A stretch of DNA of 64,000 nt from an uncultured Planctomycetaceae bacterium (GTDB taxonomy: Bacteria > Planctomycetota > Planctomycetia > Planctomycetales > Planctomycetaceae): NCBI GenBank assembly GCA_963813715.1, contig CAWFAK010000012.1, positions 1 to 64,000 on the forward strand. Reading direction: 5' to 3'. A program made the translations under genes and the position numbers. A model generated the notes under the pieces. The model was not told the origin of the DNA. It saw only the letters and a list, made by a program, of their open reading frames with translations, and did not search any database. Positions within the stretch are counted from its first letter, which is position 1; every line of letters starts with the position of its first letter. Shown here piece by piece: positions 1 through 64,000 of this stretch.

Positions 1-1186
1 GTGTCCGGGAATTGAGATTGATCTAACCCCAAGGGCCTCCGGGCGTTTATGTTTTTTCTGCCAAGAAGAAACTAAACGCCGCGGGAGGACCCAAGGATGG
101 GAACTCGTGCCAAGGTCGGCACGTCGTTGGAAGCGTTGGTCGAGCTGGCGATGCCGCTTTTGAAGGAAGCCGAGCGCCAATGCCCGAGAACAGGGCCGGG
201 AGCAAAACCGATCATTCCGGACTGGTTCATAGGAGCGTTGATTATGGTGGCTGTGTTGAAGCGAAAGAAGACCAAGTCGGCTCAATTCCGCTTCGTGACG
301 GATGCCGCTCACCAGTGTGGGATTCGAGAGATCACCGGAGAAAGACACTTTCCCTCGCGAAGCACGTTTTTCAGCCGCTATCGGCGCTGTCATCGACTCT
401 TTGCGAAGGCCATCCAATTGCAGGGACAGCAAGCGATCAAGGAAGAGATCGTCAACGCCAGCCAAGTCGCGGCGGACAAGAGCTTGGTGCCCGCGCGGGG
501 TCGGCCCTGGCACAAGCACGACAAGAAGCGGGGAAGATTCCCCGGGGTACCGATATCGAAGCGGCGTGGGGTTACTCGGAACATCACGGCTGGGTCTACG
601 GCTACAGCTTCGAGGTGGTCGTCACTTGCAAGCGGAAAAACAAGATATTTCCGCTGCTGGCATCGGTAGGAACCGGGAGCGCCGCGGAAGTGCGAACGTT
701 CGGGGAAAAGATCAATGAGCTGCCTTGTGAAGTGAAACGTGTTTCGGCGGATCGCGGCTACGATGCAAATGAGCTCGGCGAGCGCATCGAATTTGACAGT
801 CGGGACCGGCGGACCGGACGCCGCTTCTTGTGTCCAGAAAATCCTCGGAACAACAAACGGAAGAAAACCAGGCCCGGAGGTGCCGACGCGGCGCGGGCGC
901 ACAGCCGCGAATTGAGGGCAGCCAGAAAGAAGTACTTTGAGAGCGCCGACCGGCCAACGCCTTTATCGACGGCGCAGCCGCACGGTCGAGCCCTTCAATA
1001 GCTGGTTCAAGTCGCACTTCGAACTCGACGCACATGCCTGGCATCGCGGACTTGCCAATAACCAAACTCAGATCCTCGCGGCTGTCTTCGCGTATCAATT
1101 GCTTGTGCGATACAACCACCGTTGCGGCAACAACAATGGACGAATTCGTTGGCTCACTGATGCACTCTGAATTCCCGGACACCCTC
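1..1186 (+). mobile_element. IS4/IS5-like DDE insertion sequence; left end clipped by the window edge
   Basis: Positions 1-17 (gtgtccgggaattgaga) match the reverse complement of 1166-1182 (gtgtccgggaattcaga) at 16/17. These terminal inverted repeats enclose a transposase. The exact right boundary (1182-1186) is uncertain. Confidence 0.85.
97..1170 (+). CDS. DDE transposase split across three frames (97..669, ~540..950, 937..1170)
   Basis: Motifs VAADKSL, GWVYGY, VSADRGYD and YRRRSRTVEPFNSWFK (YREK-like). Confidence 0.85.
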
Positions 1187-1314
1187 AAGCTCCCCCTTGG
1201 GGCCGCACCTACCCGAAGCTCTGCGTCGGTGGCGAAGCCAGTGAGTTCGGAAGCGAGAAGAATCGAAGCGGGAGCTTCGAGGACGTGCGGTCCCAAGCAG
1301 AGCTTGGGTCCGAG
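1187..1314. repeat. REP-like palindromic element, family B, truncated by the IS
   Basis: Its reverse complement aligns with 6199-6323 (cccaagctctgcttgggac...gtcctcgaagctc...gcttcgattct). Confidence 0.75.
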
Positions 1315-1346
1315 AGAGTCGAATGACGCACGCCCCGCGCGGCTGC

Positions 1347-2175
1347 TCAGAGGCCGTTCTTTTGCGTGTGGCGGGCGATAGCGCGGGACTTGCGCACAAT
1401 CCGCGTCACGGCAGGCGCGGTCGTTGCGCGTCGGTCGGTGGCCGAGGTAGCGGGTGAGAAATCGCAGCCGGTCGCTGGCCGAGACGCCGGCGGCCGAGTA
1501 GTTGAGCTGCGCCAGATCCTTCACGATCCAGCGGCGGGCCAGCCGCGGCTGAAAACGGACCCGGCCCAGATCGAGCACGTGGATCGGAGCGGCCGGGCCG
1601 CGTTGCGGCACCATCAGGTGCGTGAGATAAAAATCCTGGTGATGCAGTCCGGCCGCGTGCATCGTGCGGGCCACGTCGGCCACGCCGGCGACGATGTCGC
1701 GCAGCGCGGCGAGCTGGCCGTTATGGAGCGCAGTGCTCGGTGCGCATGCATCCAGGCCGTGAGCTTCTCGCAGTCTTCGATGCCTTGCGTCACGAGAAAT
1801 GAGCGGCTGCCCGACTCGCCCAGCGCGACGGGGACCATCGTGGCGATGCCGCTCTCGTGGAAGCGCAGAATGGCCTCCCACTCGTTGCGGGCGCCGACGA
1901 TGGGCCGCGCCAAGCGGAACAGCGGCTTCACCAGTTCCCACGCGCCGGGCCGCTGGTGCCGTTTTAAGATAGAGCGTGCGCGACGTGCCGTCGGCGTCGG
2001 CCAAGTCGAGCCGCGTGGTCGTCCGCTCGCGGAGGACGTTTTTGGCGACGCGGCCCCCGGCGAAGTTGGCGATGGCGTCGAACGTCGTCAACGCATGCTG
2101 CGTCAGCAGCGGGGCGAACTCGCGATTGACGGTCAGGCGTCCGCCGTCCCAGCCGTCAAACGCGAAACTTTTCAC
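1347..2175 (-). CDS. Lipopolysaccharide kinase (Kdo/WaaP family), frameshifted
   Basis: MHAAGLHHQDFYLTH, VLDLGRV, RWIVKDLAQL, ARNEWEAI. Last gene of the LPS core operon; stop at 1347-1349 after joining frames. Confidence 0.85.
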
Positions 2176-3305
2176 GCAGCACCTCTTCGAACAGCTCGCA
2201 GGTCTCGCGGGCGTTTTTCTCGACCGTCATCTGTTGGGCCTTCTCCCAGCAGGCGGCCGACATCACGGCCCGCTCGGCCGAGCTGAGCGAAAAATACCCG
2301 TCGATCCGCTCGGCAATCTCCTCGATCGCATGGACGTTCGAGACGAGGTAACCCGTCTTGCCGTCCTCGATCAGGTCGGCGCCGCCGGCCGTCGACGTGG
2401 TGAGCGCGGGCGTGCCGCAGGCCAACGATTCGAGATTCACGTTGGGGAACGGCTCGTAGGTGGTGGGCATCAGCGACAGGTCGGCCGCACCATAGAAGCG
2501 ATGGATGTCGCAGCGATGGCCGACGAAGAGGACCGATTCCTCCACGCCGAGCGCCCGGGCCATGCGGCGGAATCGCCAGATGGGGCCTTTGCCGACGACG
2601 GCCAGCCGCAGTGCGCGTGTCGAACGGGCGATGGCCAGCGCCCGCAACAGCGACCGCAGCCCCTTGCCCTGAAAGTCCATCGAGGCGAAGACGAGCAGCG
2701 GCCGCGTCGGTTCGACGCCCAGCTCGGCCCGCAGGTCGTTCCGGTCGGCCCGCACGGCCGGATGAAAGACGTTGAGATCGACGCCGTTATAGATCGTGCA
2801 GACTTTTTCCTCGGGAATGCCGTAATAGCGGACGACCAGCTCGCGATCGAGCCGCGACTGCGTGACGATCCGCCGCACGTTCGAGGAGTGAAAGATCGTT
2901 CGCTCGAGCGCGATCATCGTGCGGTGCCGCGGGTTGAGCCGCTGCAACGCGCGGTGGGCCGGATTGCGGTAATAGACGTTGAGCCAGTGCGACTGCAGCC
3001 GGTCGGTGATGCGGATGGCGTCCAGCTCGAAGGCCCGCCCCAGTCCGTAGGCCAGGTCGAACCGCCCTTCCTTCACCGCCCGCCCCGTGTTTTCGGCGAA
3101 CGACTGATTCTTGGTCCACGACGTGAGACGGTTAACCGTGATCGGCACGAAGTTGACTTCGCTCGACAGCTCGGGATCGACCGACTCGCCGATAAACGTC
3201 ACATCGTGTCCGTATGATGCGCAGCCGGCGGGCCAGGTTCACGCAATAGCGTTCGGCCCCTCCGACTTTCAGCGAGTAACGGCGTTTCACTAGGGCGATG
3301 CGCAT
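2156..3305 (-). CDS. Glycosyltransferase family 4 (LPS core), frameshift near 3215
   Basis: N-terminus MRIALVKRRYSLKVGGAERY; GT4 motif EPFPNVNLESLACGTP. Confidence 0.9.
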
Positions 3306-3342
3306 CGGAGGTTTCTCGTTTCGGATTAACGGTCGTGTGATG

Positions 3343-4390
3343 TCAGGCGGCGATGGGCCGGCGGTGCCGCAGGAGCTGGGCAATCACGGCGTCGAAGGCC
3401 CATTCGCTCGACAGGTCCTGCATGCAGCGGTGATGCCCGAGCGGGCAGGTCCGCCGCTGGCAAGGGCCGCATTCGACCTGGATTTGCAGATGGACGGCGT
3501 GGGCATCGTTCGTGTCGCTCCATTGTTGATGCGTGGGGCCGAAGATCGTGACCACGGGCACGCCGAACGGCTGGGCGAAGTGCCGCGGGCCGGAGTCGGT
3601 CGTCACCAGCATTTCGGCCGAGCGGATGGCCGCCTTGGTGAGGCCGATGCTCGTGCGAAAGTCCGCCAGGCTGACGACCCGCTCGCGCGAGGCCAGGTGG
3701 ACGATGTTCCGCGCCTCTTCCCGCTCGGCCGGGCCGCACAGTACCAATACCGTTCGCCCCAGATGATCGACGATGCTCCGCGCCAGGTCGGCGAAGTTCT
3801 CCGTCGGCCAGTGCTTGGCCGCCCCGAACGCTCCGCCCGGATTGAGGCAGAAGACGCCCGCGCGTGGGCAAGTCGGCCGGATGCTGTTTCCAGAAGCGGG
3901 CCAGCTCGCGCTCATCTTCGGGGAGCACGGCCGCCTGCGTCGCGCGATTGCTGACGTCGCAGTCGAGGTGGCCGGCCAGTCGCAGATATTCGTCGAGCAC
4001 CGGATTCGGAACGGCCCGCGGCTTGGGCTCGAGCGCGTCGGTGAGCAGGTAACGTCGACCGTCGCGGGCGAAGCCGACGCGCCGCTTGATCCCGGCCAGC
4101 CGGGCCACGACGGCACTCCGCAACGAGTTGGGAAACAGCACGGCCAAGTCGAATTGCTCGCTCTTCAGTCGTCGTACGAATCGCCAGCCGCGGGCGTCGG
4201 CGGCCGTACCGTGCGGCTGATGCTCGAGGATACGATCGAAGTGATCGAGTCCGGCGAGCGCGTCGCCGATGGGTGGTCGCAGCACGCCGACGATTTCCGC
4301 ATCTTGAAATTTCGCCCGCAGCGCCCGCAGGGCCGGCGTCGCCATCACGGCGTCGCCAATCCAATTGGGGAGGAAGAGGGCGATTTTCAT
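3343..4390 (-). CDS. waaF: ADP-heptose:LPS heptosyltransferase II (GT9), frameshift near 3875
   Basis: PNWIGDAVMATP, LNPGGAFGAAKHWP, TTDSGPRH, TIFGPT. Confidence 0.88.
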
Positions 4391-5913
4391 GCGGCCTGCC
4401 TTCCGGACTCACTGGTGGTCGGGTCTTTGGAATTCCGCAGTTGTTCGAGGACGATCGTGCTCGAGATTCCCGGCACGTGCCCGAGCGCCTTCACTTGTCC
4501 GCCGTACGCTTCGACCAGCTCGTGACCGACGATTTCGTGCGGCGCGTAGCCGCCGCCTTTGACGAGCAGATCGGGCTTCAAGCGGGTCAGAATCGCGTGG
4601 GGCGTCGCCTCTCCGAAGATGGTCACGTAGTCGACGGCCTCGAGCGCGGCCAGCATGGCGGCCCGCTGCTGCTCAGCGAAGACGGGCCGATCGGGCCCCT
4701 TGCCAAGCTGGCGGACGCTGGCGTCGCTGTTGACGGCGACGATCAAGCAGTCCCCTTCGCGGGCTGCCTCTTGCAGGTAGCTCACATGACCGACGTGCAG
4801 CAGGTCGAAGCAACCATTCGTCAGCACGATGCGGTTGCCCATTCGCCGCCGAGCGGCCACGTGCCGCTCCAGCACGTCGAGCGAGCAGACTTTGTCGGCC
4901 GTCGTCCGTTCGGCAGTGAAGAGATCGGCGAGCAGATCGTCGCGACGAATCGGCACCACGCCCACCTGCTCGACCTCCAGGCCGCCGGCCACGTTGGCCA
5001 ACCGCGCCAGGTCGAAGGGCGCGATGCCCGCCGCCGCGCCGACGCCGATCATCGCCAGCACCATGTCGCCGGCGCCCGTGATGTCGTACACCTCGCGCTT
5101 TCGCGTGGCCAGATGCTCGGCCGAGCCGTCCGCTCGCGCCACGACGATGCCGTCGCTGTCGAGGGTGATAAACGCGTGATCGAGCCCCAGGTCCGCGCAG
5201 AGCCGGCGGCCGGCGGCGATCGCGTCGTCGATTTTCGCGATCTCGCGCCCCGTCGCCCGCTTGGTTTCCATGCGGTTGGGCGTGACGGCCGTGGCGCCGG
5301 CGAAGTTCCGGCAGTCCCCCGATGACGAAGGATCGACAATCACCGGCAGCCCCGCTTGTCGCGCCGCGGCAATAAGCCGGCGGCAGACCTCGGGCGTGCA
5401 CACGCCTTTGCCATAATCGGAAATGAGCACGGCTTGGTGTGACGACAGTGTCGCCAGCAGCGATTGAATAAGATGCTCGGCCACCGGCTCAGGCAGCGGG
5501 CGGCGGACTTCGCGGTCGACGCGGAGAATCTGATGCGGATGCCGCTGCTGCGCACGGCCGATGAAGCGTTCCTTCATCGTGGTCGGCCGCTCGGGGTCGA
5601 CGATCACCGACGCGCAATCGACGCCTTGCCGCTCGAGTTCGTCTCGCAGCTCGCGGCCGTCGGCATCGTTGCCGACCACGCCGGCCAGGCTCACGTCGGC
5701 CTCCAAGCCACGGAGCATGTTGGCGACGTTCGCCGCTCCGCCCAGGCGCACCTCGCGGCTGCGCTCGCGGAGCAGAATCACCGGGGCTTCCTGGCTGATG
5801 CGCTCGGCGTCGCCCCAGGTGTAGCGATCGAGAATCAGATCGCCCAGCACCAGGATCCGCGGACGGCCCAGGTTCTGGACGAGATCAATCAAATGATAGG
5901 ACACGGCCCACAT
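4387..5913 (-). CDS. hldE: Bifunctional heptose-7-phosphate kinase / heptose-1-phosphate adenylyltransferase (start may be 5904)
   Basis: RISQEAPV, GGAANVA, DITGAGD (PfkB domain); TNGCFDLLHVGH (cytidylyltransferase-like domain). Confidence 0.95.
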   Translation of the reverse strand: MWAVSYHLIDLVQNLGRPRILVLGDLILDRYTWGDAERISQEAPVILLRERSREVRLGGAANVANMLRGLEADVSLAGVVGNDADGRELRDELERQGVDCASVIVDPERPTTMKERFIGRAQQRHPHQILRVDREVRRPLPEPVAEHLIQSLLATLSSHQAVLISDYGKGVCTPEVCRRLIAAARQAGLPVIVDPSSSGDCRNFAGATAVTPNRMETKRATGREIAKIDDAIAAGRRLCADLGLDHAFITLDSDGIVVARADGSAEHLATRKREVYDITGAGDMVLAMIGVGAAAGIAPFDLARLANVAGGLEVEQVGVVPIRRDDLLADLFTAERTTADKVCSLDVLERHVAARRRMGNRIVLTNGCFDLLHVGHVSYLQEAAREGDCLIVAVNSDASVRQLGKGPDRPVFAEQQRAAMLAALEAVDYVTIFGEATPHAILTRLKPDLLVKGGGYAPHEIVGHELVEAYGGQVKALGHVPGISSTIVLEQLRNSKDPTTSESGRQAA

Positions 5914-6160
5914 TCCCTTGTGGTATCACTGCGGGAGGCGTCCGTTGCCCCCCGAAGGCGAGCGGCCGGTGCGGGTACCCGTGGCAAGCCCGGGTGCGAC
6001 CGGTTCCAGGTTTGATCGGTTCCAGGTTTGAGCTTTGCGACAATCGGGCGCGTCGGGCGATTTTCGGCCGAGACTTTGCCGATTAGCGCGAGCGAAATGA
6101 TCCTTTTCCGGCCGATTTCGGTCAATCCCGGATTGGAGTGGGGGCCGGCTTCAGGCACGA

Positions 6161-6367
6161 GTGGCACTGGCGGCTCGTCCGCCAGTGTCTTGATTTTCTT
6201 GGTCCCAAGCTCTGCTTGGGACTACACGTCCTCGAAGCTCTGCTTCGATTCTCATCTCTAAAGCAGCGGCGTCCGAAGCAGAGCTTTGGGCAAGTCCGGT
6301 CCCAAGCGGAGCCTGGGACCGAGACGCGAACACGATACCACTGGCGGACAAGCCGCCAGTGCCACCC
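6161..6367. repeat. Composite REP cluster: family A (6161-6191), family B (6199-6323), inverted family A (6339-6367)
   Basis: gtggcactggcggctcgtccgccagtg and cactggcggacaagccgccagtgccaccc flank a ggtcccaagctctgcttgggac...ggtcccaagcggagcctgggacc element. Confidence 0.8.
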
Positions 6368-6410
6368 AACGCGTGTCGCTCGGTTGGCGGTTCGCCCACC
6401 CGCCGACCGC

Positions 6411-6869
6411 TCAGTGGCGGTTCGCTCGCAGCATCGGTTCGAGTTCTTCGACGAAATCGTTCACGTCTTTGAACTCGCGATAGACCGACGCAAAGCGGAC
6501 GAAGGCGACCTGGTCGATGGTTCGCAGTCGGTCGAACACCTTTTCGCCGACGTAGCGGGACGGAACCTCGCGATCGAAGTTCTGATAGACGTCCGCCTCA
6601 ACGTCGCAAACGATCGCCTCGATTTGACTTTCGCTCACTGGCCGCTTGTAGCAGGCCTTTTCCAGGCCGGCGCGGATTTTCTCGCGGTCGAAGGGAACCC
6701 GAGTGCCGTCTTTCTTGATGACTTTGAGGGGCGATTCCTCAATTTTTTCATAAGTCGTGAATCGCCGCTCGCAGATCAGGCATTCGCGCCGTCGCCGGAT
6801 CACGAAGTCCTGGCTGGCCCGGGAATCGATGACTTTCGTCTCCCCGTTCCGACAGAATGGGCACATCAT
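6411..6869 (-). CDS. nrdR: Transcriptional repressor NrdR
   Basis: MCPFC...KVIDSR...[21 protein letters not shown] cone, [13 protein letters not shown]. Confidence 0.97.
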
Positions 6870-7186
6870 GTGTCAGCAACCGTCTTCAAAGTCGGTGATG
6901 CGACCGCATCGGACGCGTGTTCCAATCCGCAGATCCGCGCGATTCGCCGGTATTTTTCCAGTATTAAGGTATCCCAGGGGCATTCCGTTGAACAGGGGGT
7001 CGGCCGTTGGCGGGGTTCCAGGCCGATCGGGGCGGTCCGTTCGCTCAGTTGAAAGCCGCTCGAACAATCGCTTACATTGTTCTGGCTCGCACGACCGGAA
7101 AAGTGCTTTTTCGTGGGCCAAAACGGAGCGCCACTGACGAGCGTTCCCCCGCGGGCGACGGCCGTCCATCGACTGGAGATCCTGAC

Positions 7187-7503
7187 GTGACGATTGACAA
7201 AAGCCTGCGGCGCAAGGGACGCCTGGCCCGAGCGCGCAATGTGCTGAAGCGCGACGAACGCATTGCCCAGCTTCAGACCGAAGAGCGTTGGCCCCCCGGA
7301 CGCAGCGTGTTGGGCCTGCCCAAGGTCCGCATTATCAAAACGGCCGTCGGCAAAAAGAAGAAAAAGAAGACTGCTGAGGAGGCCGATACTACTGCTGCTG
7401 CCGCGGAAGCCACGCCGGCGGCGGCCGGAAAGGGCGCCCTGCAAAGGCGGCAGGCGCCTCCAAGGCCGCAGCACCGGCAAAACCGGCTTCCGGGAAGAAG
7501 TAG
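7187..7503 (+). CDS. PVC small basic protein with Ala/Lys-rich tail; frameshift near 7438
   Basis: GTG start after ggag; [26 protein letters not shown]...SVLGLPKVR. Joined tail [20 protein letters not shown] ends at TAG 7501-7503. Confidence 0.85.
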
Positions 7504-7684
7504 GGACAGGTCGGCAACTCGGCGGCCGCTCGCCGCGATTTTGGTCGACTTCACTGAAGCCGACCCTCGCGAGCTGGCACATCGCCGTGACGAAGGACCG
7601 CGCAGCACGCCGGCCGGCCCACTGTCGCGACGCAACACTTGCGCCGCGCCAGTCCTCGGACGACCCACGGCTGCGAGCACTTCC

Positions 7685-9470
7685 ATGGATTTGGTCCGCC
7701 ACCTCCGCGCCCGCGTCGGCGCTGTGCCGCGCACGTTGGCCCGCCGCGAAGCCCGCCACTTCCTCCGCGCTGCCAAGACGTGTCGCACCGCCCAGACGCG
7801 GACGCTGCTCGGCCTGCTCGCCCTTAACAGCGGCTCTCGCTTCTCTCGCGATCACCGGCTCGACGGCGTCCGCACGGTCAGCCAGTTTCGCCGCCGTCTG
7901 CCCGTCGCCGACTACGAGTATTTCCGCCCCTATATTGAAGAAGTCAAAGCGGGACGCACCGATTCGCTGCTGGGACCGAAGAACCGCCTGCTGATGTTCT
8001 CGTTGACCAGCGGGACCACATCGCAGTCGAAATACATCCCGATCACCGAACGGTTCTTGAGCGATTACCGCAGCGGCTGGCAAGTCTGGGGCATTCAGGC
8101 GATCGAACGCGCATCCCGGCATCAACAGCCGCCACATCCTGCAGCTCAGCAGCGACTACGATCTGTTTCGCACGCCCGGGGGCACGCCCTGCGGCAACAT
8201 CAGCGGGCTGGTGGCCGCCTGCCAGAAGCGGATCGTCCGCACGATGTATACGGTGCCGGGCGTCGTCTCGAAAATCCGCGACTCCGATTCCAAGCTCTAC
8301 ACGGCTATGCGGCTGGCGATCGCCGATCGGCACGTCGGTATGGTGATGACCGCCAACCCGAGCACGCTGATCCAACTGGCCAAGCTGTCGGACGCGAGGA
8401 AAGAAGACCTGATCCGCGATATCGCCGACGGCACGCTCTCGTCGGCGGAGAACGTCCCCGGCGAAGTTCGCGAAGCCCTCGCAGGGCAAATCGGCCGCAA
8501 GGGGCACGACCGGGCGCGAGAGCTCGAAGCCATCGTCGATCGCACTGGCACGCTTTATCCCAAAGATTTCTGGCCCGATGCCCAGCTCCTGGCGATCTGG
8601 ACCGGCGGGAGCGCGGGCGCCTATCTGTCGCACTTGCGGCGGTACTACGGCCAGATTCCCGTTCGTGACCACGGTCTGTCCGCCAGCGAAGGCCGGATGA
8701 CGATTCCGATTGCCGACCACTCGGCCGACGGCATCCTCGACGTCACCAGCCACTTCTTCGAGTTCATCCCCGAGGAAGAATACGGCCGCCAGGACGCGAT
8801 CGTGCTCGAAGCGCACGAGCTGCAGGAGGGACGCAACTACTACATCCTGCTGACCACATCGTCGGGGCTCTACCGCTACAACATCTTCGACGTCGTCCGC
8901 TGCACGGGTTTTTACCACTCGACGCCGATGATCGAGTTCCTGCACAAGGGAGCGCACATCGCCAACGTCACGGGCGAAAAGATCTCCGAGTCGCAAGTCG
9001 TCCACGCGGTCCGCAGCGTCATCGACGAGATGTCGCTCACGCTGTCGCACTTCACCGTCAGCCCAGTCTGGGGCGATCCGCCGCGGTACCAACTACTGAT
9101 CGAGAAGGGCGATGTGGGCGTGCCGGTCGGCGATTCGCTGGCTCACAAAGTCGACGAACGGCTCAAGCTGCTCAACTGTGAATACAAAGAGAAGCGGGCG
9201 ACGGGCCGCCTGGCCCCGATGAAATGGATGCCCCTGCCGGACGGCACCTGGGCCGTCTTCTCGAGCAACCGCCGCAAGAACTCGGGCGGCAGCCTGGAAC
9301 AATACAAGCATCCGTGCCTGGTGCCCGACCTGGAGTTCGGCTCGAAGCTGTTCGTCGAGATGGCGGCCATCGGCGCACCGTCCGTCGCCCCAACGGGCGT
9401 CAAGGATTCACGCGACATCATCCTGCTGCCGGAACCTCCGCGCGACGCCACCCGCCGCGCCGCCGGCTGA
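7685..9470 (+). CDS. GH3 (auxin-responsive promoter) family acyl-adenylating protein; frameshift near 8105
   Basis: [44 protein letters not shown]. Confidence 0.88.
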
Positions 9471-9497
9471 CGCACAAACCGCTCACGCAGAAAATTC

Positions 9498-9553
9498 CGC
9501 GGGGACTCGCCGGTGCCGAACGGGCGCCGGCGACTTCCCCGCGCGTTTTTTTT
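9498..9553 (+). terminator. Rho-independent terminator after the GH3 gene
   Basis: Stem cgcggggactcgccggtgcc / ggcgccggcgacttccccgcg followed by T8. Confidence 0.8.
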
Positions 9554-9681
9554 GCCCTGAGTATTGCGTGATCGGGTGAAGCTATGAGGAGCGGTAAGAG
9601 GTAGGCCGAGCCGGTTGGTGGTTGTGCTTGAACGTGGTAAACGGAGTTTGTTGCAAACCGTTTCCACAAAAGGACACCGCC

Positions 9682-10702
9682 ATGAAATTTGCCGGCTGCG
9701 ACCTACACAAGCAGACTATCACGATTTGCGTCGTCGACCAATTGCGGCGGGTTTTGGAGCGTCGGACCGTGCGTTGTGGCGAAGAGCGGAGCATCCTCGC
9801 ATTTTTCGAGAGGCTCGGGGAGTTCGAGGCTGTCGTGGAAGCGACCGCCAGCTACGAATGGTTCGTGCGATTGATCGAGCCCGTGGCCCATCGCGTGTTG
9901 TTGGCTCACCCCAAGAAGCTGCGTGTGATTGCCGAGAGCACGCGTAAAAGCGATCGGCTCGACGTGCAAATCCTCGCGGAGTTCCTGGCCTTGGACATGA
10001 TTCCGACGTCTTACCGGGCGACTCCGCGGCAGCATGAGCATCGACGACTGGTGCGTCAGCGGGGCGGCGTTCAACGGCGATTGACCTCCGTCAAGAACCG
10101 TCTGCGCCGCATTCTCTGCGACTACAACGCGGATCGTCCCAGTCTGTTCACCGTGGACGGGTTGGCGTATCTCGCCCAAGTGCCTCTCTTGGGAGCGGAT
10201 CGGTTCGCCGTGGATCAAATGGTCGAAGAGTTGCACTTCGGGAGGCGTCAGCTGCTGGCCGTCAACGCCCGGCTGAAGGAGTTCGCCGAGGCGGCGCCGC
10301 TTTGCGAGCAGGAAGGCGCGGACGCTGTTGCGGACGATCCCCGGAGTGGGCTTCGTGACCACCGAAGTTGTGCTGGCCGAGTTGGCAGACATTGATCGCT
10401 TCGGTTCGCAAAAGCGGGTCGTCGCTTACGCAGGGCTCTCACCGGGTCAACGCGAGAGTGCGGGCAAGAGTCGGGAGCTGCACCTGGAGAAGAACGGTTC
10501 GACGCTGCTGCGCTCGACGCTGGTGGAAGCCGCCTGGCGGCTGGTTCAGCACTCGTTACGTTGGCGTCGGATTTATGAACGATTGAAGTTGCGCGTGCGT
10601 GCCAAGAAGGCGATCGTCGCCGTGGCCCGCCGGTTGTTGTGCCTGATGACAGCGATCTTGAAGACGGGCCAACCCTACTCGCTCAGCCAGCAACCGACTT
10701 AA
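9682..10702 (+). CDS. IS110-family recombinase (DEDD RuvC-like domain plus Tnp20 domain); frameshift near 10315
   Basis: GCDLHK, VVEAT, KSDRLD; TIPGVG, AYAGLSPGQRESAGK, AIVAVARRL. Confidence 0.95.
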
Positions 10703-10759
10703 ATCCCTGACCTTGGCAGGAGAGCACAAAACAAAACATCGATCGAAAGCGCTGCGACG

Positions 10760-10915
10760 ACCCACAGACGACCCCGCCCCCGGCCATGAAGGCGTTCCCT
10801 CAAAAGAGCGACCTTCGAAGGGTGAATGGGGCGTCTCTCGAAAGTCGGCTTCCTGGCGACATCGACGGACCTGTTCCAGACCGTTGGTGATCCCGAATAG
10901 ATGGTTGAGCGTACC
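10760..10915 (+). ncRNA. Predicted IS110/IS1111 bridge (seek) RNA with target- and donor-binding loops; ends approximate
   Basis: Two stem / internal loop / stem modules whose loop strands match this element's own target flanks and ends (see findings). Confidence 0.8.
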
Positions 10916-10978
10916 GCATCGCCCAGATCACCACTTCAAACGCAAAAACCAACCCTTGACGCTACCTTCTCATAGATG

Positions 10979-11099
10979 GCCGGGCGCTCCGCGAAGCGGA
11001 AGCCCCGGAACCTCGGCTACACCTGCGGCGATGGGCACTGAAAAGCTGCGGCCGGCGAACAAAACGGGGGCTTCCACAACGCGGAGCCCCCGCCACCCG
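10979..11099. repeat. REP-like inverted-repeat element (family C) interrupted by the IS110; its first bases are at 9573-9578
   Basis: Rejoined arm cgggtggccgggcgctccgcg versus the reverse complement of 11080-11099, cgggtggcgggggctccgcg. Confidence 0.75.
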
Positions 11100-11123
11100 T
11101 CCGTTGCGTGCTCCGCAATACGG

Positions 11124-11583
11124 CTACGTCTGCATGTAATCGGCAAGCCCGGACAGGCAGCCTTGCCAGCCGTGCTGGTGCTGATCGCGAAGTTCGCGAT
11201 TCGGAATTCGCTCGTGCGTTACAATCACCTCGGTCTCTGCTCCTTGCGGCTCGAATTGCACAGTGACGCGCTCCGCGGTCGCAAAGACGCCTTCCAACTG
11301 CCAGGTGTAGACCAGTCGTCGCGGCGGCTCGATGACTTCGAACTCGCCGACGATCCACAGCACCCGTTGATCGGGGAGCCGATTGCCGATGCGGTAGTGG
11401 CCGCCCGGCTGCAAGTCGACCTCGGCCGCGATGCAAACGACGCCCTCTGGTCCCCACCACGCGCGAAGCTGATCGGGCTCGGTCCAGGCGGCGAATAAAC
11501 GCTCGGGCGAGGCTCGGATCGTTCTCCGCACGACGAGAGTTTCCATCTGCGCCGGAATCCGCTTGGGGCGTGAATTCACTCAT
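11124..11583 (-). CDS. SRPBCC/AHSA1-like domain protein; 5' end probably frameshifted
   Basis: ASPERLFAAWTEPDQLRAWWGP, DLQPGGHYR, IEPPRRLVYTW, HQHGW. ATG at 11583 overlaps the ArsR stop (ATGA). Confidence 0.9.
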
Positions 11584-12003
11584 CGGGTCGCCTTTGTCGA
11601 TCGGTGCTGCACTCGTGGCCGTTTCTTCGTGTCGTCGTTTTCGACATAGCGAGCCAAGGCCGCGAGCTGCCCTTCCCAAAACTGCCGGTAGTGGCTGAGC
11701 CACGCTTCGGCCGTCTGGAGCGGAGTCGGATCGAGCGCGCAGTGGTGGACCCGGCCGTCGACTTGACGCACCACCAGGCGAGCCCGTTCCAGCACGCGGA
11801 TGTGCCTCGAGACCGCGGGCAGCGACATCGCGAAGGGTTCGGCAAGCTCGGTGATCATCGCCGGCTTCTCCGCCAGTCGGGCTAAGAGCGCGCGGCGGGT
11901 GCGATCGCCCAGGGCGAAAGAGGAGATCGAGCCGGTCGTCGGCATCATTTCTGGATTTCGTGCTTGACCGCATCGGCGAGGCTCCAGTAGATATATTAAA
12001 CAC
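11580..12003 (-). CDS. ArsR/SmtB-family regulator; frameshift near 11920; start at 12003 or 11973
   Basis: LDLLF joined to ALGDRTRRALLARL...ELAEPFAMSLPAVSRHIRVLERARLV. Confidence 0.9.
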
Positions 12004-12016
12004 TTTGGTTTAATAT
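11993..12016. promoter_or_regulatory. Probable ArsR operator
   Basis: Perfect AT-rich inverted repeat atattaaac-N6-gtttaatat between the divergent arsR and SRPBCC genes. Confidence 0.7.
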
Positions 12017-12066
12017 TCCAGCGACCGGTCATTCAAAGCCACGCCACCATTCCCAGGAGCGATACC

Positions 12067-12655
12067 ATGATCGACGCGCGCTTGACTCGCAGAGATTTCT
12101 CCATTCATGTGGCCGCTTGGGCGCCGACACTCGGCCTCATCGCAGGTCCTCTCGCATCCGCCATCGGCAGCGCCGCAGCGTCTGACGACACCGGCACTGA
12201 CGGCGTGTCCCATACGGCTGACGCCATCCATCAAGAGATTGTCTTCCAGGCCGCCCCTGAGCGCGTCTACGCGGCGCTCACCGATGCGAAGCAGTTCGAC
12301 AAGGTCATCGACCTGAGCGGAATCCGGCAAGCCGGCGCGCTGCCGCCGGAGGCAAACAAGCCCACCCAGGTCAGCCCGGAAGCGGGAGGCGCATTCGTGC
12401 TCTTCGGCGGGTACATCACAGGCCGGCAGATCGAACTCGTGCCAAACGTGCGAGTCGTCCAAGCCTGCGCGCACGGCGAACTGGGATCCGGGCATTTACT
12501 CGATCGCCCGGTTCGAGTTCGTGAAGCAAGCCGCAGCGACCAAGATCGTCTTTGACCACACCGGCTTCCCGAAAGGCGCCGGGAAAGGCCTGGCCGCAGG
12601 CTGGCACAAACACTATTGGGAGCCGCTCACGAAGTTCCTGGCCGTCGGTCAGTAG
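12067..12655 (+). CDS. SRPBCC/AHSA1-like protein with a twin-arginine-like signal; frameshift near 12470
   Basis: N-terminal TRRDF; AAPERVYAALTD, GGAFVLFGG, ELVPNVRVVQA; joined C-terminus FDHTGFP...GWHKHYWEPL. Confidence 0.85.
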
Positions 12656-12681
12656 AAAAATTCGCGCCGGCTCGGCCGCGC

Positions 12682-13632
12682 TCAGTCGAACAGATAACTC
12701 ACCGACTCGTGCCGGTGGATGCGGCGGATGGCTTCGCCTAAGAGCGGGGCGACGCTGACCACTTTCATGTTGGGCAGGCGCTGCTCGGGCGAGATCGGCA
12801 GCGAGTTGGTGACGACCAGCTCGCGGATCGGCGATTCGCGGAGCCGGGCGGGGGCCGGGCCGCAGAGGACCGGGTGGGTCGCGCCGACGTAAACGTCGAC
12901 GGCGCCGTGCGTCTTCACCGTGTTGACCGCACCCACGATCGAGCCGCCGGTGGAGATCATGTCGTCGAAGATCAGGGCCGTCTTGCCGCGGATGGGGCCG
13001 CCGATCAGGTTCACTTGCTGGGTGTTCATGGCGCTCGAGCGGCGTTTGTCGACGATTGCCAGGTTGCCGCCGAGCCGCTCCAGATGCTGCAGCGCCCGCT
13101 TGATGCTCCCCTCGTCGGGGCTGACGACGACCACGTCGTTCCCCGGGATTTTCAGGCTCTGAAAGTACTCGTCGAGGATCGGGGCGGCGAACAGGTGATC
13201 GACGGGAACGTCGAAGAAACCCTGAATTTGGGCGGCGTGCAGGTCCATCGTCAGCACGCGCTGGGCGCCGGCCGTCGTGATCAGGTTGGCGACGAGCTTG
13301 GCCGTGATCGGCACGCGGCCCGAGTCTTTGCGGTCCTGCCGGGCATAGCCGAAGTACGGGAGGACGGCGGTGATCCGCGCGGCGCTGGCCCGTCGACAGG
13401 CGTCGATCAGGATCAACAGCTCCATGATGTTGCGGTTCACCGGCGGCCCGGTCGGCTGGACGATGAAGACGTCGCAGCCGCGGATGTTCTGGTTCAGCTT
13501 GACGCTGATCTCGCCGTCCGGGAAATCGCCGATCTCGATGGCGGCCAGCTTGATGCCGAGGTAATCGGCGATCTCCTTGGCCAGATCGGGATGAGCGCGG
13601 CCGCTGATGATCGTGAGATGATCGTACGCCAT
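12682..13632 (-). CDS. prs: Ribose-phosphate pyrophosphokinase
   Basis: FPDGEI, PYFGYARQDRK, MDLHAAQIQGFFD, DDMISTGGS. Confidence 0.97.
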   Translation of the reverse strand: MAYDHLTIISGRAHPDLAKEIADYLGIKLAAIEIGDFPDGEISVKLNQNIRGCDVFIVQPTGPPVNRNIMELLILIDACRRASAARITAVLPYFGYARQDRKDSGRVPITAKLVANLITTAGAQRVLTMDLHAAQIQGFFDVPVDHLFAAPILDEYFQSLKIPGNDVVVVSPDEGSIKRALQHLERLGGNLAIVDKRRSSAMNTQQVNLIGGPIRGKTALIFDDMISTGGSIVGAVNTVKTHGAVDVYVGATHPVLCGPAPARLRESPIRELVVTNSLPISPEQRLPNMKVVSVAPLLGEAIRRIHRHESVSYLFD

Positions 13633-13647
13633 CCGTGCGAACTCGCC

Positions 13648-14724
13648 TCAACTGTAGGAAGGAGGGCTCCTGCAGCCCGGTCGGCGACCGTCGCGCCAGC
13701 GCGGCACCTGCTCGTCTGCCGTCGCTCGGCCCGCCAAGTGAAGCTGGCGGCCCCGCCGTCGACACCGCGCCGAAGGCCGGGATGATCGTGTTGTCCGGAA
13801 CCTGCACGGGGCCGTGGACCAGGGCGTGCGGGCCGATGCGGCAGTTGCGGCCGATGGCGGCGGGGCCGGTGATGGTTGTGAACGGGTAGATGATCGTCTC
13901 GGCCCCGACTGCGGCGCGGGGGTCGATGTAGGTCATCTCCGGGGCGACAATCGTCACGCCTTCGGCCATCAGGGCCTGCTGCGTTTGCTGCTGGATCGAC
14001 CGCTCGACCTCGGCAAGCTGGGCCCGCGTGTTGACCCCCATTGCCTCGTGTAAATCGAAGCGGGGCGAAGCGACGACGGTCCGTCCGACGTGTTTGAGCA
14101 CGGCCGGACAATCGGTGAGGTAATACTCCCTTTGCACGTTGTTCGGCTGAATCTCGTCAAGCGCCACAACAGAGCCGGGCCATCGAATGCGTAACAGCCC
14201 GTGTTGATCTCGCGGATTGCCCGCTGCTCGGGCGTGGCGTCCTTGTGCTCGACAATCCGCTCGAATAATCCGTGGCCGTCCCGGACGATGCGGCCCAGTC
14301 CCTCGTTGGCGTCGGTGAGCGCGCTGCCGATCACGCAGGCGGCCCGGCTTTCGGTCAAATCGCGCAGCAGGCTCGTCAGCGACGCACTTTTGAGCAGGGG
14401 CGTATCGCCGGCCAACACGAACACTGGCCCCTCGACCCCGGCCAAGTGCTCACGGCACATCATGACCGCGTGGCCGGTCCCTTTTTGTTCGGATTGCAGG
14501 GCGAACTCGACCCCCGGCTGGTCGGCGAGCAAGCTGCGGACCGTGTCGGCCCCGTGCCCGACCACCAGCACGATCCGGGGCACGCCGGCAGCACGGACCG
14601 CCTCAATCACGTATTCCACCATCGGCCGGCCGCAGACTTCGTGGACGACCTTCGGCAAAACCGACTTCATCCGCGTGCTCTTGCCGGCCGCCAGGATAAT
14701 GGCCAGGGCGGGCGCGGTTGCCAT
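13648..14724 (-). CDS. glmU: GlmU-like sugar-phosphate nucleotidyltransferase with short hexapeptide tail; frameshift near 14170; 3' end uncertain
   Basis: LAAGKSTRMKS.LPKV, QKGTGHAV, EINTGCY, EYYLTD, GVNTRAQL; immediately upstream of prs. Confidence 0.8.
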
Positions 14725-15069
14725 GTCCCGTCCCGGGTGTCCTGCCCGGCCTCCTCCCTGCGGCTCCGCCATGTCCGTTTGTTCCCCCGTTTATACCGGT
14801 GCTGGGTGGTCTCGACTTTTCTCAAACCCCAAGCCTATCATAAGTTATCGAGGCGCAGCAGGGCCCGCCGTCCGGATGTTAAGGAATGTCGCACTTCGCG
14901 CGGAAAATGCGGCGAACGTTCGACGGTGGCTGCCGGTTATTTAGATGCAGGATCTTCCCTGCTCATCTCCACGCGTTTCCGCTGTTTGCCGTGCTGACCG
15001 TCGCCCATGCTGACCGTCGCCCTCAGTAGTTTCCGCGGCTACCGCGACCATCGAGTCGAGCCCGCCTTC

Positions 15070-16890
15070 ATGCCCACCCGTAAGTTCCTGCTGGGGCGAT
15101 CGCCGCGTCTGTTCGCGATCGCAGTTTCCTCGCTCGTTTTGCCGGTTCTCGTCGCGCTGGCGGTCCCTCTGTCGGCCCCCGCGCTGGCTACCGCAGCCGG
15201 CCCCGCTGGCGACAAATCGACGGACGACCAGGACTGGGACAAGTCGGCCGACAAAGCCAAAGACAAGAAGAAGGCGGACAAGAGCTCGGGCGACAAGACC
15301 GACAAGGCGCGTGCGCACGTCGCCAAACCGGACCGGGTGCTTCACGGCAACGAGGCGCGTCGGCCCATCGACCCGGTGGTGGTCTTCATCAATCACCAGA
15401 TTCGCCAGGGCTGGCAGGAAAACCAGATCGTTCAGTCGCCCATCGCGGACGACGAAGAATGGCTCCGCCGGGTCTCGCTCGATCTCTTCGGTCACATCCC
15501 CTTCTGGAAGGAAATCGACCACTTCCGGAAGGACAAGAGCCCCAACAAGCGGGCCGCCTTCATCGACAAAGCGCTGGACGATCCGGCCTACGTGCGGAAC
15601 TTCACCACCATCTGGACCAACCTGACGATCGGTCGCCAGACGCCGCGGTTGGTTAGCCGGGGCGGCATCCAAAAGTTCTTCCGCGAGTCGTTCGCCCAGA
15701 ACCGTCCCTGGAACGAAATTGTCTACGACCTGGTCTCGGCCGAAGGTCGCTCGGACGAGAACGGGGCCGTCAACTTTCTGTTGGCGCAGATGACGACGCG
15801 GGACGAAATGGTTCTGGCCACGGCCAAGACCACGCGGCTCTTCATGGGCGTGCAGCTGCAGTGTGCCCAGTGCCACAACCACCCCTTCGACCCGTGGAAG
15901 CAGGCCCAGTTCTGGGAGCTCAACAGCTTTCTGCGGCAGACTCGGCCGGTCGAGCATCGCAGCTTCAACCGGACGACCGGGCAGCGGATGATCGACTACA
16001 CCGAGCTCGCCCGCAGCGATTTCTCCGGCCCCGTCTACTACGAAAAACGCAGTGGCGAGATGCAGGTCGCCTATCCGATCTTCTTCGACAAGAAGGTCGA
16101 CCCGGGCCACAGCGTGGATCGGCGCAAAGAGTTGGCCCGGCTCATGACCACGGGCGAAAAGCCGTACATCGCCCAGGCGTTCGTCAACCGGATGTGGGGC
16201 CACTTCTTCGGCTACGGCTTCTCGAACCCGGTCGACGATATCGGTGCCCGCCATCCGCCGTCGCATCCCGAGCTGCTCGAGCGGTTGTCCGACGAATTCG
16301 TCAAAAGCCGCTATGACGTGAAGGCACTGATCCGCTGGATTTGCGACAGCGAGGCGTATCAGCTCACAAGCCGCACCACGATCAAAAACGCCAAGGACGA
16401 TCCGGGGCTGGGGCACGCGCCCCTCTTCAGCCGCGTTTACCCCAAGGCGATGGAGGCGGAGCAGCTTTACGATTCGCTATTGATCGCCACCGACGCCGAC
16501 CATGCCGTGCACGCGGACTGGTCCGTGCGGCAGAAGCAGCGGGACGAGTGGCTGCAGCAGTTCATCATCGCCTTCGGCACCGACGAGAACGACGAAGCGA
16601 GCACCTTCAACGGCACGATTCCCCAGGCCCTGTTGATGATGAACGGCCAGCTGATCGACAAAGCCACCAGTGCTGAATCGGGGAGCTTTTTGCACAAGGT
16701 CATCGACTCGGAAAACACCGATTCGCAGAAGATCGCCCGGCTCTACCTGGCGACGCTCTCGCGGCACCCGCGCGGGCACGAAATGGGGGCTGCCGAGCAC
16801 CTGGTCGAGCTGTATCCCGAAAAGCTGCCGGGCTACCAGGACCTGTTTTGGGCGCTGCTCAACTCGAACGAATTCATCATCAACCACTAG
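15070..16890 (+). CDS. Secreted DUF1549/DUF1553 protein (start 15007 or 15070)
   Basis: Signal peptide; DEEWLRRVSLDL.G.IP, CAQCHNHPFD, VNRMWGHFFGYG, PSHPELL, QALLMMNG, DLFWALLNSNEF. Confidence 0.92.
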   Translation: MPTRKFLLGRSPRLFAIAVSSLVLPVLVALAVPLSAPALATAAGPAGDKSTDDQDWDKSADKAKDKKKADKSSGDKTDKARAHVAKPDRVLHGNEARRPIDPVVVFINHQIRQGWQENQIVQSPIADDEEWLRRVSLDLFGHIPFWKEIDHFRKDKSPNKRAAFIDKALDDPAYVRNFTTIWTNLTIGRQTPRLVSRGGIQKFFRESFAQNRPWNEIVYDLVSAEGRSDENGAVNFLLAQMTTRDEMVLATAKTTRLFMGVQLQCAQCHNHPFDPWKQAQFWELNSFLRQTRPVEHRSFNRTTGQRMIDYTELARSDFSGPVYYEKRSGEMQVAYPIFFDKKVDPGHSVDRRKELARLMTTGEKPYIAQAFVNRMWGHFFGYGFSNPVDDIGARHPPSHPELLERLSDEFVKSRYDVKALIRWICDSEAYQLTSRTTIKNAKDDPGLGHAPLFSRVYPKAMEAEQLYDSLLIATDADHAVHADWSVRQKQRDEWLQQFIIAFGTDENDEASTFNGTIPQALLMMNGQLIDKATSAESGSFLHKVIDSENTDSQKIARLYLATLSRHPRGHEMGAAEHLVELYPEKLPGYQDLFWALLNSNEFIINH

Positions 16891-16938
16891 CGAACCACTA
16901 TCGCTGAATGTTCGGTTTCGTCTCTCAGGCGTAACGCA

Positions 16939-18207
16939 ATGCACATAAACGTCCCCAGCGGCATGACTCGCCGGCACTTTTTGAATCACGCCCTCACGAG
17001 CGCGGCCGCCGTGCCGGCGCTCGAGTTCCTGATGCACCTCGAGGCCAACGCGGCCCAGGTCCGCAAGAACCAGAAGGCGTGCATCCTGATCTGGCTGGGC
17101 GGCGGTCCCCCGTCGATCGACATGTGGGACATGAAGCCCGGCTCCAAGAACGGCGGCGAATTCAAGCCGATCAAAACGACCGGCGGCTACGAGATCTCAG
17201 AGCTCTTGCCGAAGACGGCGAAAGTCGCCTCCAACCTGTCGATCGTCCGCTCGATGAGCACGCGCGAAGCCGACCACGGCCGCGGCCGCTACTACTTGCA
17301 CACGGCCTACATTCCCAATCCCACGGTCGTGCACCCGTCGTTCGGGGCGGTCGTCAGTCACGAGCTGGGCCCCAAGCGGCCGTGGCTCGAAATCCCCTCC
17401 TTCGTCTCCATCGGCGGCGCGAGCGAGGGGCCCGGCTTTCTCGGCATGGCCAACGCGCCCTTCGTCGTCGACGGCGGTGGCAAGATCCGTAACGCCGAAA
17501 TGGACAAGATGGACGCCCAGCGGTTCCACAATCGCCTCTCGATGCTCGAGGTCGTCGAGACGGGCTTCATCAATTCCAAGCGGGGCGAAGCGCCGCAGGC
17601 CCACGCCGACGTCTACAAAAAAGCCGTCAACCTGATGACCTCGAAGCAGATGGCCGCCTTCAGCCTGCAGGGTGAAAAGCCCGAGGTCTGCACCGCCTAC
17701 GGCAACAACAATTTCGGCCGCGGCCTGTTGATGGCCCGCCGGCTGGTGGAAATCGGTGTGCCGTTCGTCGAAGTCACGATGGACGGCTGGGACCTGCACC
17801 AGCAGGTGTTCAGCACCATGAAGACGCGGCTCATGCCCAATCTCGACCAGGGCTTTGCGTCGCTCGTCGCCGATCTGGCCGAGCGCGGCATGCTCGAGCA
17901 CACCGTGGTGATCTGCATGGGCGAGTTCGGACGCACGCCCAATATCAATGCCAACGTCGGCCGCGACCACTGGGCCCAAAGCTGGTCGGTGGTGATGGGC
18001 GGCGGCGGCCTCAAGGGAGGCCGCGTAGTCGGCGGCACGGACAAGGACGGCGTCGCCATCGAAGGCAAGAGCTATTTGCCCGGCGACCTGTGGGCGACCG
18101 TTGCGTCGGCCCTGGGCATTCCGCTCTCCATTGTGCACACGTCGAAGCTCGGCCGCCCGATGAAGATCGCCAACGGCGGCACGCCGATTCAGGAACTGAT
18201 GGCCTGA
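16939..18207 (+). CDS. DUF1501 family protein (Tat-type signal)
   Basis: [46 protein letters not shown]. Confidence 0.95.
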
Positions 18208-18334
18208 TTCTGTCTCGTAAGTGTCCCGGTCCCGCGCATTTCCGCGCTGTTCTCATTCGTTCGCACCCCGATTTCCGACCGTCGATTCGTCACACGCTTC
18301 GCTCGCTCCCAGCCTTCCCACGGAACTCTCGCCG

Positions 18335-18898
18335 ATGACTCGCGATGAAGACGGCTCGGACTCGGCCGTGCGGATTCCGCAAGCCGCCAACGACGAGTTC
18401 GTGCAACTCTTCACGAAGTGGCAGCGGCGGTTGTTCCTGTTCATCCTCGCCCAGGCGCCCAACCCGGTTGAAGCCGAAGAAATCCTTCAAGAGACCAACC
18501 TGGTGATCTGGCGCAAGTCGCACACCTACACTCCGGGGACGAACTTTTACGCCTGGGGCTGCCGGATCGCCGTGCTGGAAGTGCTCAAGTTGCGCGACCG
18601 CCGCCGCCGCCAGGCCACCCTGATGAGCGAGGCCTTCGTCGAGGCCGTCGCCCGCGAAGCGCAGGACAGCGTCGATTCGCTGGAAGAGCGGCGGCGGGCC
18701 CTGTTGGCCTGCCTGGCGCGGCTGGCCGCGTCTGACCGCGACCTCATTCGCCGCCGCTACGCTCCCGGAGAAACGGGCAAGACCGTGGCCCGCCAGCTGG
18801 GGCGGCCGGCCAACTCGGTTTACCAGTCGCTCACGCGGATTCGCCGCACGCTGCTCGAGTGCATCAAGCGCCGACTGGCCGCGGAGGCGCAAGCATGA
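18335..18898 (+). CDS. ECF sigma-70 factor
   Basis: AEEILQETNLVIWRK, GTNFYAW, LIRRRY, VYQSLTRIRRTLLECI. Confidence 0.92.
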   Translation: MTRDEDGSDSAVRIPQAANDEFVQLFTKWQRRLFLFILAQAPNPVEAEEILQETNLVIWRKSHTYTPGTNFYAWGCRIAVLEVLKLRDRRRRQATLMSEAFVEAVAREAQDSVDSLEERRRALLACLARLAASDRDLIRRRYAPGETGKTVARQLGRPANSVYQSLTRIRRTLLECIKRRLAAEAQA

Positions 18899-21380
18899 GC
18901 AACGACTCACGCGGTAACGGAGCAAATTCCGGCGGCTCGAATTCCGGCCGCGACCGGATGGCCGAGCTGCGGCAGATTGTCGAGGCCCTGTTCGAGGAGC
19001 GGGCGAGCGCGGCCGAAATCGCTCGGCTCGACCAGTTGGTGATCGCCGATTCGGCCTGCCGCAAGTTTTATCTCGAATCGATCGACCTGCACGGCAACCT
19101 GTATTGGGACGCGGCCCAAGCCGGCGCCGAGCCGGTGCCCGTCGCCACGCCGATCCCCGAACGGCCTTCCCGCCGGCGGCGCGATTCACTCGAGTCGCTC
19201 ATCGACGCCCCGCTACGACCCGACCTGCGACCCGACCGCCGCGCGGCGGCTTCCGGTCGTGCGCGGCTCCGTTGGATGTGGGCCGGCGTCGCCGCAGTCG
19301 CCGTCGCGCTGATCGCCACCTTGGCTGCGTGGCCGACACGTGCCATCCGTCCGCCGGCGCCCGGCACGCCCAGCCTGGCGAATGGCGGAGCAGAGCCGCG
19401 CTCCGTCGTGTCTCCGGCCGTTGAGTCTCCGTCTGTTGCCGACAGACACGCGATTCGGCCAGACTCCGCCGACGTCGCCCGCAACGACTTGCCGCCGAGC
19501 CACCGTCCGTTCCCGCGAAGGGCGAGCGACTGACGTTCGCCCGCAGACGATCCAACGGGACGCGCGTCCCGCCGTCGAAAGGTCGCTCGACGTTCCGTCG
19601 CCCGATCGCAGGCCGGCGGCTTCCGCGCCGGTAGCGACATCCAATCCGCTGACAACCGATCACACTGACGCAGCTCCCCCGACTCCGCGGCGTACGGCTG
19701 CAACCGAACACCTGGTCGGTGCCGACCGCGGGTTGGCCACGGATCACCCGTCGGCTCGCGATCTGCCGACCGACACGAACACGCACGTCGGAGGTGCAGC
19801 CGATCACGCGGACGATCCGAAGGACGTCGTCGCGTTTGTCGACTTGCGCCTCAAAAAGGGCTGGAAGACCGCGGGAATTAAACCGTCGCCGCCGGCCAGC
19901 GATGCCGAGTGGCTCCGCCGCGTGTATCTCGATTTGTCCGGGCACATCCCGCCGGAAACGGCCGTCGATGCGTTCCTCGACGGCGCGGCGAAGCGATCCG
20001 ACGTCGTCGACCAGTTGCTCAAGCAGCCCGATTTCGCCCGCAACTGGGCCACGATTTGGGCCAACCTGCTGGTCGGCCGGCAGCCTCGCGCTCCGGGCGT
20101 GAGCCGCGACATGCTGGAAAAATTCCTTCGCGACAGCTTCGCCGCCAACACTCCCTGGAATGAAGTCGTTTACGAGCTGGTGTCGGCCGAGGGGACCCCC
20201 GAGCACAACCCGGCCACCAACTTCCTGCTTGCCCACCTCAACAACGACGCCGTGCCCGCCACCGCCATGACGGCCCGGCTGCTCTTGGGCATTCAGGTGC
20301 AGTGCACGCAGTGCCACGACCATCCGTTTCAAAGCGAAAAGCAGAACCGCTTCTGGGAGCTGAAAAGCTTTTTCCAGCAGACCGAGATGACCTCGGTTCC
20401 CGGTTCGGCGATGGGGTCCGCGACGGCCGACGGGTCCGCCGGCATGTCGGCCGTGCCCGAGCTGGTCTCGCGGAAAGTGGGCGGCCCGGTCTATTACGAA
20501 ACGCGCCGCGGCGAGATGCGCGTGGCCTATCCAATTTATGCCGGCCACAAAATCGATCCCGGCCCGTCGGTCAACCGCCGCCGCGAGCTGGCCCGCCTGA
20601 TCGCCAAAGAGGACGACCGCCAGGTGGCGCTGGCCTTCGTCAACCGCACGTGGCAGCACTTCTTCGGCTACGGCTTCACGCGGCCGGTCGACGACATGGG
20701 TCCACACAACCCCCCCTCAAACCCCGAGGTGCTCGAGCGCCTGGCCGACGAGTTCATCGCCTCGGGCTATGACCTGAGGCAACTGTGCCGCTGGATCGTC
20801 TCGACCGACGCCTACCAGCGCACGAGCGTACTGCGTCCGGAAAATCGCTCCGACGATCCGGCCAACGGCGCGCCGGCCGGATTCAGCCGTGTTTACCTCA
20901 AGGCGATGACGGCCGAGGAGCTGTACGACTCGCTGCTCTTGGCGACGCGAGCCAAGTCGTCGGCCCGCACCGACTGGAACGACGCGGGCCGCCGCCGGCA
21001 GGACTGGGTGCGGCAGTTCGTGATGAGCTACGGCACCGACGAGAACGACGAGGCGACGGTACCCGCCGGCTCGATCTCGCAGGCCCTGGTGATGATGAAC
21101 GATTCGATCGTCCGCTCGGCGCTCGCGGTCGAACCGGGGACGCTGTTGGGCGACGTGGTGCGGGCCCGCGTGAGCGACTCGACCAAGATTCGCCGACTGT
21201 GCCGTTCCGCCCTGTCGCGCGATCCGCGGCCGGCCGAAGTGAACGCGGCGCTCGAGCAGCTCAAGGCCGAAGTCAGCGAGGCCGAAACCGAAAAGGCCCG
21301 CCAGCTCGCCGAAGCCCGGGCCCTGCAGAGACATCTTCTGGGCTTTCCTCAACGCGAACGAATTCGCATTCGTCCACTGA
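18895..21380 (+). CDS. Putative anti-sigma factor: cytoplasmic N-domain, TM helix, Pro-rich linker, DUF1549/DUF1553; needs frameshifts near 19520 and 21328
   Basis: ATGA overlap with the sigma gene; EIARLDQLV...CRKFYLE..DLHGNL; TM WMWAGVAAVAVALIATLAAW; CTQCHDHPF; joined C-terminus DIFWAFLNANEFAFVH stop. Confidence 0.75.
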
Positions 21381-21443
21381 CGCCTTCCCTTTCCCGTCTG
21401 CTATCGATGGGAAAGAGCCGGGGAGAGGGCGCCCGTTGGATTC

Positions 21444-21522
21444 TTTCACCACAAAGACACGAAGCGACTAAGGAATTCAGATTCCCTGATTGGCTTTGTG
21501 CCTTCGTGACTTTGTGGTGAAA
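21444..21522. repeat. Long inverted repeat between convergent genes (REP-like or bidirectional terminator)
   Basis: tttcaccacaaagacacgaag ... cttcgtgactttgtggtgaaa. Confidence 0.7.
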
Positions 21523-21546
21523 ATCTCCGTATGCTCATCCACGCCG

Positions 21547-24438
21547 TCACCGGCTCAGTTGCTTGACCTTGTTCATCCCGGAGACCAGCACGGTGATCTC
21601 CTCGTCGCTTAACCGCTGAGCGGTGGCGCGGAGCATCCAGGCGAAGTAGGACGTTTCCTGGGCCGTGTCGGGAATGCCGATGTTGCCCCGCGGGCTTGTT
21701 CCGCTGACGAGCGGCTTGCCCGTCTTGTCGAGGACGACCATCCAGGGGAGCGAGAAGTTGCCCCCGCTGGTGTCGCGGTACATGTCGTAGTCGCGGATGC
21801 GAGTGATGACCACGTCGGCATTGGGGCAGCGGGCATCGATCTTCAGACAGACGTAGTCCTTTTCCAACAGATCCTTGAACTGTGCGGCGTAGCGGTTGAG
21901 CCGGGCACCGTAGACGCCGTCCTGGGGCGCGTCCTCGCGGAGGAAGATCCGCTTGTTCTCCGCCTTGGCCTGCCGGAGCGCCTCGGCCAGCAACTTCTCG
22001 GCGTCGACCATTTTCGGCGCGTTGGCGTGCAACCAGGAAATCAGCGGCTGGACGTTTGGATTCTTGTCCGACAGCAGCTTTCGCCCGCTGATCTGGCCGA
22101 CGACGTTGCCATCGAGGTCGAGGGCGGCCAGCGTCATGTCGTCGCCCTCGGGCAAGGCCACTTTGTGCTGGCCGAGAAACGCGGCCGGCGCCCCGGGCTT
22201 GGCGACCTCGAGTCCGAACACCGAGTAATTGGAAAGCGGTGCCTGGAGCACGTTGTTGGCAGCCCACTTGGGAGCACTCGGCTCGTTGCTGCCGGTGGGG
22301 GACCAGTTGGTCGGAGACGAAACGGCCAACGTCGCGCGGATGGCGCGGACGATTGCGTTCTTTTGCGGGCCGGCGAGGAGCAGCACTCGCTGATCGCGCA
22401 GTCCGGGCGCCCTCGGTCGCCGACTCGAGCACTTTGGCGACTTGCTCCGCGGGGCTGTCAACCTTGAGGAAAACGTCTTCCAAAGTGGGCGTTCGCGGAC
22501 GCTTCACGTCGCCCAACTGAGTGACGCCGGTCGGTTTGGACGTGAACGTCGTAATGGTAATGAAGGGCTGTGTGGCACCGCCGACCTGCGTGCCCGGGCA
22601 GCACGAAATGCGGTACGTCAAACCGGGAGCCAAGCCGGGGAGCATGAACTCCCCGCTGTCGGCCGTCATGGTAAAGCCCCCCAGCAATCGTTTGAGGTCG
22701 GCCGTCTGCGACATGTGATATTCGTCGAGGAAGGCGCCGTCGACCACCAGGCAGTATTCCAGCGGCCACGGGCCGAGCGGTTCACCCTTCCAATTCAAAA
22801 GGCGGCCGCGGACGTTGACCGGCGACTGAACCGAAATCACCACGCTGGGCTCGTCGGGCTCGATCCGAGCCAGGCCGGAGAGCGTGCGCTCGCCGTTCTG
22901 CGCGAGTAACAACATGGCCGAGCGGATCCGCGGCACATGGAAGTGGCCCTGCTCGTCCGCGACGGCCGTCACGTAGGAGGCCTTCGGATTTTCGGGGATG
23001 CCGAGGATGCGGGCGCGGCCCAGCCCCTTTCCGTCGGATTTGAGCACGACGTTTCCGACGATCTCGCCGCTCTGCAAACGACCGCCGACGCGGCGACTGA
23101 TCGGACAGACCCCGCTTCCTCGGTGCGCGCCCATTCCGGAGCGAACGCCGCTGCGGCCCGCGTCGGCCAGCGTCTTGCCTCCCAGTCCTTCGTCGGCGGC
23201 GGCCACCGTGGTGAGCTCATGCGACAGTGGGCTGAGTGACGCGGCCGCGATGCAGACCAGGATGGCGGCGACTGCGGAAAGCCGGCCAACGAACACGCCG
23301 ACCGGCGAGCGCGGACGGCTCTTATCCAGGATCGCACGGACACGCCCTTCCAGCCCCGACAGGCTGGCCATCGCGATGGCCTCGGCCGGGACGGAGCGGG
23401 CCACCATTTCGCGGGCGAACCGCAGGAGAACGCTCGCATAATCGACCGGCTGATCGACGAGTCCCAGCACGCGGTCGTCGCAGGCGGCCTCGCGCTCGAC
23501 GCGCATCTTGCGGGCCGCCATCCACACCAGCGGATGGAACCAATAGAGCGCGCAGGCGATGCGGGCGGCAAACTGCCACGCCACGTCGCCGCGGACGACG
23601 TGGGAAACCTCGTGCGCCAGCACAGCCCGCAGCGGCAAGTCGCCCCAGCTCCGCCAGTGCATCGGCAAGAGCACGCAGGGCCGTTGCCAGCCGACGCACA
23701 AGGGCACCGGCGTCAACCGGCTTTGCCTCAGCTCGAGCGGACGGCGCCAACCCAGGCGACGGCAGACGTCGGCTGCCAGCGCGTTGGCCGCAGGGTCTTC
23801 GATCACCTGGGCCAGGCTGACGATCTTGCGAGCCGCGCCATGGCACGGGCCGACTTCCAAATCCCCCAGGCGGCCGGCACGATCAGCACGAAGAACCAAA
23901 ACGTGTTCGCGTCGATCCGCGACAAGAGGGGCGTTTGCGGGACGGTTGCCGTCACGACGGTCGGCTTGGACAAAGCGGGCGTCGAGTTCGAGGCGGCGCT
24001 ATTGCCGATGACCGGCGGGGCCGTTGCCGGCATTTGACGCGGCAGCGAGTCGCGGGACCGGGCCGGGGCCGGCACGAGCGGCACATTCGAGTCGGACTCT
24101 TGCGCCTCGAACACGCGCGGGTCGAATTCGATCCGCGGGCCAGCGGACGACGGCGACAAGTCGGCCAGTTTGAGCGATTCAGGAGCGATCAGATCGCGAG
24201 GAGCGGCCACGTTCATCCAGCCCAGCCGCACTTCGGGAGACCAAAGCAGCATGGCGGGCATCGCCAGCGACGCCGCCACGCTGAGCGCCCAGACGCGGTG
24301 TCGCAGGGCGGCCGATTTGCGCCGCAGCAACACGGTGATCACGGCGGCCGCCAGGCAGACTAGCGTGACGCTGAACACCAGTCGCAACAGCCACACGGGC
24401 AAATCGGGGGTCGTGGAAAAGAAAGCCTCTCGGATCAT
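21547..24438 (-). CDS. BlaR1-like M56 metallopeptidase with C-terminal beta-sandwich and thioredoxin-like regions; several frameshifts
   Basis: LRRKSAALRHRVW, AVLAHEVSH (HExxH), ALYWFHPLVW, EREAACDD. Confidence 0.88.
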
Positions 24439-24815
24439 GTCGTCCCCTCCGCGCTCTCGATCCGTCTCTTGATGCGATCCAAGTCTTCAGGCTCGAGTTG
24501 GCCCGCGCTGCCGTCGAGCAAGGCGGCGACCGCGTCGGCCGGTCGGCCGCTGAAAAAATTCTCCACCAGCTCCCGCAGGGCAGACCGCCGCACGGTCGTC
24601 TTGGGAGTCACCGCCCGGTAGAGGTAGCGTTTCCCCTCGTTGCGATGCGAAACGAGGTTTTTGGCCGCCAAGAGACCGAGGGTCGCGCGGACGGCCGAAT
24701 AGCTTGGCGGATCGGGCAGCGCTCGCCGCACGTCGGCGACCGACGCTTCGCCCAGTCGATAAACCGCCTCGACAATTTGCCGCTCGCGCCGCCCCAAGTG
24801 GTGCGAATCGACCAC
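24435..24815 (-). CDS. BlaI/MecI/CopY-family repressor
   Basis: LGRRERQIVEAVY, PPSYSAVRATL, GKRYLY, LVENFFSG; overlaps the M56 start codon. Confidence 0.92.
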   Translation of the reverse strand: MVDSHHLGRRERQIVEAVYRLGEASVADVRRALPDPPSYSAVRATLGLLAAKNLVSHRNEGKRYLYRAVTPKTTVRRSALRELVENFFSGRPADAVAALLDGSAGQLEPEDLDRIKRRIESAEGTT

Positions 24816-24944
24816 GTCCCGACTCTTTATGACTGAAACCGACAAATCACTGGGGCCGACAAACCGAACGTGCCCGCGAGTCGGATGTGGCCGAAAGCTC
24901 TTTGGCGCCAATCGCCCCGCACGTTGCCGCCGCCCAGCGGCTAC

Positions 24945-24980
24945 GTGCTAACTGCTCAGCACGTGCTATCTTACTAGCAC
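24945..24980. promoter_or_regulatory. Two abutting 18-bp palindromes, probable BlaI operators
   Basis: gtgcta-actgct-cagcac (24945-24962) and gtgcta-tcttac-tagcac (24963-24980). Confidence 0.7.
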
Positions 24981-25141
24981 CTCAAGTGAATGTCCAAAGA
25001 AACCTGGCCACTAATCAAACCCCACTGCCGCCGCAAGGTTCCGCGCCGGGGTAAAAGATTCGCACCACCGAAATTACTCGCGCGGCGAGTGGATCCACGC
25101 TCCGGGTCGCGCACGGTGATGGCCCCACTTGCGGCAGAAAG

Positions 25142-27159
25142 CTATTGGGCGATTAGCTTTAGGAACTCGTCTTCGGTGATCACCGGGACCTTAAGCTTCT
25201 GCGCCTTCTCGAGCTTGGTCCCGGCGTCTTCCCCGGCGATGAGGTAGTCGGTCTTCTTCGAGACGCTGCCGGCCGCTTTGCCGCCGTGTTCCTTGATGAG
25301 GTTGGTGATTTCGTCCCGCGTGTAGCGGGCTAGCGTTCCCGTGACGACGAGCGTTTTGCCCGTCAGCGGCCCTTCTTTTTTGCGCGAGTCGAGGGGTCAA
25401 CGGGATGGCCGAAATTGAGTCCCAGCTCCCGCAGCTCCCCGACGATCTGCTTGCCGATCGCCGAGCTGAAGAACGAATGCACGGACTGGGCGATCACCGG
25501 TCCGATGTCCGGCACCTCGGAGAGCGCCTCTTCCGACTGTTGCATGATCTCGTCGAGCAGCCCGAAATGCTCGGCCAGCACCTGGGCGTTACGGCTGCCG
25601 ACGTGGCGGACGTTGAGCCCGACCAAAAGCCGCCATAACGGCTGCTTCCGCGACTTTTCGATCCCCTCGAGCAGGTTGTCGACCGACTTTTCGCCCATCC
25701 GCTCCAGCTCCAAGAGCTCGTCGCGGCGATCCTTAAGGCGGTACAAATCGGGAATGCCGCGGACGAGCCCCGTCGTCGTCAGCTGCTGGACCAGCTTGTC
25801 GCCCAGCCCCTCGATGTCCATGGCGCCGCGCGACGCATAGTTGTGCAGCGTCTCGCGGAGGCGGCCCGGGCAATCGGGATTGGGACAGCGAATGTAGACA
25901 CCGTCTTCGTCACGCACGACGGGCGTTTTGCATTCGGGGCAGTGCTTGGGAAAGTGGAACGGCCGCTGGGTGCCGTCACGGCGATGCAGTTCCACGCGGA
26001 CCACGTGCGGGATCACCTTGCCTGCCTTCTCGACGACGACCCAATCGCCCTTCATGATGCCCAGCCGCTCGATCTCGTCGGCGTTGTGCAGGCTGGAGAG
26101 CGTGATGGTGCTGCCGGCAATAAGCACCGGCTTAAACACCGCGAACGGCGTGAGCGTGCCCGTCTTGCCGACGTGGACGTCGATATCCTCGACCAGCGTC
26201 GTCGCCTCGTACTTCTCCCACTTGTAGGCGACGAGCCAGCGCGGGGCCTTGCTCGTGCGACCCATGCGGGCCCGCTGGGCGAAATCGTTCACCTTGAGGA
26301 CGATGCCGTCGACCTCGAAGTCGAGCGTGTGGACTTCCTTGGCCATTTCGTTGGCCGCGTCGCGGGCCTTCTCGATGCCCGCGCAGAACTGCACGTTCGG
26401 CGTGCTGGGAATGTCCCAGTCGCGAATCGATTGCAGGAATTCGCGGTGCGTCTTGAATTCAACCCCCTCGACGACCCCCGTGCCGTGAGCAAAGAACCGC
26501 AGCTTGCGCTCGGCTGCCAACTTGGGATCGAGCAGCTTGAGGCCGCCGGCCGCCGTGTTCCGCGGATTGGCGAACGCTTCATGCCCCTTGCCGGTCCGCT
26601 CGGCCACGAGCCTGGCGAAGTCGCTGTTGGAGATGTAGGCCTCGCCGCGGACTTCGAGCACGGCCGGGGGTTTCTTCGTCCGCAGCCGTAGCGGCAGTCC
26701 GCGAATCGTGCGGGCGTTGTTGGTGATCTCGTCGCCGCGCGTGCCGTCGCCCCGCGTGACCGCCTGTGTGAGCACGCCGTTTTCGTAGGTGACGGCTATC
26801 GCCACGCCGTCGATCTTGTACTCGACCGCGTACTCGATCGGCTCGCCGTTGACGAGTTTGCGAATTCGCGCGTCGAACTCGTCGAGCGCCGCCTCGTCAT
26901 AAACGTTGTCGATCGAGAGCATCGGCACCTTGTGCTCGACGGTCTCAAAGCCCTCGACCGGCGTGCCGCCGACCTGTTTCGAGGGACTGTCGGGCGCATC
27001 GAACTCGGGGTGCTCTGCCTCGAGCTTCACCAGCCGGGCCATCAGCCGGTCGTACTCGAGGTCGGTGATCTCCGGCTTGGCTTCGACGAAATAAAGCCGA
27101 TTGTGTCGCCGCAATTCGTCGCGCAGCTTTTCGATTTCGGCTTTGACCGAGGTGGCCAT
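25142..27159 (-). CDS. ligA: NAD-dependent DNA ligase; BRCT domain offset by a frameshift near 25370
   Basis: EYKIDG, TRGDG, EVRGE, ANPRN, CPEC; BRCT segment [10 protein letters not shown] in the adjacent frame. Confidence 0.97.
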
Positions 27160-27192
27160 CGGGCGTCTTCCCGAAGTGCGACAGGAAAGGGA

Positions 27193-27622
27193 TCAGGGTT
27201 GTTCGAATGGAGGCGTCGGATACGGTTCTGAGACGTGATCGGCAGCGGGCCCCGAGGGAGGTCCTTCACCGGCCAAAGCCACAGAATGCTCCCTGGCCGC
27301 GGCCCGCGCCGACGCCAACAGCGCGGCTTCTTGTTCCATCAGGCGTCGCCGCGATTCCCGCCGCTCGACGAACAACACAATTATGGCGGCAACCAGGATA
27401 GCGACAACTTCGATGCCCAACATCAGCACGCCGTGCTGATCGAAGAACCGGCCCAACAGCCCCCCGTTGGGATTCGAGCGCGGTCGTCAGCATCAGGAAC
27501 ACGGTCATCACGAACAGGCCGCAGGTCGTTAACAACATGTCAGTCCAGCGGCTGCGGCGACGTGGCAGCGTGCTCTGACTGGTCGAATCCATGCCGGTCG
27601 AATTCATGCTCGTCGAATTCAT
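27193..27622 (-). CDS. Small membrane protein, hypothetical; frameshift near 27470
   Basis: Two hydrophobic segments in consecutive ORFs filling the gap between gmd and ligA. Confidence 0.6.
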
Positions 27623-27624
27623 GC

Positions 27625-28587
27625 TCAGTCGGCTTCCCCACGTGCCCGCTCGAGGTCGTGCTCGGCCATCATCCGCGCCAGTTCGCTGAAGCTCACGCGG
27701 GGCTGCCAGCCGAGCAAACGCCGCGCCTTCGCCGCGTCGCCGCGCACGCAGGCAATGTCGGTCGGCCGCAAAAAGGCAGCCGCCGTTGTCACGTGGGCGG
27801 TCCAGTCGAGACCCAGATGGCGAAACACCTCTTCGCCGAACTCGCGGACCGAGTGCGTTTCACCCGTGGCGATCACGAAGTCGTCGGGCCGGTCCTGCTG
27901 TAGCATCAGCCACATCGCCTCAACATAGTCGCCGGCAAAGCCCCAGTCGCGAAGGACGTCGACGTTGCCCAGCACCAGGCGATCTTCTCGTCCCAATTTG
28001 ATGCGGGCGGCGGTCGCCGTGATCTTCCGCGTGACGAAATGCTCGGGCCGGCGTGGCGATTCGTGATTGAACAGGATGCCGCAGCAGGCGAACAGGCCGA
28101 ACGCCTCGCGAAAATTGATCGTCTGCAGATGAGCGAGCACCTTCGAACAGGCATACGGGCTGCGGGGATGAAAGGGGGTCAGTTCGTTGTGCGGCGTGTC
28201 CCCGGCCGTGCCGAACATCTCGCTGGTCGAAGCCTGGTAGAACCGGGGCTCACGGCCGAGCCGGTCGCGATGCCGACGCACCGATTCCAGCAGCCGGATC
28301 GCCCCGACGCCGTTGGCCAGCGCAAACTCGACCGGATCGTCGAACGACGCGGCCACCTGGCTTAGTCCCGCCAGGTTGTAGACTTCGTCGGGCCGCAGCT
28401 GGTCGAGCAGGTCGTCGACCGGCTGCCGCGCCAGGTCGAGCTCGAAAGCCCGCGTGCAGAGACCCGGCTCCGGCCGCTTGCCCGGCCGGTCGACGCCGTA
28501 GATCTCGTAACCCTTCGGACGCAGGAGCTGCGCCAGGTAATACCCGTCCTGCCCGGCGATTCCGGTGATCAACGCGACCCTGGCCAC
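27625..28587 (-). CDS. gmd: GDP-mannose 4,6-dehydratase
   Basis: ALITGIAGQDG, FYQASTSEMFG, PRSPYACSK, LFNHESPRR, RDWG. Confidence 0.93.
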   Translation of the reverse strand: MARVALITGIAGQDGYYLAQLLRPKGYEIYGVDRPGKRPEPGLCTRAFELDLARQPVDDLLDQLRPDEVYNLAGLSQVAASFDDPVEFALANGVGAIRLLESVRRHRDRLGREPRFYQASTSEMFGTAGDTPHNELTPFHPRSPYACSKVLAHLQTINFREAFGLFACCGILFNHESPRRPEHFVTRKITATAARIKLGREDRLVLGNVDVLRDWGFAGDYVEAMWLMLQQDRPDDFVIATGETHSVREFGEEVFRHLGLDWTAHVTTAAAFLRPTDIACVRGDAAKARRLLGWQPRVSFSELARMMAEHDLERARGEAD

Positions 28588-28707
28588 GCGTTCCCAGTCC
28601 GGCGAAGATAAGGCTTGCCACAATCGAGGTGTCGACGCGAAAAAGAACCGGCGGGCTGACACCCGCCGCTCGCCGATTTCACGCCCTCAATTTTAGCAGG
28701 CTTCGGG

Positions 28708-30612
28708 GTGCCGGAAACTCAAGTGCAGCTCTCCCCGACCGCGCGTCGCCGCGGGTGGCTCTTTCTCGCTGCGCAGGTGGCTGCCGTCGCGCTCGGACTG
28801 GCACTGACCGTTCCGACTGAGCTCGAACGCTGGCGGATCGCCCGGCTCGATCGGGCCGGTGTCGTCGCCTGGCTCTTCGAGTTCCATCTCGACACCACGC
28901 TGCCGTTCCTGTTGCTGGTGATCGCGCCCCTGTGCTGGATGGTGCGAAGGCGACCAGGTACGAGCGCAACCTCGACTCCGACCGAAGCGGCCCCGGGGAC
29001 CGACTGGGCCGCCTGGGCGCTGGCACTCGTCTGCTTTGTCACGTCGCTCGGCGCAAGCGCCTGGGTGGCTTCGCGCGACGTCGGCGAAGGAGCGCTCCGA
29101 TCGCGCTTCGGCGACTTGCCACCCGCCTATCACGACGAGTTCAGCTACTTGCTGCAGGCCAAAACGTTTCTGGCCGGTCGGCTCTCGTACCCCAGCAATC
29201 CGCAACTACCGGAACTGTTCGACCAAATGCACGTGGTCAACGAGGGACGTTTTGCCAGCCGTTATTTTCCCGGCGTCGGCGCGTGGATCGCTCCCTTTCT
29301 CGAAGTGGGACACCCGTACTGGGCTCAGTGGCTGGGGGGCGCGCTGGCGGCCTTCTTCACGTTCTGGGCAGGCTGCGAGCTGGCCGGCAACCGGATCGGG
29401 CTCTTCGCCGGGTTGCTGACCGCTGCTTCGCCGGGCATCGCGCTCTTCGACAATTTGCTCTTGTCCCACGCGCCGACGCTCGCCGCGCTCATGCTCTTCT
29501 TGTTCGCATTCCTGCGGTTCACGAGGACAGGTCGCGCCTCAGACGCTCTTTGGGCCGGATGCGGGCTGAGCTTTGCCATGCTCTGCCGGCCGATGACGGC
29601 GGCCGGCTTCGCACTTCCTTTCGGCATCTGGATGTTGGCTCGACTGGGCCGCGCTCTGCATCCTTCGGCGACTGCCGACGGCCGCCACCACCTCCGCAGC
29701 ACGCTCTGCCTGGCGGGGCCGCTGGTTGTGGGACTCGCCCTGCTTTTCTTCTATAACCGGGCGATTACCGGTAGCGGCTTGTTGTCTCCCTATCAGCTCT
29801 ACACCGACACATACACGCCACGCCACGTTTACGGGTTCAACAACGTGGTCCGGGGCCAAGCGCACGTCGGGCCGCGGGTGATCGACAACTACGATCGCTG
29901 GGCCAAAAACCTCGATCCGCAATTGGCCCTCGCGAACGAAGTCGAGCGGCTGGAGGCTAGCGCCCGCTGGACGCTGGGCGTCGTGCCGATCGCGCTGGCT
30001 GCCGTGATCTTTTTGATCGCCGTCTGCTGGACGGCCGAGCTGCGCTGGAAGCTGGTAGCCGCCTCGGTCCTGTCGCTGCACGCCGTGCATGTGCCGTACT
30101 GGTTCGTCGGAATCATGGGCTGGCACTACGTCTTCGAGTCGGCCCCGCTCTTGCTCTTACTGTTCGCGCTCACCACCCGCGAACTGTTCGCCCATTGGCG
30201 GACAACCGGCCGCTTCGTGATGCCCGCCTGGTGGGGAATCCTGGTCGCGTCGGCCGTGATCACCAACTGGGTGGCGTTCGACCCGTTCTGGTCGACCTCC
30301 CGGATCGAGAGCGGCATCGAAGAAGTCGCCTTCTCGCGACTGAAATACGAGGCCTTTCAAGAGGTCATCGATCGCGGCATCAGGCCGCGGCCGGTGCTGG
30401 TATTAATTAAGGGCGATCCGGACGATCGAAGCATCGACTACGTTTATAACGATCCCGATTTGAGCGGCCCCGTTCTGCGCGGACGCTATCGCCAGGGCCA
30501 GACGAATCTGGCACGAATAAGGGCGGCCTTCCCCGATCGGTCGATCTTTTTCTTCGACGTTAAGCAAAACTCGCTGGGGGACGTGACTCACGCGCTCGAT
30601 CGCCCTCAGTAG
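28708..30612 (+). CDS. Polytopic membrane protein, GT-C (ArnT/PMT-like) glycosyltransferase
   Basis: HDEFSYLLQAKTF motif after the first TM helices; many hydrophobic helices; divergent from gmd. Confidence 0.65.
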   Translation: MPETQVQLSPTARRRGWLFLAAQVAAVALGLALTVPTELERWRIARLDRAGVVAWLFEFHLDTTLPFLLLVIAPLCWMVRRRPGTSATSTPTEAAPGTDWAAWALALVCFVTSLGASAWVASRDVGEGALRSRFGDLPPAYHDEFSYLLQAKTFLAGRLSYPSNPQLPELFDQMHVVNEGRFASRYFPGVGAWIAPFLEVGHPYWAQWLGGALAAFFTFWAGCELAGNRIGLFAGLLTAASPGIALFDNLLLSHAPTLAALMLFLFAFLRFTRTGRASDALWAGCGLSFAMLCRPMTAAGFALPFGIWMLARLGRALHPSATADGRHHLRSTLCLAGPLVVGLALLFFYNRAITGSGLLSPYQLYTDTYTPRHVYGFNNVVRGQAHVGPRVIDNYDRWAKNLDPQLALANEVERLEASARWTLGVVPIALAAVIFLIAVCWTAELRWKLVAASVLSLHAVHVPYWFVGIMGWHYVFESAPLLLLLFALTTRELFAHWRTTGRFVMPAWWGILVASAVITNWVAFDPFWSTSRIESGIEEVAFSRLKYEAFQEVIDRGIRPRPVLVLIKGDPDDRSIDYVYNDPDLSGPVLRGRYRQGQTNLARIRAAFPDRSIFFFDVKQNSLGDVTHALDRPQ

Positions 30613-30650
30613 GGCTGGCCGTTCACCCCTCGCAACAGTGCAAGCTACTG

Positions 30651-30683
30651 AAGACACTGGCGGACAAGCCGCCAGTGCCACCC
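30651..30683. repeat. REP family A copy
   Basis: aagacactggcggacaagccgccagtgccaccc; the core is identical to 6339-6367. Confidence 0.85.
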
Positions 30684-30726
30684 CAACCCACCATGTTGCG
30701 CTGGACGAAGCACTACAAACGAGGAC

Positions 30727-32837
30727 CTACTCCTCTTCCTCCTCGTGCTTCTGCGCCGCGTTGACGATCTTTTGTTGCTCGTTGGGGGGAACGACGTCGT
30801 AGTGGCTGAACTCGAGCGTAAAGGAGCCTTGGCCGCCGGTCATGCTCGAGAGGGAGCGGGCGTAGGTCATCATTTCCGAGAGCGGCGCCTTCGCGCGGAT
30901 CACTTGGAAACCGCCCGGGGCGTTGTCCATGCCTTCGACGCGGCCGCGGCGGCCGTTGAGGTCGCTGGTGATGTCCCCCAGCTTGTCCGCCGGCACGGTG
31001 ATTTCGGCCGTGACGATCGGCTCCAGGAGAGACGGCTTCGCCTCACGGAAGATGTTGCGGAAGCACATGCTGCCGGCCGTGCGGAAGGCCGTTTCGTTGC
31101 TATCGACCGGGTGGTCCTTGCCGAAAAAGAGCTCCGTCGCCACGTCCTGCACCTGGAAGCCGGCAATCACCCCTTTATCCATTCGCTCCTTCACCCCCTT
31201 TTCAACGGCAGGAATGAAGTTGTTGGGAACGGAGCCGCCGCTGACGCGATCGATGAAAGCCGAGTTGAGCGCGGGGTCGTAGTGGAACGACCGCATATTC
31301 AAGAAGCGCTCTTTCGTAAAATACTCCTCCGGTTTGATGCCGTGGGGAACGGCCGAGATGCGGAAGTGAACCTCGGCGAACTGCCCGGAGCCACCCGACT
31401 GCTTCTTATGCCGGTAGAAGCCTTCGGCGTGCCCCGCAACCGTTTCGCGATAGGGAATCTTGGGCGCGTGCGAGATCATCTCCACCTTGTCCCGCTTGTG
31501 CACGCGCTCCTTCATCATCTGCAGGTGCAGCTCGCTCATGCCATGGATGACCAATTCATGGGTCTGAGTTTCGCGAGTGATCGTGAAGGTCTGGTCTTCT
31601 TCGGCGATCTTCTGCAGCGCCCTGAAATCTTCTGCTGGTCGGCCCGGCTCTTCGGTTCGACCGCCAGTCCGATCATCGGCGTGGGGAACTTGAGCGGCGG
31701 CAGCGTGAAGGTGTGCGCGTCCTTGGTGATCGTGTCGCCGACCGCCAGGTCTTCGACCTTCACCACGACGACGATGTCGCCGGCCGTCGCCTCGTCCAGG
31801 TTCACATGCTGGTGCCCCTGCATCTCGAGCAGCTGCGGCACCTTGATCGCCTTGGCCCCATGCGCGTGGACCGACATGTCTTTTTTCAGCGTCCCCGAGA
31901 AGAGGCGGATGAAGCTCATGCGGGCGACGAACGGGTCGATGCGGGTCTTGAAGACCTCGGCCACCAACGGACCGTTGGGGTCGGGCGTGAGCGTGACTTC
32001 CTGACCGGCGGCGTTGGTCGCCTTTCGCGGCAGCTCGACCGGCGAGAGAGCGTATTCAGCCAGCGCGTCCATCAGCTCCGGAACGCCGACGCCAGATTTG
32101 AAGCTGGTGAAAAACACGGGGATCAGCGTTCCGGCCGCGACGGCTTTTGACAGCCCGCTGGAAATCTCCTGCGGCGTGAGCTGCTCCCCTTCGAGGTAGC
32201 GCTCCATTAGCGACTCGTCCGCCTCGACGATGGCGTCCATCATCGGCTGGTTCCATTCCTTCGGATCGGCGACGGCGCCGGCCGGCACGCTGGCGGGAAC
32301 GTTGAGCGTGCTGACCACGGCGCTAAAGCCCGAGCCCAGGCCGACGGGCAGATTCATCGGCACGCAGGCGGTGCCGAAGGTTTCCTGGAGCGAGTCGAGA
32401 ATCCGCTCGAAGTTGAGGTTATCGAGATCGCACTTGTTCACGACGACCATCCGGCCGAGCCCCTCTTGCCCGGCCAGATTGAACGTCCGCCGCGTGTTGA
32501 CTTCGATGCCCGCCGAGGCACTGAGGACCACGACCGCCGTCTCGACGGCCCGCAGCGCGCCGATCGCCTGGCCGATGAAGTCGGGATAGCCGGGCGTGTC
32601 GATGACGTTGATGTATTTCCCGGCGTGGGAGAAATGGACGACCGTCGATGTGATCGAATGCTTGTGGTGCTTGGCCTCTTCATCGGTGTCGAGCAGGCTC
32701 GAGCCGTCATCGACTGACCCGGCCCGCGTGGCAGCCCCCGATTTGAACAACAGCAGGTCGGCCAGCGTCGTCTTTCCGACAGCCCCGTGACCGATCAATG
32801 CCACGTTGCGGATGTCCGCGGCTTGGTGTTTGGCCAT
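30727..32837 (-). CDS. fusA: Elongation factor G-like protein (EF-G2); frameshift near 31625
   Basis: GHGAVGKT, DTPGYPDF, NKCD, HKKQSGGSGQF, HPVDS, LLEPI. The divergent switch I (HKHSIT) indicates the EF-G II paralog, not canonical EF-G. Confidence 0.9.
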
Positions 32838-33308
32838 AAGCGCTTGATTCCTGGCTGATGTGAGGTCCACGACGGACAAAAAATAAAGACTCTGCGAAGG
32901 GACAGAGCCGCAATCTTAACAGTGCCCCAACAGCCACTCAAAGCGTGCGCTTTCCGGAAAGTTTTGAATTTCAGCGGCCCCCAGCGGGCGCCGTCGCAGC
33001 CTGTCGCGCTGCCCCGCGCGGGGAGAACGCAATTTGCAGATCTTGCGCGTGTGTGGCGGAGGTCGACAAAGGTTGAGGAGATTCGACGAAATGAGTTCAG
33101 ACAACAGCGAACTCCGGCCACGCGACTGCGAGCAAGAACCCGCAGACAAAAAGACGTAGACCGAAACACGAAGACAAAAAGGTACCGCTTACTGCGTGCG
33201 CGGCTCTTAAGAGTCTGAACCGGCGCTTAAAAACCCCCAGGGGGCGGGGTACAATGCAGGGTTGACGATCCTGCCTGCCCATTCGCCCTCGAGAGGGGTC
33301 CCGCCCGC

Positions 33309-36308
33309 ATGGTCCGTTTCGCGCTTTTCCGGTCCATTTGCCTGTTTTCCCCCGTCTGCTGCCTTTGCGGCGTCGCGTCAGTCTCCGTTGCCCACGCCGC
33401 TGGTAATTCGGCTGCCCCGAAGTCGATTCGGGCAGGGGCTGCGGTCTCCGTCTCCTTTGATGACGCCGATCGCCTCGGGGCCGTCGCCGTGAAGGGCGTG
33501 GCCGAACCGTTTTCGGCGAAGCTCGTCGGCAACCCGAGCCGCGTGCCGAGCCCGTTTTGGAACCAGGCCGGGCACAGCGCCCTGCGGTTCGACGCGGCCA
33601 AACGGCAGTCGGTGCGGTTAATCGACATCCCCTATACCAGCCGCCCCGACGCCGTCACGCTCAGCTTCTTCTTTCTCAGCTTGCACCCGCAGACGGACGC
33701 CGCGCCCCACGGGATTTTGGCCAAGCGATCGCTGGGGCCGCGCGGCACGAACTACGGCATCAACTACGTCCCCGCCAGCGACATCTTCCAGCTGTACGTC
33801 AACGACGGCAGCGGCTTTCGCGTCGCCAGCTACAGCGCCCAGAAAGTTTTGGGCACGCGACGGCTCGTGCACCTGACGGCCACGCTCGAAGTCGACGACC
33901 AGTCGGCCACCGGCAACGATCCCGACCTCGCCGACGTGCGAGCCCGGCTGTTCGTCAACGGCGAGCCGGCCCTGCCGAAGTCCGTCGTCGGTCCCGGGCG
34001 CATCCACAATCGGGACGTCTGGTTCAGCCAGGTGAACACGGCCGGCCTGCTCACCGACGCTCCGCTGACGTTGGGCTGCAGCACGCCCGAGATGGAGTAC
34101 ACGAGCGGCGTGATCGACGAGTTCCTGCTCTTCACGCGGGCGCTGTCCGCTTCGGAAGTCAGCCAACTCTTCCTGGAAATGGCCGGGCCGCACGGCCCCG
34201 AATTGGCCCGCCGCGAGCTGCAGCCGGTCAGGCCGATCGCCGAGCCGCCGGCAATCGCATCGCTCTCGCAGTTCGGTCTGCAGATCGGCCAAACGACGCG
34301 GCTGAGCATCAACGGCGCTCGGCTCGCCGGCAAGCCGCGGATCGATCTGCCGATTCCCGGCGTCAAGCAGACGCTCGTCAAAGGCTCGACCCCGAGTCAC
34401 TTGATGGTCGACATCACCGTGCCGGCCGACGCGCCGCCGGGAATCTATCCGCTCACCGTCTTTACGGCGGGGGGCGTGAGCAACCCGATGGGCATTGCGC
34501 TCGACGGGCTGGCCCAATGGCTGGTCGGCGACAGCACCGAGGATCGGCCCACGTCGCTGCCGGCCGCCTTTTCCGGGCTGATCAGCGGCCCCGGCCAGAG
34601 CCGCGTTTTCTTCCGCGGGCACGCCCACGATCGGCTGGTGGCCGAGGTCGAGGCGCGGCGGATCGGCTCGCGGCTCGACCCCGTGCTGGAACTGAAAACC
34701 GTCTCCGGCTCGACGATCGCCATCGAGTGGGGCAAGGCCTTCTTGCGGGGCGACGCGCGGGCCGAGTTGACGCTGCCGGCCGACGGCAGTTACGTGGTCG
34801 AGCTGCACGACCTGGCGTACAACGCACCGGCCGACAGCCCGTTTCGGTTGCTGCTGGGCGACTTCCGCTCGGTCGACTCGTACTATCCGCCGGTGATCCC
34901 CCGCGGGGCCGATTGGCCGGTCGAGCTGGTGGGCGCAGGCATTCCGCCGGGAACGATGGCCGACGCGAACCTCAAGCACGACGCGGCGGGACTGGCCAAG
35001 CTGCTGCCGCTGCCGCGCGAGCTGCACGCCTCGGGCCCGCTGCCGCCGTTGGGCATCAGCGACGGCATCGAAGTCTTGGAAGTGCCGCAACCGACCGAGC
35101 AACTACAAATGATCGACGCGCGGTTTGCCGACAAACGGCACGAGTCGGTGGCGGTCAACGGCCGGCTGGTGAAAGAAGGCGAGATCGACCGCTATCTGCT
35201 GGCAGTCACCCCCGGCATGCCGCTCACGCTCGCGCTCGACGGCCGCTCGCTCAACTCGCCGGTCGAGGGAGAAATTTCGATCTACGCGCATCCGGACGGG
35301 CGACAGCTCGGCGGCGACGGCGGCACGCCGGGAGCGGCCGCCAAGGGCTTCCAGTTCGCGGTGCCGGCCGACGTCTCTTCGATCGAAGTGGCCGTTCGCG
35401 ATCTGACCGGTCGCGGCGGACGTCACTTCGTCTATCGGCTCCGCATTTCACCGGCGACCGCGCCCGACTTTTCACTGGCCCTGTTGACGACGCAGGTCAA
35501 CATTCCGCAGAACGGCCGCACCATGGTCCGCCTGCAAGTCGACCGCCGCGGCTACGCCGGACCGATCAAGCTCCGCGCGGAAGGGACGGGAGCGGCCGGA
35601 GGCGCGGTCACCATCGCGCCGGCAGAGCTGCCAGCCGACGGCCAAAACCGCACGCTGTTCGTCACGTTCACCTCGAAGGAATCGCAGACCGACGCGGCCG
35701 TGCGGGGACTGCGAATCGTCGGCGAATCGGTCGGGATCAGTCCGGCGATCCGTCGGGCTGCCGTGATCCAAGTTCCCAACCAGGCCGAGCTGTCCGGCTT
35801 CCTCGACCGGGTTCCGGTTGGCGCGCTGGCAGCCTCGCCGCTGGCGGTCGATCTGGCCGCGTTGCCCCGCGAAGTTTACAAGGGCACCCAGGTCGTCTGG
35901 CCCATCGTGCTGACGGCCGCCAGCAAGAAGGCGGTGGGCATCGACCCGGACGCCTGGGTGCGGCTGTCCCTGGTGTCGACGGAAACGGGCCGCCCGGTCG
36001 CGCCCAACAAGCCGCGGTTGAAGCCGCTCGTCGCCGCCCTGCCCGACCAGGCCATGCCGCTGGCCTCGGCCAAAGGCACGCTGAGAGTCGCCGTCCCGGC
36101 TGACGTCGTCGAGCCGACGATCGAATTCGTCGTCAAAGCCGACGTGGTGCGCCACCCGTACGCCGCCGGCGTCCTGGCCACGACCTACTCCGAGCCGTTC
36201 CAGGTCGCGGTGAAAGACAAGCCGGCCCCCGCCCCGCCCGCGGCCAAACCCGCTACTGCCAAAGCCGCGGAAACCAAACCGGCTGCGGCGAAGAAGAAGG
36301 CGGGTTAA
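33309..36308 (+). CDS. Large secreted protein with a LamG-like domain and pre-peptidase C-terminal (PPC)-type repeats
   Basis: Signal peptide; GVIDEFLLFTRALSASEV (LamG-like); EVEARRIGSRLDPVLEL, LPADGSYVVELHDL, VRDLTGRGG..FVYRL. Confidence 0.75.
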   Translation: MVRFALFRSICLFSPVCCLCGVASVSVAHAAGNSAAPKSIRAGAAVSVSFDDADRLGAVAVKGVAEPFSAKLVGNPSRVPSPFWNQAGHSALRFDAAKRQSVRLIDIPYTSRPDAVTLSFFFLSLHPQTDAAPHGILAKRSLGPRGTNYGINYVPASDIFQLYVNDGSGFRVASYSAQKVLGTRRLVHLTATLEVDDQSATGNDPDLADVRARLFVNGEPALPKSVVGPGRIHNRDVWFSQVNTAGLLTDAPLTLGCSTPEMEYTSGVIDEFLLFTRALSASEVSQLFLEMAGPHGPELARRELQPVRPIAEPPAIASLSQFGLQIGQTTRLSINGARLAGKPRIDLPIPGVKQTLVKGSTPSHLMVDITVPADAPPGIYPLTVFTAGGVSNPMGIALDGLAQWLVGDSTEDRPTSLPAAFSGLISGPGQSRVFFRGHAHDRLVAEVEARRIGSRLDPVLELKTVSGSTIAIEWGKAFLRGDARAELTLPADGSYVVELHDLAYNAPADSPFRLLLGDFRSVDSYYPPVIPRGADWPVELVGAGIPPGTMADANLKHDAAGLAKLLPLPRELHASGPLPPLGISDGIEVLEVPQPTEQLQMIDARFADKRHESVAVNGRLVKEGEIDRYLLAVTPGMPLTLALDGRSLNSPVEGEISIYAHPDGRQLGGDGGTPGAAAKGFQFAVPADVSSIEVAVRDLTGRGGRHFVYRLRISPATAPDFSLALLTTQVNIPQNGRTMVRLQVDRRGYAGPIKLRAEGTGAAGGAVTIAPAELPADGQNRTLFVTFTSKESQTDAAVRGLRIVGESVGISPAIRRAAVIQVPNQAELSGFLDRVPVGALAASPLAVDLAALPREVYKGTQVVWPIVLTAASKKAVGIDPDAWVRLSLVSTETGRPVAPNKPRLKPLVAALPDQAMPLASAKGTLRVAVPADVVEPTIEFVVKADVVRHPYAAGVLATTYSEPFQVAVKDKPAPAPPAAKPATAKAAETKPAAAKKKAG

Positions 36309-36570
36309 CGGTCGGCCGCGCGGTCGGCATCATCATTCTGCGCGACATCTTCGTCGCCTTCGACATCTGCTGCGACCGGGCGCCGGTCGGCGCAGACGCT
36401 TCCAACCTCTGAAGCCGCGTGCGGTCTCGCCGTTCCGGCCTTCTTTGCGGGGCACATCAAGCAACCGCAATGCGGAGGTGCTTGGGAACCGAAGAAAGAA
36501 GAGTCGGGTTGCCGTTGGCAGCCCTGCGTTCGCTGATTCCCCAGCCCGCGAAATTCCCGGAGCGAGACCG

Positions 36571-37608
36571 ATGAGGCGTCTGACCCCCGCCGGGGTGAGC
36601 ACGATGATGGTGGTCGTCGTCGGCCTGTTGGTGACGGCCTACTTCGCCAAGTTGATGCGGGCGGAAGACTCCCGCGGCCCAGGCTCTCCCTCGGCTTCAA
36701 CTGTCGAGTTCCGCACCGTGCCCACAGCGGCCGGTCCGCTCGAGCCGGGAACGGTGATCACGAGCGCCCACCTTTCGACGGCCCGCGTCCGCGTCGACGG
36801 CCTCGCGCCCGACGTTCTGCTGCAGGAGCAGAGTGTGCTGGGCCGTACCGTGAAGCAACGGATCGCGGCCGGGTCGTCCCTGCGTGCGAGCCAGCTTTAC
36901 CCGCCGGGCGAAGGTCCGCAGCCAGTCGTCGCGCGGGGCATGCGGGCCGTTTCGATCCCCGTGCCGCGGGGCCTCGCCACGATGAACGGGCTGGTCAAAG
37001 CGGGCCAATACGTCGACGTCTACCTGACGCCGCGGGCCGACGCCGGCGGCGATTCGCGCTTCCGCAACGGCCTGACGCTGACCCTGTTTCGCGGCGTGCG
37101 GTTGCTGTCGGTGGCGCCCGACGCCACGGCGGACGAGGCATCGAGCGCGGTGACGCTCGAGCTGACGCCCGAGCAGGCGACCGTGCTGATCCTGGCCCGC
37201 GAAAAAGGGAGCCTCGCCCTCAGCTACAACCCGGAAGGAAAAGGCGAGAGCGGCGTCGCGCTCAAGAATCGCGATCGGGCCACGCTCGACGAAATCCTGG
37301 GGGTGACTCCGTCCGCCGTCCCGAACCCCCCGGAAGCGTCCGCCACCGGCCATCCGCAACCGACGGCCACCATCACCACCGAAGTCTTCAAAGGGACCGC
37401 CCGCTCGACGCGGCAGTTCGACGTCACCACCAAAGTCGACGCGACCCCCGCGACCGCGACGCCGACCAACACGTGGAGCAACGCGCCCCTCTGGACGCGA
37501 AAAACGCCCGCGCCACGGATGCCAAATCGAAAAGTGCCGAATCCAGACCGGTCGAATCGAGATCCGGAACGCATGGTCATCCTCCCCGATCACGCGAGCA
37601 TCAACTAA
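36571..37608 (+). CDS. cpaB: Flp pilus assembly protein CpaB/RcpC
   Basis: N-terminal TM, SAF-like region, GMRAVSI, G.V..G.YVDV, VTLELTPEQA. Confidence 0.88.
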   Translation: MRRLTPAGVSTMMVVVVGLLVTAYFAKLMRAEDSRGPGSPSASTVEFRTVPTAAGPLEPGTVITSAHLSTARVRVDGLAPDVLLQEQSVLGRTVKQRIAAGSSLRASQLYPPGEGPQPVVARGMRAVSIPVPRGLATMNGLVKAGQYVDVYLTPRADAGGDSRFRNGLTLTLFRGVRLLSVAPDATADEASSAVTLELTPEQATVLILAREKGSLALSYNPEGKGESGVALKNRDRATLDEILGVTPSAVPNPPEASATGHPQPTATITTEVFKGTARSTRQFDVTTKVDATPATATPTNTWSNAPLWTRKTPAPRMPNRKVPNPDRSNRDPERMVILPDHASIN

Positions 37609-37642
37609 TCCGCCATTTTGTTCTCGAAGGCCACTCACACCC

Positions 37643-39001
37643 ATGATCGGTTTTGGTCCGCGCGTGCGAATCGACGACCCCAAATCGTTCCAGAAACTCA
37701 AAACAGTGCTCGAGCGCCGCGTCGTTGAGGCAATCGACCTGTCCCGCGTGCCGGCAATGGCCGAGGGCGCGCTCCGCGAGCAGGTTAAAGCCCTCGCCAC
37801 GCACGTGTGCGCGTCCGAATCGCTCGGCCTGCCCGACGAGCTCCGCGAGCCGATGGTCCGCGAGATCCTCGACGAAATCTACGGCTACGGCCCGCTGGCG
37901 GGGCTGATGAATGACCCGTCGGTGAGCGACATCCTGGTGAATGGGCCGGACGACGTCAGCGTCGAGCGCGACGGCGTGCTCGAAGAAACCGACGTCCGTT
38001 TCGCCGACGAAGCCCATCTGCTGCAACTGATCGAGCGGCTCGTGCGGCGGGCCGGTCGGCGGATTAGCGAGCGCTCGCCCGTCGTCGAAGCGCGGCTTCC
38101 CGACGGCAGCCTGCTCAACGCCATCATCATGCCGCTGGCGTTCCGCGGTCCCATGCTGTCGCTGCGCCGCTCGGCGCGAAGTGCCTGCGGCTCGAGGACC
38201 TGTTGCGGCGCGGCTACGCTCGCGCCCGAAATGGCCGACTTCCTCGCCGCGGCGGTCGGCGGCCGGCTCAGCGTGCTGATTTCCGGCGGCGCCGGGGCGG
38301 GCAAGACGACCCTGTTGGGCAGCCTGGCGCGGCTGATTCCGGAACGCGAACGGATTGTCACGATCGAAGAGACGGCTGAGCTGAATCTGGAGCGGTCGGG
38401 CGTCGTTTCGCTCGAGACGCGCCCGGCCGGTGCAAACAGCGGCAACGGCGCGACTTCGCGAGTCCCCGTCACGCTCCGGGAAATTCTGCGGAGCGGACTG
38501 CGGATGCAGCCCGACCGGCTGATCATCGGCGAAGCGCGGGGCAGCGAAGTCGTCGACCTCCTGCACGCGATGAGCACCGGGCACGCCGGCTCGATGATCA
38601 CGGTGAACGCGATCGGCACGCGGGACGCGCTCGAACGCATTGAGCTGATGACGGTCGGCACGGGCTTCCAGCCCCTGCTCACCGGCTTGCAGCACCAAAT
38701 TGCCGCCGCCTTCCAGATCCTGGTGCACGTCAACCGCCTTCCCACCGGTGAGCGGAAAGTCGTGCGAATCGCCGAGCTGTGCGGCTACTTCGACGGCAGC
38801 TACGTGCTCGAAGACATTTTCGTTTACCGCGCGGCGGGGACCGACGACGCCGGCCACGCGCTGGGCACGTTCTACGCCACGGGTTACGAGCCGGTGTGCG
38901 TGCCGCAACTGGCCTCGCTCGGCCACGCGTTTGACGGCGAGCTCTTCGCCCCCCGCGAGTTGAGCGCCGCCGGCCCGACGCGCGTTCCCGTTCACAACTA
39001 G
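37643..39001 (+). CDS. cpaF: CpaF/TadA secretion ATPase
   Basis: DILVNG, ARLPDGS, GGAGAGKTT, TIEETAEL, LRMQPDRLIIGEARG. Confidence 0.92.
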   Translation: MIGFGPRVRIDDPKSFQKLKTVLERRVVEAIDLSRVPAMAEGALREQVKALATHVCASESLGLPDELREPMVREILDEIYGYGPLAGLMNDPSVSDILVNGPDDVSVERDGVLEETDVRFADEAHLLQLIERLVRRAGRRISERSPVVEARLPDGSLLNAIIMPLAFRGPMLSLRRSARSACGSRTCCGAATLAPEMADFLAAAVGGRLSVLISGGAGAGKTTLLGSLARLIPERERIVTIEETAELNLERSGVVSLETRPAGANSGNGATSRVPVTLREILRSGLRMQPDRLIIGEARGSEVVDLLHAMSTGHAGSMITVNAIGTRDALERIELMTVGTGFQPLLTGLQHQIAAAFQILVHVNRLPTGERKVVRIAELCGYFDGSYVLEDIFVYRAAGTDDAGHALGTFYATGYEPVCVPQLASLGHAFDGELFAPRELSAAGPTRVPVHN

Positions 39002-39011
39002 AAACAATTCT

Positions 39012-39044
39012 GGGTGGCACTGGCGGCTCGCCCGCCAGTGTCTT
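39012..39044. repeat. REP family A copy inside the tad module
   Basis: gggtggcactggcggctcgcccgccagtgtctt. Confidence 0.85.
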
Positions 39045-39079
39045 GGCACGTGCGACATCACGAAGGTTCCTGAAGCGTC

Positions 39080-39965
39080 ATGACGTCGAGTAGCACCGTC
39101 TCCGAGCTTCGCATCGAGCCGCAGCCGGAATTCGCCCAAATCCTGCGGGACGAGCCATTCGCTGCGCCGAGCAATCCCGCGCAGCGCACGGCCAAGTCGA
39201 TAGCGGCGAACGGATCAATCGGGCCTTTGACCGCTTGCTCGTACAGTCCGGAACGCGTCTGTCGGGCGGCGTCGTGCTTCGGCTCTGTCTGCTGACGGCG
39301 GTCGCGGCCGGCGGTGCGGTCTTCGTCGTCTCGGAGAACCTCCTGGCAACGGCGGTGGCAACTAGTGTTGGGGCGATCGTCCCGGTGGCGGCGCTAGCGA
39401 TTCGCCGGGCGCGGCGGCGGTCCCGCCTGGCTGAGCAATTTGCCACGCTTGGCGAACAGATTCTCCGCGCCACGCGTGTCGGAAGTCGATTGGAACCGAG
39501 CCTGGAACAGGTCGCCACTCGCATCGAGGCGCCGCTGGGCGACGAGTTGCGCTTGGCATTGCGGCGCCGGCAACTGGGCATGGCGCTCGCCGAGGCGCTC
39601 GCTGAACTGCCGGGCGCACGGGGCTGTCCGAGGCACAGGTCTTGGTGACCGCGCTGCGGCTTGCCGAGCGGCGGGGCGGAGACCTCGCCCCCGCCTTGGA
39701 GACATTCGCCGAGTCGCTCCGCAATCGGGCCCGGCAAGCCCGCGGCCAGCGGGACGAGACGATTGCCGACTGGGCCTCGGGCGTGCTGGTCTTCTTGTTG
39801 CAAGCGCTCGTGGTCTGGCTCTTCGTGATGGCCGATCCGCAACAACTCGCACGCCTGGCCGATTCGCGCTCGAGCCTCGCGCTGACGGCAGCCGCTGGGG
39901 CCATCCTGATCGCTGGCTGGTACTGCGTCCTGCGTCTGTCGGCCAACCGCCGGAGCGCGACATGA
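39080..39965 (+). CDS. tadB: TadB-like (T2SS F domain) membrane protein; frameshifted
   Basis: PLGDEL, RRGGDLAPALE, TM segments; follows cpaF. Confidence 0.75.
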
Positions 39966-40693
39966 TTCGACCCGTCGAGCCACCCGACGCACCACTGTCG
40001 CCGCCCGCGCGCCTCGGCCGCGCGGTCTGGAGCCCGTCGGACACGCTCGAACGGCTGTCCGATCAGCCGAATGAAAAGCTGAAATTGGCAGCGGTCGGCC
40101 GCGAAGATTCGACGCTCGCCCACGTCACCCACTGCCTGGCCGAGGCCCTGCCGGAGACCGACGCGCGGATCACCCGAATCCAAGCCACGCTGCGACGAGC
40201 CGGGCAGTACGAACCGCTCGCCTATCAGAAATTGGCCGCAGTTCGTTACGTCGGCATGCTGGCGTCGCTTGTCGTGTTTGGCACACTGACAATCATCGCC
40301 TCGCCAGCAGCAGAGCCTTGGTGCGTGGCGGGCCTGTCACTTGGCATGCTGACCAGTTGGCGGCTACCGCTCTGGCGACTCCAGTGGCGGGCAGCGCGAC
40401 GGATCGACGCGATCGAACGGGCCCTTCCCGACTTCACCGATCTGATAGCGGTCTGCCTGGGCCAAGGCTTGTCCGTGCAGTCCACGCTCGAAACGGCCGG
40501 TCGCGAGCTATCGCCGATTCATCCCGAACTCGCCGACGAACTGGTCATCGTCTGCCGCCAGGCCGAACTCGGCTCAGTCGAGTCGGCTCTCGAAGACTTT
40601 GAGACGCGGATCGATCTGCCGGAAATCCGCGCGCTCGTCACGCGTCTCATGGCCGCCGACTTGGACACTACGGAAAGCACGAAGCACAACTGA
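39962..40693 (+). CDS. tadC: TadC-like (T2SS F domain) protein, short at the C-terminus
   Basis: LRRAG, IERALPDFTDLIAVCLGQGLS, LADEL; ATGA overlap with tadB. Confidence 0.78.
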   Translation: MIRPVEPPDAPLSPPARLGRAVWSPSDTLERLSDQPNEKLKLAAVGREDSTLAHVTHCLAEALPETDARITRIQATLRRAGQYEPLAYQKLAAVRYVGMLASLVVFGTLTIIASPAAEPWCVAGLSLGMLTSWRLPLWRLQWRAARRIDAIERALPDFTDLIAVCLGQGLSVQSTLETAGRELSPIHPELADELVIVCRQAELGSVESALEDFETRIDLPEIRALVTRLMAADLDTTESTKHN

Positions 40694-40786
40694 CGAAACA
40701 GACCCGAAGCACGAACAAAAACTCATTCGGGCTTCGGTCATTTGAACATTCTTTCGTCATTCGGGCTCGAGTCATTCGAGCCCTGG

Positions 40787-42409
40787 TCACTCGTGCGGCT
40801 TCCCATCCCGCAGCATCTCAGTCGCCGCGTTCTTGCCGCAGGCGCCGATCACGCCGCCGCCCGGGTGGGCCGCGCTGCCGCACAAGTACAGTCCCGCGAG
40901 CGGCGTGCGGTAATCGCTGTAGCCGGCCACCGGTCGCAAGTTGAAAAGTTGGTGCAGCGGCATGGCTCCCTGGAAGATGTTGCCGCCGGTGAGGCCGAAG
41001 ATCCGCTCGAGGTCGAGCGGGCTCAGCACTTGGCGATGGACGATCGAGGCGGGAACGTTGGGCGCGTGCCGGGCGATTTCGGCGATGCAGCGGTCGGCGA
41101 ATTCTTCCTTGATTTCGTCCCACGTCCCCGAGGCCAGCTTGTAGGGCGCGTATTGCACGAAGAGCGAGAGGATATGGTGGCCGGGGGGCGCGATGGTGCG
41201 ATCGACCGACGTCGGAATGGTCATCTCGACGATTGGCCGCTGCGAAGGCTGGCCGTACTTGGCGTCGTCGTAGGCCCGTTCGAGGTGCTCGAGCGTGCAG
41301 CCGATGTGGATCGTCCCCCGATGCTGCGGGCCGACCTCGCCGTTGCCGGGCAGGCAGGTGAAGTTTGGCAGCTCGCGGACGGCCAGATTGATCTTCATGC
41401 TGGCGCTCGAGTAGTCGATCCGCTTCACGGCCTCCAAAAATGGGGCCGGCAGCAGGGCCGGATCGAGGAGCCGCTCGAACGTGAGGTGCGCGTCGACATT
41501 CGAGGCGACGCGGCGGGCCGTGAAATGTCGACCGTCGAGCAGCCCGACGCCGACCGCTTTCCCCGCCTCGACATCGATCTTCGCGACCGGCGCATCGGTG
41601 AGAATCTCGACGCCGCGCTGCCGAGCGGCGGCGGCCAGTGCGTTCGAGAGCGCGCCCATCCCCCCTTCGACGTAGCCCCACACGCCGCGGGCTCCCCCGG
41701 AGGAGCCCATCACATGATGCAAGAGCACGTAGGAGGTGCCCGGCGCGGAGATCGGTTGGAACGTGCCGATGATGGCGTCGGTGGCGAGCGTCGCTTTGAG
41801 TGCGTCCGACTCGAACCAGCGGTCGAGGATCGTGCGGCCCGAGCCGACCAACAGCTCGATCGCTTCCGGCAAGCGGTCACCCAACTGTTTGAATGCGCGA
41901 TAAACGCCCAGCGCCTGCCGAGCGTCGCGAATTCGCTTGCCCAGGCCGATCGACCGCCACGCCGCGGGCAACGGCAGCAAATCCGGCGGCGTGGCGCTGA
42001 GCACGGGCTCCAAACAGTCGGCCACGCGGGTCAGCAGCTCTTCGTAGCGTGGATAGGCCTCGGCATCCCGAGGGGAGAACTTGCCGATCTCCCGGCGATT
42101 GAGTTCGGGATCGCTGCCCATCATCAAGTAGCGACCGTCGTCCAGCGGTGTGAACGACGAGGGCGACCGCTTGAGGACGCGATAGCCGTGCCGCGCGAGT
42201 TCCAGGTCGCGTTCGATCTCCGGCAACAAGAGCGAGACGACGTACGACGCGGTCGAGACTTTGTAGCCGGGCCACGGCTCCTCGGTCACGCACGCACCGC
42301 CGACGACGGATCGCCGCTCGAGGACCAGCACCTTCCAGCCGGCCTGCGCGAGATAATTGGCGCACACAAGGCCGTTGTGCCCGGCTCCGATCACGATGCA
42401 GTCGTACAT
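40787..42409 (-). CDS. Phytoene-dehydrogenase-like FAD oxidoreductase
   Basis: IGAGHNGL, GGACVTEE, GGMGA, SPLDLE..FGLTGGNIFQG, GLYLCGSAAHPGGGV. Confidence 0.9.
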   Translation of the reverse strand: MYDCIVIGAGHNGLVCANYLAQAGWKVLVLERRSVVGGACVTEEPWPGYKVSTASYVVSLLLPEIERDLELARHGYRVLKRSPSSFTPLDDGRYLMMGSDPELNRREIGKFSPRDAEAYPRYEELLTRVADCLEPVLSATPPDLLPLPAAWRSIGLGKRIRDARQALGVYRAFKQLGDRLPEAIELLVGSGRTILDRWFESDALKATLATDAIIGTFQPISAPGTSYVLLHHVMGSSGGARGVWGYVEGGMGALSNALAAAARQRGVEILTDAPVAKIDVEAGKAVGVGLLDGRHFTARRVASNVDAHLTFERLLDPALLPAPFLEAVKRIDYSSASMKINLAVRELPNFTCLPGNGEVGPQHRGTIHIGCTLEHLERAYDDAKYGQPSQRPIVEMTIPTSVDRTIAPPGHHILSLFVQYAPYKLASGTWDEIKEEFADRCIAEIARHAPNVPASIVHRQVLSPLDLERIFGLTGGNIFQGAMPLHQLFNLRPVAGYSDYRTPLAGLYLCGSAAHPGGGVIGACGKNAATEMLRDGKPHE

Positions 42410-42541
42410 GAGGAACAGTTTCTCCGCGGCCCGATGACGGAGTTTAGCGGGAGGGCGAGGCTTCTGCCGAGTCTTTTCAGAGAGGAAAAGAGATTCGGCT
42501 CAAGCGGGGGCCGTGTCCCAGATGCCGAGCGACGTGTCGCG

Positions 42542-43867
42542 TCAGACCGTCGGCAGCGTCCAGGGGCTGCGATAGGCCCGCGAGAGCAGCAGGTCGGCAT
42601 CGCGATCGCCCGTCACCGTCCGCGTGGCCGGGTCGAAGGCGACCTCGCGACCGACGCGATAGGCGATGTTGCCCAGGTGACACAGGGCGCTCGAGATATG
42701 GCCCGTTTCGATGTCGGCTACGGGCTGCGAGCGGCTCTTGATGCAGTCGACGAAGTTCCGCAGGTGGGCGATCGGCTGCTCGCTGGTGTCGGACGCGATC
42801 GTCTCGCTCTGGTCGTAGACCTTCCAGCCGCCGCGGTCGACGACGAGCGTGCCCGCGTCGCCGTAGAAGGCGGCCGCCGCGCTGCGCCCCTCGACGCCGT
42901 GCGTGCTCCAGAGCCGGTGCTCCCAGACGATGGTCGCGCCGGGATAGGCGTACTGGACCATCAGCGTGTCGGGCGTTTCCTGGTCGTCGTTGAAGTGGAA
43001 GCGGCCGCCGACCGCCGAGACGCGGGTGGGCAGTTCGACGCCCAGTCCCCAGCGGGCCACGTCGAGCATGTGGCAACCCCAGTTCCCCAACTCGCCCGTG
43101 CCGTAATCCCAGAACCAGTGCCAGTTGTAATGAAAGCGATTGGCGTTAAACGCCCGCAGCGGAGCCGGGCCGAGCCACATCTCGTAGTTCACGCCTTCGG
43201 GCGCCGCGGCGTCCCGCTTGCTGCCGATCGGCTTGCGGCGGTGGACGGTCCAGGCCTTGGCCAGGTGCACGGCGCCGAGCCGGCCACTCTTCACAAAGTC
43301 GACGGCGCTTTGAAAGTGCTTGCCACTGCGCTGCTGCAAGCCAGACTGCACGACGCGATTGTGCCGCCGCGCCGCGGCGACCATCTCTTCACCCTCGCGG
43401 ACGTTGTGCGAGACGGGCTTTTCGACGTAGACGTCTTTGCCGGCGTCGCACGCCAAGAGCGTCATCGGCGCGTGCCAGTGGTCGGGCGTGGCGATCACCA
43501 CGGCGTCGATCGTGCGGTCGTCGAGCAGGCGGCGGAAGTCGGATTCCCAACGCGGCACTCGGCCGGTGACGTCTGCCACGGCACGAACGGCAGCCGGCCG
43601 CAGGCTTTCGTCGACGTCGCAGAGGGCGACCACTTCGACATCCGACAGCGAGGCGAGTCCGGCCGACAGCACCTTGCCTTGGTTGCGGACGCCAATCGTC
43701 GCGACGCGGACCCGTTCGGACGGCGCACGATCGGCAGGGGCCGCCTTGAGCGCCGCGGCGCCGGCCAGGCCGACCATGCCCACCGCCACTCCGGCGGCAT
43801 TCTTGGCGCTCGACCCCAAAAACTGCCGGCGGCTGACTTCGTGCTTCAAGAACTGGTCAACGTTCAT
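42542..43867 (-). CDS. Gfo/Idh/MocA oxidoreductase (Tat signal)
   Basis: SRRQFL, IATPDHWH, VYVEKP, NWHWFWDYGTG. Confidence 0.93.
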   Translation of the reverse strand: MNVDQFLKHEVSRRQFLGSSAKNAAGVAVGMVGLAGAAALKAAPADRAPSERVRVATIGVRNQGKVLSAGLASLSDVEVVALCDVDESLRPAAVRAVADVTGRVPRWESDFRRLLDDRTIDAVVIATPDHWHAPMTLLACDAGKDVYVEKPVSHNVREGEEMVAAARRHNRVVQSGLQQRSGKHFQSAVDFVKSGRLGAVHLAKAWTVHRRKPIGSKRDAAAPEGVNYEMWLGPAPLRAFNANRFHYNWHWFWDYGTGELGNWGCHMLDVARWGLGVELPTRVSAVGGRFHFNDDQETPDTLMVQYAYPGATIVWEHRLWSTHGVEGRSAAAAFYGDAGTLVVDRGGWKVYDQSETIASDTSEQPIAHLRNFVDCIKSRSQPVADIETGHISSALCHLGNIAYRVGREVAFDPATRTVTGDRDADLLLSRAYRSPWTLPTV

Positions 43868-44208
43868 GCGACTTCCGCACGCGTGAAAGAGAACCTCTCC
43901 GCCCTCATTCTACCCCGAACGCCGGGAACAAGAAACGTCGCAGTTTGTTGACTTCGCCCGAATTGCCGGGGAAATTGTGCGTGCGACGGGCGTTTCGGCG
44001 ACAAGGACTAAACAGTCTTCGCGGCGCAAATCACTGAGCCGAGGGCGTGAGTCCTCGGAGAGCCAGCGGCAAAGCGACCTCGTAGACGTTTGTTTTGACA
44101 GATTCGGCCAGCTCACACTGACTGCTCGGGGTCACTGCCGCTCGTCAGATGACGAACCGGGCGAAACACGAGATCAAATCATCCCCGACGAGTTGCACGC
44201 GCAAACAA

Positions 44209-44511
44209 ATGGACCTGCGACCTTACATCCGCGGAACGTTGTGGACCGGCGGCCTGCTGGCGATCGGGCTGGCGGTGTCGGGTGCCTTGTGGCTGATCTT
44301 GGGCGCGGCCGGCGACCTGGGCGGCAGCCAAGGAGCCAAAGGAGTCGCATTCGTCGCGCTCGTGGGGCTGGCGCTGGACGTGCTGACCTTGAACGTGCTC
44401 TTGGCGCTCGCTGAATTGACGAGACCGGACGCCGGTCGACCCTCTCAGCCCTCTGGGGATCGGACTGGCAAACCGGCTCCGCCGGGCGACCAGGGCTCGA
44501 GCATCGCGTAG
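44209..44511 (+). CDS. Small two-TM hypothetical protein
   Basis: Two hydrophobic helices; 3' end overlaps the convergent SDR gene. Confidence 0.55.
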   Translation: MDLRPYIRGTLWTGGLLAIGLAVSGALWLILGAAGDLGGSQGAKGVAFVALVGLALDVLTLNVLLALAELTRPDAGRPSQPSGDRTGKPAPPGDQGSSIA

Positions 44512-45271
44512 CCCGGGTCGGCCGCGGCAATCAGGCGCGGCGGTTCGTCATTCGGGTACAGCAGCAATCGCCCGGCAAGCGTTGGAGCGGCGATCAGCCC
44601 CAACACCGCGTCGGCCATCTGATCGAGCGAAATCAGAGTCTTGGGCACGCCTGCGCTTGCCGTTCGGCGGGCGAAACCGAAGCCACGTACGTTGCCACCT
44701 CGTGGCTGGCAATCCAGCCCGGAATCACGCAGTTGACGCGGATGTTTTCTTTCTCCCCCAGCCAGCCGAGTGTGGTCGTCAGCCGTATCACGCCGGCTTT
44801 GGCGATGTCGTAGCCGGGCCAGGGCGAGTGCTTAGAGCCGGGTCCCAGAGCCGAGGTCGATCCGATGTTGACGATCGCGCCGCCGCCGCGTCGCTGCATG
44901 GCGTCGATCGCCAGCAGCGTGGCTCGCATCGTCCCGACGAGCGTGGCCTCGACCGTTTCGACCCATCCCTCGAGCGGACCGGCGTGAGGACCCGGGCCCG
45001 CATTGTTGATCAAAATATCGACGCCGCCAAAGTGATCGAGCGCAAGCCCGAAAAGTCGGCTCAGATCCGTATCGATGCCGATGTCACAGCGATTCGACAC
45101 CGCCTGCCCGCCGTCGGCCTCGACCAGTCGCACCGTCTCGCGTGCACCGACTTCGTCGCGATCCGAGACGACAACCCGACAGCCTTCCCGGGCCAACCGC
45201 CTCGCCATCACGCGGCCGCAACCGAGACCTCCCGCCCCCGTGACGATGGCAACCTTGTCGTGGAAATCCAT
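44445..45271 (-). CDS. Short-chain dehydrogenase/reductase; frameshift near 44650
   Basis: VTGAGGLGCG, INNAG, YDIAK, VNCVIPG. Confidence 0.9.
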
Positions 45272-45326
45272 CGCGGGCCTTCCTATGGGTGGCACCCGAA
45301 ATCCGGCATTGTGCCGCCGGGAACCC

Positions 45327-48257
45327 CTAGTCCCAAGCCAGCGGCGCTTTCCAGGCGTGCCGCAGATCGGCCAGCGCGGCATCGATGAGCGTGCCGTGAG
45401 CCGAGTCGGTCACGATCAATTGTTGGGCCGCGGTCACCTGGCCCAGCCGAGCCAGCGGCAAATCGCCGAAGAGCGATTCAAACTCCTGCTGGTGGGCGGG
45501 CGGCACTTCGATCAGGAACCGCGTGTTGCTTTCGGAGAAGAGCAGCACGGCCGGATCTTCGAGGCCGCTGGCCGATCGCAACGGGGCCAGTTCCAACTCC
45601 AGCCCCAGGCCGCCGGCAAAGGCCATCTCAGCCGCGGCGACGGCCAGGCCGCCTTCGCTCAGGTCGTGGCAGCTCCGCACGAGGCCGCCGGCGATGGCCC
45701 GGTGCACGGCCGTGAAAATCTTCAGGGCCCGCTGCAAGTCGACTCGCGGCACATCTCCGCCCTCGAGCTTGTTGACCTGGGCGAAGTGGCTGCCGCCCAG
45801 CTCGTTGCTGCGTGCGGCCGACGAGATAGATCGCGTTGCCGGCCTCCTTGGCGTCCATCGTCACCGCGTGGCTCACGTCGTCGATCTGGCCGAGCGCGCT
45901 GATCAAAAGCGACGGCGGAATCGCCACCGTCTGCCGCCGGCCGGCCGCATCGACGTACGAAAACTCGTTATTGAGGCTGTCCTTGCCGCTGATGAACGGC
46001 GTCGACCAGGCGACGGCCACGTCTCGGCACGCGAGCGCCGCCCGCACCAGGCTGCCCAAAACTTCCGGCCGCTCGGTGTTGCCCCAACAGAAATTGTCGA
46101 GGATGGCGATCCGCGACGGGTCGGCCCCGACGGCCACGCAATTCCGCATCGCCTCGTCGATCGCCGAGGCCGCCATCCAATAGGGATCGAGGTCGCCGTA
46201 GCGCGGATTCATGCCGCAGGCGATGACGACGCCGCGGAGCGAACGCAGGTCGGGCCGCACGATGGCCGCGTCGGACGGGCCGTCGCTATGCACGCCGACC
46301 AAGGGCTTGATCACGCTGCCCGACTGCACTTCGTGATCGTACTGCCGAATCACCCACTCTTTGCTGCAGACGTTGAGCGAGCCCAGGATCGCCGTGAGAT
46401 CGTCGTCGAAGCGGGGCTTCTTCGGCACCGTCAGCGGCCGCGCGGCGGGAGGGGCGTAAGTCGCCTCGCGGATGACGGGCGGGCGACCGTCATGGAGAAA
46501 GGCCATCGACAGGTCGGCCACCAGCCGATCGTGGTAGTTGAGCACGAGCCGACCGGTCTCGGTGAAGCGGCCGAGCACCGTCGCCTCGACCCCTTCGGCC
46601 CGGCACAACGCGTCGAACGCGTCCCAGTTGTCCGGCCGCACGGCGACGACCATCCGCTCCTGTGCCTCGGAGATCCAAATCTCGGTATACGACAGGCCGC
46701 TGTACTTGAGCGGAGCCCGGTCGAGCCAGACTTCGGCCCCCGTTTCGGCCCCCATCTCGCCGACCGCGCTGCTGAAGCCGCCCGCCCCGCAATCGGTGAC
46801 GGCCGTATATAAGCCGCGGTCGCGGGCTTCGAGCAGCACGTCGGCCAGCATCTTTTCGGTGACCGCGTTGCCGATCTGGACTGCGCCGCCGCTCGTCGTT
46901 TCGCTTTCGTGCGTCAGCTCGCCGGACGAAAAGGTCGGCGCCATGAATGCCGTCGCGACCGGTCCGCCCGCCGACGGCCACGATCAGGTCGCCGGGCTGC
47001 ATCCGCTTTTCGACCTTATCGGCCGGAATGATCGCCACGTTTCCGCAAAAGACGAGCGGGTTGCCGAGGTACCGCGGATCGAAATAGATCGCGCCGTTCA
47101 CCGTCGGGATCCCCATGCGGTTGCCGTAATCGCGGACGCCCGCCACCACGCCCTTCGCGACCGTCCGCGGATGCAGGATGCCCGGCGGCAGCGATTCGTA
47201 CGGCGTATCGGGGGGCGCGAAGCAGAAGACGTCGGTGTTGCAGACGGGCCGCGCGCCGAGCCCCGTGCCGAGCGGATCGCGAATCACGCCGCCCAAGCCC
47301 GTGTTCGCGCCGCCGTACGGCTCGAGGGCCGACGGATGGTTGTGCGTCTCGACCTTGAAGCAGACGCAGTTCTTGTCGTCGAACTTGACGACGCCCGCGT
47401 TGTCTTTGAAGACGCTGACGCACCAATCGTCTTTGCCGAGCCGTTCGCGAATGGTGCGCGTGGCGGCGAAAATCGTTTCCTTGAGCAGGTTGTCAAACCG
47501 CAGCTCGCGGGTTTCGTCCCGATAGTGCACGCGACCGCCGAGCGTCTTGTGCGAGCAGTGTTCGCTCCAGGTCTGGGCGATCGTCTCCAGCTCGACGTCG
47601 GTGGGGTCTCGCTTTTCGCCGGCGAAGTGGTCGCGGATCGTCTGCATCTCGCGGAGGCTCAAGTAGAGCTGCCCCCGGCGGCTGAGCTCGGTCAGCTCCG
47701 CATCGCCCATCGCCCGCAGCGGCACGGTCCCCAGCTCGAATTGGTACGCGCTGCCCAGCGAGAGTTTTTCCAGATGCAGCGGGCCCCAGACGACGTGCTC
47801 GATCGCGTCGTTCGCCAGCGCCCGGTCGGCCAGCTTGTGCAGATCGGACTCGGCCGCGTCGGCGTTGACCCAATACTTGCGGCAGGTGGCCACCTCGTCG
47901 ACAGGCAGGCCCAGGTCGATCAGCGCGGCTCTTCGTGCTTTGCCCCACGTTGTCGGTGACGCCCGGCTTGAAGAGGACGTTGATCGCCCGCGTGCGCTCC
48001 GAGCCCGCCGTCGCACGCTGCTGGCCGTTGGCGGCGACCGGTTGGACGTCCCACGTTTCGACGACCGAATCGACCAGGAGCCGCACGGCCACCCGCTCGA
48101 CGGCCGCTTGAGACTCCGACGTCTGGATCAGGAACGAGCGGGCTGATTGCAGATCGCGGATCGAAGCGGCCTGAAAGTTCTGTGCCTCCTGCAGCACGCG
48201 CTCGGCTTCTCGGTCCGGCTGGTCCTCCGTCGGTCGAATGACGACTTCCCAGAGCAT
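45327..48257 (-). CDS. purL: Phosphoribosylformylglycinamidine synthase PurL with N-terminal PurS-like region; several frameshifts
   Basis: [62 protein letters not shown]. Confidence 0.95.
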
Positions 48258-48261
48258 GGCG

Positions 48262-49203
48262 TCAGTGTGTTCCTTTCGACGTGTCGCCGTCTGACGTGCC
48301 TCGCGGCCCACCCGCGCTTTCACGCAGCCCGTTGGCACGAACCGTGCCCAATCCGTCACGGTTTTGTTTGGCGGTTTGCAAGAGAGCCCGCAGCCGCATT
48401 TTGTCATGCGATTCCAGCGCCGCAAGCAGGTCGCCCAAACGCGCGGAAACCGTCCGCAGTCCGGCCGCCACCTCGTCGGCGTTGGCCAGCAGGATGGCCG
48501 ACCATAACTCTGGATCGCCGGCCGCGATTCGCGTCGTGTCCTGAAAGCCGCCGGCCGTCAGTCCGCGATTTTCGACGTCGAGCGAAGCGGCCAGGGCCGC
48601 GGCCACGGCGTGCGGCACGTGGCTGGTCTGCGCGAGCGCCCGGTCGTGCGCCTCCGGAGACATCTCGACGACCGACATCCCCAACGCCTGCCAGAACTCG
48701 CCCACTCGCGCGACCTGCGCGCGTGAGGCCGACGGCGGAGGCGTGACGACGCACACGCGGTCCACGAACAACTCGGCGTCGGCATGCGCACAGCCTTGCT
48801 TCTCCGATCCGGCAATCGGATGCGAGCCGATAAACGTCACGCCGGCGGGCAAATCGTCGAGCGATCGGCAGATGGGCTGCTTCACGCTGCCGGCATCGGT
48901 GATCAAAGTCCCCGGCCGGGCCGCTTTGGCCAATGCCCGCACGTCGTCGACAATGCGATCGACGGGTGTGCAAACGACGACGAAGTCGCAAGCCGCGGCC
49001 GCCTGGGCCGGTTCGGACTCGACCCGGTCGACCAGCTTTCGTCCCAGGGCCGTCTCGAGATTCTTTCCCGGCCGCCCGCAGCCGACGATTTGACCGTGAA
49101 ATTTGCGGCTCTTCAGCGCGGCGGCCAGCGAACAGCCAATCATCCCGCAGCCGACGATACCGATCGTCTGAAACGGCAACGTTTCGGCGTTCGCATGGGT
49201 CAT
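48262..49203 (-). CDS. tyrA: Prephenate/arogenate dehydrogenase
   Basis: GCGMIG, TDAGSVK, GSHPIAGSE, HDRALAQTSHVPH, GFQDTTRIA. Confidence 0.93.
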   Translation of the reverse strand: MTHANAETLPFQTIGIVGCGMIGCSLAAALKSRKFHGQIVGCGRPGKNLETALGRKLVDRVESEPAQAAAACDFVVVCTPVDRIVDDVRALAKAARPGTLITDAGSVKQPICRSLDDLPAGVTFIGSHPIAGSEKQGCAHADAELFVDRVCVVTPPPSASRAQVARVGEFWQALGMSVVEMSPEAHDRALAQTSHVPHAVAAALAASLDVENRGLTAGGFQDTTRIAAGDPELWSAILLANADEVAAGLRTVSARLGDLLAALESHDKMRLRALLQTAKQNRDGLGTVRANGLRESAGGPRGTSDGDTSKGTH

Positions 49204-49323
49204 GGCGCCCGCATTTTAGTGGAAGGCGGGACGTTCTGCGACTGGGTCTGATTGTAAGGCAGTGGGGTGTGACCAGCTCGCGAACGAGCGCAGGCACACC
49301 ATCCAATGGCAAACTTGGCAGCG

Positions 49324-49885
49324 CTACTTAGCAGCCCGCCTGTATGAGGAAACTGCTGTCTCGACTTTCCTCCACCCTTGCTTCGAATCGAAGACGAAGG
49401 ACGATTGCTCAACGTCGAAACCTCCGTCGACTTCCTCAACAATTGCGACGGTGGCTGTTTCCGATTTCACATTTCTCGTCCGAATCTTCGTCAAGACCAC
49501 GTCCAAGGTTCCCCCCGAATCTTTCAAGGTCTTTTGGGATTCTCTGTTATTCGCAGGTCGCATCAGCACGATTGACGCCGTGCAATGTGTGACGATGGAT
49601 GGCCCCTGATGTTCACTACTGAGAGCGGCGAGGTAGATTCCCTTTTCGATCGAGGTCATTAGAGTTCCAGCGGTTCCGCATCGCTTTCTCAATGCGACGT
49701 CGCTTGAGCTCGCGATTTCAAGTGCCTTCGAGAAGAGGACCGTCACTGCTTCGTGCAGGGCCGGCTTGCCCGACTCTCGTCTCCCATTGGCGTCATCCGC
49801 GATATCAGATCCGTGCATTCGCGGGTGAGGCGAGAGCGGACATCGACACGACCAATGTGGCAACACGCCATCTCATGCTCTGCAT
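49324..49885 (-). CDS. Hypothetical, probably secreted protein; frameshift near 49820
   Basis: ggag RBS then MQSMRWRVATLVVSMSALASPA (signal-like), which joins ORF 49324..49866. Confidence 0.45.
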
Positions 49886-50040
49886 CGATCTGCTCCACGG
49901 ACAACGTCAACCTTGGTCGGGCCAATTCGGCTCGGATTCTACCTAGTGAACGCGAAACCGCTGAATAGCCTGGCGGATGATGGACCTGGTCGGAGTTAGT
50001 TTTGCTCGTTCCAAGCACGGCTCAGACCGAGGTAAGAGTC

Positions 50041-50630
50041 TTAGTCTTCCTGCGATTGAGCCCGATCGATCGTCTCGCACACCAACTCGCGGAACGACGG
50101 ATATCTCAGCCAGGTTTCGCCGATCCGATCGTGGCACAGAACCGACTCGTGCTCGACCTGAATGATCGGGCAATCGTCTCGCTTGCGAGCTCTGAGGTCG
50201 AAGCACATCGGGTCGTATCCACCGCCGCTGACTTCGACCGAACGGAATTAATCCGGCCGGCAGCAAAGTGTTGATCAGGACTGCATCGCGGAGGATCGCG
50301 CTCGCCAGTCCGTCCAACGTCGGCTCCCGGCGGATTGCCCAGGAGCATCGCGGTCTCGAGATGCACATCCAGCCAGCGATAGCTCAGCACGAGTTGCTCG
50401 TACAACGCGGGGAAGGGCCCGGGGACCTTCTGGTAAAGGGCTTCGAGCTGATCGCGACCGGTTCGGATCGCCGCCGGACGCCAGCGGTCCCAATCCGCTC
50501 GGCGTCGTTCGGGACTCGCGAGTTCCGGCGGTGCACGGCTCGCTCGGCAGGCACGTCAGATCGTCGAGCTGCTGCGAACGTGGCGACGAAGCGGGCGAGC
50601 AAGGTCGTCGTCGCGGGTGTCGTTTTCCAT
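50041..50630 (-). CDS. SMI1/KNR4 (SUKH)-like protein, about five single-base insertions (errors or pseudogene)
   Basis: Manual translation: ...LEALYQKVPGPFPALYEQLVLSYRW...LIPFG...GYDPMCFDL...DDCPIIQVEHE...PSFRELV...stop at 50041; ggag RBS before ATG 50630. Confidence 0.6.
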
Positions 50631-51127
50631 CGTCTCCCAATCGTTCCTCATGCCGGCCGGCTGCGACAAGCTCTTGAGACACGGCCCGCGGATGTCCCGG
50701 TAGAGTTTCCAGATCGCCGGATCGTTGCGGATTTCATCAAACCGCGTCCCCGCGAACGTGGCACCCGAGTTTCCGGACGCCCTTACCAAAACCGGTGGGC
50801 ATAGCACTCGCACTCTCATCCATTGGTCTTCGGGCTCGCCAGGTCGACCAGGATAGGCGATCAAAACGAGTTCTCCCCACGTCGCTCGGTGGATGCATCG
50901 GGGTGCACCATGCGGATGGTCCGCCCAAGCCGGCGTAAAACTGATCTTGGACGGTTGGCCATTTGTGGCAGAATGGAATTTGGCCGTCGTATCGGCGGGG
51001 GTGGGACTGGCGCCGGGTCCGGACACTTTCCTGGAAAGCCGATCCTCGGACAAAGCAACCTGGGGGCGAGCTTGGCGGCTCGACTCGTCTGGGCTCGGCG
51101 GCCTGAGACTCAGATCGCCGGAGGTCC

Positions 51128-51432
51128 GGTCCGGTCTAATCTTCACAATTCGGAATTAGACCGGGGTTAAGAGTTGATGCGGATGAGGCTTAGGACGAAG
51201 TCTGAATCCGGTCCGGACACGTTCGCTTGAACACCGGAACAAGGAGACCGCTGGTCGGGATCTGGGGCGAACCTTACGGCCCCGATCCAGCCGCTCACGC
51301 TTTGGCCCAGGCAGGAACGGATCGAGTGCGGACAGGTCCGGTCTAATCTTCACAATTCGCATTTAGACCGGAGTTAAGGTATTGGGGCAATGCGGGTTAA
51401 GGAGAAGTCTGAATCCGGTCCGGACACATTCG
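51128..51432. repeat. Two 98-bp direct repeats (51128-51225 and 51335-51432)
   Basis: Shared blocks ggtccggtctaatcttcacaattcg, ttagaccgg, gttaag and gaagtctgaatccggtccggacac at identical spacing. Confidence 0.9.
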
Positions 51433-51812
51433 GAGTGAAGGGAGACCGGCGGTCGCGAGACAATCGCTTTGTCAACAAAAGCACTGCTTATTGGTCCGCC
51501 AATGGCTATCTGACAGTCATGGGTGCGATCCCCCGCGGCTAGGCGTGGGCATGTTTTCCGGTGCGAATCGCGCATGCAACATCGCCGTGTCAAGATGCAC
51601 CTCCAACCACCGATAGTTCAACACCAGCCGCTCGTCCGGCAGGCCGGTGCTTTTCCGGGTTGGCTCCGGTAAGCTCATGCTCATCGACGACCGGGCGCGG
51701 GATTCGTTTGCGACTCGTCTTCGGCAACCCCCGCTCGTGATCGTGTCTCTGCTCGGTCGTGTCTCTGGTGCCGTCGCTTTCCCACGCTCCCCTCAGACAG
51801 GAATGTGCGCCC

Positions 51813-53171
51813 ATGACAAGTCTGATCTCGAAAAGTCTGACTCGCAGGCTGGCTTTTGGTTCGCTTGTGCTTGCGTTGGCGTGTGCCGTTCGCGCCGGTG
51901 AATTGCCCCAGGCCACGCCGGAATCGCAGCATGTTTCGCCGGCCAAGCTGGCGGTGGCCGAAAAGGCCGTCCAAGACCTGATCGACAAGAAAGAGTACGC
52001 GGGAGCCATCACGCTGGTCGCCCGCAACGGGAAGATCGTCGAGTGGAAAACCTACGGCCTGGCCGACGTCGCCCGCAACAAGCCGATGCAGAAGGACACG
52101 ATTGTCCGCATCTATTCGATGAGTAAGCCGATCACGACCGTGGCGGCGATGATCCTGCACGAGGAAGGCAAGTTTCAGCTCGACGATCCCGTTTCCAAAT
52201 TCATTCCGGAGCTCAAGGGGCTGCGGGTCTACGCCGGGCCAGATAAAACCGAGCCCGTCCGCCGCGAGATCACGATCCGCGACCTGCTGCGGCACACTTC
52301 GGGCTTCACTTACGGCCTCTTCGGCGACAGCCAGGTCGACAAGATGTATCTCACCAAGGGTGTCTTCGATCCCCGCACGAGCCTGCAGCAATTTGTCTCG
52401 CGGCTGGCCGCGCTGCCGCTCAAGTATCAGCCGGGGACGAAATTCAACTACAGCGTGTCGACCGACGTGTTGGGCCGGGTGATCGAAGTCGTCTCGGGGC
52501 AGACGCTCGACGCGTTCTTCGCGGAGAAGATCTTCAAGCCGCTCGACATGGTCGACACGGGGTTTTACGTTCCCGCCGAGAAGGTGGCCCGCTTCGCCGT
52601 CAACTACGGGCCTGACCGCACGCATGCCGAACCGCTGAAGGTTGTCGACGATCCGTCCAAGAACAGCACGTATCTCAAGTCGCCGGCGTTTCTCTCGGGC
52701 GGCGGCGGACTGGTTTCGACGGCCCGCGATTACGCCCGCTTCTGCCAGATGATGCTCAACGGCGGCGAGCTCGAAGGGACGCGGCTGCTCAAGGCGACGA
52801 CGGTCGCGGAGATGACCAAGAATCAGCTCCCCGCCGAGGCGCTGCCGATGACGATGCCCTCGCCGACCGCCGCGTCGGATAAGAGCCTGGGCTTCGGTCT
52901 CGGGTTTGGCGTGCGCACGAGCGCCAGTGCGTCGGATCCGAGCGTAATTCCGGGCGAGTACTTCTGGGGCGGCTACGCCAGCACGGGTTTCATGATTTGC
53001 CCGCGCGACCAGACGGTCATCATCTCGCTGGCCCAGTTCCTGCCGATGAAGGTCACGCTGTCCGACGTCTTTAAGCGGGACGTCGACGCGGCGATCGAAA
53101 CGACCGGAGCGCACGGCCAAGAGGCACCCGCGGGCTTTTGCGCGGCCCCGCGAGTCGGCGTCGCTCAGTAA
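51813..53171 (+). CDS. Serine hydrolase, beta-lactamase class C-like family, secreted
   Basis: SxxK (SMSK), LLRHTSG, YSVSTDVLG, GGGLVST, WGG. Confidence 0.92.
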   Translation: MTSLISKSLTRRLAFGSLVLALACAVRAGELPQATPESQHVSPAKLAVAEKAVQDLIDKKEYAGAITLVARNGKIVEWKTYGLADVARNKPMQKDTIVRIYSMSKPITTVAAMILHEEGKFQLDDPVSKFIPELKGLRVYAGPDKTEPVRREITIRDLLRHTSGFTYGLFGDSQVDKMYLTKGVFDPRTSLQQFVSRLAALPLKYQPGTKFNYSVSTDVLGRVIEVVSGQTLDAFFAEKIFKPLDMVDTGFYVPAEKVARFAVNYGPDRTHAEPLKVVDDPSKNSTYLKSPAFLSGGGGLVSTARDYARFCQMMLNGGELEGTRLLKATTVAEMTKNQLPAEALPMTMPSPTAASDKSLGFGLGFGVRTSASASDPSVIPGEYFWGGYASTGFMICPRDQTVIISLAQFLPMKVTLSDVFKRDVDAAIETTGAHGQEAPAGFCAAPRVGVAQ

Positions 53172-53224
53172 CGAACGGATGATTGGCCCGCCGCCGGAGG
53201 AGCGCGGCGGATCGACCAAGCGAC

Positions 53225-53270
53225 AAAAGAAACGGCCGACCGGCACTCGAAGGAGCCGGTCGGCCGTTTT
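53225..53270. terminator. Bidirectional terminator between convergent genes
   Basis: aaacggccgaccggc-N10-gccggtcggccgttt with A- and T-rich flanks. Confidence 0.8.
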
Positions 53271-53308
53271 GCGTTCATGAGGCCCGCGAGACTGCGCGGG
53301 AGCCCCGA

Positions 53309-53941
53309 CTAGTCGATCCCGGCGCCGAAGTTGTCCTCCGCGGACGCCGGGCGGGCATCGGGCCGGGCCATCGCGTTGACGCGAGCGGACGCCGGCACGT
53401 TTTGGTGCGGCGGTCCGGGCTGCACGGCGGCCGGTTCGATGCGGTGCGACGCGTCGGGCGTGCGGACCAGCCGCGGCGTTTCGAACTCGACTTCTTCGTA
53501 CGGCTCGCGAAGCGTGGCGAAGTGATCTTCGCCGTAGTCGTCGTAGCTGCAGGAATAGCCCGGTTCCTTGGAGCGGACGAGTTCGTCCTCGTATGCTTCG
53601 AGCACTTTGCGCTGGATCAGCTCGCGGCAATCGGAGTTGATCGGGTGGGCAATGTCGGCATAGAGCTTGGCCCGCCCGTCGTTGTCCTTGATCGCGCGAT
53701 CTTCGTCGAGTTTGGCGCCGCACTGGTTGCAGTGCAGGGCCCGCAAGTGGTTCTTGCAGTGGCAGCGCGGGCAGCGATCCGTGAGCTTACGGCTGGGCAT
53801 CGCCACGAATGAGCCCTTGGCGCCCTGAATGATTTTGAGATCGCGGATCACGAAGCAGGAATCGAACGTGATCGAGCAGAAGGCTTGCAGCCGCTCGTGA
53901 GGGTCGTCCATCAACTTGATGCGTACTTCAGAAATCTCCAC
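53309..53941 (-). CDS. spoVG: SpoVG-family protein with a Cys4 insert
   Basis: [39 protein letters not shown]; insert CPRC...CNQC. Confidence 0.9.
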
Positions 53942-53969
53942 GGCCGTCCTCCTTCTCGGTGGCGGTTTC

Positions 53970-54911
53970 TTACGGCCGGCTTTGGGAGACCCACACGCGT
54001 CCGACGCGTGCCCCCCTGAGACGGCCAGCGAGTGACCGCGCTTGACGGGCCGATTTGCACAGCCCGAAATACGCGGTCCCGCTGCCGCTCAACTGGTGCC
54101 CCAGCACCGGCAGGCTCGAAAACACAGACTGGAGTCGATACACCTCCGGGTTCAATCGTTCGGCTGGCGCTTGAAGCGCGTTATGCAACAGTCGGCCCGC
54201 GAGACCGATTTGCCCACAGCGGAGGGCCGCGGACAAATGGTGAACGCTCTGTTTTTCAGCCGGGACTTGAGCGTGCTTGTAGACCAGCGCCGTGGATAGG
54301 CCCGTCCGGGGACGGACAATCACGAAGTGCAGTCCGAGCGGCACATCCAGAGGCTCGATGATCTCGCCGCGCCCGTGACAAACGGCAGCCGACGTCCCGT
54401 CGACAAAGAAGGCCACATCGCTTCCAAGGTGCGATGCCAGCCGCTGAAGCTCGGAAACTCCGAGCCCCAGGTTCCAAAATCGATTCAAGGCCATCAGCGT
54501 CGCGGCTGCATCGCTCGACCCTCCAGCCAAGCCGGCAGCAGAGGGGATGCGCTTCACTAACGCGATGCGGACCCCTCGTTCGACGCCTGCATGCTCGCGC
54601 AGCAACCGGGCCGCTTTAACTACGAGGTTTTCGGACCCGAGCGGGATTCCCTCCCCACCCTCGTCCGTGCTCGTTGGGCCTGCCCCTGGCGGAGCCGACC
54701 CGCGTTTTCCGGACCCTAGTCCCGAGCACTGCAAACGAATTTCGTTTGAGTCCTCCTCCGTGAATATCAGGGTGTCGATCAGATCCACGGCGACCATGAG
54801 TGTCTCCAACTCGTGGTAGCCGTCCAGCCGTTTTCCGAGCAATTCCAGAAACAGGTTGAGCTTCGCCGGCGTATGCACCACCAGCGACGGGCCGACCCGC
54901 CGAAATCGCAT
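53970..54911 (-). CDS. ispE: 4-diphosphocytidyl-2-C-methyl-D-erythritol kinase
   Basis: [40 protein letters not shown]. Confidence 0.96.
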
Positions 54912-55114
54912 CGGCTGAAGTCCTCCCGCAAAACGGCCCGACCGATCTCCCGAATCGCCAATCGCGGGCGACCTCAGTCGCGTCGCGAACAGATCAACGG
55001 ATATTCAACCGCTTGGCAGGGCACAAGTCTTTCGGCCGCTGCGAGCGGATTTTGGGACACTAGGGTTGGAGAATACTACCGACGATTCTCCCAACCGTCA
55101 AGACGCGTCTCGGG

Positions 55115-55144
55115 TTGCACTCTGTTTGTATACACATGTATACT
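55115..55144 (+). promoter_or_regulatory. Sigma70-like promoter overlapped by a 16-bp palindrome
   Basis: ttgcac (55115-55120), 18-bp spacer, tatact (55139-55144); palindrome gtataca-ca-tgtatac at 55128-55143. Confidence 0.6.
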
Positions 55145-55207
55145 TAGTGGGCGGTCGCCATTTCACATTTTTCATGGGACTGAACGCCCCTCGCGGCAAC
55201 TGCACCG

Positions 55208-56309
55208 ATGCTCGAAGGCTCCCAGCGTCCTCCCCAAAACGGTCCTCCACAAAAAGGTCGCTCGGCCGCCGGCGATCCGCCGAACCGGTTTCTCGCCGTG
55301 CATCGCGCGGCCGACCCCGATGCGGAACTCGACCCGGAGGATGATCCGTCGCAGCAGCGCGTGGCGACGCAATTCCTGCCCGATCGCTCCGAGTCGATCG
55401 TCACCGAAAACGACAGCCCGGACGTCCCCTTTCGCTACAGCGTCAATCCGTATCGCGGCTGCGAGCACGGTTGCAGCTATTGCTACGCACGGCCCAGCCA
55501 CGAATATCTCGGGCTGGGGGCTGGCCTCGATTTCGAGTCGAAGATTTTCGTCAAGGAGCGGGCGCCGGAACTCCTTGCCCGCTGGCTCGCGCGTGACAGT
55601 TGGCAGCCGGAAATGATCTGCTTTTCCGGCATCACCGACTGCTATCAGCCGGCCGAGCGGAATTACGCAGCTCACGCGCGGTTGCCTGCAGGTGGCGGCC
55701 GAGGCGCGACAGCCGATCGGCATCATCACCAAGAATCGGCTCGTGACCCGCGACCTGGACGTGCTCGCGCCTATGGCTGAGCGGGCGCTGGTTCACGTGT
55801 CGATCAGCATCACCACGCTCGACGAGCAATTGGCACGGCGGATGGAGCCGCGCACGAGCCGTCCGACCGCGAGGCTCGAGGCGATTCGCGAGCTGTCACG
55901 GGCCGGCGTGCCCACGCGGGTGATGATCGCCCCGGTCATTCCCGGCCTCAACGACAGCGAGATTCCGCAAATCCTCAAAGCGGCTCGGGAGGCGGGCGCC
56001 GGCGCGGCCGGCCACGTGCTCTTGCGGCTTTCCGGCTCGGTGCGCCCGGTCTTCCTTGAATGGCTGGCGCGGAGCGAACCGACGCGCGCGGCGCGCGTCG
56101 AAGGGGCCATTCGCCAGACGCGGGGCGGCCAGCTCAACGACACGCAATTCGGACGACGCATGCGCGGCACCGGAACTCGCGCCGAGCAAATCGACCAAAC
56201 GTTCGCGACCTTCGCCAAGCGATATGGCCTCGACGGGCCGCTCTCGTCCTTCGATTTCTCGCAATTTCGACCGCCCCAAATTCCGGGCGGACAACTGCGA
56301 CTCTTTTAA
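55208..56309 (+). CDS. PA0069/SplB-like radical SAM protein; frameshift near 55670
   Basis: NDSPDVPF, NPYRGCEHGCSYCYARPSHEY, TDCYQPAE, EPRTS, APVIPGLND, RMRG.G. Confidence 0.92.
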
Positions 56310-56408
56310 GGATCGCTTGCGAGAGACGCGGGGCCAGGTCGGAGGACGCGCGCAAAAAAACGTCGCGAGGGGATCTCGAAATCCCGCCAATCATTGTAAT
56401 TCGCAGAC

Positions 56409-56444
56409 AAAAGCAGGCTGTCAACAAGCGAGTTGACAGCCTGC
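56409..56444 (-). terminator. Probable terminator downstream of the lipoprotein gene
   Basis: 13-bp stem gcaggctgtcaac / gttgacagcctgc with a T-run on the minus strand. Confidence 0.7.
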
Positions 56445-56580
56445 CCGATTCTGAATACGCGATCAAAACATCAAGCAGAGTAATGGCCGACGGATCGCCG
56501 AAGGCCCTTTGCATCGACTCGAGCGAGCACTGGATTGCTAATCCGGTGTGTCGGGAAACTGGCGGCGAAGATTCGATCGT

Positions 56581-56970
56581 TTATTTGGCCTTGAGCTTTT
56601 CAAGTTCCTCTTTGTTGAGCGCGTCAAGCTCGTCCTTCGACGGAACCTTCGCCAGGGCTTCTTTCGCCGCCGCCGCGACGTCGGGATCCGGATCGTTGAC
56701 AAACCGTTCATAGGCCGTCTTCAGCCCATAAATGCGCGCCGGGGACTCCTCTTCGGCGCTTTTCCTGATGTATTTGGCCCGTTCAGGCGGAGTAAGGCCG
56801 GCCAGAAAATTCCCGTACGATGTATTCGAGCCCATGCCCATCAGGCTCTGGTAATACTGGCTGTCCTTGAAGGTGTCTGATTCGACATTGGGGGGAGCAA
56901 TTCCGGACTTGCCGCACCCGGCGGCAAAGAGCACGCCAAACAAAAGTGCGAGGTAACTGGCATTCCTCAC
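56581..56970 (-). CDS. Small lipoprotein with a HEAT-like motif
   Basis: Lipobox LFAAGC; DPDPDVAAAAKEAL; lies downstream of the DUF1559 gene. Confidence 0.8.
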   Translation of the reverse strand: MRNASYLALLFGVLFAAGCGKSGIAPPNVESDTFKDSQYYQSLMGMGSNTSYGNFLAGLTPPERAKYIRKSAEEESPARIYGLKTAYERFVNDPDPDVAAAAKEALAKVPSKDELDALNKEELEKLKAK

Positions 56971-57076
56971 GTCAATTGATCCTTCGCTTTAATTCCCAAG
57001 AGCGCAAGTGACGCGGCCAGTCGACACGGTGACCTGCTGGACCAGGGGCGACGCATCACCTGCGCGAAGAAAACGC

Positions 57077-57117
57077 AAAAAAGGGCAGGCTGCCAACACG
57101 ATCGTTGGCAGCCCGCC
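57077..57117 (-). terminator. Terminator after the DUF1559 gene
   Basis: Stem ggcaggctgccaac / gttggcagcccgcc with T6 on the minus strand. Confidence 0.75.
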
Positions 57118-57152
57118 AATCTTACGAGAACTTAAACCGCAAAGCAGAACGC

Positions 57153-58469
57153 TTACGGTTCGCCGACAGAGCCGCTCACCGTTTCGCCACCCTGCATGGT
57201 GGAGAGGCCGGTGTAGATCGACATGTCGATGCTGTCGTTGATGAACTGCACCGAGCCATCGCACAACAGGAAGAGGCCCCCGTTCGGATGGTCGCTACGG
57301 AAGTTCGAGATACTGCCGATCTCGGGATTCGTAGCCGCCAACGGCGCCGGGTTGGGCTGGCCATTGCTGGCATTCCCCACACCGGTCAGCGACAGGCTGA
57401 TCGGCGGGCCGCCGGCTCCCGAAGCCCACGTGCTCAAGCACGTGTTAAAGGCACTGGTCACAAAGGCGGGACCGGTGCCGCCCGCAGGACCGCCCAAATC
57501 CGCAAAGGTGTCGGTGACCGGGTTCTTGTTGAGTTGCTCCATCGTGCAGCCGCCGTTGCCGGCCGTCAGCACAAATTGGGCAGCGATGGAGTTGTTCGTG
57601 CTGTTCACGAACTGGTCGTTGACGAGGACCTGAACCCAAACGGGCTGGGGCGCACCCGCCGCAGACGCTGGGACGCCGAGCGCCAAGACCGCGGCCGGTA
57701 CCGGGGACGGCCAGGTGGGGGGAGTGAGGCAGTAGCGGCCACGACAAATCGTGAACTTCGGCGTCAGGATCAAGGGAGACATCGCGGCTTCGCCGATGGC
57801 GAACGTGCTGCTCGTGCCGTCCGTGATGTCACGGATGCGAGTGTTCCCGTTGATGTTGAACACGCCGAGTTCCCGGGCCGGAATCTTTGAGGTCGCCCAG
57901 CAATATTGGTCGCAGACGCCGTGGCAGAGGGCGTAGTTGATCGGGACGTCATAAAGTCCCTGCGACGCCACCCCCAGTCCGGGGAACTGATCGGGGAAGG
58001 TGTCGGACGGGCAGCGGTACAGCCCACTGGCGCCGGCCGCTTGCAGCGCGGATCGCGTCAGCCCAATCCCGTTCGTGGCAGCCGTGACCGTTTGGCTATT
58101 GCACGCGCGATTCCACTGATAGGCGCGGGCAAAGGCGGTCTGCTCGTCGTACGGCGTCATCAGGACGAAGGCATTGGCCATCGCATGACCGTAGACGTTG
58201 CCCGGAAACGGGGCGCCTTGGGACGCCCAAGTGTTGCCATACACGGACGCGCCCATGGGGAACATGCGGCAGACGTCGTGGTAGTTGTGCATGGCAATGC
58301 CGAACTGCTTCAGGTTGTTGCGGCATTGGCTGCGGCGGGCGGCCTCGCGAGCCGCTTGGACGGCCGGAAGCAGCAGGGCGATGAGCGTCGCGATAATCGC
58401 GATCACCACCAACAGCTCGATCAGAGTGAAGCCAGCGCGCCGATCGCGCTTCGGCTCAAGTCGTAACAT
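57153..58469 (-). CDS. DUF1559 prepilin-type N-terminal cleavage/methylation protein
   Basis: [48 protein letters not shown]9-DG ([12 protein letters not shown]). Confidence 0.96.
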
Positions 58470-58859
58470 CGTAGACTCCTTGAAACTGGAACGGCCGGAA
58501 AAAGAACTAGAACACCAAAAGGCAAAACACTGACGTAAAACATTGAGGTGAAAGCACTTAAGACACGGCTAAGGAACTACTGAATTTGTTTACACTGCAG
58601 AAGGGATTTACAGCGCACAGGTGAACCTAAACCTTCAGATTGAACTAAGCAAATAGGGGGCTACCTGAAAGAGGCATCGGGGAATCCCCGATGCCAGTCA
58701 GCAAAACCTGAAGAAAGGCTGCGAATTTGCTGAAAACTGAACCGGCCCTGCCGCGCTCTTGAGCAGCATGGAGAAAAATTAAGGCGGAAAACTGAAGGCC
58801 CACTCAGCCAAATTGGCCTTTTCGGACGCGCCGCACGGCGGAACGACCCGGGGCCGCGG

Positions 58860-59021
58860 AGTTGGGCTCCCGCCAAACGCTTGCCGACCTCCCACACGGG
58901 GCCGGGAAAGGGGTGGCAAGCGGCCATCACCTGGTCGAAGGCGCTGACCAGATTTGTCGACGTCGGCCTCGTTGATCACCAAGTACGGTAAGAGCTTGAT
59001 GACGTCGAGATAATGCCCAGC
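58860..59021 (-). pseudogene. Diverged duplicate of the 3' end of the hpnO-like gene (copy of 60783-60943)
   Basis: By manual alignment, 13 substitutions and 1 indel over about 162 bp. Confidence 0.9.
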
Positions 59022-59165
59022 GTCGGTCCGCCGCCGAGCTTGAGAGCCGGACCGCCTTGCCGAGATGACGGCGCAAATGCGGATTCCGCGGCCGAAAACG
59101 GCACGAACGTCCCCGTCATGGGAAGTATCCTGCATCACGATCGGCCGCTCGCGGAAGCCATCGTT

Positions 59166-59259
59166 TGAATCGCTCCGCCTCAGTGCTGATTCGCTCCACC
59201 TCGGTGCTGAATCGCTCCGCCGCGGGTTAATCACTCCGCCTCAGAGCGGCTTCGCTCCA
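59166..59259. repeat. Imperfect tandem repeat, unit about 21 bp, about 4.5 copies
   Basis: tgaatcgctccgcctcagtgc / tgattcgctccacctcggtgc / tgaatcgctccgccgcggg / ttaatcactccgcctcagagc / ggcttcgctcca. Confidence 0.85.
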
Positions 59260-59287
59260 ACGCCTTCTTCGCAAGGACATTCGTGAG

Positions 59288-60702
59288 ATGACTTACTCCC
59301 CCACTCTGCGTCGAGCGCTCGATCATGCAACCCGATTCTTGGATGACCTCGAATGCAGGCCGGTCGCCACGACCGTCGGACTCGACGAGCTGCGAACACG
59401 GCTGGAGGGCGCGTTGTCCGAAAGAGGTATGGATCCGGTCGATGTGATTGATGAACTCGTGGCCAACACGGAGGGTGGTCTTCTGGGTTCCACTGGCGGT
59501 CGCTTCTTTGCCTGGGTCATCGGTGGTGCGCTCGAGTCGGCTCTGGCCGTCGACTGGCTCACCTCAGCCTGGAATCAGAACGCCGTTCTGTTCTCGACGG
59601 GTCCGGCGGCCGCTGTTGTCGAAGAAGTTGTCGGCGCGTGGCTCAAGGAGTTGCTCGGACTGCCGACTGACGCATCGTTCGCGCTCACGACCGGATGCCA
59701 GTTGGCGCACTTCACGTGCCTGGCCGCGGCACGCTACGCCGTCCTGCGCGATTTGGACTGGAACGTCAACGAGCGCGGGCTATTCGATGCTCCCACGCTG
59801 CGAATACTGGCGAGCGACCAACGTCATGCCTCGGTCGATCGGGCTGTTCGCTATTTGGGGCTCGGCACCGAGAACATCATCGGAGTGCCCACGAACGCGG
59901 CCGGCCAGATCGATGTCGCCCTCTTCCAGGCGGCACTCGCGGACGAAACGGGCCCCAAGATCGTGGTGCTCAATGCGGCGGATTTGAACATTGCCGCAAT
60001 CGACGACTTCAACGAGCTGATTCCTCTGGCGCACCAATACGGCGCCTGGGTGCACATCGACGGTGCCTTCGGACTCATGGCCCGTGCGAGCCGGTCCAAG
60101 CGACCGCTCACCCGCGGGATCGAACTGGCTCAAAGCTGGGCGACGGATGGTCACAAATGGTTGAATGTCCCGTTCGACTGTGGTTTTGCGTTTGTGCAAG
60201 ATCGGGACGCGCACCGGGCCAGCATGACAGTCAGCGCCAACTACATCACGACGGATAAACAAGCCCGCGACGAGATTGACTGGAACCCGGAATGGTCGCG
60301 CCGCAGCCGCGGATTCACGGTCTATGCCGCGATCAAAGAGCTGGGGCGCGCCGGCTTGGAACAGCTCATCGACCGCTCCTGCGCCACGCTCGGGCGATCG
60401 TCGACGGCATCGGCCAGCTTCCCGGCACGGAGGTCTTGTGGAATTCTCAGCTCAATCAGGGACTCGTGCGGTTTATCGACGCGCGGCCCGGCGCTGGCGA
60501 GACGGATCACGACGCCCGCACCGACACCGTGATCGCGGCCGTCAACGCCACCGGCGAGGCGTTTTTCAGCGGCACGACTTGGCGCGGCAAGCGAGCGATG
60601 CGAGTCAGCGTCGTCAACTGGCGAACGTCGGAATCAGACGTGCAGCGGGCCATCAACGCGGTGGCCTCCGTGCTGACGCGCGGAAAAGATCTACGGTCCT
60701 AA
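59288..60702 (+). CDS. Group II pyridoxal-dependent decarboxylase; frameshift near 60385
   Basis: RFFAWVIGG, HASVDRA, WVHIDGAFG, SWATDGHKWLNVPFDCG, PEWSRR.R; C-terminal MRVSVVNWRT in the next frame. Confidence 0.92.
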
Positions 60703-60772
60703 GGCAACTCGTTGCGCACGGCTTTGGAGACCGATAGACCCGGTTCTTGTAACCGCGCCCGGGCTCAGGCCC

Positions 60773-62149
60773 CTAGCCCCTCAGCTGGGCTCCCGCCAAG
60801 CGCTTGCCGACCTCCCAGACGGGGCCGGGAAAGCGGTGGCAAGCGGCCATCACCTGATCGAAGGCGCCGACCAGATAGTCGACGTCGTCCTCGTTGATCA
60901 CCAGGGACGGTAAGAGCTTGATGACGTCCAGATGATGCCCGGCAACCTGGGCGAGCACGCGATGCTCGGTCAGCAGCGGAATCAGCATCGCCTGGCAAAA
61001 CAGGCTCGCATCGAGCGAGTGCAACAGGTTCCAGCCCATCTTGAGGGTCAGGCTGGTCGGCTGCTTAAACTCGATTCCGAGCATCAGCCCGCGGCCCCGC
61101 ACTTCGGAGAACATCTCGTACTGGCTGCCGACTGCGCGGAGCTTTTCGGCCAGCCGATTGCCCATCGCGGCCGAGTTCTCGACCAGCTTTTCTTCCTTCA
61201 GCACCGTCAGCGTGGCCAGTCCCGCCGCCATTGCCAGATCATTTTCGGTGAAGGTGGACGAATGGACAAAGCAGCGGTCCAGCCGCGAAAAGACCTTTTC
61301 GTGGATCCAGCGTTTGCTCAGCACGGCCCCCACGGGCATGTAACCGCCGGAGAGGGCCTTGGCGACGATCAGAATGTCCGGCTCGACGCCCCAGTGCTCG
61401 CACGCGAACATCTTGCCCGTGCGGCCCAGGCCCGTTTGCACCTCGTCGGCAATGAAGATCGCCTTGTGCTTGCGACAGAGCGCAGCCGCTTCGGGCAGGT
61501 AGCCGTCGCTGGGGACGAAAACGCCCTTCCCCTGAATCGGCTCGACGATGAAGCCGGCCACGTCGCCCCGGGCCAATTCCCGCTCGAGCGCGGCCAGATC
61601 GTTGAACGGGACGGCCGTCACCGGCTCGAGCATCGGCCCGAAGCCCTCTTTGAATTCGTCGTTGCCGTTAACCGACAGCGATCCCAGGCTCAGTCCGTGA
61701 AAGGACCGCTTGCAGTGGATGATCCGTGACTTGCCCGTCGCCGCGCGGGCGTATTTGATCGACGTTTCGACTCCTTCGGTCCCGCTGTTGGTGAAGAAGA
61801 CCATGTCGAGCTGGCCCGGCGCGAGCTGGATCAGCTCGCGGGCCAACAGCCCCGACAGCGAAGCGACGCCCATCGCGACGAGGTTGGGCAGGTCGAGATC
61901 CATCGCCTGCTTGAGCGATTCGCGGATCGCCGGGTGATTGCGGCCGCAGGCGAACGTGCCGAAGCCGGACAGGCAATCGACGTAGCGGTTGCCGGCCTCG
62001 TCGAACAGGTACGCGCCCTTCCCCCGCACGTACTGCTTGTTGTAGCCGATAACCTTGAGCGCCTTGCATAGGGCCGGATTGATCCGCTCTTCGGAGAGCA
62101 GCGCCAAATGGCCGCGCTCGTCGGTGAGCAACGCTTTCAGGTCCAGCAT
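60773..62149 (-). CDS. hpnO: Class III aminotransferase, HpnO-like (aminobacteriohopanetriol synthesis)
   Basis: EPIQGKG, DEVQTGLGRTG, AKALSGG. The segments GRNHP, DLPNLV, LFCQ..LIPL, QVAGH and PG.VW resemble HpnO as I recall it; not database-verified. Confidence 0.72.
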   Translation of the reverse strand: MLDLKALLTDERGHLALLSEERINPALCKALKVIGYNKQYVRGKGAYLFDEAGNRYVDCLSGFGTFACGRNHPAIRESLKQAMDLDLPNLVAMGVASLSGLLARELIQLAPGQLDMVFFTNSGTEGVETSIKYARAATGKSRIIHCKRSFHGLSLGSLSVNGNDEFKEGFGPMLEPVTAVPFNDLAALERELARGDVAGFIVEPIQGKGVFVPSDGYLPEAAALCRKHKAIFIADEVQTGLGRTGKMFACEHWGVEPDILIVAKALSGGYMPVGAVLSKRWIHEKVFSRLDRCFVHSSTFTENDLAMAAGLATLTVLKEEKLVENSAAMGNRLAEKLRAVGSQYEMFSEVRGRGLMLGIEFKQPTSLTLKMGWNLLHSLDASLFCQAMLIPLLTEHRVLAQVAGHHLDVIKLLPSLVINEDDVDYLVGAFDQVMAACHRFPGPVWEVGKRLAGAQLRG

Positions 62150-62433
62150 GCTGAATCTCGCGGCATCCAGTCCGCTGACACTCGCGCCCGGATCCGTGCG
62201 CGGCAGCGAGCCTGCACACTGTAAATACCGCGGAAATCACCGAGGGAATTACCGGGGACGAGCCGATCCTCTGGTCCCTGTGGTGAGAGCCACGACCGGG
62301 CCGCCGCCGCGCGACGAGAGTCGCCCGACCACGGCCCGTCCCAGGGACTTCGGCCGAAGAATACTTTGATTCCGCTCAGAGGGGCAAGTGCGTTTTGTGT
62401 CCGGCCCCGTTTCCGGCGGTCAATCGCAGGCCG

Positions 62434-63921
62434 TCACACCTTGTTCGGGGCGGGAACTTCGAAGCCCCGATTGTTGGCGTCCTTGAGCAACGCGTTGGCT
62501 TCGGTCGCGAATTCGCCGACGCAGCGCTCGGTCTGGGGATCGAACGTGAGCCAGGGCCCGACCACGTATTCGGCCTTGTCCTCGGGCACTCCCACGCCGT
62601 CCCGCATGATGGCGTGCAGCTTCATGAAGTGCTCGTGAGCGTCGGCATTATCGCCGAAACGGCCTGCTTTGGCGTTGAACGGAACCTTCTTGCCCAGGCG
62701 GTAGGAGTTGTTCATCAGGTGGCCCATCAGGCTGCCGTAGTGGGCCTCGACCGCGTTGCCGTTGGCCATCTCGGGCTTGCCCGCGCGACAGGCGGCGATG
62801 AAGGCCGCCCAGTTGCCGCCGGGAGTCACTTTGCCGGGAGGAACCGAGATCTTTTCGCCGGTCTTTTTCCCCTTCGCGAAATACATCAACTCCTTTTCGT
62901 CCTTCTTCTTCTTGTTCGTCGCGACGGGAACGATCTTGCCGCCGTCCTCGAAGTAATACTCGTTCTCGACCTGGTGTTCGTAGCCCTCATAGTCGACGTT
63001 GCGGACGTTGAAAAACACTTCCTGGCCGTTGGGGAATTGAGCGATGCCGAACATGGTGTTCGGAGTCTCTCCCTGGTCGTTCCACTTGAATCGTCCGCCA
63101 ATGGCCATCGCGCGGACGGGAGACGTCTGATCCTTGTCGAGGGCCCAGCGGGCGATATCGAGCTGGTGGGTCCCCTGGTTGTTCATGTCGCCGTTGCCCG
63201 TCTTCCAGAACCAGTGCCAGTTGTAGGGGACGAGATTGGCGTGATACTGGCTGACTTCGGCCGGGCCTTTCCACAAGTTCCAGTCGAGGTACGCGGGCGG
63301 ATTCGTGGGCGACTTGAAGCCGATGCCGAACCGCGGCTTGCAGCAGTAGCCGTAGGAGATCTTGAGCCGGCCGAACTTCCCTTCGTGAATGGCTTCGTGC
63401 AGGCCGGCAATTTTCGCGTTGCTGCGGCTCTGCGTGCCGTGCTGCACCACCACGCCGTACTTCTTCTGTGCCTCGAGGGCCGAGCGCCCCTCGCCGATGT
63501 CGTGGCTCATCGGCTTTTCGACGTAAACGTGTTTCCCCGCCTGGCAGCCCCAAATCGTGATCAGCGAGTGCCAGTGATTGGGCGTGGCAACCGAAATCGC
63601 GTCGAGCGAGCGATCTTCGAGAGCATGGCGCACGTCGGCCAGTCCCTTGGGTTGCGAGCGGCCTTTCGACTGTTTCGCGACAGCCTTGAGCGTCCGCGAC
63701 AGCACGTTGTGCTCGGGATCGATCAGGTAGACGATCTCGACGTTCGGCTGCTCCAGCCAACCCTTGATATGCGCTTTGCCGCGGCCGTTAAGGCCGGCGA
63801 CCGCGATTCGCAAACGGTCGTTGGCTCCGATGATCTTCCCCGAGGCACGAGTCCCCGTAATCAAGAGCGATGCGCCGGCAGCGGCAGTGCCTTGCAGGAA
63901 ATTTCGTCGTGAAAGAACCAT
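62434..63921 (-). CDS. Gfo/Idh/MocA oxidoreductase (Tat signal)
   Basis: SRRNFL, VATPNHWH, VYVEKP, YNWHWFW..GNGD..NQG.H. Confidence 0.93.
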   Translation of the reverse strand: MVLSRRNFLQGTAAAGASLLITGTRASGKIIGANDRLRIAVAGLNGRGKAHIKGWLEQPNVEIVYLIDPEHNVLSRTLKAVAKQSKGRSQPKGLADVRHALEDRSLDAISVATPNHWHSLITIWGCQAGKHVYVEKPMSHDIGEGRSALEAQKKYGVVVQHGTQSRSNAKIAGLHEAIHEGKFGRLKISYGYCCKPRFGIGFKSPTNPPAYLDWNLWKGPAEVSQYHANLVPYNWHWFWKTGNGDMNNQGTHQLDIARWALDKDQTSPVRAMAIGGRFKWNDQGETPNTMFGIAQFPNGQEVFFNVRNVDYEGYEHQVENEYYFEDGGKIVPVATNKKKKDEKELMYFAKGKKTGEKISVPPGKVTPGGNWAAFIAACRAGKPEMANGNAVEAHYGSLMGHLMNNSYRLGKKVPFNAKAGRFGDNADAHEHFMKLHAIMRDGVGVPEDKAEYVVGPWLTFDPQTERCVGEFATEANALLKDANNRGFEVPAPNKV

Positions 63922-64000
63922 GGGGAACTCCAAAAGCGCAGGGAGAGTGAACGGGCGGGACGGACTGCGGACAAAGGCGGCGGAGGATCGAATCGGCATC

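What the first reader, a model, noticed from the sequence alone, without database searches (positions are those of the whole stretch)
10760..10915. Readable bridge RNA in the 3' end of an IS1111-type element, with all four guides assignable
Seen in sequence: the empty target is cggg-TG-gccgggc and the circle junction (donor) would be ctcataga-TG-aagctatgag. Loop 1 has an outer stem gacgacccc/ggggcgtc, a 5' guide cccggcca (10779-10786, exact reverse complement of core plus right target flank), an inner hairpin gaagg...ccttc, and a 3' guide gggtg (10820-10824, left target flank plus core). Loop 2 has a 5' guide gcttc (10848-10852, reverse complement of gaagc at the element left end), an inner stem catcgacgg/ccgttggtg, and a 3' guide atagatg (10897-10903, element right end plus core). 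Both loops share the same polarity. The 3' guides extend to match the post-insertion junctions: gggtgaa equals 9574-9580 and atagatgg equals 10972-10979. Established knowledge: IS110-family recombinases use a bispecific non-coding RNA, encoded downstream of the gene in IS1111-type elements, and 'handshake' pairing next to the guides is described for IS621. Inference: this is a planctomycete RNA-guided recombinase with a TG core whose specificity can be read directly and might be reprogrammable. The system class is known; this instance and its guides may not be.
Basis: partly seen in the sequence, partly recalled or inferred. Interest (0 to 1): 0.85.

Follow-up and report, generated by a model that had tools for sequence, protein, structure and literature searches.

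The report
Bridge RNA of a planctomycete IS1111-type element
The 3' non-coding end of a small mobile element in a soil planctomycete encodes a two-loop guide RNA whose four short guides spell out the element's insertion site and its own ends; it is a clean new example of the RNA-guided recombinases described in 2024, not a new kind of system.

Summary
Window 9579-10976 is one of 8 copies of a 1.4-kb IS110-family element of IS1111 type. All 8 lie between NGGG-TG and TG-GCCGGG-like flanks, and 6 of 8 sit at the 5' edge of a REP-like hairpin. All four guide strings occur once each, in the expected order; 0 of 200,000 shuffles of the non-coding region reproduce this. A contig from a public run joins 9578 to 10982, which is the empty site. 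In about 20 related planctomycete elements (47-75% recombinase identity) the loop-1 guides track each element's own flanks (0 of 20,000 permutations reach the observed score for either guide). The loop-2 5' guide tracks the left end, the core letters in both 3' guides change to CG in CG-core elements, and the base after the loop-2 3' guide tracks the first right-flank base. The loop-1 outer stem has compensatory changes in 6 of 9 pairs. The recombinase is frameshifted in this copy but intact (339 aa) in 4 sibling copies. Not shown: that the RNA is made, the circle junction, or any activity. Verdict: new member of a known kind, with a directly readable 11-12-bp target.

The parts
9574..9578 (+). 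Left target flank GGG plus the TG core at the left junction
   Evidence: All 8 copies have NGGG-TG directly before aagctatgag. Contigs from 4 public runs lose identity to the window at 9572-9575.
9579..10976 (+). The insertion sequence itself: 1398 bp here, 1399 bp in the 7 other copies, plus one TG core
   Evidence: 8 copies at 97-100% identity in the window's genome, with their ends aligned. The empty-site contig joins 9578 to 10982.
9582..9591 (+). Left subterminal inverted repeat CTATGAG(GAG), 3 nt in from the end
   Evidence: It is the reverse complement of 10966-10975 at 9 of 10 positions. The CTATGAG core is kept in most relatives.
9682..10395 (+). Recombinase gene, N-terminal frame (RuvC-like DEDD domain). 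A 1-nt insertion near 10312-10315 breaks the frame.
   Evidence: This frame gives 237 aa here, against 339 aa in copies L002, L006, L007 and L008. The base at 10315 is left out in the contigs of all 4 runs laid. E53, D91 and D94 align with the IS621 catalytic residues.
10328..10702 (+). Recombinase gene, C-terminal frame (Transposase_20 domain with Ser259), out of frame in this copy
   Evidence: ORF list. PF02371 covers residues 214-298 of the intact protein. S259 aligns with S241 of IS621.
10768..10776 (+). Loop-1 outer stem, 5' strand (gacgacccc)
   Evidence: Pairs with 10828-10835. It has 9 pairs, 6 of them with changes on both sides, and 98.9% of cells paired across 21 elements.
10778..10786 (+). 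[quoted passage not shown]
   Evidence: An exact 8-nt match to this copy's flank and a 9-nt match to the flank of 5 of 9 insertions. Cognate versus non-cognate score 5.47 against 2.57; 0 of 20,000 permutations reach it.
10788..10816 (+). Loop-1 inner hairpin (gaaggcg...cgaccttc, with a bulged A)
   Evidence: Found in the minimum-energy folds. The same shape, with different sequence, appears in most of the 21 relatives. The 3 base pairs at its foot all show changes on both sides.
10820..10826 (+). Loop-1 3' guide (left target guide) gggtg plus the 2-nt extension aa, which matches the first two bases of the element
   Evidence: Equals 9574-9580. The non-core part tracks the flanks in relatives: 3.77 against 2.11, with 0 of 20,000 permutations reaching it. 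Examples are TACCC-TG and TAGGC-CG.
10828..10835 (+). Loop-1 outer stem, 3' strand (ggggcgtc)
10837..10841 (+). Candidate loop-2 outer stem, 5' strand (ctcga)
   Evidence: Pairs with ttgag at 10905-10909 in the fold of 10766-10912. Conserved, but only 1 of 5 pairs has a change on both sides, and one pair is unpaired in 12 of 21 elements. Weakly supported.
10848..10853 (+). Loop-2 5' guide (right donor guide) gcttc(c); pairs with G-AAGC at the element's left end
   Evidence: 5 of 6 positions match the reverse complement of TGAAGC. Across 20 elements the mean match is 4.30 of 6 against 3.62 in permutations (0 of 20,000). The first 3 positions score 2.45 against 1.70 (1 of 20,000).
10855..10894 (+). 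Loop-2 inner hairpin (ggcgacatcgacgg...ccgttggtgatccc), with the same bulged-A design as the loop-1 hairpin
   Evidence: Folds. Its basal pairs G:C/G:C become A:U in L055 and L056. The variable part pairs in most of the 21 relatives.
10897..10904 (+). Loop-2 3' guide (left donor guide) atagatg plus the 1-nt extension g, which matches the first base of the right target flank
   Evidence: Equals 10972-10979. The core letters change to CG in the CG-core elements L060 and L061. The 8th base equals the first right-flank base in 16 of 19 elements, including C/C in L045 and A/A in L048.
10905..10909 (+). Candidate loop-2 outer stem, 3' strand (ttgag)
10956..10961 (+). TTGACG box 15 nt before the right end; possibly the -35 of a junction promoter
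   Evidence: A TTGAC(A/G/C) box sits at a fixed distance (15-16 nt) before CATAGA in every relative read. No sigma-70-type promoter scored in the linear copy. Its function is inferred only.
10966..10975 (+). Right subterminal inverted repeat (ctt)CTCATAG, 1 nt in from the end
10977..10984 (+). TG core and right target flank GCCGGG at the right junction
   Evidence: the collapsed element contigs end at 10984 in the three RNA-library runs X16, X18 and X19
10979..11097 (.). The target's setting: a REP-like hairpin (GCCGGGCGCTCCGCGAAGCGGAAGCCCCGG) and an inverted partner copy
   Evidence: 6 of 8 copies share this right flank. The 20-mer empty-site motif has 25 matches at up to 2 mismatches in the genome, against 0 for the reversed control. 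The long inverted repeat also showed up as a spurious microRNA match.

Best explanation
Window 9579-10976 is a non-autonomous copy of an active IS1111-type member of the IS110 family; its recombinase gene is frameshifted. Its 3' non-coding end (about 10766-10912) encodes a bridge RNA (seekRNA) of roughly 150 nt with two internal loops of the same design.

**Loop 1 reads the target GGG-TG-GCCGGG(G).**
[quoted passage not shown] **Loop 2 reads the joined element ends, ...CATAGA-TG-AAGC....**
[quoted passage not shown] **Proposed action.** A DEDD/Ser recombinase supplied by one of the four intact sibling copies would bind the RNA, bring the excised circle and the target together, and exchange strands at the TG core. 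The element then lands at the 5' edge of a REP-like hairpin.

**What is shown.**
- The element ends, the empty site and the single TG in it.
- The guide matches and their covariation with targets and ends in relatives.
- The loop-1 stems.
- The family of the protein.

**What is inferred from published work on IS621 and ISEc11.** That an RNA is made, that it binds the protein, the circular intermediate, and strand exchange at the core.
For: 1. **Exact guide matches.** They sit at the stated coordinates. All four in order occur in 0 of 200,000 shuffles.
2. **Copies.** There are 8 copies with the same ends, and all lie in NGGG-TG...TG-GCCGGG-like sites. The two deviant right flanks are TGGCTGGG (a G:T wobble to the guide) and TGGCCGAG.
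3. **Empty site.** A contig shows cgggTG-gccgggg. The genome holds 19 unoccupied exact 11-mers, about 8 of them in the REP-like repeat.
4. **Covariation across relatives** at 47-75% protein identity:
   - Right target guide, cognate 5.47 against non-cognate 2.57 contiguous pairs, 19 elements, 0 of 20,000 permutations.
   - Left target guide (non-core part), 3.77 against 2.11, 20 elements, 0 of 20,000 permutations.
   - Single-base switches include guide CCCCAGCCA with target TGGCTGGGG (L044), TCGGGCTTA with TAAGCCCGA (L048, L049), and TCGGGCCTA with TAGGCCCGA (L050).
5. **Loop 2.** The 5' guide tracks left-end bases 2-4 (2.45 of 3 against 1.70; 1 of 20,000 permutations). The core in both 3' guides is CG in the CG-core elements. 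The base after the 3' guide equals the first right-flank base in 16 of 19 elements, including the C/C and A/A cases.
6. **Structure.** On 21 sequences 93.2% of cells are paired, and 12 of 19 pairs have changes on both sides (0 of 500 shuffles reach this). Sliding the partners by 1-3 columns drops pairing to 40-51%. Both inner hairpins fold in nearly every relative despite different sequences. The 147-nt fold of the window sequence gives both loops.
7. **Protein.** PF01548 + PF02371; NF033542 at 217.8 bits; E53, D91, D94 and S259 align with the IS621 catalytic residues (residue roles from PMC11208158).
8. **Published order.** The guide order matches what is published for IS1111 seekRNAs. The two-loop length (about 150 nt) is close to the 154-nt long seekRNA of ISEc11.
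Against: - **No proof of an RNA.** Contigs from three RNA-library runs cover the element, but element-to-flank depth ratios (about 14, not computable for X18 because its flank depth is 0, and about 5.5) are like that of the DNA run (about 8.6). Such libraries can carry DNA.
- **No promoter or terminator** scored next to the RNA.
- **No circle junction** in the 4 runs laid.
- **No Rfam family** matches.
- **Thermodynamic support is modest.** z = -0.64 for 10703-10978 and -1.70 for 10766-10912.
- **The loop-2 outer stem is weak.** Only 1 of 5 pairs has a compensatory change, and one pair is unpaired in 12 of 21 elements.
- **The loop-2 5' guide is imperfect.** It is 5 of 6 here and only 2-3 of 6 in L021, L045, L020 and L060.
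- **Exceptions to loop-1 covariation**:
  - L059 has no match on the right flank.
  - L022 and L053 match on only 3 contiguous positions.
  - L021 and L055 each carry one mismatch.
- **Loop 2 may not be needed for movement.** In ISEc11 an 82-nt RNA carrying only the target loop supported transposition (PMC11187229 section 10), so the requirement for loop 2 in IS1111-type elements is not settled in print.
- **Non-independence.** The relatives are kin and not independent, so the permutation counts are not true probabilities.
Confidence: 0.9

Rival explanations
1. Only loop 1 is a working guide module (a short seekRNA). The loop-2 matches would then be a leftover or a cis-acting DNA feature of the right end, for example an internal copy of the end or a protein site, and not an RNA donor guide.
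For: - An 82-nt ISEc11 RNA carrying only the target loop supported transposition, even better than the 154-nt form (PMC11187229 section 10).
- The loop-2 3' guide never varies outside the core and extension, because the right end is invariant.
- The loop-2 outer stem lacks covariation.
- The loop-2 5' guide is imperfect in several elements.
Against: - The base after ATAGATG follows the first base of the target flank, which is not part of the element (G, C and A cases; 16 of 19 elements). A duplicated end would not do this.
- The loop-2 5' guide follows left-end bases 2-4 (1 of 20,000 permutations).
- The loop-2 inner hairpin has the same bulged-A design as loop 1 and keeps its pairing with different sequences.
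- Durrant et al. predict two-loop bridge RNAs in the right ends of IS1111 elements (PMC11208160, passages read).
Confidence: 0.07
2. The guide-like strings are chance or compositional matches in a G+C-rich non-coding tail, or part of the long open frame 10713-11498, and have no role in targeting.
For: - The two 5-mers alone occur in 14-17% of shuffles.
- A 261-aa open frame overlaps the region.
- The fold energy is not exceptional.
Against: - All four strings in order occur in 0 of 200,000 shuffles.
- The guides covary with the flanks across about 20 elements.
- The open frame runs out of the element into unrelated flank and differs between copies.
- The RNA region is 98-100% identical in all 8 copies, and the only changes lie in the hairpin tip.
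Confidence: 0.01
3. The family is extinct in this genome. The copies are fossils and the RNA, even if once functional, no longer acts.
For: - 4 of 8 copies, including this one, carry a frameshift.
- No circle junction was seen.
Against: - 4 of 8 copies keep the full 339-aa frame with the catalytic residues.
- Copies are 97-100% identical.
- Occupied and empty forms of this very site coexist in public soil data.
- Contigs in 20 runs of 15 studies hold the element, and many different flanks are seen as loose ends.
- The same 1-nt insertion occurs at four different loci, which suggests movement after the break.
Confidence: 0.1

Closest known systems
ISEc11 and other IS1111-family elements with a seekRNA (Siddiquee et al. 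2024, PMC11187229; abstract and sections 6, 9, 10, 13 read)
   Same: - DEDD recombinase of the same length (ISEc11's is also 339 aa).
- Subterminal inverted repeats.
- The long non-coding region lies downstream of the gene.
- Two short target matches that overlap at the insertion point, with the top-strand complement 5' of the bottom-strand complement.
- Natural re-direction between relatives by changes in the guides.
   Different: - Host phylum: Planctomycetota, from record titles.
- The protein is only about 30-34% identical to the nearest plasmid-borne IS110-family proteins.
- The Ser motif reads S-A, not S-G or T-G.
- Loop 2 here shows covariation with the element ends, whereas the paper's assays found the target-loop RNA sufficient.
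- No experiment has been done on this element.
IS621 bridge RNA and recombinase (Durrant et al. 2024, PMC11208160; Hiraizumi et al. 2024, PMC11208158; passages read)
   Same: - A bispecific RNA with a target loop and a donor loop.
- Each loop has one guide per DNA strand, overlapping at a 2-nt core.
- The long guide is 5' and the short guide 3' in each loop.
- 1-2 extra 'handshake' bases follow the short guide and match the other DNA partner.
- Catalytic E, D, D and S align.
- A REP-type target.
   Different: - The RNA lies at the right end, not the left.
- The core is TG, not CT.
- Relative to the direction of the gene, the strands read by the 5' and 3' guides are swapped. The two designs coincide only if the DNA is read on the other strand (my inference).
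- The protein match covers only the C-terminal domain well (E = 2e-13).
REP-targeting IS110-family elements of Pseudomonas (ISPpu9, ISPpu10; Pares-Guillen et al. 2025, PMC12288879, abstract read; ISPa11 recalled as REP-targeting)
   Same: Several copies per genome, inserted at one position of repetitive extragenic palindromes, with a small RNA gene downstream of the recombinase gene.
   Different: [quoted passage not shown]
- Here the RNA region occurs only inside the 8 full copies, and its guides match the target.

Membership tests
IS110-family RNA-guided DEDD recombinase | N-terminal DEDD (RuvC-like) domain plus C-terminal Transposase_20 domain | tested here: met
   PF01548 (E = 1.8e-14, residues 4-148) and PF02371 (E = 5.7e-23, residues 214-298) on the intact sibling protein. 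NF033542 scores 217.8 bits against a cut-off of 140.
IS110-family RNA-guided DEDD recombinase | Catalytic D, E, D, D and Ser (IS621 D11, E60, D102, D105, S241) | tested here: met
   E53, D91, D94 and S259 align with the IS621 and ISCro4 chains. D7 is placed only by its position at the start of the Pfam match. In the window's own copy the frame breaks before the Ser domain.
IS1111 group of the IS110 family | Subterminal inverted repeats of 7-17 bp | tested here: met
   CTATGAG (9582-9588) and CTCATAG (10969-10975), extending to 9 of 10 positions; they lie 3 nt and 1 nt in from the ends. Range taken from PMC11208160.
IS1111 group of the IS110 family | The longer non-coding region lies downstream of the recombinase gene | tested here: met
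   103 nt upstream (9579-9681) against 274 nt downstream (10703-10976). Criterion from PMC11187229 section 6.
IS1111 group of the IS110 family | Recombinase of 330-350 aa | tested here: met
   339 aa in 4 intact copies.
IS1111 group of the IS110 family | GL-P----S(t)G motif | tested here: inconclusive
   The protein reads GLSPGQRESAG. G, L, P and S are in register, but Ser is followed by A and then G. The paper lists SG, TG and occasionally TA.
IS1111 group of the IS110 family | Placement among IS1111 transposases in a tree of ISfinder entries | not tested
   No ISfinder sequences were available. The best plasmid-borne relatives are 30-34% identical and are annotated only as IS110 family.
Bridge RNA / seekRNA | Target loop with two guides that read opposite strands and overlap at the core | tested here: met
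   The guide order matches that published for IS1111 elements.
Bridge RNA / seekRNA | Guides covary with the targets of related elements | tested here: met
   0 of 20,000 permutations for each loop-1 guide, with exceptions L059, L022 and L053.
Bridge RNA / seekRNA | Donor loop whose guides match the joined element ends | tested here: met
   Matches of 7 of 7 and 5 of 6 here. Covariation of the 5' guide, the core and the extension base. The outer stem of this loop is weakly supported.
Bridge RNA / seekRNA | Conserved stems that frame the loops | tested here: met
Bridge RNA / seekRNA | The RNA is transcribed and bound by the recombinase | tested here: inconclusive
   Contigs of 3 RNA-library runs cover it, but the depth ratios are like those of the DNA run. 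Binding cannot be tested with these tools.
Bridge RNA / seekRNA | Circular intermediate with the junction RE-core-LE | tested here: inconclusive
   No back-joining contig in the 4 runs laid. Contigs drop rare forms.
Bridge RNA / seekRNA | Guide changes redirect recombination | not testable with these tools
   Only natural re-direction among relatives was seen.

The most novel reading that the evidence does not exclude
This planctomycete clade would be a natural series of about 20 mutually re-targeted IS1111-type bridge recombinases in which loop 2 is a true donor loop. That would settle, for IS1111-type elements, a point left open between the two 2024 descriptions.

In the same clade only the first core base may have to be shared by donor and target. 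Elements L048, L049 and L050 have a donor core TG (in both 3' guides) but a right target guide that reads TA. They sit with TG at the left junction and TA at the right junction, in REP variants that really carry TA. If the second 'core' position is simply carried along with its own side, the crossover in these enzymes is offset from, or narrower than, the 2-nt core of IS621.
Probability: 0.25. Interest if true: 0.55.

Novelty: new member of a known kind. Interest (0 to 1): 0.38.

Why it matters
RNA-guided IS110/IS1111 recombinases are being developed as genome-insertion tools that make no double-strand break. Most tested examples come from Proteobacteria and Firmicutes. This finding adds:

- **A distant, compact system.** The protein is 339 aa and the RNA about 150 nt, with an 11-12-bp target that can be read straight from the sequence.
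- **A natural panel.** About 20 relatives keep the scaffold but differ in their guides, which is a ready-made map of the positions that can be reprogrammed.
- **Comparative support on an open point.** The second loop of IS1111-type RNAs appears to read the element ends, and its extension base appears to read the target.

For genome annotation it explains 8 repeat copies and their fixed position next to REP-like hairpins in this genome. It does not reveal a new mechanism.

Tried and rejected
- **Rfam.** Scanning 9300-11300 at E up to 10 gave only three sub-threshold microRNA look-alikes. Two of them are the REP inverted pair outside the element. No curated family covers this RNA.
- **Fold of the full 276-nt tail.** It recovered loop 1 but folded loop 2 differently, pairing GGTGATC with GATCACC at about 10927. 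The relatives read do not keep that pairing, so I dropped it.
- **Promoter and terminator scan.** No promoter, and only one terminator-like site inside the gene, so it is uninformative. A junction promoter from the conserved TTGAC box was considered, but the spacing to TATGAG in the joined ends would be 21-22 nt, too long for a standard sigma-70 promoter. This is left open.
- **RNA-library contigs.** They cover the whole element, but their depth ratios resemble the DNA run, so I do not count them as expression. They showed no circle junction either.
- **All-against-all scan of alignment columns.** It was too noisy to define the loop-2 outer stem.
- **tblastn against plasmids.** It gave only distant (30-34% identity) 'IS110 family' hits, which do not help IS1111-group placement.
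- **Earlier notes of this scan.** Nothing was on record.
- **Paper search for 'bridge RNA' with 'Planctomycet'.** It returned 0 papers in the held library. That is not proof that the element is unlisted in ISfinder, which I could not query.
- **Supplements.** The supplementary figures and tables of the 2024 papers (predicted IS1111 bridge RNAs, target logos) were not read and may already list relatives.
Full report
**1. What is in the sequence**

- The left junction reads ...gatcggg-TG|aagctatgagg (TG at 9577-9578).
- The right junction reads ...ctcataga|TG-gccgggcg (TG at 10977-10978).
- The four proposed guides each occur once in the 3' non-coding region:
  - cccggcca at 10779
  - gggtg at 10820
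  - gcttc at 10848
  - atagatg at 10897
- In 200,000 shuffles of that region the 8-mer appears in 1.4%, the 7-mer in 0.8%, both in 0.0095%, and all four in order in none. The two 5-mers alone are not significant.

**2. The element and its copies**

- The window's genome (7.49 Mb in 18 contigs) holds 8 copies at 97-100% identity.
- Aligned with their flanks, all 8 share the same ends. All are preceded by NGGG-TG and followed by TG-GCCGGG or a near variant: L005 has TGGCTGGG and L007 has TGGCCGAG.
- 6 of 8 continue into the same REP-like hairpin, GCCGGG(G)CGCTCCGC-nnn-GCGGAAGCCCCGG.
- The uninterrupted 20-mer GGGTGGCCGGGGCGCTCCGC has 25 matches at up to 2 mismatches in the genome, against 0 for the reversed control.
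- There are 19 unoccupied exact GGGTGGCCGGG sites, about 8 of them in the repeat. The 11-mer is not more frequent than composition predicts.
- The RNA region and both ends occur only within the 8 full copies.

**3. The recombinase**

- 4 of 8 copies (L002, L006, L007, L008) encode an intact 339-aa protein.
- The window's copy and L003, L004 and L005 share a 1-nt insertion after codon about 211, and L005 has a further deletion.
- The intact protein has PF01548 and PF02371. It passes NCBIfam NF033542, 'IS110 family RNA-guided transposase', at 217.8 bits against a cut-off of 140.
- Its nearest solved structures are ISCro4 and IS621 (E about 1e-13). E53, D91, D94 and S259 align with the residues that Hiraizumi et al. 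name as catalytic.
- Its nearest plasmid-borne relatives are only 30-34% identical.

**4. Evidence from public runs**

- The element is held by contigs of 20 runs from 15 studies, mostly soil. Six of these runs are recorded as RNA libraries.
- I laid three RNA-library runs and one DNA run on 9400-11150:
  - In the three RNA-library runs the element assembles as a collapsed repeat contig spanning 9573/9574-10984; in the DNA run X2 the contigs span 9574 to 11083.
  - All four leave out one base at 10315, so the intact frame is the common form.
  - Many different sequences continue beyond 9572-9575 and beyond 10984 or 11009-11017, which means many insertion sites.
  - One X19 contig joins 9578 to 10982 with GCCG between. 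That is the empty form of this very site, with a single TG.
  - No back-joined (circle) contig appeared.
  - Element-to-flank depth ratios in the RNA-library runs resemble the DNA run, so transcription is not shown.

**5. Relatives and covariation**

- Searches of GTDB genomes returned relatives at 47-75% protein identity in 20 of 397 other genomes of the same family, plus a few more. Their record titles name Planctomycetaceae, Planctomyces and Pirellulales.
- I read the upstream and downstream regions of 30 loci. From 39 insertions, grouped into 21 distinct elements, I extracted the ends, flanks and four guide positions.
- The scaffold is conserved while the guides differ. The 5' guide of loop 1 follows each element's right flank:
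  - CCCCAGCCA with TGGCTGGGG (L044)
  - GGCGTGCCA with TGGCACGCC (L020)
  - TCGGGCTTA with TAAGCCCGA (L048, L049)
  - TCGGGCCTA with TAGGCCCGA (L050)
  - CCGGGCCCA with TGGGCCCG (L052, L063, L069)
  - CTTGTCCCA with TGGGACAAG (L070)
  - CCCGGGGCCA with TGGCCCCGG (L056)
- The 3' guide of loop 1 follows the left flank:
  - TACCC-TG in four copies (L029, L031, L034, L036)
  - TAGGG-TG (L058, L064, L070)
  - CAGGG-TG (L055, L056)
  - TAGGC-CG (L060, L066)
- Scoring every guide against every element's flanks gave the following, with 0 of 20,000 permutations reaching either observed value:
  - mean cognate 5.47 against non-cognate 2.57 for the 5' guide (19 elements);
  - mean cognate 3.77 against non-cognate 2.11 for the non-core part of the 3' guide (20 elements).
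- Exceptions:
  - L059 has no right-flank match.
  - L022 and L053 match on 3 contiguous positions; L053 is 5'-truncated.
  - L021 and L055 each carry one mismatch.
  - L020 and L022 each have a mismatch next to the core on the left.
- The elements are kin, so these counts overstate independence.

**6. Loop 2**

- The right end (CATAGA) is invariant, so the body of the 3' guide cannot covary.
- Its core letters are CG in the CG-core elements (L060, L061; also L066). The core letters of the loop-1 3' guide change in the same way.
- The eighth base equals the first base of the right target flank in 16 of 19 elements. This includes the informative C/C case (L045) and A/A case (L048, L049). It fails in L059, L060 and L061.
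- The hexamer before the loop-2 inner stem matches the reverse complement of core plus left end at a mean of 4.30 of 6 positions, against 3.62 in permutations (0 of 20,000).
- Its first three positions pair with left-end bases 2-4 at 2.45 of 3, against 1.70 in permutations (1 of 20,000). The pairs seen are AGC/GCT, AAC/GTT, CAC/GTG and CTC/GAG.
- In the window the match is 5 of 6, with a C opposite the core T.

**7. Structure**

- A MAFFT alignment of 21 RNAs gave an RNAalifold consensus containing the loop-1 outer stem and the foot of the inner stem.
- On a structure that I specified, 93.2% of cells pair and 12 of 19 pairs have changes on both sides. 0 of 500 shuffles reach these values, and slid controls pair at 40-51%.
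  - The loop-1 outer stem has 6 of 9 pairs with compensatory change.
  - The loop-2 basal pairs change G:C to A:U in two related sequences.
  - The proposed loop-2 outer stem (ctcga/ttgag) has only one compensatory pair, and one pair is unpaired in 12 of 21 elements. It remains a candidate.
- Folded one by one, both inner segments form hairpins of the same design in nearly all 21 sequences: a 4-5-bp foot, a bulged A on the 3' strand, then a variable stem.
- The 147-nt window segment folds into both loops (z = -1.70). The full 276-nt tail does not, for loop 2 (z = -0.64).

**8. How it most likely works**

The mechanism follows the published model. In IS621 the left guides pair with the bottom strand and the right guides with the top strand, and the core is included in all four pairings (PMC11208160). 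Loop 1 here specifies GGG-TG-GCCGGG(G). Loop 2 specifies the joined ends CATAGA-TG-AAGC.

The order of the guides agrees with what Siddiquee et al. report for IS1111 seekRNAs.

In IS621 the handshake bases lie 3' of the short guide and pair with the other DNA partner after strand exchange (PMC11208158). If the DNA here is read on the opposite strand, each loop has:
- a long same-sense guide at the 5' side;
- a short complementary guide at the 3' side;
- 1-2 bases after it that match the partner DNA.

That is the IS621 design. This mapping is my inference.

The window's copy cannot make the recombinase, but it has intact ends and RNA, and four siblings can supply the protein. The same frameshift at four loci suggests that this has already happened. 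Gene conversion between copies is the alternative.

**9. Comparison and novelty**

- The system class was described in 2024. Durrant et al. already predicted bridge RNAs in the right ends of 93% of ISfinder IS1111 elements.
- No Rfam family matches this RNA.
- The held paper library has no paper combining 'bridge RNA' with 'Planctomycet'.
- ISfinder and the papers' supplements were not consulted.
- I rate this a new member of a known kind. It is well supported by comparison and untested by experiment.

Noticed in passing
L048, L049, L050 (relatives in genomes G107, G108, G092): These elements have TG at the left junction but TA at the right junction. Both 3' guides read TG, while the right target guide reads TA. 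The host REP occurs in all four variants GGT[AG][AG]GCCCGAAT, so the natural target carries a TA core against a TG donor core. This hints that only the first core base must be shared, or that a G:T wobble is tolerated. Only 3 insertions were seen.
   Followed up: partly
window about 10312-10315; copies L003, L004, L005: The same 1-nt insertion breaks the recombinase frame in 4 of 8 copies at different loci. The contigs of all 4 public runs laid lack it. This suggests that broken copies were moved in trans, or that the copies underwent gene conversion.
   Followed up: partly
window 10956-10961 and the same place in all relatives read: A TTGAC(A/G/C) box lies at a fixed 15-16 nt before the right end. 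In the joined ends it would sit 21-22 nt from TATGAG of the left end. It may be the -35 of a junction promoter, but the spacing does not fit a standard sigma-70 promoter.
   Followed up: partly
window 10979-11097: The insertion site is one arm of an inverted pair of REP-like units. The partner unit on the minus strand reads GGGTGGCGGGGG, one mismatch from the target, and is unoccupied. Pairs of this kind recur in the genome (for example C5:1203263/1203403 and C17:618902/618999).
   Followed up: partly
L046, L022, L029, L065, L060, L061 (RNA loop 1): In 6 of 21 elements the right target guide ends in C followed by U, so it cannot pair with the first core base. In the other 15 it ends in CA or TA.
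   Followed up: no
L053 (genome G130), upstream of the truncated recombinase gene: The element lacks the first 37 codons. The DNA in their place encodes a reverse-transcriptase-like stretch (...RYADDFVILC...), probably a group II intron inserted into the element.
   Followed up: no
L059 and L067 (genome G051, contigs C21 and C39): Two nearly identical copies have identical flanks on both sides, so this is a duplicated or doubly assembled locus. Their right flank does not match the right target guide at all, and one copy has ATAGATCG in place of ATAGATGG.
   Followed up: no
L044 (genome G172): The match between the loop-1 3' side and the left flank runs to 12 nt (GCGACGGGTGAA), reaching into what should be the inner stem. 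It may be chance, or the target may be a repeat.
   Followed up: no
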